Notes under the pieces: generated by a model | What the model saw: the letters and a program-made list of their open reading frames with translations, nothing else | Told to the model about the DNA's origin: nothing | Databases searched by the model: none | NCBI GenBank assembly: GCA_964016885.1 | Contig: OZ024741.1 | Coordinates: 99,944,001 to 100,008,000 of the forward strand | Source of the DNA: Eledone cirrhosa | Lineage: Eukaryota | Direction of reading: 5' to 3' | DNA length: 64,000 nucleotides | Program-made: the position numbers and the translations under genes | Part shown: piece after piece, positions 1 to 64,000 of the stretch | How the letters are laid out: every line of letters starts with the position of its first letter | Position numbering within the stretch: the stretch's first letter is position 1

Positions 1-76
1 AGCAGTCGCTAAGATCAACACCTTTTAATCAAAGCAGATATTATTTTAACTACCCAGGCAACGATGAGTACTGCTG

Positions 77-160
<84 letters not shown>

Positions 161-171
161 TATTTTTTTTT

Positions 172-715
172 TCTTCTAACTTGAATTTTATACGTAATTG
201 TGTATGGTTTACGATATATTTAATCGATTTCCATGTGCTATTGAAATGCTGGGTAAATATTCTATAGATGTTGATCGCGAATAGATGGCTGTCGTTTATT
301 TATCTATTATTTCTTCATAGGCGCCTTTTAATCTTATAGCCTGGTTTAATTGTTTTTTTGTGTGGTTGATTATGCTGATTGGGAGAGGAAATAGTGTATA
401 TATCTTATCAAATGATTCTATGGACATAATTTATAGTATATTGCTCTGATTATTTAATTTATTAATTCATCATTGAGCCACATCGTGAATGGTTGCCAAT
501 AACATATATATCTATGACTTTGTCTAGTTTGTGTATACGTAAATCTTTATATTTGATAATCTCCCATAAGGTTGAGATGCAATTTAGGCAATATTAGGCT
601 GCGCTTTCTAGCAACCAGCCCACTCGCCGCAAGGCATCAATCACATTCTTTCTGACTTGACCACTGCCACGTCACAGTTCTTAGCCATTTTGAATTCGTT
701 TCTGGCGGGGATCAT
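172..715 (-). mobile_element. Putative PLE 5' UTR / ORF N-terminus fragment
   Basis: Diverged inverted homologue of 3055-3540 and 2620-2920 (TTAGCCATTTTGAATTCGTTTCTGGCGG vs CCGCCAGAAATGAATTCAAAATGGCTAA). 172-357 is duplicated at ~856-1045. It ends at (TA)n and lies next to an HHR. Confidence 0.45.
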
Positions 716-744
716 TTAAGAAAAATCTTCGTCCAAGTGAGTTT

Positions 745-827
745 GTTTCCTGATGATTTCGAAGCTTGGAAATTTATCCTTGATCGGATATTTCCAAAAG
801 GTGGATGAAACCCTAAAGCGTAGAAAC
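745..827 (+). ncRNA. Type I hammerhead ribozyme
   Basis: Stem I GTTTC/GAAAC; core CTGATGA (750-756); stem II containing TTGGAAAT(T)TATCC/GGATATTTCCAA; GAAA (807-810); stem III CCCT..AGCG with one mismatch; GUA cleavage triplet. Confidence 0.7.
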
Positions 828-2531
828 GTAATCCTGGTATGTGTATATGCATTTTTTCTTCTAACTTTAATTTTATACCTAATTGTGTATGGTTGACGAT
901 ATATTTAATCGATTTCCATGTGCTATTGAAATGCTGGGTAAATATTCTATAGCTGTTGATCGCGAATAGATGGCTGTCGTTTATTTATCTATTATTTCTT
1001 CATAGGTGCCTTTTAATCTTATAGCCTGGTTTAATTGTTTGTTTTTTTGCAATATATGCTTTGACCACTCCTTTTCTTTATTAATCGACCTTAAATATAA
1101 GTAAAGAATCTATTTAATGTATTGGTAGTTAAGATGCAATGTATCCGACAGCTGTATGTAGGGATCCTACGAGGTCGCTTTTCATTTTTTCTATTCCAGG
1201 GGCTTTTATATCTAACTTCTTAGATTATTTATCTTAGTCAAATGTTCATAGGCAATGTTCATAAATCGTTCAACGGTTCTAATATTATAATGTTTATTTA
1301 CCATTGTCGTCAATTGATACAGCTTAAAAAGAGGAAAGGAGAAGTAAGCCTCATTTTGGGGAAATTATACAAACTGTACAGGAGGTGTGAATTCGCGTCT
1401 TATCGCTGACGCTGCCCATTTTTGTCAGTTTCAAGAGGTTTATGCCCACCTTATCAGATTATTTTTCCTATTCAAAAACGTGTATTAAATCTGTTAAATC
1501 CAAGTTACCGGGATATTATCTCTCTCTCACAATCTCCCACTCTCCCTCTCCTCTCTCTTTCATTCTCTCTCATTGCTCTCTCTCTCTCTACACACACACA
1601 AATACATTGTATGTATATACTTGAATCGTGTGCAACCCAATTCAAATCGTCAGTAAGAATATCAAACATTAGAAATAAAATCTAATATTTGAGAAAATTC
1701 GAGTAAAGTATAGCTTAACTCCGAAAGGGATACTGATATGTGTGTATTGATTGCTGTTTAATAGGGAAAATTCGGTAGCACTTAAATCAAAGGGCTGCAA
1801 AAAGAGTAAGGCCTCGTTAAAGCAGTCAGTTCATTACATGATTGATCGCACGTACATCGGTACACCGCACGTTAAATTAGGCTTGGGAGATAGATAGATC
1901 TGTATGTTTTTTGTGTGTTTCTGCGATTATTTCTCTATGTGTCCGCGCGTATCTGTGTCAGGGCGTTTCCGTATGCTATCGACAACATATAAATATGTAG
2001 AACATGTTGCGTGATCGTGTTGTTGGCTTCTAAACCAATACACTCACATTATAAGCCTGGGGAATAGGGTTCTTAATAAACCAATGACAAAAATAATACT
2101 AAACGATAAATAATACTAAACGAATGGCCGAATGAACATATCTAACAATTACAGGGGGGTTAAGAATTCCTGATCTAGTGTTCCGTGGAAGGAGGCACCT
2201 CTAACTCTCGTCTTTACCAGAAGGTCTCTTGTACATACAATAGACGGATCAAAGAATGGTCTAAGCCATTTGAGGAATTGTCAGCTCACGATGCCAATCG
2301 TGATGCATCAACGATGCTCAATTTGTAACATTTCATTGACACCGGATAACATCTTGTTTTATCTCATGATATTACCAAAAGAATAGTGAAGGTATATGAG
2401 GGGTAGTTCAAACCTTTTTCTCATAAATGTTCTGCACATGCATTACTACTTAATTCCATCTAACATTTAATTTTTCTCAAAATTGCAGAATATGCGTCTG
2501 AGGAGCCCCGTTTGTAGAGGGCCTAAATCAG

Positions 2532-2598
<67 letters not shown>

Positions 2599-2619
2599 TA
2601 TATATATATATAATTATAT

Positions 2620-3540
2620 ATATATAAAATTATATATATATAAAATTGCAAGTTTGAGGAATTATTATATAAAATATATCCAGTCTTTCTTCACCCTAGT
2701 CCGTAGAAATCAACTAGATAAATAATCATTTAAACGGAGCTATAAGTCTAAAGTGTAACTTCGAAGAAATAATATATAAATGATACAGAGTGTCTTTCGC
2801 GAGGAACAGTCAGATAACATTTGTCCAGTCTTTCCTCTTAGCCCGTAGAAATTAACTAGACAAATAATCAATTAAACGGAGCTAAGTCTAAAATATAAGT
2901 TAGAAGAAAAAATGCATATAAACTTTACCAAAATTCCTCTAGACCTGACTATCGATAATTTCGCTCTTACTTTGTGGATATGTCCAATCTTGTATTATCC
3001 ATGATGCTTAGAGCTTATCAAGAGACTCCCTCAGTTTTGGACTAAAATTTCTACAGTGATCGCCGCCAGAAATGAATTCAAAATGGCTAAGAATTACAAC
3101 GTGGCTAGCGGTCAAAGTAGTAGGTTGTGAATGGTGGCCAGGTGGCAGATAGGCTGGCTGCTAGAAAGAGCAGTCAGATACTGCCTAATGTTTACTCTAC
3201 CGAACGGGAGTATATAATAAATTCATAGGGATATATGTATATATTTAGACATATATTTAGACATAGTCACAGATACATATATGAGTGTAGCCACCTTTCA
3301 CGGTGTGACACAATGAAACATTTTATTAAGCAATTAATCATTAATCAGAGCTATATATAAAATTGGAAGTTTGAAGATTTAGTAGATAAAATATATCCAG
3401 CCTTTCTTCACCCTAGTCCGTAGAAATCAACTAGATAAATAATCATTTAAACGTCGCTATAACTTTAAAATGTAACTTCGAAGAAATAATAGATAAATGA
3501 TACAGACTATTTTTCGAAAGGAACAGTCAGATAAAATTAC
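2620..3540 (+). mobile_element. Partially tandem PLE-like 5' region fragments
   Basis: 2635-2815 repeats at 3350-3540. Degenerate translation near 2975-3035 (VDMSNLVLS..ELIKRLPQF) resembles the PLE N-terminal NLS..LS....L.KGL.F motif. Flanked by (TA)n. Confidence 0.4.
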
Positions 3541-3591
3541 ATATATATATATATATAACAGTCAGATAAAATTACATATATATATATATAT

Positions 3592-3759
3592 GGGAGCCCC
3601 TACATGGACACACTAGAAGAGGAAGACCAAGGTTAACATATGTTGATGCCCTAAGGACAGACACTGGTCTGTTGGAGTTGCAGAATATGGCAGCGATAAT
3701 GAGGGACAGAGACCGCTGGAGAGAACTCGTCCATAGATCTCGGGAATTTTACCCGCCTT

Positions 3760-3760
<1 letters not shown>
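3592..3760 (+). mobile_element. RTE-clade LINE 3' end
   Basis: WEPLHGHTRRGRPRLTYVD...EFYPP-stop followed by (TA)n; same family as 9453 and 57642. Confidence 0.8.
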
Positions 3761-3817
<57 letters not shown>

Positions 3818-4649
3818 TTGTATAAGGAATATTGATAAACAGAACCAGTTTGATAATTTGCAATCCATATATATATGTATATATGTTAACAGATAATATA
3901 CACACACCCAGATTTATTCCAATATCCGAAGAGTTAAAAGTGTACAAAAAAATTCCAAACTGATTTTCGTTTACTGTTTAAGCTTAATAAATGTTAAATT
4001 GGAAAATTGATTATTTTATAGAAAACTGAAATTATCACATCGAAAGAGTATATATGAAACCGACCATAATTTAGAACTGCATAGTTTCTACCACTATTTC
4101 TTAACACATTCAAGTGACATTATGACATCTACACAGCAGGGAAACAAGAAGCCTCTAGAATGACCATTCTGATTCTGAAGATGAGTCAGGAATTTTTCGA
4201 ATCTTTAATACACATTCCTTCAAACTAAGCATATAAAACTAACAGTAAAATACGAAAAATCCTTAATAAATCTGATCAAATTGATTCGGAGCATATCCTT
4301 TTTTCAATATAACAGGCTTGAATGACATTCTATTCCATAATTACACACACACACTCTCCCCCACAATATATGTATATATACACACACATATTTAATTATC
4401 TGTGTGTGTACGTATGTGTGTGTATAAGTGTACGTATATGTAGATGTTTGTATATATATATATATAGGTATTTGCACAGGAAAAGGAAATAATTTATTAA
4501 ATGTCTAGTATGTATTATCAACGATTTTTTTCCTAATGACTAAATGAATAACATAATTAAAATTGTTGTGTGGTTATAAATATAAGATAAATACAATAGT
4601 TGCTATACTTCATATATTACATACACGAGACCTCAAAAATATATATCTG

Positions 4650-6890
4650 GTTTTCTCATCATTGCGCCTCATCGGCCACGGTGTGCCCAGTCATCCACGC
4701 AGAGAGCTTTGGCAGCTTCATCAGTGAAACTTTCCACAAGGTGTGATGGAGCAGGCTTTCGAAGCTGGGTTCGTTTGTCAAGGTGTAATAGATGAAGGAA
4801 GCGATTTAGGCGTTTGCCACCTTCACTCAACCTTTCATGTAGGGCCTCCTCTCAAATCATTTCTGTGTACTTGTGACCAGACTGCTCGTCACTTCGTCGT
4901 AGTTCATATTCACCTGGTCGTCCGGATCGAATCTGACCTTGAGCAGCTTGACCGGTTCGTCCGACCTGAATCCGATGACGCTATTGAACGTCATGGATTT
5001 GCTTCTCTAGGTGCCGAGATACGAACCTACGGATTTATCCAGGTTGATTTTTAGTCCCTTAAATGTTTCGTATTCTCCTATGAAGTTGCTAACCACCTCC
5101 ATTTTCGAAGTATTCGACACCGTCACGGTTATGTCGTCTGCATATGCCGGCACAATCCTTCCACGCCTCGATTCGAGCGGAACGCCCTGCAGCAACTCCA
5201 GCTTCCACAGTAATGATGATTGTGTCAGCACTAGTAGGGAATCGTCTCTTCTATTTAACGACCAACTACATCGCTAGTGACCTGAGGTCATTGAGCAGGA
5301 TTATATCTGTCCTCAGACATTGAAACTACATACTTCTGAAATCAACTTGTTGGCCGGAAAGATTTAAGAGGCAATTAGGAGCTACTCATCCTGCCGGTTC
5401 TAAATGAAATTTGATCGTTCTACCTCCATATCTGACTGGAGCACTTTTGAGAAGCCCTATGAAAGCCTACAAATGTCTTTCATGGAGGTTCCCACGTCGT
5501 AAGTGAAGCTCTGCCTAATACCTTCATATCTTGAAAGTTATGCATACCATTAGAAGCTTTTGTATCCTCTTGTAGTTGCTGGCACCAAAATCCCCCCCCC
5601 CCCTCTTAGTTTCTATTTTGTTGTATTGTGCTTTGAGAATAATTCATCCTTTTTTTAGTGCGTGTGTGGGTTTCTCACTATCACAAAGTTCGGTAACCGT
5701 TTGGCTGTTTGTTGTGTGTTTTCTTTTTATGTGTATTTGCTGTCGTGGCAATTTTGTTGGTGGTAATGGTGATAGCAGTGCTTGTGTTGATCATAGGGCA
5801 TGTGTTGATATATATGTGCCTGTAGTTGCAGGTTTACTGGCATGTGCTTTGGCGTGCATCAAGTCAGTTTTGTTTGGGAATATCATATTTTTTCTTCATC
5901 ATCTTCACTTCGAGGAGTCTGGAACATTAAACTCAGATGGAGATGGTAGTGTTTGTATCGATGACTGTGTGTGTATGTGCAAATATATATATATATATGT
6001 GTGTGTTTGTGTATGAGTGAGTGAATTTGTTTGGAAGAGAGATAGAATACGGTGGGACGGAGCATCCTGGTGTTGAGAACACCTAGGTAGATTTATTTAT
6101 TGCTATTTTTATACTGTTGACGTCGATGGTGATAATGCTACTCCTATTTTTATCTTTGGTGTTGCTGGTTTTCTGGGTGCTGGTCTGGCTTATGTTGTTG
6201 GTATTGTTAGAAATATTGCTGCAGGTGTTATTTTCTTTTACCGGAGTTGGTACTTCATTTGTAGTTGTAGGTCATTTGTGGTGTTTTTCTTTTGGTTGTT
6301 ATGGTGTTGTTCTTTTGGTTGTTCTTTTGGTTCTTCTGGTGTTTATAGCAGTGAGCTGTGTGTCTACTTTTCTTCTGTTGAGTGGAAAGATCTCTCAAGC
6401 GGTGTGTTTGACCGCATAATTGGCAGCGATGTTTTTTCTCTAAATCCGACACGAATTTTTACTCCCCACAATAAACGAATGGGGTCTGGAATCTTGTCAA
6501 TCTTGGAGCACCTTCCAATTGATCGCAGTCCTGTTTTCTCGCCTGATTCGTCTCACAACGAGGAGGGTGTCATAAACCTCTAGGACCAAGCAAGTCAAGC
6601 CCCACCAGACATCTTACTCAGGTGGTATTCCGGAAAACCTGACCTTCGGCGCACTTGGCGTTAAACACGTTGGATTACGGACGTATTAGTTAATTCGACA
6701 AGGGACCACAGATTACTTGACAGCCAAGGATTCACTTGACTTCTGCGATGTTTTGGCTTTTCATGATAACACAGAAACATATTCGTTGCCTTGAATTTCA
6801 TCAAAATGTTCGGTCGATATAAAATAGTATCTTTCGGAAAATGTTGATATCGCTCGTAGTATATCAATAGACAGATCTCGAGGTAACATC
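4650..6890 (-). mobile_element. Old degraded Tx1/L1-clade LINE (RT remnant 4650-5280; ORF1 remnant ~5640-6890)
   Basis: AYADDITV and KINLDKSVG motifs are homologous to the 16045-17877 ORF. Zinc-knuckle-like CQLCGQTHRL at ~6400. Confidence 0.65.
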
Positions 6891-7999
6891 AGCTATTTTA
6901 ATTTTAAGTTAAAACGTCATTTTAGAATGACTAAAAATATATACAATAAAACATTCATTAATTAATGGCCATGACATATTTAGATGCCTGCATTCTCCAT
7001 TTCTATCTCTCAATCCGCCTCTCTTATTTGCCCTCGCTCTCTCTCTCTCTCTCTATCAGAGAACATGTATTTACAATCATACAAAATCCATACACACAAA
7101 CACACACACGCGCGAACGCACCCCCTTACACGCTCACATAGACACACACACATATATATATATATGGGAATGTACGAAAGTGTGCCACAAAGAGAGATAA
7201 AGTGTTATATACAGAAAGTACTATTGATGTATCTATATATTTTTTGTGTTATTTTGTTTTCGTTCCTATTAATTAATTCTTCATGAAGCACACCGTTGAC
7301 GTGAATCACAACTTCTCATTGTGTAACTGTTTCTGGATTCACCATCAAAGTTGCTGACTCATGCAAGGAAAAGAATAAAGGTAGCAGATGGAAGAAATAG
7401 AAATATGTAGGGAAGGGGAAAAGAAAGAGAAGAAAAACATCAACGTCAGTGACAATCACAGCAAAATCAACATCAACAGTAATATACATTTTTTTTAATA
7501 TAAAATCCAAAATAGAAGAGAAAATAAAAGGAAAATAATGGCAACAACCACGAAAACTGAGAAACAATGCAAAGATTTCAGTAAATGAAAAAAAATAACA
7601 TTTTAGATGATCTACAAATATAATATAGACGAATGATTATTTTTGTGTTTTATGCATGTGTGTGTGCGTGCTAGGAATGGGGTTAATAAATGAAGTTTAT
7701 ATATCATGTGTATTTATGCATATTAGTATGTATGTGTGTAATTATGTATATATGTATGTATGTATGTCTGTATGTATGTATTTATGTTTATTCTCAATCT
7801 CTCCCTTTCTTTCTTTCCTTCTCTCTATATATCGATATATATTTATTTATTAATATACACATTCGCACCTGTATATCTATCTATCTATGTCTGCACACAC
7901 ACACACGCCCACCCACATACACACATATACATACTCACACACACACACACACAGACACACACACACATACACACACACACACATACACACACACACACA

Positions 8000-8040
<41 letters not shown>

Positions 8041-8490
8041 TTATATATATAAAATAGGGATGTGTATGAAGGCATATAGAATTATGTCTTATATACATAA
8101 ATGTGATCACTATTAATATATTGTATTTTGAGCGGCTACCCCAGTAACTGAAGAGTTTCAGAGGCCTGTTCTTGGATTTGTCAACCTTCTGTTTCATATA
8201 CAAAAGTTAATCTCCAGCTGATATCTGTTTGCGCACCAAATCTTTTAATTTATAAACATATTCTTGTCGACGTAACGATTATGTAAATGACACTAAAGTT
8301 GGATAAAATGCCAGAATCGTGGGCCTGACATTCTTATGCATTTACTGATCTCAAACATGATCACAGTTCATAATATTCAGAATGAGACGCTTGTATACTC
8401 ATTATGCATACATATCGAGTGTATGCCTTCATATATATATACATATGTATATGTTAGTGAATAAATTTTGACTAATGAAAACTAATCTAA

Positions 8491-8642
8491 ATAATTGTTT
8501 CTACATTTAGCACAAGGCCAGCAATTACCCAGTACATTACTGGTACTTTATTTTATCGACCAAAAGAAGGCAAAGTTAACCTCGCCGGGATTTGAACTCA
8601 GATCGTAAAGGGATGTAAGTCTTTGCGTCAAAGTATGGCGTC
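8491..8642 (-). mobile_element. tRNA-derived SINE (octopus-type)
   Basis: B-box GAGTTCAAATCCC plus shared core (TTTGCCTT..GGTCGATAAAATAAAGTACCAG) on the minus strand. Confidence 0.75.
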
Positions 8643-8832
8643 TAAATAATATGGGACGGAAGCTAGCTTAACGAAAATTTTAAAGTCAATTTTCTTTCCT
8701 TTAAACGGGATTCATATGCCCTAATATTTAGATTACTTTTCTATTGTCAAAACACTCGAGGAGGCTACTAAGTTTCTCATATAAATTTCAAATCGCGCAA
8801 ATCGTTTTGAAACATGTGTTCACTTATATATA

Positions 8833-8938
<106 letters not shown>

Positions 8939-8948
8939 CACAAACACC

Positions 8949-8979
<31 letters not shown>

Positions 8980-9452
8980 ATAGTTATATGTGGTGTGGGG
9001 GGAGATCATATTGTTATAATATTACCAGAAATATATAATAAAACATACTTGCTGTTTGGTTTCGGTTGGCTTTCGCTTCCGTATATTTTACATACCCATA
9101 ATTAATTTAGCTGGCAATCAGATTTTGATTGACCAACAGTTAAAAAAAAATTATATAAAGAGTCTCTCAGAGTTCTTTCGTCGCACACCTGTGATATCAT
9201 GAGTGATATAATTATATTTTCTCCCGTTGTATTGTAATATTTACTTCGTATTCTATTTAATATAGGTATGAATCGAAGTTATAGCTGCCATATAGCAGTT
9301 ACTAATCTTGTTTGAGTCAATCACATAGAGCGGTATGATATTACCGTCTAGCGTAGACATAAAAGTTAAAAGGTTTGACATCAATAAGAATAAAAATGAT
9401 CGAAGGCAGTGGCCATACATATACCACAACAACTACATATATAATTTCTATT

Positions 9453-9862
9453 CTAGGGCGGGTAAAATTCCCGAGATCCATGGACGAGTTCTGTCCAGTG
9501 GTCTCTGTCCCTCATTATCGCTGCCATGTCCTGCGTCTCCAACAGACCAGTTTCTGTCCTTAGGGCATCAGCATACGTTAAGCTTGGTCTTCCTCTTCCA
9601 GTGTGTCCATTTAGGGGCTCCCACAGGAGCACTGAGTGCAATGTCAACTCTGGATGTCGGTGAGCATGTCTAGCTAACCTCAGTCTCCTCTGTGTCACAT
9701 TTGAGCTGACTTTTGGGAGGCTCCTATACAGCTCTGAGTTTTTCATCCTCAGTGTATACTGATTAATGTTCAGAGCCATCCTCAGCATTCTCATGTAGCA
9801 CCCATCCACCATCTGAGTGAGTTTCTTGGTCAGTGTCCAAGTCTCAGACCTGTACAGCAGTA
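9453..9862 (-). mobile_element. RTE-clade LINE 3' fragment
   Basis: LLYRSETWTLT...DGCYMRMLRMALNI...RRLRLARH...GRP...EFYPP. Confidence 0.85.
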
Positions 9863-9997
9863 AAGAAGGTGTGGTAAGATACCAGGTGGACCATATCGTA
9901 CCAGAGTATCTATACTTAGGGTAGTAGGGTGGGTAATAAGAAATTAGTCAGGACCCTGGCGGCTGAGCTCCGGCCGTCGGGGTCCTGACTCCTTTCT
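9863..9997 (-). mobile_element. Short copy of the half-hammerhead fold-back family
   Basis: Same GGTGTGGTAAG..CCAGGTGGACCATA tail as 12482 and 36575; shorter hairpin AGTCAGGACCC...GGGTCCTGACT. Confidence 0.65.
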
Positions 9998-10129
9998 TAT
10001 ATATATGTATATATATGTTTGATTACTCATCCTAATTTCTGAAGGACTACACTCCGAAACGTAAAGGCTCTTACCACATCTAACGTAAAACTAATATTTT
10101 TGCTTGCTTTCTTATTTCTGTTTGTCTTT

Positions 10130-10169
<40 letters not shown>

Positions 10170-10188
10170 TATGTGTGTGTGTGTGTGA

Positions 10189-10254
<66 letters not shown>

Positions 10255-10789
10255 AAAATCATAAATAAGAGTGTGTGATAAATTCTGCTAAGAATTCCTC
10301 TTACAATTTCTTTCACACGATAGGGTTTTGATTATTTATTTGCATCTGTATATTATGTTATTTCCAGTTGTTTGTCGACAATTCAATTATTTTATATTGA
10401 ATTATTGGCATAAATATTTCTTAGTCACACATTTCATGCCACAATATGCTGACACAGTTCTAAATCTATTAAATAAACATTGACATATATGATGTATTGT
10501 GCACAGAATTTACAAGGATTTATCTAAAATAACAATTTCGTAAACTGTGTTTCGTATAATGTAAAACAATTTAATTACACTTCTCACAAAAATAGAACAT
10601 GCTATGGAGCATACAAATCCCTGAACAAACTAAGGTCATAGTACGTATTTTGGTTTGATTAGAAATAGTAATTCCAAAACATATTAAGTATCATCTACGT
10701 GTTAGGTTTCGGCCAGTATTTACTCAGGTCATTTCTAACTTAACACAACCAGCTGGTGGAGTCATTCAAGTCAGGATTTGAACACTATG

Positions 10790-11130
10790 GCACACTCAAG
10801 TAGAGAGGATTTGTTTTCGGAGACATACCACAGTGTAGAGTGTTTATCCGAAATTTCTTGGTGAAATTTATCCAGAGATGTTTTGCATTTTATGGCATCA
10901 GACAAGTTTTCTGGCAGAGATATACTATATCTTTTAATTGAGATATAGGATTTCTGTGGGTATCTAGTGTGTGAAACTGCGGTTACTGGAAATAAATTAA
11001 TTTAGAACTACATATTTAGCTTGCTTAACAATTAAATTTGCCTCTCGGTACACAAGCGTATTACGGTATTACGGTATTCTAGTGTGATCTTCCCTATAGT
11101 TAAATCTGAGCCTTTTTTAAGAGAGATTAA
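10790..11130 (-). mobile_element. Degraded CR1-like LINE 3' end
   Basis: Minus-strand translation SLPENLSDAIKCKTSLDKFHQEISDK...SSLLE resembles a CR1 ORF2 C-terminus. Confidence 0.35.
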
Positions 11131-11367
11131 TATTTGTATTTAAATATGTATATATATAAATATTCGCGCTAGGGTTTTATATATTTTGATATATATATTA
11201 TCCTTATCGAGCCCTCTTCGGATTTTAGTCGTCACATTTAATAATATTACTATATATATGTATATATATATATATATATAGCGAAGGAAAAGTGGTAAGG
11301 AACCAGGTGGACCATAACAGAATTAGCCGTCGAAACGGCTTGAGCTCAGCCGTCGGGGTCTTACTTA

Positions 11368-11410
<43 letters not shown>

Positions 11411-11413
<3 letters not shown>

Positions 11414-12346
11414 GTAATAATAATAAATTTGAAGACTAAAATCCAAAGAGGGCTCGATAAGGATAAATATATATCAAATATATAAGAACCGTAGAGCAAA
11501 AATTTATTAAAATAACAGATTAAAGTTTAAGCAAAGAATCGCTGCTTTCACCCTTAACGGGATCTTCTGAAACTAACAAAGTCAATATGTAAACGCAGAA
11601 GTGGATATTTAAAAAAAACTTTGCAACCGGAGGCAGACAGGAAGACGATACTTTGGTTCGTGGAAAAGTTCCCTGGCAAAGAACGGGAAAAAACGAATAT
11701 AATACGTCATTAATAGGAGCGGTGTGTGTATACACGCACACACACACACACATATGTATACGTGCGTGGTTTTGTATACCTATGGCGAGTGTTTTCGCGT
11801 ATACTTGTGTATGTACGTATTTGGATGCGTGTATGTATTTATTTAATTTCAATTACCTCTGTATTTTATTTACTTTATTCTTAACTCTGAAGCCGAGAAT
11901 CATTCGGTTTCCTAGTTAGAATTTTAGTCTACGACTTCAGCTATACCATTTACGTGGTTTTGTCTTTGGGTGCTATTGTTCTCCACGCTCCACATATGAC
12001 GTATTATCTTCGTTTTTTTCCGTTCATTGCCAGAGAACGTCTCTATGAACCACCTAAGAGAACATTAGTCTACGACTTCTTTTATACCATAAACGTGGCT
12101 CTGTCTTTGCGTGTAATTGTTTTTCCCCGCTCCTATTAATGACGTATTATATTCGTTTTTTCCCGTTCTTTGCCAGGGAACGTTTCCACGAACCAAAGTA
12201 TCGTCTTCCTGTCTTCCTCCGGTTGCAACGTTTTTTTAAATATCCACTTCTGCGTTTACAGATTGACTTTGTTAGTTTCAGAAGATCCCGTTAAGGGTGA
12301 AAGCAGCGATTCTTTGCTTAAACTTTAATCTGTTATTTTAATAAAT
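11411..12346. mobile_element. Fold-back element with ~220-bp inverted arms (11503-11722 / 12127-12346), one HHR per arm
   Basis: Near-identical inverted arms. A ~140-bp diverged tandem duplication lies in the spacer/right arm. The minus-strand tail 11502-11411 ends at (TA)n. Confidence 0.75.
12259..12332 (+). ncRNA. Type I hammerhead ribozyme, CAGAAGA core variant (mirror copy at 11516-11589, minus)
   Basis: AGTTT-CAGAAGA-TCCC GTTAA GGGT-GAAA-GCA GCGATTCTT TGC-TT-AAACT; distal stem I extension CAGATTG/TAATCTG. Confidence 0.65.
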
Positions 12347-12444
12347 ATATATATTTATATATATTTAATATACACACACACACACGCACAGACATATATA
12401 TATATGTATATATACATAATTATATATATATATATATATATATA

Positions 12445-12481
<37 letters not shown>

Positions 12482-12483
<2 letters not shown>

Positions 12484-12673
12484 CGAAGGAGGTGTGGTAA
12501 GGAACGAGGTGGACCATAACGCACCAGAGTACTCAATACTTAGATTAGTAGAGTGGGTAATAGGAAAGTATTTAACCCCGACGGCAGAGCCTAGGCCGTT
12601 TCGACGGCTATTTCAGTCCAGAAATAGCCGTCGAAACTGCTTCAGCTCTGCCGTCGGGGTTAAACATTTTCCT
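12482..12673 (-). mobile_element. ~190-bp half-hammerhead fold-back element in (TA)n
   Basis: ~110-bp palindrome plus ~80-bp unique tail; homologous to 36575-36760. Confidence 0.75.
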
Positions 12674-13267
12674 GTATTTACATATATATATATATAAATA
12701 TATTGATGAACATAAGATGTAAAAACGATATATCTACAGAAATTTGCATTCAGTTTCAAGCATTTTCTTCCTGTTACTCAATGTTACTCAACCTTATACA
12801 TGTTATATAATGCATATCTGCATGCGGTATTGTGTAAACATCCTGAGTAGACATTAACATAACACAATTTTATTCATTCATACAATAAATTTCAATATTA
12901 AACTGTGCTTTTGTTTCTCTCGACATGCAATCATGTGCATGTTACTAAACCCAATGTTAGTTTCATAGAAAAATAAATGTATAATGTGTAGCAGAGTCAT
13001 AGATTTACATGACACACGAGATAACATATTATCATATGTTTGCGTATATTTTGTATTTAATATCCGAAGATCTAATGTTGTGTACACACACACGCGCGCA
13101 CACACAAACATACACTCTCATGCACACTCACACGTACACATGTACTACCCAAACACGTACACACATACATGGCCATATAAATTCCCACTCACATACACCC
13201 ACCTCACACGTACATGCACATATATGTGCATATACATGTACGTATATATGTATGTATATATATATAT

Positions 13268-13875
13268 GTCAGGTCACAAGTTGGTGCTACTGGTAACATG
13301 TATCCCAGTACAACCTGTCCCATGGTCGGGTCGTTGGCGACTAAACTGGCAACCCCACCAAGGTTTCTTGGTGAGGAGGGTGACTTTGGCCATCCTGCAG
13401 GACTAAAAACAAAACCTGTCAAAGGGCAAAGGAGCTCTTAAGAGTCAATGGCCATCCAAAATCACCGGGAGAGATGACCCCTTAGCCTTTGTCAAGGCAG
13501 AATTCTAGGAGAAGGAAAACTCTGATATAACACCTGCAACCCTGATGGTATCCAATGATGTTGACTTGTTCTTCTTTTTGGTAAATATCATCTTGGTTAA
13601 GAGAGTGGGACTGGCTTTGTGCAGTGCCTTTGATCACTATAAAAGCTTCACGACACAGGCATTGCTTTATATCTGGAGATCTCTCTGCACTTGTCGTCAC
13701 ATGGTACCATGGGCCCAGCACTATGTGTCAATAATTGTCACAAGTGTACTGCTTGTACCAGAGTTTACAAGTCGCTGGATGGACTAAATAGTCACACTCG
13801 TTCAGCGGATTGGTATGGGTTCTCCTACAGGGATATAAAGTAGTGGCCGTACTCGAAAACGAGTTGGCAGCCACC
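13268..13875 (+). mobile_element. Probable non-autonomous LINE/RTE-derived repeat between (TA)n tracts
   Basis: GC-richer island bounded by TA microsatellites, with GGCGACTAAACTGGCAACCCC..AAAACCTG resembling RTE 5' regions; no clear ORF. Confidence 0.3.
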
Positions 13876-13921
13876 ATATATATATGTACATATATATATA
13901 TATTATATATATATACTGTAA

Positions 13922-14045
<124 letters not shown>

Positions 14046-14226
14046 CGGCGATGAATTAGTTTTGCGAGGTTTTTTATATGAAATCGTGGCAACATTGAGG
14101 ACCGAGTAAGTTAGATCGCAGATATATATATATAAAAGACAGCGAGAAGCGAAAACCAACCAAACAGTGAGTGTGTTCTGTTATTAATTCTGGCAATATT
14201 ACGCAAATATGACCCTCCCCAAATAT

Positions 14227-14261
<35 letters not shown>

Positions 14262-14538
14262 TATTTAGGTTTCTGTCTTTGATATATGTATTTGCTTCTA
14301 AAGATCTGACTTGCCGGTAGTTTAATGTGGCGTTCACTGTGGAGGAGATTGATGTTAAACGATATAAATGTTCCTGTTATTTAAGGATGTTTGCTTACTG
14401 AGATACAAAACAGATTTCCACTTTTGAAATTATACAACACTTTTTCTTATTTAATATAAGGATATAACTATGTCATGAATGAAGGAGTTATAAGCGTTAG
14501 AACAAATGCGCGAAATAAACGTTATTATTATTATCATC

Positions 14539-14930
14539 AGGCGGTGGATTGGCAGTGTCGGTAGAGGGTCGGAATGTCATGCTTTGACGCATAGAATTAC
14601 GGCCCTTACCATTCTGAGTTCAAATCCCGCCGAGGTTAACTTTGCCTTTCATCCTTACGGAGTCGATACAATAAACTACCAGTAATTCACTGGGTAATTG
14701 CTGGCCTTGTGCCAAAAGTAGAAACAATCATTATGATCATCATCGGTCGATTGGAAGTATCGGTGGAGGGTCGGACGCCATGATTTGCAGTATAGAATTA
14801 CGCCCGTTACGGTCTGAGTTCAAATCTCGCAGTTTAACGTTGCCTTTCATCCTTACAAGGTCGATAAAATTAGATACCATTAATGCACTGGATTAATTGC
14901 TGGCCTCGTGCCAAATGTAGAAACAACTAT
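14539..14930 (+). mobile_element. Two tandem tRNA-derived SINEs
   Basis: A-box-like GATTGGCAG, B-box GAGTTCAAATC, core TTTGCCTTTCATCC..GTCGATA, ending AGTAGAAACAA plus simple tail. Confidence 0.8.
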
Positions 14931-15321
14931 CATCATCATCATCGTCATCATCATCATCATCATCATTGCCGCTGTCGTTTTCGTTGCCTTCTTCATTACC
15001 ATCACCACCAGCACCGTTCTTCTTATCAACATCAAGACCATCATGATCATGAACTACATTAATCATTATGAAGCTATTTAAATATTTAGTGAATAAAAAC
15101 TAGAAAAAAAAAGAGACACTCGTTCCCGTGACATAGCTCATGAAGTTTATTCTTATATTTCCTTGTCTTTTAATAAAAGATTCTAGCTATGAGGCAGCCG
15201 TTTTAGTCAAATGAAGGTCGCATGCATTTGCCCTCAAATGATTCGCGTCAAAATAGACTCGCGAATAAATGGTTCTTAACTGTATATGACACATGTCCGT
15301 AGGAACGTTATTATTATTGTT

Positions 15322-15507
15322 GTGGCTGTGGATTGGCAGTATCGGTCGGATGCCATGCTTTCCAGCTTATAGTTACGCCCCTTTACGGTCTGAGTTCAAA
15401 TCCCACCGAGGTTAACTTTGCCTTTCATCCTTACGATAAAATAAAGTTCCAGAAATGCCCTGGGGTAAGTGATGGCCTTGTGCCAAAAGTAGAAACAATT
15501 ATTATTG
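15322..15507 (+). mobile_element. tRNA-derived SINE
   Basis: Same family as 14539. Confidence 0.75.
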
Positions 15508-15763
15508 CCGTGTTTGATATCAAACGTGTTGTCATTTTATATACTATGAAGGTTTGTATATTCAAGCAACAACATCAATATTGATATCTAATAGAGTTTC
15601 ATGTTTACAAATTTCAGTGGCGAATAAATACATGATTGTTGCTTATTCCAGGAATCCCAGATTGTTCACAGTGGGATTTGAACTCACAGTTTCTTACGTG
15701 TAGTAACAAAGCTCTACTTTTTCTTCTAATCTAATAATCATAAACAATTCAATAGCAGCAACA

Positions 15764-15800
<37 letters not shown>

Positions 15801-15802
<2 letters not shown>

Positions 15803-18800
15803 TTTTTCTTTATTAACCACAAGGGTTCACATAAAGTAGACATTAAGGACAGTACAGGAAATACAGGACGGTACAAATGGGCATTTCTGCGTGTAAAAAA
15901 ACAGAGGTTGAAATAAAATAACAAAGAAAAATTCCCCAATAGGGGGGAGACTTCCGAGGGACATTTGTGGAGAAAGCCCATTAAAAGACCACAGTGGCCC
16001 TGACCACCAGGGCAAGTGCCCTCTCCCAGTTTTCCACCTTTAATTTACAGACACATACTCAGAGAAGGCCCATTCATTCGGGCCATACTTGCTTCTCTCA
16101 CCCATCTTTCAACAAAATGCTGGGAAGAGAGCACTTCCCTCTCTACCCTGATTTTCCTTTTCAAATGAAATTTGAAAAAGTTAATCAGGGCATCACCGAA
16201 GAGGTAAGTGCTCGTCTTCAGCCCTTTCAAACGTGTCCACCATACTATCTCTTTCGCCATGGCCACCAGACAGATAAAAACTGCCTGCCCTTCCAGGCTA
16301 AAGGAAGGGGGCGGGGCAATCCTCACGATGGCCTCAGCTGATAGCTGGATCCGTCCTACACGTGACAGCAGGTGTTCGACATAAACCCACAAGTCAGCAA
16401 TGCTCGGACACTGGACGAGTGCGTGCAGGACGGTTTCGTCGCCCTGCGCGCATCTCGGACATGCCCGGCTGACGGCACCTCCATGCCTGTGGAGTTTATC
16501 CCGAACTGGCAAAGCTCCTCGGTAGCACTGCCAGGCCAGGGATTTCTGGAAGTTGTCCATAGGCCCCGGCCCTAAAGTCCTTCCGAAGAGATTGGCCAGT
16601 TGATTTTCGTCGACGCCGAGAGTTTCTCCAAGTACGTCGTCGCTCTTACCCTCCACTAATCCCCTATAGAACGCCAAGGTGGAGTTTCCACCGATCACAT
16701 TGCCCGATTGGTGGAGGGATGTGAGCGCCTGAAGACATTCCAGTCTCCAGGCGCTCCCTCTCGGTCTTCGCTTGACCCAGGACTGCAGCTCCGTCAAGGA
16801 AACGAGCTGGGGAAATACGTGTCTAGCAAACGGCGACCACACCTGATCACCATCGAGGAAGAGGTGGAGATGTCGTAGCCTGAGCGCGTGCCTGCGCATC
16901 ATCAGCCACGGCATGCCCAGCCCTCCACGTAGCGGGTGTTGACAACAGATGGACCGCCTGACCATCGGAGCGCGTCCCTTCCACAAAAAGCGAAAGAGCA
17001 AACGCTCCAGCGCAGTCAGGCGAGGCTTAGGACAAGGTACGACGGTCAGGCGGTAGCAGATGACAGACGCGATGTACGCGTTAGCCACCTCCGCTCGACC
17101 TTTCAGGGATAGCTTCCTCTCCGCCCATTTCTGGGTGAGAGAAGCCACCCTGCTCATCACCTCTTCCCAGTTTTTGTCCGTCTGGAGGTCCGGACCAAAC
17201 CAGACCCCTAGCAATTTAACCGGTCCGTCCGTCCAGCGTCCGACGACGCTGTTGGACGGCATGGACCTGCCTCTCCAGGTGCCGATCTGCAGGCCCACTG
17301 ACTTTTCCTGGTTGATCATTGCTCCTGTCACCGCTTCGTATTCTCCTAGTGTAGTGCCGATCGCCTCGATGTGTTTGGCGTTCGACACCACTACGGTGAC
17401 ATCGTCGGCATATGCTGACACGGATCTTCCGCATCCTAGTTCGCGCGGGACGCCCCTCAATGTCTCCAGTTTGTGCAGTAATGGCTCGAGAGTCAATACG
17501 TACAAGAGAGACGAGAGTGGACATCCTTGGCGGACCGAGCGCATGATGTTGAACGGTTCCGACAGGTGACGGTTCACTCTCACCACAGAGCAGATGTCGC
17601 TGTGCATGGCAGCGATCCAGCCACTGAAGACGGGCCCAAAGCCAGCCGCCCTCAGGTCTGCCGCTAGGTAACGATGGTCGACCCTATCGAAGGCTTTCGA
17701 CTGATCTAAATTGATCAAGGACCCACCCGTGCCAGGTTCCATAGCTACCCTCTCTACGATGTATCGCATGAGGTGGAGGTTGTCGTGGATGGATCTGTCG
17801 GGAATGGCGCATGTCTGCGCCTCTCCCACCAGACCACCAACGACAAGCGCCAACCTCTTTGCTAGCACCTTGGCCAAAATCTTGAACTCTTTGTTTAGCA
17901 GAGTTATGGGCCGGAAATTATCTATGTTATCCCCTTTGTTCGAATCCTTTCACAGCAGTGCCACCGCTCCTCGGCTCACAGAACTGGGAATTCTCACTTG
18001 TTGTTGTTGGTGATGTTTGCACTGGAGTCTCTGTTGCAGCTGCATTTGGTATTGCTGTTGTTGTTGTTAATACTTCCACTGTTGCTGCTGTTTTTGATTT
18101 CCGTGGCGTGGGTATGGGTGTCACGGACCTATCGTTCCTGGTTGCCGCTTGTCCTGTTGCTGGTAGCCGTGGAGCCGGTTTCGGAAGGAGGGTTTTTGTT
18201 TTCCTTTCTCAGGGTCTTCTCGTTGTAGAAGGCCCTGAGGTGAGTCTTCGATCCACAGCGAAAGCATTTCGGGCGTTTGCCCTCAACACTTATGGGCAGT
18301 TGTGTGCCGTTATCGAAGTCTATCACATCCGGGATAGCTTCGATGCACTCCTGGTTGGTTTGGATTAACATCTCAATGGAGGTGCCGACCCAATCTTCTC
18401 TTACTTTTTTCTGTACTTGCAGTACAGTTGTTTTGTCCTCGATTCCGACGAGGACAGACGCGGCCAGCCAAGAAGGAGCCATCCCTGGGGGGGGGGTGGG
18501 GGGGGGGGTGGCAGTTTGACCCTCACCATTTTTTGCCCGCAGTAGGAGGGCACCAACACCATTTCCTCGCTCCTTAGGGTCACTAACGATTGAGCCTTTG
18601 CCTCCTGTGGTGTGGCAAAAAGTACGCCTACGGTGGCATATTTCTTGCCTCGGTGATGTGCGTTTTCCGCTGCCACACAGACCCCAAGGCTTTTTGTATT
18701 TGAGCCTCTGTGGCTCTTTCCACCCTATGGGATTTTGTACTTACTGTACGGTACGTGACCGTACAGTGCTGTTGGGTTTCGAAAAATGTTTCCGCTGCCT

Positions 18801-19624
18801 TGCAGATTGCTCGGTGTCCAGTTTTTGTCACCATCTTCTTCGCTTCCTCTAATTCCTCATTTGTTATGAGGATGGTTTCCAGGTTCTTTGCGATACCTGC
18901 AAACGAGATTGTTTTTTTCTTTGCTGCTGTTGTTGTTGTCGTCAGAGCTGCTGTTACTTTTGTTGTTGCTGCAGGTACTACGACTACTGCCGGCGCCGCT
19001 GTTGCTGTGGTTGTTGTTGTTGTTGCTGCTGCTGCTGCTGTTGTTGTTGCTGCTAATGCTGTTGTTGTTTATGCTGCTGCTGATGCTGTTGCCGCTGCTA
19101 CTGTTGTTTTCCTTGTCAGTGTTGCTGTTGTTATTACGGCTGCTACTGCTATTATTCCTGACGTCACACGAATGAAATGGGTTTTCGTATTTCCCGCACA
19201 CCTGTTTCGTCGTTGTCGTCGTGGAGAAATCTTGCACGCTTTGCACGAGATTTTTTTTTTCTGTCGTCGCTTGCGAAAGAGAAGGGAGGGAGAGAGACAC
19301 ATTTAAAGAAGGGAGGGAGAGAGACAATCTTCTCTCTGCTGTAGTGACGATTGAGGAAGAAGAAGACGGAATGAGTGGGAGTGACCTATGAAAATTCTTT
19401 TTCGTAGCCATGTTGTTTTTTTGTTTAAAATAAATATTGGGCACAAAACACCAATAAGCAGTTATTTAACCCCGAAGGGTCAAATAACGGGCAGAAAGAC
19501 TCTCTCACGAGGAGGAGGTGTTTTTGTCTACAAGTTGGTTAAAGTTTTAAACAATTTACAATTGTTATAGCGGTCAAAATTTACAATACCTTACAGAGCC
19601 GAGCCTCCATCAACGATAGCATTC
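15801..19624 (-). mobile_element. Tx1/L1-clade LINE copy A (internally deleted, no endonuclease)
   Basis: ORF1 remnants with a CFRCGSKTHLRAF knuckle are joined at ~17995 directly to the RT; (AAT)n at both ends. Confidence 0.9.
16045..17877 (-). CDS. Tx1-type ORF2 reverse transcriptase plus C-terminal CCHC zinc finger (partial)
   Basis: DQSKAFDRV, RQGCPLS, AYADDV, GGLG, CPRCAQGDETVLHALVQC; in-frame TGA upstream at ~17950. Confidence 0.9.
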   Translation of the reverse strand: MAKVLAKRLALVVGGLVGEAQTCAIPDRSIHDNLHLMRYIVERVAMEPGTGGSLINLDQSKAFDRVDHRYLAADLRAAGFGPVFSGWIAAMHSDICSVVRVNRHLSEPFNIMRSVRQGCPLSSLLYVLTLEPLLHKLETLRGVPRELGCGRSVSAYADDVTVVVSNAKHIEAIGTTLGEYEAVTGAMINQEKSVGLQIGTWRGRSMPSNSVVGRWTDGPVKLLGVWFGPDLQTDKNWEEVMSRVASLTQKWAERKLSLKGRAEVANAYIASVICYRLTVVPCPKPRLTALERLLFRFLWKGRAPMVRRSICCQHPLRGGLGMPWLMMRRHALRLRHLHLFLDGDQVWSPFARHVFPQLVSLTELQSWVKRRPRGSAWRLECLQALTSLHQSGNVIGGNSTLAFYRGLVEGKSDDVLGETLGVDENQLANLFGRTLGPGPMDNFQKSLAWQCYRGALPVRDKLHRHGGAVSRACPRCAQGDETVLHALVQCPSIADLWVYVEHLLSRVGRIQLSAEAIVRIAPPPSFSLEGQAVFICLVAMAKEIVWWTRLKGLKTSTYLFGDALINFFKFHLKRKIRVEREVLSSQHFVERWVREASMARMNGPSLSMCL

Positions 19625-19933
19625 AATAATAATAATAATAATGATTTCTTTATTGGCCACAAGGGCTGATATAAAAAAAAACATCACAGACGGAACAGGA
19701 CGGTACGATGTTGGTTTTGTGCGTGTAAATATTTTTATTATTTATATAAGAAAAGAAAAAAGACATAAAACATATACATATATAAACAATAAAATGAAAA
19801 AATTGAAACAATGAAAAATTCCCCAATAGGGGGGAAACCTCCGAGAGTTACTCGTGGCGAAAACCACACAAAATACCACGGCCACCCTGACTACCAGGGC
19901 AAGCGCCCTCTCTCAATTTTTCCATCTCTCAAA

Positions 19934-22900
19934 CTACAGACGTATATTCAGAGTGGTCCCGTTCACTCGGACCATTCTCGCTACATTCACCCACCTTTCA
20001 ACAAACTTGCTAGAAAGCAGCACTTGCCTCTCCACCCTGATTTTCCTCTTCAAGTGAAACTTGAAAAAGTTAATCAGGGATTCGCCGAAGAGGAAAGTGT
20101 TTGTCTTTAATCCTTTTAACCTTGTCCACCACACAATCTCTTTCGCCATGGCCACCAGGCAGATGAAAACCGCCTGCCCTTCCTCTTCAAAGGAAGACGG
20201 CGAGACCATCTGCACAATGGACTCAGTCGACAACCGGATCAGTCCCACACGTGACAGCAACTGTTCAACATAGCTCCACAAATCAGCAATGCTCGGGCAC
20301 TGAACGAGTGCGTGCACAACGGTTTCGTCGCTATACGCGCATCTCGGACAGGCTCAGCTGACGGCACTTCCGTGCCTGTAGAGCTTATCTCGAACCGGCA
20401 GCGCTCCCCGGTAGCACTGCCAGGCCAGGGATTTTTGGAAGTTATCCATAGGCCCCGGGCTGAAAGTTCTCCGGAAGAGAGCAAGCAGCTGATCTTCTTC
20501 GACGCCCAGGATCTCTCCGAGAAAGTCGTCGCTCTTCCCCTCCACTAGTCCTCTATAGAGCGCCGAGGTGGATGTTCCACCGATACTGGTGCCCAACTGG
20601 GAGAGGGCAGTGAGCGCCTGGAGAAATTCCAGTTTCCAAGCGCTATCCCTCGGTCTTTTTCTGACCCAGGACTGCAGCTCCGTCAAGGAGACGAGCTGTG
20701 GGAAAATGTGCCTGGCGAACGGCGACCACGCCCGTTCACCATCAAGGAAGCACCAGAGATGTCGCAGCCTCAGCGCATGTTTGAGCATCATCAGCCATGG
20801 CATGCCCAGTCCTCCACGCGACGGGTGTTGACAGCAGATGGATCGTCTGACCATGGGAGCGCGTCCCTTCCACAAAAAGCGGAAGAGGAGGCGCTCCATT
20901 TTGGTGAGAGTTGGGCTGGAGCAAGGGACGACGGTGAGGCGGTAGCAGATGACGGATGCGATGTACACATTCGCCACTTCCACCCGGCCTTTCAGGGACA
21001 GCTTCCTCTCAGCCCATTTCTGGGTGAGGGAGGCTACCGTGCTCGTCACCTCGTTCCAGTTTTTCTCCATCTGGAGGTCCGGTCAGAACCAGACCCCGAG
21101 CAATTTAACCGGTCCGCCCGTCCAACGCCCCACGACGCTGTCGGACGGCATGGACTTGCCTCTCCAGGTGCCTAGCTGCAAGCCCACCGACTTTTCCTGT
21201 TTTATCTTTGCTCCTGTCACCGTTTCGTATTCCTTGAGATCGGTGCCGAGCATCTGGACGTATCTGGTGCTCGACACCACCACGGTGACGTCGTCAGCGT
21301 AAGCCGCCTCGGATTTCATGCAACCTAGTTCGCGTGGGAGGCCCCTCATCGCCCCCAGTATGTGCAGTAACGGCTCGAGAGCCAATACGTACAAGAGGGA
21401 CGAGAGGGGACAACCCTGGCGGACTGAGCGCATGATGCTGAACGGCTGCGACAGGTGATAGTTCACCCTCACAACTGAGCAGATGTCGCTGTACATTGCT
21501 GCGATCCAACGCCTGAAAACGGGCCCGAAACCGGCTGCCTCGAAGACCGCCGCCAGGTACAGATGGTCGACCCTATCGAATGCTTTGGATTGATCCAAGT
21601 TGATCAGGGCCCCACCCTTGCCAGGTTCCTTAACCACTCTCTCTATGATGTATCGCATGAGGTGGAGGTTGTCGTGTATGGATCTGTCCGGGATGGCGCA
21701 TGTCTGCGCCTCTCCCACCAGACCCTTGACGACAAGCGCCAACCTCGTTGCTAACACCTTGGCCAAAATCTTGAACTCTGCGTTTAGCAGAGTTATGGGC
21801 CTGGAATTATCAATAACATCCCCCTTGTTCGGGTCTTTTCTCAGCAGCGCCACTGCTCCCCGGCTCACAAAACTGGGAATGCTCCCGTTCTGCTGCTAGT
21901 TGCAGTAGATGTCTGCCAAGAGGTCACCGAACAAGTCTGGCATAAATGCATAAAGCTCGTAGGGCAGACCATCTAAACCTGGCGATTTACCTCTTGTGCA
22001 GTTAGCCATCGCTTCCCGTATTTCACCGGCTGTTATTGGCTTTTCGCAACACTGTGCTGCGGTCGTCGAGAGCCGAGGCAGTCCGTCGAGGTATGCACTG
22101 AAGTCCATGTCCCGATCCGGGCCGCCGCCGCACCCGAACAGTTCAGCAAAGTCCTGCTGAAAAACTTCACACATCCGCTCGTGTTCAAGCATCACGCACC
22201 CGTTTTGTTCAGACGAAGACCGAATTGTGGCTTTATTGCCACGTCGCGCCTCTGCCACCCGGGCCCATTGGACGGTTTTTGTCCCCTCGTGTTTCAGAGC
22301 ACGCGCTCTAGCTCTGACAACGCTGCCTTCGTGTTTTGCGTTGAAGAATTGGTCGAGTGCCAATCTCGCCGTAAGCACGTCGGTTGCGATACCTGTCCTA
22401 AACGCCTCTTCTAGCTTTCTGACTAGCTCTCCCTCTACTCTATTTTCCTCTATCACTACTCCTTTGCTAAACCTAATCGACTCTACTTTAATTGCCCTTT
22501 TCAGGGCAAACCACCACCTGTTGTTGACGACCGCTCCCGTAAACGCCCGCTTAACTAATACGCTAATCCGGTCTCTGTAGGCATTGCGCGCCGGGAAAGA
22601 CGCGTTCAGCTTCCAGGAACCAGCCCTTGTCTATGAAATCTGTCTATGTCGATCTCACAGATCAGAAATTTGTGGTCTGTATAGTCGACTATTTTAAATT
22701 GTGGACAACTTATACTAGCCTTATCTAGTTCCCTGCAGAATACCCTATCTAGATACGATCTGGATGACCCGATGCAGTTTGTCCATGTCCACATTGGCAC
22801 ATTCGGGTGATCCAGTCGATACCTGTCAGACAGTTCAAAACGTCTGAGCAGGTTGGTGAGGCTCTTGCACCCTCCTCCCCTATCCACTATCCCCACACGA

Positions 22901-23352
22901 TCCCAGTGTGCATCCAAGATACCGTTCCAGTCGCCCACTAACACTAAAGAGCGGGACGTTCCAAGACAGGTCTCTAGACGTCTGAAGAAATCTGGCCGCC
23001 CTGCCCCTGTTGGGGCGTAGACGGCTACTAGCCTGAAAGCATTGCCTGCGTTGCCGGTCACGTCCAGCACCACCGACTTACCTTCTGGGTCCAGGAAGAT
23101 GGCCCGTATCACGAGATCCAAGCCTCTCCGAAAACGGACGGCAACCCCTCCCCCCAATCCTGAACGGCTGGGAGATGCGTATACATCGTAGCCGCCGAAG
23201 ATCGGTGCGAAGGCCTGTGCCTCGGAGATTCTGGTTTCACTGATGGCCACCACATCTATGTTTAGTGACCTGAGGTCATTGAACAGGTGACCCTGCTTCC
23301 AAGATGACCCCAGGCCACGTGCATTTATACTTCCTATTCTGAGTACAGCCAT
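19934..23352 (-). pseudogene. Tx1 ORF2 (APE endonuclease, RT, CCHC) with stops and frameshifts
   Basis: SINARGL, ISETR, GDWN, SYLDRV, TDHK (APE); KSPGLDG, AYADDV (RT); split across ORFs 22606-23388, 21896-22456, 21083-21868, 20354-21070, 19934-20317. Confidence 0.9.
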
Positions 23353-23384
23353 GTTGGATGAGAAACGGGGAAAATGAGAAAGGG

Positions 23385-25429
23385 TCACTTACCTTGTTCG
23401 TGTGGTGAAGGGACAGTAGAACCGTCCCTTTCGCTGGTCATGGGTGTTTCCAAGAGGATGTCAGTGTATATCCTCTTGGTAACCGACCCTCTGAAGTCTC
23501 CAACTGCGTTGGGGAATTTTTGTTTTAAAGGTTTATATTGTTCTAATGAGATTTCGATGATGCTTATTTTTGTCGGGAGAGTTCTTGGTGTTGATGGGGT
23601 GTAGTAATTTTTTTCCGTGATGTCTGTGTGCTGATTTATCTATTTTATGAGTTCTTTTTTTGATATGTTTATGGCTGTGTACTTTTTGGGGGGAGGGGTG
23701 ATTTGTTGCCGTTTTCTTCTTGTTGCTGTTTGGTGTGTGTGTCTTGTGTTTGCGTTGTTGGTGTTTGTGGTGGTGTTGCTGCAAGTTTCCTTGCTGCCTT
23801 TACCCCTCTTTGTATGCCTTCGCTTTTGGAGGGTGAATCTAAGGATTTTTTTTTTTGTGGCAGACTGTTTGCCACGTCACTCCCGTCTCAAACTCCATGT
23901 CGGATTCTGTGGCGTCTGGGAGGGGTATGTGCTCCACGGCTGTTGGTGGTGATAGTGGAGCCCTCTTCGGCAATGTTGTTGCTGGTGTAGCTATTTCAAA
24001 TGTAGCTATTGGTGTTGCCGCTATTGATGATGCTGCTTTAGTTATCCGTGGCCTTGGTACGGGTGCTACGGACGTTGCCCTCCTACTCACCGTGGAAGGG
24101 GCTTCTTCGTTTGTTGCATGTCCTGCTCTTGGTAGCAGCGGACCAGGTATTGGAAGGAGAGAAGGAGAGGGGCCCTCTTCGGTGTCTTCTGCGGGCAAAA
24201 GGCCCTGAGGTGACCTTTCGACCCACAGAGATAACATTTTGGCTGTCTTCCTTCTACACTTATAGGGAGTTGGAGTCCTTCCTCAAAGTCTATGATATCG
24301 GGGATAGCTTCGATACATTCCTGGTCAGTTTGTATAAGCATTTGCATGCCTATACTTGACCAGTTCTCTCTCCCTATTTTTTCTACTTGCAGCATGGTCG
24401 CCCTGTTCTCAATTCCAGCAAGGGCAGACGCGGCCAGCCAAGGTATGGGCACGTCGGGTGGGACCTGGGTCACTTTGACCCTCACAATTTTCTGCCCGCA
24501 GTAGGAGGGCACCAAGACTAACTCTTCACTCTTTAGGGTTTCCAAAGAGTGAGACTTTGTTTCCTGGGGGGGGGGGTGAAAAGTACGTCTACTGTGGCTT
24601 ACTTTCTGCCTTGGGTGATGTGAGTTTTACGTGCCCAGACGCACCGCAAGGCCTTTTGGATTTGAGCCTCCGTGGCTCTCTCCACTCGATGTGAGATTTT
24701 GGTTACGGTGCGGTAAGTCACCGTTCGTAGCTGCTGGTCCTTGAAAAAATCGGGTGGAGGTTTCAGGGAAACTCTATTTGCGCTTCTTGTCACCATGGCC
24801 CTTGCGACTGCCATCTCCTCCTCTGTGACTAACACTGTCTCGATATTTCGGGCGACACCTGCAAAAGAAGTGCTCCCTTTTTCAGCAGCGTCACTATTGC
24901 TGGAGATACTGGTCTTACTGGTGGTGCTGAGGTCGCTATTACAGGTATCGGTGTCATTGTTGTTCTTTTCGTGGGTACAGTTGTCGGTGTTGTTTTCGTT
25001 GATACTGTTGCTGCTGTTACTGTTATTGTGGCTGTTGTTATTATTGTTGTTTTTGTTGATAATGTTCCTACTATTATTGTTGTTGTGGCTGTTGTTATTG
25101 TCATTGTTATTGTCGTTCTCGACCTTACCGCTGTTATTTTTGTTATTGTCGTTCTCGACCTTACCGCTGTTATTTTTGTTATTGTCGTTCTCTACTTTAC
25201 CCCTGTTATTTTTGGTGTTGTTGTTGGTGTTATTGTTGGTGTTGTTTGTGTTAGAAATATTTGTTAATTTTAAATCTGTAACAATCTTTTTTTCCTTTGT
25301 AATATTTTCGTTTATATTAACCTCCGCTGGAACGCTGTCTTGTTGACATGTTGATAAAGTCTCCTTCTCTCTGTGTTGTCTGACAGCGCCCTCTCTCTTT
25401 TTTGTGTTATCCATGTTGACATTTTTCAA
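23385..25429 (-). pseudogene. Tx1 ORF1 (gag-like, Asn-rich N-terminus, CCHC knuckle), frameshifted
   Basis: CYLCGSKGHLRAFC; homologous to copy A ORF1; frameshifts at homopolymer runs. Confidence 0.8.
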
Positions 25430-25651
25430 AAAATATTTTTACACAAATACGAATACGACACCCCGTAAAGGGGTGCCGTATTATTTACTAGTGAACCCCT
25501 GTATTAGGTGGGTCACTTCTTCTAAACTTTTATCAAATTTAAAACTTGAATAAAAGGTTTAGAACGGTTGAAAAAGAGGTAAAACGTTGAAAAAGACTGG
25601 AGGCGATAAGAAGCGTGGCTTCACCAACCAATAATAATAATAATAATAATG

Positions 25652-27090
25652 ATATATGTATGCAATTTGGTATTAGTAAGTGTGGAGTCATTGTGATGAA
25701 GAGGGGTAAATTGAGCAGAAGTAACGGAATCCAGGTACCAACGGGTGAGATGATAAAGTAAATTGACTCTGAAGAATGATACAAGTATTTGGGCGTTCTG
25801 GAGGCTGATGACATCAAGAACAAAAAAAATGAAGGAATTGATAAGAACTGAATACATTCGGAGAGTAAGAAGCGTATTAAAGTCACATCTGAACAGTAGG
25901 AATGCCATAAGTGCAGTAAATTCCCGAGCTGTGTCTATTATTAGATACAGTGCGGGAATTCTGAGATGGAATGTTGCTGAACAAAAAGAAATGGATAGGA
26001 AGACTAGGAAGCTATTGACTATCTACAACATGTTCCACAAGAGGAGTGATGTCGATAGACTCTACTTAAGGAGATATGAGGGTGGAAAAGGTCTTATCAG
26101 CATAGAGGACTGTGTTCAGATGGAGGAAAAACAACCTACACAAATACGTGACTGATAGTAAGGAGCCAATGCTCAGAACTGTACTGAAGGAGGGGACAAT
26201 AGGCCAGGGGATGTCCAAGGAGGAAATAACATCAAGGAGAAAGAGCAGCCTTCAGGAAAAATCCCTTCATAGTACCTTCTTTGAGAAAACTGAATTTAGA
26301 GATCCACAGACATGGAACTGGTTGAAAAGAGGAGACCTTAAAAAGGCTACAGAAGGAATGTTAATGGCTGCGCAAGAGCAGGCCCTCAAAACGAAGTGGT
26401 TGAAACACCATATTTACAAGGAGGAGGCTAGCCCACTGTGCAGGATCTGTGGAGAGAGAGAGAGGAGACTGTGGCTCACATTGTATCCGAGTGTAAACAC
26501 CTAGCCCAGACTCACTATAAGGGCTGGAGACATGATGTGATGGGCAGGGTGATCCACTGACACCTATGCAAAGTAAACAATTTACCACATTCTGAGAAGT
26601 GGTATGAGCATAAGCCAGAGTCGGTGATAGAAAACGATCAGGTGAAGGTGCTGTGGGCTTTTAGGATACAGACGAACAAGAAACTGGAACACAATAGACC
26701 TGACCTGGTGGTTGTGGACAAAGAAAAAAAGATCGTGCCTGATTGTGGATGTGGCCTGCCCATTCGACACGAGAGTGCAAGAGAAGGAGAGGGAGAAAAT
26801 TAACCGATACCAGGACTTAAAGTGGGAGGTAAAAAGGATTTGGAACTGCCATGAGATCAAAGTGATCCCGATTGTTATAGGCGCACTAGGGACTATCTCA
26901 AAAAGTTTCCAGGGATGGTTAAAGAAAATTGGCCCCTTCACGCTTTTTGGAACGCTTCAAAAGGCATGCTTGCTGGGAACAGCAAGAACCCTCCGATACG
27001 ATCTGAATATCTGAGGCTGCAGGTAGTGGCTTGATATTCATTTCAACAAACTTTCCAGTTAACTAACATCAATGACTGAGACTTAAAGAG
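25652..27090 (+). mobile_element. R4/Dong-clade LINE, 5'-truncated
   Basis: RT thumb, CRICG...H...C, RHD, RPDLV..D...EK..RY restriction-like endonuclease; highly similar to 30228-31675; (TAA)n on both sides. Confidence 0.9.
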
Positions 27091-27120
27091 TAATAACAAC
27101 AATAATAATAATAATAATAA

Positions 27121-27296
27121 TTGTTTCTAGGCCAGCAATTATCCCAGTGTATTACTGGTACTTTATTTTATCGACCCCTTAAGGATGAAAGGCAAAGTTA
27201 ACCTCGGCGGGTTTTGAACTCAGTCCGTAAAGGGACGTAACGGTGCTGCAAAGCATGGCGTCCGACCCTCTACCGATACTGCCAATCCACCACCCT
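27121..27296 (-). mobile_element. tRNA-derived SINE whose (TTA)n tail abuts the LINE cluster
   Basis: Reverse complement of the SINE consensus, ending AGAAACAA-TTATTATT. Confidence 0.8.
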
Positions 27297-28192
27297 AATA
27301 ATGATGGATATATGGTTCTGGAATCGCTCCCGTAAGTTTTTGATTTTTACATATTTAAAACAACTGTGATAGAATAATTCTTATTACAAATGAAACATAA
27401 GATTACGGTTTTTTACTCTCAGCAAGCGACAACGCATCTCATTATGACATAGGGCCCCAATATTTAATATTTAATTTTGGATCAGAAATGTTATAGTCAA
27501 AGAAGAGGAAAATGGCTACGTGAACAGACAGGCAAATCATTTCACCACCACCACCACCACCACCATCACCACTACCACACCAAAAAAATGTAGCCAAGTT
27601 ACTCCAACTTCTATTTCTACTTCAACTTCAACACCATCACTACAGTACTACGATCACATCACCACCACTGCCTCAATATCGCTACCGCCGCTATTCTCTC
27701 CCACTACCTCCTGATAAGTTCAACTAGCACATCACCACCACCACCACTGCCTCATCATCGCTACCGCCGCTATTCTCTCCCACAACCTCCTGCTAAGACA
27801 GAGGTATCGTAGTATTCCCACTAATTGAGGAAGGCATCAAAAGTTATAAATAGACTGATTTGATGACCCGGTCAAAAAATCAAACATTCAAAAATCGAAA
27901 TCAAAACAGCACAGCAGCAACGAAAAACGTAAAGAAAAGAAAAAAGAAAAGAAAAACAAACAAACAGACAAGCAAACAAAAGAACTAAGTCAGACATTCA
28001 AACATTACATTACAATGAAACTTATGCTTATTTTTTTAGGTTTTTACCTATTTGTTTGTTTATTTATTTATGTTCGTCTACAGCGTGATATGCCACGCTA
28101 AAATCACCGGGGGTGATCAAATCACTGGGGCTGATGATTTCACCGGTGGTTATATAACCATACATTCATCAATCCTCGATATGAGTGTTTAA

Positions 28193-31100
28193 ATGTCGAA
28201 CCTAAACAGTTCGAATAACGGTGAAGTGGAGACTGGAATGTCATGTGACAGACTCTCACCAAGCAGGTGCTCCCTGGCCCAGCAGCAGGGACCTGGCTGC
28301 CATCCAAATACTCCTGGTGTTGGAGGAAAAAGAAGAAGGAAAGTAACCAGAACCAACTGGAAGAAAGAATTGAATAGAACTGTTATGAAATGTTACCTGA
28401 AGAGTAACTCCACGGAAAAAGGCTATAGGAAACGGATGCATAACATCTGGAACGAGATGGGTCTATTTAAATTAGATGAACACAAATTGGCCGGGCAGGC
28501 TCGAGTAATAAGAACTAATGGGTGGATAAGCGAGTTGGAACTGAAGGAACTGACCTGAGATTAGATTGGAAATGGAGAGTGGAATATGCCAGGCAAACGA
28601 GCCAGTGGGAAATGAAGGTGAAGAGGTTGAGAGAACGGAGGAAGCATCCGAAACAGACAATGATCTGAATGCTGAAATAAATGATACCTGGAACAAAGAT
28701 ACGGCAATTGAGGAAATGAATGCTGACGGACTAGGACAAGATTTGGCTGATATCCTAAACTTAGTGGTAGATGAAATGAACAATGATAGTGGGAAACCTA
28801 TGAACTTAAGATTTGTAGATAGGAAAAAGTTAAAAGAAACAACAACTAAGGTAAACGAAGTCATCCCATACCTTCACCAGTGCAACAATATCCTCAAAGC
28901 AACAGCAAATGGGGTGAGGAAATTACTTGGCATAAAATCGAGAGGAAACAACAAACAAGAAAGATCAGGACCTTGGTGGAAGAAACGACTGAATGGTCAA
29001 ATCAGGGAAATGAGAAATGACATTGGAAAGCTTGAGTCCCTACTGAATGGGACACTACAAAACATAGACACTAAAAATAGACTGGAAATAAAGTACAAAA
29101 CTAGGAGGAAAAAGCCAAATATTGTCATAGAGGAACTGAAGCAACGCATTGTAGCAAAGGGCGCAAAGATTAGGCGATACAAAAGCAGAGTCAGTCAGTA
29201 TAGAAATAACCGCATGTTTGACAACAACCAGAAGATGTTGTTTGCACAGCTTGAAGGGAAAGAAAGAGGCAACGACTTGATCCCTGAGGCGGAACAAACT
29301 AAGACATTCTGGAGAGGAATATGTGAGCAGGGTGTTGAACATAATGATCAGGCAGTGTGGATTGAGACAGTACAAAAGGAGATTAGTGAACAGGCACACC
29401 AACAAACTGATTTGAGTATCACAGTTGAAACTCTTAAGGGGCAGGCCAGAAAACTAATCAACTGGAAATCACCAGGCCCAGATGGTGTGCAGGGGTATTG
29501 AATTAAAAATATAACATCCCTCCACCCGAAACTTACAACCATGTTCAATGACTGTTTGATGTCAGGTAAGGTACCAGAGTGGTTGATAAAAGGTACCACA
29601 GTTATGGTAATGAAAGACCGAACCAAGGGTAATGATGTTACCAACTATAGACCTATCACATGTCTGTCCGTAATGTGGAAACTGTTAACAAGCATTGTGT
29701 CTGAGGAAATATACCACCACCTCCACATAAACAACTTGTTACCGGACGAACAGAAAGGATGCCGAAAGAAGTCCCGTGGTACTAAGGACCAGTTACTTAT
29801 TGATAAGATGGTAATGAGGAATTGCAGGAGGAGACACACTGTTCTTGCCATGGGATGGATAGACTACAAAACGGCATTCGACATGGTACCTCATTCTTGG
29901 ATAACCAAAAGCCTAGAGATCTTCAGGATAGCAGATAACATCAGACAGTTGTTGATCAAAAGTATGAAGTCCTGGAAAACAGAGTTAACATCGCCGCCCG
30001 ATGCGTGAGGATGAAGAGAGGTAGTTCCAGGGAGATAGTTTGTCCCTCTGTTGTTTGTCCATGCCCTGATCCCCCTGACCATTATACTGCGAAAAGTGAC
30101 AGCAGGATACAAGTTGGGAAAGGGAGAGCTTACCATCAATCACCTCCTCTTCATGGACGATCTTAAGCTCTTCGGGAAGAGTGAGAGGGAGTTGGATGTG
30201 CTTGTTGACACTCCGTATTTTCAGCAATGATATATGTATGCAATTTGGTATTAGTAAGTGTGAAGTCCTTGTGATGAAGAAGGGTAAATTGAGCAGAGGC
30301 AACGGAATCCAGGTACCAACAGGTGAGATGATAAAGGAAATTGACACTTAGGAAGGATACAAGTATTTGGGTATTCTGGAGACTGATGACATCAAGAACA
30401 AAACAAATGAAGGAATTTATAAGATCTGAATACATTCGGAGAGTAAGGAGCGTACTAGAGTCACATCTGAACAATAGGAATGCCATAAGTGCAGTAAATT
30501 CCCGAGCTGTGTCTATTATTAGGTACAGTGCGGGAATTCTGAGATGGAATGTTCCTGAACAAAAAGAAATGGATAGAAAGACTAGAAAGCTATTGACTAT
30601 CTACAACATGTTCCACAAAAGGAGTGATGTCGATAGACTCTACTTAAGGAGATCTGAAGGTGGAAGAGGTCTTATCAGCATAGAGGACGGTGTTCAGATG
30701 GAGAAAAACAACCTACACAAATGCGTGACTGATAGTAGGGAGCCAATGCTCAGAATTGTACTGAAGGAGAGAACAATAGACGAGGGGATGTCCAAGGAGG
30801 AAATAACAACAAGGAGAAAGAGCAACGTTCATGAAAAATCCCTTCATAGTGCCTTCTTTGAGAAAACTGAATTTAGAGATCCACAGACATGGAACTAGTT
30901 GAAAAGAGGAGACCTTAAAAAGGCTACAGAAGGAATGCTAATGGCTGCGTAAGAGCAGGCCCTCAAAACGAAGTGACTGAAACACCATATTTACAAGGAG
31001 GAGGCTAGCCCACCGTCTAGGATCTGTGGAGAGAGAGAGGAGACTGTGGCTCACATTGTATCCGAGTGTAAACACCTAGCCCAGACTCACTATAAAGGCT

Positions 31101-31675
31101 GGAGACATGATCTGATGGGCAGGGTGATCCACTGGCACCTATGCAAAGTAAACAATTTACCACATTCTGAGAAGTGGTATGAGCATAAGCCAGAGTCGGT
31201 GATGGAAAACGATCAGGTGAAGGTGCTGTGGGATTTTAGGATACAGACGGACAAGAAACTGGAACACAATAGACCTGACCTCGTGGTTTTAGACAAGGGA
31301 AAAAGATTGTGCCTGATTGTGGATGTAGCCTGCCCATTCGAAACGAGAGTGCAAGAGAAGGAGGGGGAGAAAATTAACCGATACCAGGACTTAAAGTGGG
31401 AGGTAAAAAGGATTTGGAACTGCCATGAGATCAAAGTGGTCCCGATTGTCATAGGCGCACCAGGTACTATCTCAAAGAGTTTCCAAGGGTCCAAGGATGG
31501 TTAAAGATAATTGGTCCCGCCCCGCTTTTTGGAACACTTCAAAAGGCATGCTTGCTGGGAACAGCAAGAACACTCCGATACGTCCTGAATATGTGAGGCT
31601 GCAGGTAGTGGCTTGATATTCATTTCAACAAAATTTCCAGTTAAACAACAGCAATGACTGAGACTCAAAGAGAAA
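28193..31675 (+). mobile_element. R4/Dong-clade LINE, near full length; single ORF (28193-31596) disrupted
   Basis: PWWKKRL, WKSPGPDG, NYRPITCL, QKGCR, IDYKTAFD, FQGDSLSP, FMDDLKL, CCHC and PD..D RLE; 3' end followed by (TAA)n/(TAG)n. Confidence 0.9.
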
Positions 31676-31688
31676 TAATAATAATAGC

Positions 31689-31757
<69 letters not shown>

Positions 31758-31853
31758 CGTAGTAGTAGTAGTAGTCGTAGTAGTAGTAGTAGTAGTAGTA
31801 GTATAAGTATTAGTAGCACCAGCAGCAGTAGTGGTAGTAGTAGTAGTAGCAGT

Positions 31854-31916
<63 letters not shown>

Positions 31917-31975
31917 TGTAGTAGTAGTGGTTTTGGTAGTAGTAGTAGTAGAAGTAGTGGTGGTGGTAGTAGTAA
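31676..31975. repeat. (TAA)/(TAG)n trinucleotide microsatellite
   Basis: Direct inspection. Confidence 0.95.
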
Positions 31976-33872
31976 TTATAGGAGGGATGTATAAATTTCC
32001 GTTTGAAAATGAGATCAACGTTATAAAGAATAGAGTCAGCGTCTCAGCACCCCACTATCATCTACATACCATCATTATGAATTGCTCCAGTACTATTACA
32101 ATCATCATCATCACCGCCACTACCGTCTCTATAAGATAAATCAACAATAACAACAACAAGAATATTATCAACAGCTACAAAATATCTAGTAACATATAAA
32201 CAATGATGATATATTATGAAAACAATACTATGAAATGTAGAAACAAACGTTAAGTTGAGTATTGAAATAAAATAATGAAATCTAAAATAAACCAAAATAA
32301 TTTTTATTTAAAAGGAAAAAAAAACAGTAAAAATAGAATAAAATAAACTAACAAGAAAAAAATAAGATAGGACATTTTTTTCTCTTCTTTTATTTGAAAA
32401 GAATTGGAAAATAATTAGTTGTTTTTTAAAAGTTGAAGTTAAAATCGCTGAAGCAGAATTCTTGCGACTATGAAGGAACAAAGAACTCTAGCATCTGATA
32501 TAAACTATATTAGGTCTCAGTGAAGCATGTATAAGTTAATGTCTGGAAACTAAACTTTTAGACACAAACGCCCAGAGATAGGATATTATAGTGTGGTATG
32601 GTGAGGTGTGAGATGGGGTGGTATGGTAAGGTATGGTGTGGAGCGGTGGGAAGGTGATAAAGAGTTACTATATGTAAGCAGAGAGCGAGAGAAATTCTTA
32701 GAGACAGACAGTGAGATAGAGATGATTCAACAACCTCTTACAACAACAAGAAAAACGATAATGATGTTAATAATAATAATATTAATAATAATATTAATAG
32801 TATTGATAATAATAATAATGAAATATCAACAAGAAATATAACGAAGGCAACCGGAAAATTACATCAAATCTTTCTTTATATATATACACACACATATATG
32901 TGTGTGTGTGTGTGGCGTATGTATGGGTGCATATGTATATTTGTGTGTGTATTAATATATGGATGAACAGAAATAGATGATATACTATCAATCAATCACA
33001 TATGTGATACATAATGAAATATATAGGAAAGCAGAAAAAATCATATAGAATATATATACGATGTATTTTCTTTACGCCACTACATCTTTTACGTGGTGTG
33101 GTAGGTAGGTTAAAAAGAAACTATCTCTCTCTTTACTCTACGCTCGTTCTCACACACAGACACACATATAAACGGATCACAGATACATATACACAACACA
33201 TGCACATATACAACACATAGAGCATATATTCTATATATTATATTTATACAAAACGGAAATCTACTTTACTTATCATACGGTCGATTTAACCGTTATTTCA
33301 TGCAGTGAATTAACAATAGATCTTGTATTCACATTTTCCACTCGAGTCAACCTCATTCTTATTATTGTTATCTTCCCTAGCTTTGACGCCGTTGCCGTTT
33401 TCCTCATCATCTTATTCTTCACCCTTATCATTATTGAAATTATGAAATTCCTTTCCACTTATTTCATTTGATTTGGTATTTTTGACATTGCTGGTGACTG
33501 CCTTTCTCAACCTCTGAATTATAGAAATGCTTAACCGTGTGTCCATCCAGGATGTCTGTTGGTTTCTTAATCCTAATAGAAATAACCTTTTGCACACTGC
33601 AATCGCATGTAAAAGTTGCCATTTTACGCCAGACATCATCTTCTGTTGTTTACTTTCGTTTAGTTTAGATAAATATTTCTATGGGGGAATCCTTTTATTT
33701 TTAGGGAATCGTAACAAATTCTATACATTTTTATATGAATAATTTGATTGTGCAGCCCCATTCAAATTAAATCGCAAAATAAAAGAACAAAACGTAAATA
33801 AAATCTATTACATAGGAATTTCATTAATCTCATAACTCTCTCTCTGTCTCTCTCTCTCTATCTCTCTCTCTC

Positions 33873-33958
<86 letters not shown>

Positions 33959-35699
33959 GGAACACAACATACATTCTCAAGCACATCAGAGAAATACACA
34001 CACACACACTTATATACACAATGGATGTTTAAATTGCTTCTCAAACACGCAATCACTGTTCGATCTCAATGTGAGGCTTCCCGGGCAATTTTCTTTTACA
34101 AGCCCCGATTGCCGTAATATTTTCTAAATCACAGTTGGTAGATGAAGACATATTAACGTATTTTAATATTACTTGTAGAAAAGTGTGAGTTTCCTCCTTG
34201 TTACAAGGCGGGAGCTCACACTGTATGTCGTATCATCACCACACATATATTGCACAGTCTATTATTCAATCCTAAAAGGATTAGATTTAACGTCAGTGAC
34301 TTCCAGCCCGTGGCGATCTCGTATTTGCTTTCAAAAGCAAAACATCTAGGTGTACCTAATGCAACAAACCTTTCCCAATTATAAAAATGTGATTTGAAGT
34401 AACATTTGAAGGAATGTTGGCTGGTTAATTTTGTATGTTGTTTGATTATGCAGGGTTCTTCCATGGTGTAATTAAATGGTTACTTCCTTTCTTCTTGTCT
34501 AACTTTCAATGAAATACTCTATAATTGAAATCCACCCGGTTATGATCATATATTCTTATTTTCAACCTACAAACGATTTTGAAACTTGAATGAATTTAGC
34601 AAACGAGAGTGCATTGAAGCACGTTGTTAGTCTAACGTTTGAAATAGGAGGAAAAGAGTTTGACATTTCGTACACTAGTCATTCATCAGAAGATAGACGT
34701 AGAAATAAAACATAAAACAGAAAGATAAAAAGTGAGAATAGGAAAGGCCATGAAAAAAATGAGAAATAAAGTGGAAAACACATACGTGGGTTGTCAGCCA
34801 TCTACAGATGTAGTGACTCCACGCATATGATAGTGTCATCTAGTCTATATATCACGATTGACTTGTATTATAGTTTTTCCGAATAACACGAACACACACA
34901 CACACTAAAACTCCCAATATGTACACGTGTTTGCATGTGTAAGTGTGTAAGTGTATAGTATTTTTTTTGTCGAACGCTTCAACTCATTGATTTTGTCTCA
35001 GAAAATTAGACTTAATAAGGTCAGTTATGTAAGCGATTATAAGAATTTCTTAACAAGGTCTGTCTGTACTTTTGAAATTAAAATTTCATTGTTAAGAATA
35101 AAATCAGATTTGTTTGCCCTTGAATATTTTAATTAATACAAACTAAATCAGCACTGTAGATATGGCTTCTAGAATTCGTAGCTAGTTCTACGAAATTCAT
35201 ATCATTCCGTCTTTTAAAAGGTTTCGTTATGGCGTGATTGTTAGATCAGACGTGCGTATTTAGAATTAAGACAGAAGTCAGCAATTATAGAGAACATTTT
35301 CTCAAAAATTCCTAATTTCTTCGCTTTGTAAAGAATGAAAATAAAAAGAAATAAAGACCCGTTTAGACAATGAGGAATGGAAGTTTTTACTCTGTTCACA
35401 TATTGTTATATGGAGATCAAATGAATGTGAAATTAATAGGTTGAATTGTCTGTGTTAATTCAATTGATATTTTTGTTTCTTCTTTTGTTTCTCCTTTTCT
35501 AGAATTAATTGCTAGCTTTACTATTGTTAGCTTTAATTGTGAGTAAAATGTTATTGTATTTGCGAATTCACAATTGCTGAAGCTTGTTGTGATTGATTTG
35601 AATGTTGAGCTACATTTTACATATTTAGCAATTTTTTATCGCTATTCACCCATAACGTTAGTAGATGGTTCTCCAATTTATTTTACCAAAAAATGGCCG

Positions 35700-36230
35700 T
35701 TATTCCTATATTTATGAGCATAGACTAAGATTTCATTTAACGTAGAAATGTAATTTTGACAAGCATTATCATTTCTACTAATGATATATATCTGAAATTA
35801 TCTCTGGGAAAAGTTTCCGTACAATTTCTTTAAAATACCTAAACTGAATTCAGTTTATTCTTGAAAGGCTCCCAGTGTGATAATATGGGGAGCAATAGTT
35901 GTTACTAGGTGTTGCAGTTTATGGGTTATGTTTAGAGAAATGACTATAAAGAGAATCTCTTAAACGCAAATCGTTCTGAAGTTGCTAAACTTCCGAAAAA
36001 TAGGTAATATTACCAATTTCAGCATGATGGTGCCATATGGCTTCAGTAGTAAATTGCTATATTGAGGAAATTGCCAAATTTCAAGCCGATTGAAAATGAC
36101 TGGATTATTCTCAAATTTTATGTAGCTGGAACGTGTTAAGAAATAAGATACGTTAAGGGAAACTTTTAAACTAGTTTAGTACTCTGAAATAAACACGTCT
36201 AAACTAGTTTGATGCACATGACATTGTTGA
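35700..36230 (+). mobile_element. Degraded Tc1-like DDE transposase remnant
   Basis: APSVIIWGAI (~35868) and FQHDGA (~36018) motifs at plausible spacing. Confidence 0.45.
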
Positions 36231-36425
36231 TAGCAATTGGATAAAAAGTATATGATTGACTTGTTACTTTTCATGTTATGTTAATGTGTAACTGCTATTG
36301 TAATATGTACAATAAAACAAATGCTTTAGCAAAAGCAACATAAATTATAGCGAAACGATATAAGGAGACTGTAAAGAAATCGGGGTAGCACAGACACAAA
36401 CGTTCCAAATATAATATTTGCAGAG

Positions 36426-36760
<335 letters not shown>

Positions 36761-37834
36761 ATCCATATATATATATATCTATATATATATATGTGTGTGT
36801 GTGAGTGTGTATATATATACACACACACATCACTCTTAACTTTAGAAAGTCATGAAACTTGCAAAACCGGTAAAGTTATAAGCTCTTGTAAATACTTCTC
36901 AATAATCCCAATTGCATTGCTTGGCTTTAATAAAATGATTATTTAAATGCTACTTCTGTAATGAGTACTACTTTCTTGCAGCCGTCGCCACATACCTATA
37001 TATATATGTATATATATATATATATATATACGTACACATGTTTGCATGTATGTACTTATATATGTATGAGTCTATGTATGCTTGTTTGCATGAGTGCGAG
37101 TGTCTACAATGAAAGCTGGAAATATATAATTAAAACCAATGCAAAATAATTACAAAACTTTTCACCACGACGTTATATTTCCATATTGTTCCTCCCCTAG
37201 TTATTTACTGCTAGACATATTGTGCTTAAAGCTGAAGTAAAAAAACAAAATTTTTTGACTCATAAAACTCCGGCGTATGAGTCTATTTTATCACGTAGGA
37301 TAAACGTTGCAGACAGGATCTTGTACATTATCAATGAAATATTTCTGAGCAACGTGACATACGCAAATAAGATGTCTTATACTGAACGGTTCGCAAAATC
37401 GTGACCCAATCTCCTATATTTTCGTGATAGTAATATACATCACATGTAGGTTTGTATTTAGATATGTAAATTCCTTAAGTTTTATGTCTGTCTATGTGTT
37501 GGAAATACATTTTAGCCTTCATTTGAACCCATGACAACCAATACACGGGGCTGTTTTATATGCAAGCGTTTATGATTAAAATGATTCAATCTTGTAAATT
37601 TCTTCACGTCAACCTTTTCAACTTTTCGGAAACTTTTACAGAAATCATATGATTTTAAGAGTATTTTTTGGCTGTCATCACAACGTGGTAAGTGCAGCTG
37701 ATTTATTTACCCCAAGACGATATTGAAGGTTAGCGATGGAGAATGAATGGAGTTGACGCACGTAGGAAAGAGTTGGAACTGGTCAAATATACATAATTCC
37801 TTCATTCTCTGTTTCGTTTTGTGTGCGCGTAAGA

Positions 37835-37896
<62 letters not shown>

Positions 37897-38417
37897 AATA
37901 TATTTATATAAGTTCTACGCAGTGAATTCCTGCAATAAAATAAAGGAAATTAAGAATGTCAAGATGAGTCAGGGTATGAAAGTCGTTCCATTAATAAAAG
38001 ATAAGCAAATGAAAATAAAAAAGGAAAAAAATATATTAAAAAATAAATGAAAATGCAAGAAAAAAATTACAAAGGAAAAGGGGAATAGAGAATATATTCA
38101 AAATATTTCAAATATAATTAAAAGGAAGCAGTAACAATATGATATATATGGAGATATGACGTAACCGAACTAGTATTCGATGTTGTTGGCCTGTGATTTA
38201 AGATATATTTCAAAGAAAAGCGTCGAATATGAATGGTTATGTTTAGCGTTGTATCAACATCATATATATATATAAGTATACGAGATACCTTTTTCGGTTT
38301 CCCAGGGTTAGAATAGACTATAACGAGGAGTGTTTCAGCATACAGTAATAGTTGACTGTGTAAATCTTTTTTTTACTTATTATATATATATATATTAATA
38401 TATTTTACTAAAATGAA

Positions 38418-38610
38418 TAATTATTTCTACTTTTGGCACAAGGCCAGCAATTAAATCAGTGCATTACTGGTACTTTATTTTATCGACCCCGTAAGGATGA
38501 AAGGCAAAGTTAACCTCGGCGGGATTTGAACTCAGGTCATAAAGGGAGGTAACTCTATGCTTCAAAGCATGGCGCCCGGCCCTCTACCGATACTGCCAAT
38601 CCACCACCCT
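38418..38610 (-). mobile_element. tRNA-derived SINE
   Basis: Full-length reverse copy of the SINE consensus. Confidence 0.8.
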
Positions 38611-38796
38611 AAAATGAATAATGATGCCTTATCGGAATCTATCCTTGAGCATTCTTTTAATTCTTACAAATTCAAGAGCGAATGATATATATAGAAATAT
38701 GTCTAATATTAAAACATGATTCAGTATGCATTAAAGAATTATGTACGAGAAAGTAAAATAATTTATTGATATCCGGTATATACCGTTCGATATTTA

Positions 38797-38956
38797 TGTT
38801 TTACCTCATGCGGATCCTCAGCTCGGGCTGATCCGCATAAGGTGAGACAATTGTTCTGGGTATGGTGAACTAACTGCTGTGTTACTACTTCTACCAAACT
38901 CGTCCCATAGACTGAGTGGTCTACCACTACGGATATTACCTTCCAGTGTTCTACCT

Positions 38957-38958
<2 letters not shown>
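38797..38958 (+). mobile_element. Micro fold-back with head-to-head degenerate HHR pieces, ~100-bp tail, then (TA)n
   Basis: Minus: CCCGAG-CTGAGGA-TCC GCATGA GGT-AAAA; plus: ..TCC GCATAA GGT-GAGA-CAATTG-TT-CTGGG. Confidence 0.5.
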
Positions 38959-39024
<66 letters not shown>

Positions 39025-39045
39025 TATATAAAATGCATATATATG

Positions 39046-39094
<49 letters not shown>

Positions 39095-39179
39095 CTGTGT
39101 GTATGTGTACAACATTTTTGCTCCAACATAGTTGTATACATATAAGTATGTTAATATCGCATATGTAATGATATATGTT

Positions 39180-40460
39180 ATGCTTACGAATAAACATTTG
39201 TAACGCTTTGTACCTATGAATATTAAAAAGCTGAGGCTAGTGACATCTGGCGGATTCCATGAGAAGTAGTGGGGGACAACTACCTGCCAACGATTTTCTG
39301 GTTCTCGCCGTCATTAAGACAGTGCTTTCCATGTTCTATGCTTGACAGCATTGTATATGAAATGAATTTACACTAAGACCCGTAAACTCTTCACATATCA
39401 CAATATGCGCAACCCTAAAGCTGACGTTCAGTGACTCTACGTGCCCAAATTTGAGAGAGGCAGATGTCTAATTCAATTGGAGCTGTCCTATAGGACTACA
39501 GCAATTAGCCTGCACCAATATCTCGAGGTAACCAATGCTTGAATGATGCAAGCAGTACAACAGGATGCTGTACCCTCTGTTAAAAAGAAACACCAAATAT
39601 ATACACAAAATAAATGTCAGAGCAGATATGACAGAATAAACTCCTCTTCCACCAAGAGCGTCAGCAAATGCTACAAAAGCAAAAACAAAGGAAGAATTTC
39701 TTGAATAGATGAAGGAAAAATGGCCAAATAAGATACTAAATGACCAGAACCTGACTCAAATTAGGTAAACTGATGTAAACAAAACCCAAACCCACCAGAG
39801 GATGCCCATTTTCGGGATTGAAAGCCGAAACAGAAGGTTTCCTAGTGGTTACACAAAACTAATGCCTTGCCACAAAAAAAAAAAAAAAATTATCACGCAC
39901 ACATATTGGGAAAATATAATGATACAACATGCTGGTTCCGTGACTGAAATACTGAAACCACGAAGCACCTAATAGCTGCATGCTCTGCCTCAGTACCGTA
40001 TGAATACAAATTCAGGTACGACAGATTGGGTGTAGTACATCCACTAGAAAATATGTAAGTCCTTTGGGAAAGATGTAACGAAAAAAACTGGTATCCATAA
40101 ACTGAAATTGGTAATGAAATAATTCTGTGGAATTTTACAATACACACTGACAGGTAAATCAAAGGGCACATGTTATAATAAAAGATAAAACAACAAAACG
40201 TGCTTCATGGTAGATATGTCAATACCTTCTGATTGCAATGTATCTTTCATGATATTTGAAACGATACAAGTATTTTGAATTAGAGATTTAATAATCAGGG
40301 GTATGAAGGCCACCCTTATTTCAGTTAGAGTTGGTGCTCTGGGCCTGATAAACAAGGGAACTGACAAACACTTCGATCACATGCCAGGTAAATCTTATAT
40401 GAAATAAAAATAAACAATCGTACTTACTAGTATGCCCACATTTTGTGAACAGCATTGTCA
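39180..40460 (+). mobile_element. Old degraded R4/Dong-like LINE 3' part
   Basis: LKAETEGFL, ETTKHLIAAC, ILWNFTIHTD, CFMVDMSIP, VGALGLI remnants. Confidence 0.65.
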
Positions 40461-41581
40461 ATGTAATTTTGGGCGGGCAAACCACATTGTACCCATGGAC
40501 AAAACTGTGCACTTTATCTATGATATATTTTCTAACAAACAGTTATCTATGGAGCGGGAAGCCATGAGTAATAACAAACCATCAGCCACCCAAGGCCTTT
40601 TCTTTAGGCCCGGTGGGATGTATTTGAATATACAGATATCCAAGAAAAAAAATAATAAGAAGCAGGAACGAATTATCAGTATTACATCATTATATTTATT
40701 TACACGTGACGACAGGTACAGATGGGGCCCGATTCTGGACTCGATAGTTCGTTATATATATATATAGAGAGAGAGAACGGGGGGGATTTGGAGTTACAGG
40801 TTCAGACTACTAAGACGCTTTATCTGCTATGTATTCGATATGCAGAAAAGTAGAATGTTGATATTTTAGAGAATTACCTCCCGACGGCTGAGCCGTCGAA
40901 ACGGAAAGAGCTCAACTGTCGTGTGGCAAATATTTACGATATATGTGTATTCGTGTTCATGGTGTTGAATATCAAGGTAAAACAATTCGCCCAGTTGCCT
41001 TCTTCACGAAATAAACAGTAAATTCTCCATTTATTAAATTTAGATCTTCAATAAATACTGACATTTATATGAAGCCGGCGCCTCAATTTTTCTATAAATA
41101 ATACAAGGGTAAGTTGTCGACAAACAATGAAGTGAGTCTAGAGAGATGATATACATACGTTTTCTTGGTTTTCCTGAGTAAGCATTTAACAGAATGCTAA
41201 TAGCTAAAACAATACCATGATGAGCATAATACACAACGACACAAGCATGTGCATATACAAGTGTGCGCTTACTCGCAGATACATACGCATAACTTCGTGC
41301 GCACAGATAAAACGAGTGTGTATTCGAATGTGTGAACATATATATGAAAATATGTCATTATTTTGAACTTCATTTTGCAACGTATATTTTTACAACTCAA
41401 AGGAAATTATTCATATTTCTTTTTTCCATTTTATTTTTATTCATATTCTATTTATATCTAACATCCAAAAACATTGATAAAACACATTCATGTATGATCA
41501 GTTCTAACGTACATCAGTGACATACATATCTCCCTACCTCTATCTCCCAGTCTCTCCCCTCCCTCTCTCTCTGTCTCACTG

Positions 41582-41691
<110 letters not shown>

Positions 41692-42215
41692 TAGAGAAAG
41701 AGATACAGAGAGAGATGCAACTCAGTGTATGTGTGTGTCTGTATATATGTACATAGAGGCGGATACGTCTGAAATGGAGAGTCAGAGTAAAACAAAATTA
41801 TATTATGATAGCAATGTATAGGAGAGGGACAGATAGAAGGAGAAAGAGGGTTTGAATGAGGTAGAACAAGATAGGGATAGACAGAAACAGAGATGAAAAT
41901 TTGCAATCAGATTGATGAGATGCCAACCGACCTAGCGGGCAACAGACACTTCATAAATGACTTTGTAAAAATCATTAAACTATCTTCAATGGATATCTAT
42001 ATATATGAGTCATTATCATTATAAATATGTTATATGCAGCTGTCGTGTTCTCTGCATAGCTTAAAGATAGACATTAAAACAACTTTCTTTATAGTAGTCT
42101 CCAGGTAAAATCTGCTTACAAACATTCATTTATTTTCACTGAGAGTATTTTCATTGGTTTCATTTCAGTTATTTGCTTTTGTTTCTTTCATAAAGTATCT
42201 CATTATTGTAGATTG

Positions 42216-42287
<72 letters not shown>

Positions 42288-42477
42288 TTTTCTTTTGGAA
42301 TAGTGACATGGAATAATATTTTGTTATATATCTCAGAGAAACGTCATCATCATGTTCTTTTCTAGCTATCGTCATCATTTTAGACGTTATCCTTATTTTC
42401 ATATTCCCGATGTTCACTGTCAAGAATTTTGTAATTGTTCTCTTTTATTATTTTATCAATTACGTCTTCAAATCATT

Positions 42478-42803
42478 TACTGAGTTCAAATTCCACCAAG
42501 TATAGATTTGCTTTGAATCTTTACGGGGTCATTAAAGTACAGCACCAGTAATGCACTGGGGAAATTTCTGGCTTTGTGCCTATAGTAGAAATCATTATTA
42601 TTATCATGATCATAGGGCGGTGGATTGGCAGTATTGGCAGAGGGTCGGACGCCATGCTTTGACGTATAGAGTTACGGCCCTTGCCATTCTGAGTTCAAAT
42701 CCCGCCAAGGTTAACTCTGCCTTTCATCCTTACGGGGTCGATAAAATAAATGCACTGGGTAATTGCTGGCCTTGTTCATAACGTAGAAAACAATTATTAT
42801 TAT
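42478..42803 (+). mobile_element. Two tandem SINEs (first partial)
   Basis: B-box and core as in the other copies. Confidence 0.75.
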
Positions 42804-43519
42804 CATGATCATTTGACGCTCAAAACGCCAACACCTGTTTCAGCCTCGCTCCGAAGGTAGGCCCCCTAATCTAAATGTATAAACCCATTTTTAGATTCTA
42901 AAATGACTCAATTTTGTTCCTTTGTGACTTAAGTAAGCCACTCCATTATAGGGGGCTGGGCAACTGTATTCATTTCTGGTTTTTAAGGTGGAAATTACAA
43001 AAACATTTGTTTTGTCAAATTCAAACAACAACAAAATAACATGGCGTCAAAATCTTTTCCTTCCTATGTTTAACTCTGTATTTCCTTGACGTCGTTAATA
43101 GAACACACCTGCAGATACCACCATGGCCACAGACGCTCAACTAGCTAACGGTAAAGAAGCGAGAAACGGCTATATCAACACAGCAACAGCGAGAATAACA
43201 ACATCAGCAAAAAAACACTAACTCCAATTCCACTACCACAACAACAGCAACAAAAAATTGATATAAACAATAGCAACCCCATCAACAACAAAGACAATCT
43301 CAGTTAAAACATCAATATCAAAGACAACATCAGCAATGAGAACAGCAAGAGCAACAACAACATCAAGACCGATGATAAAATTACACCAACAAAATATCAA
43401 CAAAAAAATGTTCTCGGATATCGCATACGCAAACATAATATACGAATCGATTAGAGGAGTAAAAATTAACCAAGTAAGGCCGGCGGGCCTGCGGCTCGCC
43501 TCATAGGGAGGCAAGTCCA

Positions 43520-43900
43520 TGCTGTTCAACAAAGTTACCACTCTCACTCAGAGGAAGCTATCTCTGAAATTCTGGGCAGAGGTGGCGAACGCGTACATTA
43601 CATCCACCATCTAATACCGACTGAGCGTTGTCTTATTCTGGTTCACTGTCATTTTTTTATGGATGCAATGCGTGCCAACATTTAAGCGGTTCATTTACTG
43701 CCAACAGACGAGGGGGAGACTGAGCATCCGTGGCTGATGATGACAAACATGCGCTCAGGTTAAGCCATCTACAGCTATAACTTGACGAAGACGTGGTATA
43801 ATCTCTGTTTACTAAACGCAGTTTTACATAGTTCATCGCCTTGATAGAACGGCAGTCTTGGATCAAGCAACGGCTGATTGGGAGTGCTTGGAAACTCAAC
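43520..43900 (+). mobile_element. Degraded Tx1 ORF2 fragment
   Basis: RKLSLKFWAEVANAYI...PWLMM.KHALRL matches ORF2 of copies A and B. Confidence 0.7.
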
Positions 43901-45168
43901 GTAAGAAAGCTGTTAAAACAGAAAATTGCCATCAATGACAGCCTCCCAAAGGAGAGAAAACAGTGGCTAGAAGTGCGTTGGCCAGGAGAAATGATAGTAA
44001 AAAAGTATAAAACGTAGAAAATGGACGAGAAAAGAGCACACACACACATCTTTTTGCCACATGAGCTCTCAGACTGATCGTGGTTTCACACGATTTAAAT
44101 TAAGAGAACCACAAAAATTTGTCGGCTCGTGCAACAGAACAATAAGTCTTTCTGCTGTTTGTGTAATAAACGAACAAATTAGATAGACAGACAGACATGT
44201 CAGAGAGAGAGAGAGAGAGAGAGAGAGATGTAAAATGCGTACACTCTCCACTGAGCCATCGCTACAAAGGACGACAAAAGAGTTGGTGCCGCGGAGGTGG
44301 CAGCAGGGTAGGAGAACGGAGAAAGAAAGAAAGAAAGAAAGAAAGAAAGTAGCAAGAAGAGGGGAAAAGTGGGGATCAGAGAGAAATAACGAAAGAGCAA
44401 GGGAAAATAGATGAGGGAAAGATATAGTCAATGTCCATCAGGCCATGGTATCCGTGTAAACTAGAAAACTAATATAGTTGCGATAAAAATGGAAACAAAT
44501 TTTCTCGAAAATCGATTTAGAGCGCGGGTGTATTAGAATCCATAGAATAATGAGAAAAACTCTAGGCAAGAACTGTTAAACAGCAATATACTGTCAATCT
44601 CATTCAATCATGTCATGCCAATTTTCTTTCTTTTCTCCTTTCTTGGGGGCCAACACTATTCTAGCCACGGATCTCTGTATTTTCAGGTAAATTTTACACT
44701 ACGTTGTCTTTAACACCTTTCTTGCGTTGAGTTCTCATTATTCTACGAATTCTTATACACTTGCTTTCCATCTCCTGTTCTTCATTAAGACATCTCTCTA
44801 GGAGAAGATCACTCTGATATAAAACATTCGACTTCGTTTGCATCCAATGATGTAGGCTAGTTCTACTTTTGCGGTAAATGCATTCGATATTCAGAGAGTG
44901 GGATTGGCGCCGCGCAAAGCCTTTTCTTACTTAAAAAAAGCTTCAAACACAAGCACCGCTTGTTATGTGACATATTTTGTGATGCATAGTATGGAATGAA
45001 ATTCCAGAAAACACAGCAATATAGAGACTGGGGACGACAAGTGGGTGTTTTTGACTGGAAACAGAACAGGGCACGGTGCTGACAAGTTGTGAAAATGGTG
45101 ACACTGGAAGGAGGGATATTATTATGGGTTAACTTTCGTCAAAGAGGAGGAGAGATAAAAATTGTGTG

Positions 45169-45202
<34 letters not shown>

Positions 45203-45360
45203 GGGAGGAGTAGTCGCGTTCCTAAGTAAACAGTTGGGTAAGCACAAAGGAGAGCGTAGACCTACAGTAGTAGTAAATACGTGGGATAAGTAAACAAAAG
45301 CTTTTGTTCCCCCTCAATTTCTCCCCCTCCCCCACTCTCACTCTCTCTATATATATATGA

Positions 45361-45645
45361 AGGGTGTCCCAAAAAATGTATACACACTTTGATTACCTTT
45401 ACAGGCAATATTTATTAGAGTGCTTTTAAAGTGTGTATACATTTTTGTGGAATGGGACTGAGAAAGGGCGGAACAATACAACAGTAGCAACAACGACACT
45501 TCCAATTCCACTACCACAACAACAACAGCAGTTATAAAAGCAACAGCAACAACATCAACAAGACCGATGACAAAATTAAATTACAACAAAATATCAATAA
45601 AAAAGTTCTCGGATATCGCAAACGCAAATAAGATATACGAAGCGA

Positions 45646-45722
<77 letters not shown>

Positions 45723-45838
45723 TGAGTGAGAGAGAGAGGGAGTCGCACAAAAATACATGCACACTTTGATTACCTGTACATGCAATGTTTATTAGAATGC
45801 TTTTAAAGTGTGTATACAATTTTTTATGACAACCTGTA
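45361..45838. mobile_element. Two ~100-bp Tc1/mariner-like MITEs (45361-45458, 45742-45838); further copies at ~51209-51290 and 54524-54604
   Basis: TIR CAGGGTGTCCCAAAAAATGTATACACACTTT / AAAGTGTGTATACATTTTTTGGGACACCCTG next to TA. Confidence 0.7.
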
Positions 45839-47083
45839 TATATATAATGAGAGTGAGTGAGTGAGAGAGAGGGGGAGATACTTTGAAAGTTAATCAATGT
45901 TAATTCCTTTCTGTTAACAGGATGTTTCGTCACTTCCGCCTTAATTTCTCTTTTACTACAATAGGTTCTTAATTTTCCTAGTCATATCAACATGTTCTTT
46001 CTTGAAATGCCTGACAGAGGTATATTTTACCCTCCATAAACTTAGAAAAATAGCATTAAACTGATCCTTCTCTGTCTCGTTGATTTTTTTTCCTTCCCAA
46101 ATTTGTTATTCATAATTATACCTTTATCTCCGTTTATTATATTTTCCTAATCAATTATACAATTTATTTTTCTTTTAATTTATTCATCTTTATTTTTAAT
46201 TATATACATAAAAAATTAATGAGAACACAAAATACATAAAACTACATAAGATTTAGAAAGATGAATATTATAGAAAAAGGGCGATTTTACTTCTTTCTTT
46301 TTTTTCTTGGGGTGGAGGGAGTGAATTCTTTCATTAAGGCATATTAATAGGAACAAAAGTGTTTAGTTACGTGAATTTTAGAGTAAGCCTCTCCCTCAGA
46401 AAATACAGATAAAAATATGGAAGAGAGTAAACAGAAAACCAAAAGTTTGAAAAAAATTACACAACATAATTTTATGTAAATCGGAAATTATTTGAAAAAA
46501 ATAATTGAATGACTTTACTTCGCTATTTAAATCCCTTGTTGCTTGTTGAAACAATTTAACCGTAGAGAAACGGAAGAAAAATGTAAACGTCACAAACATT
46601 TTGTGTTATGCAAGCCATGCAAATCATTCACACTGAATAAGCTTGTTGCTGATATTATATCAACTATTTCGTTTCTTTGTTTATTGGTTTCTTTTATGAT
46701 CGTTGATTCCCAATTTATATTAGTGTTACTGTGTTACACTTTTACAAGTAGAAATCTTTGAATTGCGGCCATGCTGGAATATGACATACAGCGGATTAGC
46801 TACTCATATCGAAACTAACTCTAGTGATTATATCAGTTTCATGTGGATTTTATCACTCATTATTTATCTGTTTATCGAGTTATTAATTTGCAACGTCACA
46901 TAAAGGATCCCTACATGGTACAGCGACTTACATATAAAAACACATACGGTATTTTGCGTCCGAGCAACCAATATAATAGTTCTTCTTTATACTCCCTCTG
47001 AGTTCAACAGGACCAAATTTTAACTATACACACGAACATATATATATGCATACACCTACTTAGTGTGTATCTCACACACACAA

Positions 47084-47206
<123 letters not shown>

Positions 47207-47574
47207 GGAGGTTAGTTTTATTGTAGAAGAGCAATTAGAATGAACCTGTGGGATAATTCTATACAAGATGGCTTTACTAACAACCCCCAGATCTGATTTA
47301 GAGGGGGCGATTAATCTAACAGGTAGTTCAGTGCGAAAATTGTTTTTGTGATCCTTGAGATTTATCCTCGGAGTTCTTGGGAGAAATGGTTCGGTCTTTT
47401 TTCCGATGCCAAGTTTTGACATAATCTAAGAGACTTCAAAGTTTATGGATTCTAAATTATCATGGTTAGTTTTACGATATTTTCTCCTAAGTTCCTTTAG
47501 GATAAGGTTGTTATAATTATCCTTGGAAATACCATATCAATTATTGGTTTTGTCAGAGTGGACTAAAACATTTT

Positions 47575-49311
47575 AGAATTATCCCACAGGTTCGTTCTAA
47601 TTGCTCTTCTTTGAACTTAAATTTATGGTTTGGTACTTCTGAAGTGATTGGCTGGTTCAACAAATTGAATAATAAAAACAAACTAAAATTTGTTCAATCT
47701 GATATTGCCAGCTACTATTCTTCTATTTCGCCTTCACTTCTCAACAATGCTCTATCTTTCGCATTTAAATATTCTGACATCAGCACAGATGAACTTCACA
47801 TCATTCTCACCGCACGTAAAACCATCCTTGAGTTCAACAATGAATATTGGACCACAGCTGACACCTCTAACAACTCCGACATCACAAGGGGAGCATCCGA
47901 TTCATCCCAATTGACAGATTTAATTGGTATCTTTATTTTGAACTCTTTGAGTCGGAAAATTCCTCAACTTCGCGGTGGAATTTATCGTGACGATGGACTC
48001 TTTACTATCTTAAATTGCAACATAGTTAACCTTAATATTATTAAGAACAATATACGTAATCTCTTTAACCAACATAACCTAAAAATTGAATTTGATAACA
48101 GCATCAAACTAGCTAATTTCATGGATGTATCTCTTAATCTTGACACTGGCCTATATTACCCTTAACATAAAAACAATGAGAACCTAACTTATGTTAATTT
48201 TAAATCTAACCACCCTACTAATATTAAGAATGCTATAGTTAGTAATATTGGAAAAAGAATATCTAACCTATCTTCTTATAAAAACATCTTTGATGCTAAA
48301 GCCAATTACTATAATAACGCGCTTTCTAAAGCCGGCTATCCTGATAAAATCAAATATAATAAAGAAACAAATTCTAGAAGATCTTACAGTAGAATAATTA
48401 ATCATGATCATTCCAATAACTTTAATAAAAGACCTAGATACAAAAACATAATCTGGCATAATGTTCCTTTCTCCATCTCTATTAATAATAATATTCCTAA
48501 ATTATTCTTTAGTGCCTTAAATAAATGCTTCCCTCCCTCACATATCTATAGTAAAATATTTAACAAACACACTATAAAAATTTCCTATTCAACATCCTCC
48601 AACATTTCCAACATTATCTCTAAACACAACAATAAAATACTAAATACTAAATCTCTTCCTTCCAACACTGAATATCTTAATAATAGTAATAGTACTCCCG
48701 ACGTCATTGTAAACTCTAGGCTAATTTCTGCAAACCCAAATACAACGTCAAACACAACTTCGCTAACTGTTCTTAATCCCATTCTAAATCAAAAAACTAT
48801 TATTCCTATCGCAAATAAATTCTCCAATCCAATTCCTTCTATAGATAACACTAGGCCACTCGTTAATAATCTCTCTAATCGCAATGCAATTGCCCTGCTA
48901 AAAATAAATGTCCTCTCAACAACCATTGTTTGATAAAAACTTAATCTACGAATGTAAAGTTATAACTGACACCAATTCCTTCACCTATTTTGGCTCCACT
49001 TCCACCTCCTTTAAAGCTCGTCTTTATAATCATCATTTGTCTTTTAAATACCAACTTAAAATAACCAACACGGCTCTCTCAGAACTGATATGGTCCTTGA
49101 AAGACAACAATATTAAATATAACATCTCTTGAAAAAAGGTTTCTTCTGCTGCTCCATACTTGAACAGTTCTCTATCCAAGACTTGCAATCTCTGCCTAAA
49201 TGAAAAATTTACCATTATATCTAATTTAGATTCTATAATAAATAGACGCACTGACTTGTTTTCTCTCTGCTTGCATAAATTCCACAGAACATTCCATAAA
49301 GTATACAGCTA
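47575..49311 (+). pseudogene. PLE reverse transcriptase plus C-terminal GIY-YIG endonuclease
   Basis: SDIASYYSSI, IYRDDGL, NFMDV, SNHP, CNC..CPL..C, LIYEC..TYFGST..FKARLYNH, CNLCLNEK; in-frame stops at 48163 and 49130 plus frameshifts. Confidence 0.9.
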
Positions 49312-49751
49312 ATATCCTAAACTTTATCAATTCAGAATCCTTTTCTCAAAGGCATATATATATATACTTCTTTAAAAATATACCCATCTTTCTACCTTAT
49401 TTCAAAGTTATTTATTATACATTATATAATACGTGTTACTCATTCTATATCACTCCTATTTATCACTTCCCTTTCTTCCTTTTCCTTTTCTTTTATTTTT
49501 CTTTTAATTTCTAACTCCTAATCTGTTCCTTTCTCACTGTGTCTAAGATAGAAACAATTATTTCACAATACAATATATTCTTACTTTATATCACCTTGAA
49601 AAAATCCTTCGTAAACATAAAGATTTTTTTGACGTTAGATTATTTATCCTCAATTCATTATTTTTTTCTCACTTTCATGTTTCATCCTATCTTCCACTTT
49701 TTTCACAATATATCCTTACTTACATTACCTTTGCTATTTTTAATAATACAT

Positions 49752-49980
49752 ATCAACATTTTCATTCAATCGCACATATTATTAAACCCTTAAATATTTT
49801 TCTTAATACATATTAAAATTTTCTTTCCCTCGCACATATTATTAAACCCTTAAATATTATTCTTAATACATATTAACATTTTCTTTCCATCGCACATATT
49901 ATTAAACCCTTAAATATTATTCTTACTATATATTAACAATTTCTTTCCATCTCACATATTATTAAACCCTTCAATATACA
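49752..49980 (+). repeat. ~60-bp tandem repeat x4 in the PLE 3' UTR
   Basis: CGCACATATTATTAAACCCTTAAATAT recurs every 60 bp. Confidence 0.9.
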
Positions 49981-50330
49981 AACCTTAACTTTACATTATT
50001 TTTCTCTTCGTTAATTTTCAAATTCTTTTAATTTATACATTATCTGCCAACGGTTTTTCAACCTCTCTGTTAAACAATATATTTTTCTCAGTTATAAAAG
50101 CTATCTCTCTCTCTCTATCACCCATCTCTCCTCCTATCTCATCCTTCCTCATTATACTCCTCCCCTTCCACTTTTTACTCTCATCTCCTCCTCTTTTTCA
50201 TCCTTTCCACCCCACCCCCCTCAATTCCCCCCCCCCCCAATATCACACATCAATCTAAAACTACTTTTCATATGTTGATTTAAAACTGCACTATCCACAA
50301 GTGTCTTTTAACCTTCATATCATGCCTTCC

Positions 50331-50401
50331 TATTTTATCTGATGAAAACACAAATGTTATTGCATGATGATATTTGTTTTTGAAATGCGCATAATAAAAT
50401 A
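50331..50401 (+). ncRNA. Minimal type I hammerhead ribozyme (intact core) in the PLE 3' UTR
   Basis: Stem I TATTTTAT/ATAAAATA; CTGATGA; long stem II; GAAA; palindromic TGCGCA; UA cleavage after 50393. Confidence 0.85.
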
Positions 50402-51286
50402 CATGGAACTCTTTTAACCATCTTTTGATCTTATATATTATATATATATATATTGCAAACACAATATAGAAACTCATAAACACACAGACTAACAAAAGTA
50501 GGCATATTCAAGCATACATTTATATAACGGCACAACACATAAAACAGTGAAATACCCACAATTCTTATCAAGCCACACACAGGCATGTACACAGATTCAC
50601 CCACACACATATTAAGATTGAAGTATACAAACTACATATGTACCGACAGGCAAACACACATAAGCACACACGCGAAATCTCAATTGACGGATAACAGAAT
50701 AAACTAAACATTTTAATAAGGCAACACAGTTCTGAAAACTATTAAAACTATAATGCAAATAGGTTCTTATGACGAAGATAATATAGGGAGAGCTACAACA
50801 AGTGTGGATAATAGCGCTACGGGAGACTATTATAGGGTTCCATCTGATAACGTAAAGGAGAACAGAAAATAGTGTCCAATCCAAACGGCGTAAGAAACAC
50901 AAACAGGAAATGTATAAGTTAATGGACATCTCTAAAGGAGAATTTTTGGATTACGACATCGATAAATAGATAGGAAAAGGCGAAACAGAAATGGTGGAAA
51001 TCAGAGAGGGGGGGGGGTGAAATGAGAGCGGATGAAAGAGAGAGGAGTTCGATGGAGACAGAGAAGGAGGAAAGAGACAATTTATTATTAAAGAAACAGC
51101 TGGAACAAGTCGGTGTTTTACGCTAATTTATTTATTTCTTACGTTAATATATATATGTATTTCTTATTACCGAACCTATGCACGAAAGAACTAAATGAAC
51201 AAATATATAGAAGGTGTCTCCAACAAATATATACTCACTTCAACGGCGTTCTGATAAATATGTGTATATATATTGGGGGGACACTC

Positions 51287-51336
<50 letters not shown>

Positions 51337-51805
51337 TACATATAAATATATATATATATGTATATATATCTATATATAAACGAAAAAAATGAAACGAAAT
51401 TTCATTTCCCACACTAAGTACGGCTGTTATTTAAATATAAGTATGTATACGTACATACATATATGTCTAAAGACGTAAAGTAGTATGTATATATATATAT
51501 ACATACATGCACACATATATATATATCCGTATGGATCATCTGGCAGCAAGGTATACGTTGCTGACGATAGCTAATAAGCTTGAAACTAGTACAGCGTTCC
51601 TTTGTCAGTGTTGAACACACGAGCAACTGTGGTTGCTAGACACTACGGCTTAATACGGGATGTTCGTTTACAAACACATCGAGCATTATAATATATGTTC
51701 GGTGAATCCATACGTACATATATATATATATATAGGTGTGCATGTATGTATATATATATACATACTACTATACGCCTGTATACATATATGTATGTAGTAT
51801 ACATA

Positions 51806-51867
<62 letters not shown>

Positions 51868-52322
51868 TGGAATAAACAACATAAGGCAATTATTCCATTT
51901 ACCAGTGGTTTCTTAAAAGCAAAACATTTTCCTTTCAATCCTCAGAATGAAAAAATCCTGGTCTGTTTATTGAATTTGGATTTTAAAAACAAAAATGCAA
52001 TCTGTATGAAAGTGAGGCTAGAGAAAGAAGAAGGAAAGGAAAAATAAAATAAAACCACACATGCAAACACACACACAAACACACACACTAACACACAAAA
52101 GCATACACACACACACACACACAAACATATATATATATATACACACACATATACTCATACATACACACACACACATATACACATATATATGTGTATATAA
52201 ATACACACATACACATACATATACACATACATACATACGCACATAAATATCAACACATCCATACATACACATACATATATACAACCACACACACATATAT
52301 ACACCCATATATATATATAGAA

Positions 52323-52379
<57 letters not shown>

Positions 52380-52819
52380 CATATATACATGCATACACAT
52401 ACACATACATATACATACATATAAACATGCACACAATCATACCTATATACACACGTACATACATACACATACATAAATGCGTACATTTACATGTACTAAA
52501 TTAGAAAAATATACACTCCTCTACATATTCACACACGCAAATAAATATTTAAAAAAATATATATATAAAAAAATAAAATAATAATAAAGATTATTATACA
52601 GTTGACAGCGATACAAACGGCGGGTAGATGAACAGACACGCGTGATAAGCAATACACAAAAATACACGTACACATACGTACGAAAAAGTAAATACATACA
52701 CACACTCTCACACATAAATATATATATATATATACAAATACATAAACACATACATACACATACACAAATACATACACAAACACGCACACACACACGTATA
52801 CAATTATACACACCCATAT

Positions 52820-52854
<35 letters not shown>

Positions 52855-52980
52855 AATACACACACACATATATATGTATACATACACACACACATACATA
52901 CATAGCTCTACAATTATATACATACAAATACGTACATATCATAAACACGCACAACCAAATACAAACACACACACACACAT

Positions 52981-53056
<76 letters not shown>

Positions 53057-53257
53057 ATGTATATGTGTGTGTGTGTAAAACTCAATCTTAGATAATTAAT
53101 ATGAACCTTACATATACATATATATAGTAGTAATGTAATAAGCAACATAAGGCAATTATTCCATTCACCAGTGGTTTCTTAAAAGCAAAAAAATGTTTCC
53201 TTCAATCCTCAGAATGAAAAAAACCTGGTCTATCTACATATACATATATATACACAC

Positions 53258-53312
<55 letters not shown>

Positions 53313-53422
53313 CATACACATACATATTGGTACGTGAAGGGTAAGGCAAAAAGAATATATGTCGGTGTGAGGGGGGGGGGGGATACATAGGACAATGTGA
53401 AATATAAGGGGAGATAAGGGAG

Positions 53423-53490
<68 letters not shown>

Positions 53491-53605
53491 GTATATACAT
53501 ATATATATATGTATATATAGTTGCAGTAGAGACAGTGTTTATACCTGTATGGTATCCTATAATTCGTGAGGATGATCGGTAGTTATGTATTTTAACTACT
53601 TTTAA

Positions 53606-53656
<51 letters not shown>

Positions 53657-53676
53657 GTAAGCGTATATACTTGTAA

Positions 53677-53955
53677 GTTTACGGACTATTCTTTGAAAAC
53701 AAAATCTTCGTAGCAGTTTACCTTCGACAGGCTAATTACTTCGAATCATCAAAAGGGTTAGGATTGGGGTTAAGTTTAGGATTTTGGTTAGGGTTTGATA
53801 TCCCTTTTATACAGATTATTGCCTAATCTTCTATTCAAAGATGGGGTATGTAACCAACTTTTCGATGTTTTTCTGAACAAAATACTTTCGAAGCGAAGTT
53901 ACTTCGAAGAAAATGATTTGTATTCGAAGAAATGTTTTTGAAGATAAGTCTGTAA

Positions 53956-53958
<3 letters not shown>
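53677..53958. mobile_element. MITE-like element with imperfect TIRs and internal TTAGGG-like repeats
   Basis: TTTACGGACTATTCTTTGAAAACA vs TGTTTTTGAAGATAAGTCTGTAAA; GGGTTA variants at 53755-53797; TTCGAA subrepeats. Confidence 0.5.
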
Positions 53959-54498
<540 letters not shown>

Positions 54499-54863
54499 CA
54501 TATATGTATATACCTATATATATAGTTGTCCTCCTCAAAAAATGTATACACACTTTTATTAGAATGCTGTTGAACTATGTATACATTTTTTGGGACACCC
54601 TGTATAGATACGTAATTAAGACCTCTATTGTTCTAAACGTAAATATGCATACGCATACATTACACATATAAGAAAGGGGAAAGGCCATTAAATTGACCCC
54701 ATTACTTCAAATGGCGCTTTATTCTATTGTATCTGGAAGGAAGAATGGCAAAGATGACTGCGTTGGAATTAGAACTCGTGATGTAAAATGCCGGAAGAAT
54801 ATAGAAGCAATCAATTTTTCGGAGGTTCTACCGATTCTGTCAATCCATCAGCATAACATAAAT

Positions 54864-54895
<32 letters not shown>

Positions 54896-54914
54896 GAAGT
54901 AGTAGTAGTAGTAA

Positions 54915-54968
<54 letters not shown>

Positions 54969-55082
54969 CAGCAGCAGCAGCGCCTTCAGCGCAATAAAAA
55001 TGCCTCGAGATATGGAATTTATATTCCATATCTCTAATTGTTTATCAACCCTATTCTTACCGTTTGGACAAATAAGAAAAAA

Positions 55083-55275
55083 TAGTTTATACTTTTGGCA
55101 CAAGGCCACCAATTACCCCAGTACATTATTGGTGCTTTATTTCATCGACTCCATAAGGATGAAAGGCAAAGCTAACCTCGGCGCGATTTGAACTCAGAAC
55201 GTAAAGCTCCATGCTTTGCACTCTACGTTGCAAAGCATGGAGTCTGACGCTCTACCGATATTGCCAAACCACCAC
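55083..55275 (-). mobile_element. tRNA-derived SINE
   Basis: Reverse copy of the SINE consensus. Confidence 0.75.
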
Positions 55276-57343
55276 AGATAAGATTAATGCCGCTCGGCTT
55301 GACTTCAACTATTCATCACTAGGTGTACTTTGCTTGTCCAGTCTTTCATTAACAAGAGGGTGTCCATCATATTGTTAACCATGGATATTCTGTCCTTTTT
55401 CATTATCAGAACTTTGCTTGGCTCTCTGAATCACCTGTGTCTCATTTCATGGGCTTTTATATTGCAAACAACTTTGAAGCACAATTTCTCATTTGTCAAT
55501 CTCTTCGGAATAGATTAGGCACAGCAAATTTTCCTCAGATTCCTCCATTAAGGAATCTATTGCTTTTCTTCATGCCTTCTATTATCACCAACTATTTTAC
55601 CGTGCTAACCATCGAGGACGAGGATAAAATTAACAGCAATCAAATTTGTATTTTAGAATAAAAGTATTTTAAAATCTTTTTATTGAATTCTGTCTCGACA
55701 AAAGAGAATAATTTATTGTTGTACTTGATGTTCATTTCTGACATCAGTTGCTGTTAAACACTTTTATTTAACTCTAGTAATTACATTCTCCACTGTCGTT
55801 TCTATTGTGTCGGCTTGGTTTTGTTTTTAATTGTTTCTAAATTATCGACGCTGCTGCTGTTAATAATATTCTCATTGTTATTGTTGTTTTCGGTGCTTTT
55901 GTTGTTGCTGTTTCTGCTATTACCCCCACTACTGCTGCTGTTGTTATTGCTGTTGTTGTCATCGCCGTTGTTATTGTTATTGTAATTGTTGTACTTGTCT
56001 GATGACATCAGACATCATAGTTTTGAATGCTAATGTTGTGTGATGCAGATATAATGAGTCAAATTCATGAGTCAAATGTTGTGGTGGGGTATTGATGGGC
56101 AGATGTGGAGATGTCAATGTTTGGTAACGGAAAATTTTATGACTATCAACTATAATTGACTGAATACAAAACAAAATTCTAATGCAACAGTGAGCGTGAC
56201 AAAATAAATATAGAAGTAGAGCCTCGGTGTTGGGGAAGATCACTACAACCAAACTGAATTGCTTCAATAACATCAGAATCAAAATATTGCGAGTGTCAGT
56301 TCATTTAATCACTCAATTATTATTAAGAGTGATCAAATATATATTTTCTGTTCTTTTAACTGCTTTTAGTCATAAGAGTACCATCATGATGGGTCATTGC
56401 CTTCAACGATTTTCGTGGTCATATCGACCACAGTAATTATTTCAATCTAATACACTGGATCAAACATAAACAACAGAAATACATGCGTGGGCGTTCACAA
56501 ACACACACACACAGACTGACAAACACAGACATACAGACACTCGCACATATCAATTCACACATAAGCCTACACAAATACACATACACACACGCACGCCCAA
56601 ACATACACATACAAAGAAGCACACACACGTACACAAACACACTAACACAGAGATACACACTCACATTCACACACACACACACACGTACACAACACAATAA
56701 TACACAGACAAATACACATATGTGAGAGTGCACGCAAGCTAGCTAACATTCAAACAGTTCGGAAATAAATTCAATGGAAGGAAGTTACGAAACTAATCGA
56801 TAAAATAAATGTTATAGAGCTATATTATGCACTCTAACATGCACCAAGACAGGCTGAAAGATAATTACATTATAGTATATAAGAATATCACATGTAGATG
56901 TATCAACCTTCCTCGAACAAACAGGGGATCTATACGTCCAGCCTGTAGCTTCATCGAAGGAAATAACGGAATACAATAATGTATTTGCTTTAAATATATA
57001 GCAAGTTATATCACGAGATTTTGTGAGCCTTTACAGTTCTTCGATTCACTCATATTCAGAGATATACAACACCCCAAAGTAAATCAACATACATTAGGAT
57101 AGGAATATTAGAAGTTCTAAATGTCGTTATTAGTGAAAATGCATTCAGAAATAAAATTCGAAGTAGAAGCCATCGTTGTCCTCTATGCATGCATGAGGGA
57201 GTCATAAGGGCGTCGTATTAATAAACGGCGTTTCTATGGCATTTTAAAACCATCCTTCTCCAGGTTTGAATATAACAGATTTCTTTAAGAGAAGGATAGG
57301 GAATAAATGAGAGCAAGTGAGAAAGATATATAGAGGAATAATC

Positions 57344-57601
57344 GCCCCCAGTACTAGACTGTTGCATATTTTATCGATCTCGAATCAATTAAAGTTAAAG
57401 TTGTAATGTTGGCTACGGTAGGATTTGAACTCAGAGAACAGAAAGCCGAAACGAATACCGCAAAACATTATATCTGATATTTGAATGATTCTGTCAATTA
57501 AATCATCAAATAGAATGTTTTGCGGTATTCGTTTCGGCTTTCTCTTCTCTGAGTTCAAATCCCACCGTAGCCAACATTACAACTATACCTTTAATTGATT
57601 C
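57344..57601. mobile_element. SINE with an inverted duplication (arms ~57382-57480 / 57505-57601)
   Basis: GGATTTGAACTCAGAGAA..GCAAAACATT mirrored by AATGTTTTGC..TTCTCTGAGTTCAAATCC. Confidence 0.7.
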
Positions 57602-57609
57602 TACTATTT

Positions 57610-57641
<32 letters not shown>

Positions 57642-57647
<6 letters not shown>

Positions 57648-58200
57648 CGGGTAAAATTCCCGAGATCCATGGACGAGTTGTCGCCAGTGGTCACTGTCCC
57701 TCATTATCGCTGCCATGTGCTGCGTCTCCAACAGACCAGTGTCTGTCCTTAGGGAATCAACATATGTTAACCTCGCTTTTCCTCCCCCAGAGTGTCCATG
57801 CAGGGGCTCCCATAGGAGCACTGAGTGCAGTGTCAACTCTGGATATGTGTGTGAACATGTCCAGCTAACCTAAGTCACCTCTGTGTCACTTTTGAGCTGA
57901 CTTTTAGGAGGCTGCCGAACAGATCTCAGTGTATACTGATTAATCTTCAGTGCCACCCACCATCTGAGTGAGTTTCTTGGTTAGTGTCCAAGTCTCAGAC
58001 CCGTACAGCAGCACAGACTCAACTACAGCAACGAGGAGACGGATCTTCAGGTCCACACGAAGGTCCGACTTCCACACCGATCTCAAGCTGTGGCACGCCG
58101 CCCAGGCTTTGCTCTTCTTCTCGACTACATCATCTTCCGTATTCCAAATCTTTGCACCCAAGTACAGGAAGTCGTCGACTAATTCTAGGGGATCCCGCCT
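57642..58200 (-). mobile_element. RTE-clade LINE 3' fragment
   Basis: VDDFLYLG..KIRLLVAVVESVLLYGSETWTLT...EFYPP followed by (TA)n. Confidence 0.85.
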
Positions 58201-58444
58201 ACATTAGTAATCTTGTCTGACTTATTAATATTCTCTACCAGATACTTCGTCTTAATCTCATTAATTCTCAGCCCCACACTCATCGACACAGTCTCCACCT
58301 CCTGCCTCCTTCACTGTGGACTATTGTATGCACCGAGCAGGAGAGTTAAGGCGAAAAAGATATCGGATGCTGAATTGACATATATATACAATATGTACAT
58401 ACTCAAACACAGACGCACGCGCGCACACACATACACACACACAC

Positions 58445-58475
<31 letters not shown>

Positions 58476-58479
58476 TACG

Positions 58480-58529
<50 letters not shown>

Positions 58530-58531
<2 letters not shown>

Positions 58532-58883
58532 ATGAAAAAGCGAAGTAGTTTCAGATGTTAAAGTCCTTTAATAATAATGCTGTGATACATATTTCAATGA
58601 CAAGAGTGGCCACAGGGTTCGGTGCGCCCAGTGCCGTGACATCATGAGACAGCTTGTTACATAATAAGGTTATCTTTCCGAGGCAATCCAAATTGAATCG
58701 ACATGGGAACGGACAAAGCGTGTGCTCTTGAGTTCTTAATATAACCTTATTATGTAACAAGCTGTCTGATGATTTCACGGCACTGGGCGCACCGAACCGT
58801 GTGACCACTGTTGTCATTGAAATATGTATCACAGCATTATTATTAAAGACTTTAACATCTGAAACTACTTCGCTTTCTTATTC
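58530..58883. mobile_element. Fold-back element, ~143-bp arms with a ~67-bp spacer, one HHR per arm
   Basis: Arms 58530-58673 / 58741-58883; (TA)/(GA) microsatellite on the left. Confidence 0.8.
58761..58835 (+). ncRNA. Type I hammerhead with intact core and enlarged stem II; mirror copy 58579-58653 (CTCATGA)
   Basis: GCTGT-CTGATGA-46 nt-GAAA-TATGTA-TC-ACAGC. Confidence 0.7.
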
Positions 58884-59854
58884 GATATATACTCCGTCAC
58901 TCCTATGTGGAAAAAGTACGTTGAGTGCTTGAATTGAATTGCATCAATGTTTACCTTAAGTATATATATATATATGTATATGTATATATATAACATTAGT
59001 GGTGTTATCACACACTAAAGAATCAAATGAATACCGATTCTGTCAGCCAATGTGTATTGTCTACATACAACACATAATTATACAATATGCAATATTGTTA
59101 GTAAAACGGACTACTATTTTCAAACCATTAATACGATTATTGATCTGCTTTGAGAGAATCGCGCTTATTATTCTGTCACCTGTATTTAATTATGTCCGCA
59201 GCGTCCACACGTACATCTCAACAGCAGAGTCTATATATAATCATGGAGATACTGCAGGTGTTCTAACTCTCAAAGTAATCAGCTCTAGCTCAGGGTAAAA
59301 TTGAATGGTTTAATGGAGAGCAGTGTCGAGTTTATTCCATCCTTTAGGAAATACTGCGGGTAGTTGTAATTAAGAATGAATCAAAACATGTATATATACG
59401 CATATATTCATAATCATAGTCTTTAACGTTCAATCCATTCAATAAAATAAATTCAAAGTGACTCACTCGAAAGTGAAACGATCAACCTGAAATACACGTG
59501 TTTTGAGATAGTGATTAATGTAAAAAATTTGAAAATAATATGAGACTATATAAATATAACTGTATTTGCTTCTCGAGTTGGATTTTGTTTCACACAGAAA
59601 GGAGATAGATTTTAAATATTAATTATTTTCCCAACAACATTAGTGACAAGACTGAAGTTAAATAGATACGCCTAGATATAGAAGATCAGATAGGCTACAT
59701 GACAAAATGAAAATAATTGGTTTTTCAAGACAGGTTTTAATCAAAGAAAACGTATATATAGATATGTATACTTATGTATATATGAAGTCGCATATACCTA
59801 TGAGTACAGATAAAGTATACATACACAAAAGGAAATGTTACTGATGTGTGTATG

Positions 59855-59885
<31 letters not shown>

Positions 59886-61879
59886 TGCCCCCTCGTTATC
59901 GAGTATGTCCATTGCATGATATACAGTTATTAATAATTATTAATGAATTCTATCGTGCAATGCCTGTGCATGAAGATATTTTTTAAGGTGAGCAAAGACT
60001 GTGCACTGAACAAATCCCTCTCTCTGAGCGACAGTAGCTATAACTCGAAAAGAAGAAAATATCAACATCATCGGTAACTACTGAGCCGCAGGTTTTATAT
60101 CGGAGTCATCCCATAACACATATATATGTGTTGTATTCATATAATGTTTATGAATGACGATATTACCGGACGTAGTTAAACTCATTTACTGCTTCATGTA
60201 AAGCTGGATGCAGTCTGGATCACACCGAATATTCAAAACATTACCAACCTAACAAATGTTTCTGCCGGCATAGAATTTCAAGCACTGGGTTATAATTTTA
60301 TAATTTTATAATTTTCCCATAGTTTTCAATTCGGGTCCTGCGTCATTAGAGTTTATTAAAGGCTTCATTAGAAATAAAGAAAGCATTATTATTTGACACT
60401 TAATAATAATTCATTACATTAAAACACGCATTATGGTAACAATTTACAGAAGGCGAATGTTGCAGAAGTTTCAAAAAAAACATTTCAAAAACAGTTTGAG
60501 TATGGTAATAAGGAAGAAATGACTATGTTTGTGAGAGTTATATGATGGTCATAGAGAATCTGATTTTGAGTTACACTAACGAAAGCATTGAATTTATCTA
60601 AATTAAACTGAGCCAAACCAAAGCTATATTTAATCCATATACTCTCTATGATGGATCACATGTGGAGGTTGCCCTATCTGGAGCTGGCCGTCATTGCGCA
60701 TCAACTTACCTCCACTACCGGACACTTGATGACAAGCACGAACCAATTTGATAGCAAGTTGTCTATAATCCAAACTGGCCGATCTGCGCCTCATACATCT
60801 TACTTTTGTAGCACTCTGCATCTTCAATAGAAAGAGGATTTAGGGCATCGCGGTAGGGTCTATAATTTGCAACCCTCCCCGTACACCCGCTTGCCACAAA
60901 TATTTTGCAATATGCAGCTTCAAAGGCATACACATCTGTTTGAAATCGAGCAGCACCATCCCCATCCTGGTCTGGAAATGTGTCTTTATTAACAAGCTGG
61001 ACCCCTGCCACAAGGGTCCTTCAAGCAGCTTTCTTCGCAGCGTCTTTGACGCTGAAGAAATTGTCCAGTGTCATTCTGGCAATTAGAAAAGCAATTGTAA
61101 TTCCATTCCTCACTGCTTCTTCTAGTTTAGATAATTATCTTTTTCTATTACTACATCTTTACTAAATGCTATTATTTTGCTCTAATCAGTCTCTCGAAAG
61201 CGTACCATCACCTATTGTTGGCGATTGCTTCCGTCAATTGACGTTTAACTAATGCGCCAATCTGATCTCTATAAACATCTTACGCGGAGAACGACGGATC
61301 ACTGTCTACGATATTCTATCTAGATCGTCGGTACAGATGAGAATTTTGTTGTGTGTTTCAGACTGGCTGTACTTATGGACACCCTACATTATTCCTATCT
61401 ACTAGCTCAATAAAAATATCTTCAAGATCATATACGGTCATTTTCTAGATGACCGTGTGTGATTGCTCCATATCCACATTGGTGCATTCGTGAGATATAG
61501 TCGGTACTTCTCAGACAGTTGAAACAGTCTAAACATGGTTTCGAGGTGTTTGCTCCCCAATCTTCTATTAACTATTTCCACCTGAAGTTTACCAACACGC
61601 CATCCCATTCTTCGATTGCAGGACTTGGGACAAAAGTAGAGACTATCATCACTGTCAGGTTAGTTCGTTACATTTATGTTATTATTATTGTCACATATAT
61701 ATATCTGTATGAGCTAGCGCATGTGCGCATTCGTTGTGTGTATGAATGGGTACATGTGTGTGCGGGAATATATGGGTATGTATACTTGTGTATATGTGTG
61801 TGTATGTGTATATGTTTAGATAGGGTCACGCGTGTGTGCGTGTAGTTGTTTATATTTAAAAGCATTGATGCAGCTACCT

Positions 61880-62045
61880 AGTCTGTGATGATAAGAGATA
61901 TCATGGTCCCTTCGCCAAAGCGTCTGGCCATAATCTGGGAGATACAGGGTTCGATTCCAAGCAGCAGCCGATGGCAACTTCTTTTCACCGCATTGTATAA
62001 GGTATTTCGTATCATCTCCACTTATAAGCTCACCACTCTTTATAA
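61880..62045 (+). mobile_element. Second tRNA-headed SINE-like repeat
   Basis: B-box GGTTCGATTCC at ~61948; ends at (TA)n. Confidence 0.4.
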
Positions 62046-62059
62046 ATATGTATATATAA

Positions 62060-62131
<72 letters not shown>

Positions 62132-62213
62132 AAATGGGGAGCATATATATATATATATTGTTGCAATATATATACAGATGTGTTGGTATCTGTGTTTCAT
62201 CACTTACATGTTA

Positions 62214-62269
<56 letters not shown>

Positions 62270-62295
62270 GGAGAGAGAGATAGATAGATAAATAT

Positions 62296-62559
62296 ACACG
62301 GGTGTGTATGATTGTGTATAAAAGATTATATTAATAAAAGGAATTCCAACTTTGTCTGATTTACTCGTTTTATTTACAATCCTTTAAAATTTATAATGGT
62401 ATTATAATGAAATAGTATGATAGAATATTAAATGTTAAGTGTTAATTAACACTTAACATTTAATATTCTATCATACCATTTCATTATAATACCATTATAA
62501 ATTTTAAAGGATTGTAAATAAAACGAGTAAATCAGACAAAGTTGGAATTCCTTTTATTA

Positions 62560-62562
<3 letters not shown>
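62296..62562 (-). mobile_element. 234-bp spacerless palindrome (62329-62562) plus tail; same family as 54002
   Basis: Near-perfect symmetry about GTTAA|TTAAC (62445/62446); tail ACACGGGTGTGTATGATTGTGTATA is the reverse complement of 54370-54395. Confidence 0.85.
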
Positions 62563-62599
<37 letters not shown>

Positions 62600-62721
62600 A
62601 TGTGTGTGTATGTACATATATATACAAAGTTAGAGAGAGGGGAAGTGGGAGAGAAAGATACACACAAACACACAGACACACAGACACACAGACACACAAA
62701 CACACACACATATATATATAT

Positions 62722-62836
<115 letters not shown>

Positions 62837-63122
62837 GAATAATCGAAGTCAGTTTTGCAGCATCTGTAAAAATTTATTGCCATATTACAATTGTTCCTAT
62901 ATCGATCAACTCAAGGTAAAATCAAAATGTTATTGGTGGGGTTTCGGGCAGTGAGGGAGGGGATGGCGTAACTGTAGTTTTAATTTTAAGGGTAAAGAAT
63001 AAAGAATTAAAGGTAAAAAACATAAATGGTAAAGAAAAGAAAAAGTTAAATAAAGTTAAATAAAGTAGGTAAATGATGTAAAAAGTATAAAATGAGGCGC
63101 TGCTTGTAACTAACTAACTTAC

Positions 63123-63240
<118 letters not shown>

Positions 63241-63779
63241 GTATAGTACCATTAGAAAATGCACACAGTTATATAACATGAACAGAGAAATGAATAGTTA
63301 CCTCATCTGCCATGTTGCTGTCAGTTCACTTTCACTCGGGCCGGTGGTACGATGAAATTAGAAAGAAAAGACAGACAAATTTACTGGGCACTTACAAACA
63401 AAGGAGAAATACGTGAAAAACTATACCTAGGATGAAATGGATATGAGACAGTGTATGTAAACGTGCATCGCAAACGTCAGACGCAGGAATGTGTTAGTGT
63501 ATATGTGCGCGTGATTATCTGTTAATGCTTTGTTTTACTACATCAGAGATATCAAGGTATTGCAGGATCATCAAATCCCCGCTGGAAATGCATTGTATCA
63601 TTTAATAAAGTTCTTTGGACTGAGATAGAATTCTATTATTTTCGATTTGTATGTACATCTATCCTGAAATCGATATCCCTGTCATAATGATCTCGTCCAG
63701 GAAATCATCCATATATATATATATATCCACAGAGATTGCTATTGTTGTAATCATTATTATGATCACTATCACGATCTTC

Positions 63780-63990
63780 ATCATGAACATAATGATGATG
63801 ATGATGATGATGATGATGATCATCATCATCATCATCATAATCATCATCATCAACTCTACTACCATTACCTCAACTACCATCACTACTATGACATCATCAT
63901 CATCATGAGATTGATCATCACCACCATCAATATAATCATCAACAATACCAATCTATATCATCTTCAACATCATCATTATGATGATCGCCA
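63780..63990. repeat. (ATG)/(CAT)n trinucleotide repeat region
   Basis: Direct inspection. Confidence 0.9.
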
Positions 63991-64000
63991 TCGTGCACGT

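Follow-up and report, generated by a model that had tools for sequence, protein, structure and literature searches.

Endonuclease-bearing (EN+) Penelope-like elements (PLEs) typically insert in a layout in which an inverted, truncated pLTR is accompanied by a 30-40 nt tail on one side only (PMC8557442, PMC3846280), and self-priming has already been proposed for the palindromes at their junctions (PMC3846280, PMC8557442). Two start sites of the RT have been identified as the origin of the PLE tail (PMC11167929), and the linker that joins RT to EN in the Neptune and Nematis clades is Cys-rich, with the pattern CX2-5CxxC (PMC8557442). For the hammerhead ribozymes of PLEs, processing of precursor RNA has been proposed without in vivo evidence (PMC4209133), and their function there is described as unclear (PMC8557442). 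In the one PLE examined in vitro, PAc Poseidon, the protein of which is predicted to be dimeric, cutting proved dispensable and no RNA-seq ends fell at the cut (PMC11167929). In R2, the cut of an HDV-like ribozyme sets the 5′ junction of the insertion (PMC3774820); snap-back after full-length cDNA synthesis and fusions of non-coding RNAs at cDNA ends have been described for the same element (PMC11371274).

The family analyzed here, met in a 64-kb window (the whole stretch of Eledone cirrhosa DNA under study), resembles known EN+ PLEs in its RT with a C-terminal GIY-YIG domain, its pLTR with a TATA box and an initiator-like site, its head-to-head pairs of which one arm bears a tail of about 30 nt, and its microsatellite targets (PMC3846280, PMC8557442). 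It differs in having two peaks of 5′ ends, one at the likely RNA start and one at the predicted ribozyme cut, whereas those accounts, in the portions available, map no junctions to the cut (PMC3846280, PMC8557442). With the minimal dimer-type hammerheads of PLEs it shares a type I core within the pLTR, a short stem I, a palindromic stem III, and a second motif nearby on the opposite strand, but stem II, long and with G10.1-C11.1 in the described examples, has here three pairs and a U.U (PMC4209133). A U.U at 10.1/11.1 is noted elsewhere as a tolerated variant (PMC3088659). As in PAc Poseidon, two RT starts would define the tail, both strands would be nicked and extended, and the targets are AT-rich; unlike in PAc Poseidon, a minority of the copies in the genome, some of them full-length, begins at the cut (PMC11167929). 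Compared with R2, both the retroelement class and the ribozyme are different, and cutting, the main route in R2, is a minor one here (PMC3774820, PMC11371274).

The element and its layout are thus already known; the less usual feature is the 5′-end peak at the predicted cut. The literature searched, main texts readable without subscription, contained no study that maps the genomic ends of PLEs to a hammerhead cut. If the reading is right, the peak would be an indirect sign that the ribozyme works in vivo, and cut RNA would be a minor but real template of transposition. End mapping of this kind is applicable to every PLE family for which a long-read genome exists, so that the hammerhead question becomes directly testable.

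A Penelope-like palindrome at 62 kb

The initial annotation had described a spacerless palindrome at 62 kb, and we confirm it as genuine. Between the two arms, 118 of 119 positions pair without any spacer about a symmetry axis between window positions 62445 and 62446 (GTTAA/TTAAC). Likewise, with the predicted cut as placed in a copy at 54 kb, the 62-kb copy lacks the hammerhead core and contains only sequence 3′ of that cut, and its center is, as had been claimed, one base short of GTT-AATTG-AAC. On the family ruler (family position = window position - 54177), the hammerhead core begins at 35 and the predicted cut lies between T63 and G64. The axis of the 62-kb copy does not lie at 64 but falls within the self-complementary AATT of family 68-71, 4-8 nt downstream of the predicted cut. 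The non-mirrored stretch beside the left arm matches the 3′ end of the 54-kb copy, and family position 187, where the right arm ends, is the shorter of two recurrent 3′ ends (Table 1).

Table 1. Features of the 62-kb palindrome and of the 54-kb reference copy (window coordinates)
Feature	Position	Strand
(TA)n/(GA)n microsatellite flank; probable target of insertion	62200-62291	
One-sided tail, about 30-35 nt, family 188 to ~220	62292-62326	-
Left arm, 3′ part of Penelope-like pLTR, family ~70-188, runs on into tail	62327-62445	-
Junction GTTAATTAAC, axis on AATT (family 68-71)	62441-62450	
Right arm, same segment; ends at family 187, then (TA)n	62446-62564	+
(TA)n/(TG)n microsatellite flank	62565-62620	
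54-kb inverted arm, family 6-187	54000-54177	-
Second hammerhead motif, in the inverted arm of the 54-kb copy; GAAA box mutated	54116-54154	-
54-kb tail-bearing arm, family 1-215	54178-54392	+
Type I minimal hammerhead with mutated core (54212), U.U at 10.1/11.1 of stem II, and palindromic stem III; predicted cut between 54240 and 54241	54207-54245	+

The 54-kb copy had been put forward as the cleavage reference. The predicted cut in it stands, but the copy is itself a head-to-head pair with arms 91% alike, and both of its hammerheads are damaged: the core of the right arm reads CTGGAGA against CTGAAGA in the family, and the box of the left arm reads AAAA against GAAA. The center of this pair lies near what is likely the start site of the element.

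A search of the genome returned 1,182 candidates, and a 19-base anchor has 8,035 matches, corresponding to at least 8,035 arms. Longer copies extend upstream into a frame with a YLDD RT motif, a C-x4-C-x2-C linker, and a GIY-YIG domain, in the single-ORF order RT to GIY-YIG. The copy used for the domain search is broken into frames of 476 and 775 aa, and the latter matches GIY-YIG (E = 3.3e-6) and, slightly below the Pfam cut-off, RVT_1 (E = 2.9e-6). In the complete copies L398, L414, L415, and L416, a pLTR lies on each side of the ORF. Together, the domains of the ORF and the repeat flanking it identify the repeat, at the level of sequence, as the pLTR of an EN+ Penelope-like element. The C-x4-C-x2-C motif precedes the GIY-YIG domain and fits the Cys-rich linker of the Neptune and Nematis clades, so that the linker appears, by this motif, to be of that type.

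The palindromes of the family show the inverted, 5′-truncated pLTR with a tail at one end: exactly one arm bears the tail in 66 of 72 palindromes scored, the arm-cutting rule having passed over 44 of 116 loci. Non-LTR retrozymes are marked by head-to-tail tandem monomers with circular RNA; among short copies of the family seen here, the arrangement is dispersed and head-to-head. The 62-kb palindrome is an ordinary Penelope stub in the known head-to-head layout.

The hammerhead of the family is a minimal type I motif with the CUGANGA core, the GAAA box, and a UH cut site. Its core is intact in 48 of 68 arms scored and is the dominant form among the loci examined. By sequence, stem I is present, stem III is palindromic, and stem II consists of three pairs, with U.U rather than a Watson-Crick pair at 10.1-11.1. 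Other families among the loci examined have the identical architecture with other stem letters. Within this young family, we found no covariation in the hammerhead stems; an Rfam scan of the 64-kb window returned microsatellite noise and no hammerhead match, and the fold of the monomer hammerhead has no extra stability over shuffled sequences (z = -0.46).

Where the arms of the palindromes end

The centers of the palindromes were mapped by the length of the gap between the two occurrences of one anchor (family 79-91), one on each arm. This gap measures 0-30 nt in 42 loci, 31-110 nt in 117, and 111-220 nt in 817, and the classes near the cut and at the start site thus comprise 42 and 817 loci, respectively. 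Among the first 50 listed of the 817, 20 have a gap of 170-171 nt, which places the center at position -9, and one arm reaches -9 to +7 in 27 of 48 parsed loci of the intermediate class. A position-ordered sample of 86 arms gives a similar picture, with 45 arms ending at -10 to +3, 18 extending further upstream, and 6 ending at 62-70. The main peak therefore precedes the predicted hammerhead cut by about 73 nt. A TATA box is found 31 nt before position -9, and of 7 copies in which -9 directly adjoins (TA)n, 4 have an additional G in front of it, as expected if a cap had been copied. The TATA spacing, the extra G, and the pile-up of ends together argue that the main turning point is likely the start of a capped RNA and not the ribozyme cut. 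Junctions at the start site (-9 to +7; L109, L110, L118, L260) often carry short templated repeats of the terminal bases, which look as if they came from repeated annealing and extension.

The initial annotation had named an excess of centers at the cut as support for its model. The map bears the model out in part: a sharp second peak lies there, but the main one, at the likely start site, speaks against it. Scaled to the genome, the number of junctions per base is 0-0.8 at 24-55, 1.55 at 56-61, 6.27 at 62-67, 2.74 at 68-73, and 0.3-2.6 at 82-117, the middle bins being extrapolated from parses of 48 of 117 and 50 of 78 loci and the 74-79 bin being undercounted by design. The profile derives from a gapped parse with 11 hand corrections (indels occur near 120-124), and a subfamily without the anchor is missed near the cut, not downstream of it. 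Junctions also cluster at other natural hairpins (2.6 per base at 106-111, 1.6 at 82-87), and the cut-site peak exceeds the best of these controls by about 2.4-fold. The cut site is the strongest secondary peak of junctions. Within the 42 near-cut loci, the predicted junction occurs in 8 (7 exact, 1 with a substitution), the junction of the 62-kb copy in 7, and a third form, one base shorter, in 5; their flanks are unrelated in the 17 loci shown.

A matched end test, independent in design, compared five sites of similar conservation, each probed by requiring 27 matched bases and, directly after them, two mismatches. The four control sites (59/60, 53/54, 37/38, 94/95) were the analyst's choice. 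Raw matches number 31 at 63/64 and 32, 21, 9, and 17 at the controls, in the order given. After removal of point changes, internal deletions, and arms with a farther-reaching partner, 16 terminal events remain at 63/64 versus 4, 3, 3, and 5 (p ~1e-4), with L338, L360, and the L305/L306 pair reclassified by eye and six further exact hairpins at 63/64 dropped by a filter applied in that search only. The excess sits in two-armed copies (10 versus 1, 1, 1, and 0). Ends that abut non-family DNA are not significantly more frequent at 63/64 than at the controls (6 versus 3, 2, 2, and 5; p = 0.16, computed with 4 for the first control, and 2 of the 6 are really two-armed), and no enrichment is seen there for shorter-arm landings (5 versus 11, 9 or 10, 1, and 5). 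Loci in which both arms end within 5 nt of each other and share no bases number 7 at 62-67, 1 at 24-61, and 9 spread over 82-117. The end test adds 6 more at 62-66, giving about 13, several of which keep the whole loop on both arms.

Ends joined to (TA)n, inspected by eye among the first 100 of 402 matches listed, fall at 62-70 in 8 of 14 simple loci; 1 other lies at 34-58, 2 at 59, and 3 at 74-77. This is a hint only, as AT-rich homology to the target confounds the comparison; overlapping matches inflate the match count, and 2 complex loci were left out.

Several other sources were rejected. Long and short arms are alike at position 95, which speaks against subfamily bias. Among 213 read-through arms, none has lost a T at 65/66, which argues against such a template variant as the source of the shorter junctions. 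Spread of one palindromic master copy is at odds with the flanks and subfamily letters, which differ among loci. Insertions ending at the predicted cut form a minor, sharp class that we judge probably to descend from cleaved RNA.

Telling loci, proposed mechanism, and rival explanations

Single loci extend the class to complete elements. L398 (G000 C1:21,871,400-21,881,399) is a head-to-head pair of complete 4.3-kb elements, about 8.8 kb in total, the center of which is the predicted cut junction. Its arms differ by 4 mismatches in 4,323 bases and carry an identical frame break, the hammerheads at the far ends are intact, the tail is present on one end only, and the flanks are unmirrored; the pair is young. 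The ORF-bearing arm of L414 begins at family 66, and the four ORF-complete copies seen begin at 63-66 (two) or near 96 (one) or read through (one). At a single locus, L320, G64 is the last base of both arms, each joint being uncertain by maybe one base, and 289 nt of antisense 18S rRNA (L320:1529-1817; Rfam E = 1.8e-56) lie between them. This arrangement is as expected of an RT that runs off an RNA end and then jumps. A template jump of this kind, or RNA ligation, likely produced the insert, and the joint is comparable to the extra-template junctions of R2 (PMC11371274). No rRNA was found in 18 other loci checked. At L408 (G000 C4:363,618,000-363,619,800), both arms end at 63 and enclose an element of about 300 nt with terminal inverted repeats, part of which also lies beside L362.

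Arm-to-arm differences amount to 2.1% within loci, and to 1.7% within start-site pairs, compared in both cases with 4.4% between loci, and the subfamily letters shared within a locus point to one template for both arms. Self-priming of the cDNA, as first suggested for the 62-kb copy, fits less well. Strict fold-back of the first strand predicts the tail on the farther-reaching arm, the one that bears the loop, whereas in the 24 decidable loci the tail is on that arm in 11 and on the nearer arm in 13. This symmetry disfavors strict fold-back; the better description is likely that one RNA gave two cDNAs and that these were joined 3′ end to 3′ end.

In the mechanism that we propose, the pLTR promoter would start a capped RNA at -9, and the element protein would nick both strands of a (TA)n tract, where two cDNAs would be primed on opposite target strands, one at 187 and one at the tail end. 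Each cDNA would run to the 5′ end of the RNA, in most copies the cap and sometimes, in roughly 5% of palindromes, a ribozyme-made end at G64. The cDNA 3′ ends might then anneal via the imperfect palindrome 63-75 and be repaired. Two ends at G64 would form a ten-base pairing in which each strand has a single bulge; repair keeping one strand would give the predicted junction in either orientation, and dropping both bulged bases would give the junction of the 62-kb copy. The base missing at the 62-kb center may accordingly reflect loss of the single bulged base of 63-75. The 62-kb palindrome consists of two PLE 3′ ends placed head-to-head, and we count it with the minority class whose ends gather at the cut, probably because the template RNA had been self-cleaved. 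The wider scheme stands only a little above an even chance: here the hammerhead would cut in the germ line, both the short 3′ product and the RNA of the unit from cut to tail would serve as templates, a dimeric enzyme would copy one RNA twice from both nicked strands, and the map of centers would record RNA 5′ ends, both capped and ribozyme-made.

The most serious alternative is a microhomology hot spot without any cleavage, in which cDNAs of uncut RNA, or start-site palindromes losing their middle, resolve at the self-pairing stretch 63-75. That stretch is indeed naturally palindromic apart from a single bulged base, the three near-cut junctions seen most often have 4, 4, and 1 bases in common, other natural hairpins gather junctions too, and single-arm ends are not significantly enriched at the cut. 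The template is common to the arms in all classes, so that arm identity does not discriminate, and the 11:13 tail symmetry is equally expected from central deletion. Stem III, however, contains at 56-63 a perfect palindrome of 8 bases that pairs more strongly (-7.4 kcal/mol, versus -6.1 at 63 and -3.5 at 64) and yet centers only 2 of 48 loci. Nor are shorter-arm landings enriched at the cut. Moreover, in the roughly 13 loci with both arms ending at 62-66, the loop is kept in several and inserted bases intervene, and in L320 rRNA cDNA separates two ends at G64. The weak use of 56-63, these unshared joints, L398, and L320 argue that self-pairing is not the whole explanation of the cut peak, and we consider the hot spot unlikely, though a serious competitor. 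For the 62-kb copy taken singly, central deletion would yield an equal product, so that it may be assigned to either origin and its descent from cleaved RNA is an even call. The notion of a genomic fossil of in vivo cleavage is therefore likely to hold for the near-cut class and is evenly balanced for the copy from which it arose.

Pausing of the RT at a folded, uncut ribozyme (the 3′ strand of stem I at 64-68, or paired stem III from 63), with ends that mark structure rather than cleavage, would suit the spread of ends over 62-72, the start of paired stem III at exactly 63 as read from the sequence, and the use of uncut RNA as the main in vitro substrate of another PLE (PMC11167929). We hold it to be improbable: the helices are weak as well as short, no excess is seen at the 3′ edge of stem II (3 terminal events at 53/54), and a jump to an rRNA fragment in L320 would better suit a physical RNA end. 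Least probable is a fold-back artefact of assembly or of a chimeric read, which the initial annotation had named as a possible refutation. The 62-kb center is bridged by no read and by none of the contig pieces listed; the raw reads are three reduced-representation runs with reads ending at AATT and GAATTC sites, and therefore cannot span an AATT center or display natural ends. Against an artefact stand the one mismatch between the arms, the one-sided tail, the unmirrored and differing flanks, the end of the mirror at a recurrent family position, and the center itself, which is shared by 6 other loci on 6 contigs with unrelated flanks.

Further elements in the window

A second minimal hammerhead family is represented at window positions 51561-51595, with U.U at 10.1/11.1, a palindromic stem III, and other stem letters; its roughly 20 relatives among the loci examined are too few to replicate the end mapping. 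An inverted pair at 11502-11617 and 12231-12346, 99% complementary, carries a hammerhead-like motif with the core CAGAAGA and adjoins a (TA)n-inserted family that also occurs at 11280, 12480, and 36575. Long frames on the minus strand at 16048-17949 and 21086-23388 resemble, by eye, LINE-type endonuclease/RT, and a plus-strand frame at 48166-48930 resembles, by eye, the region following the RT of another Penelope-like element.
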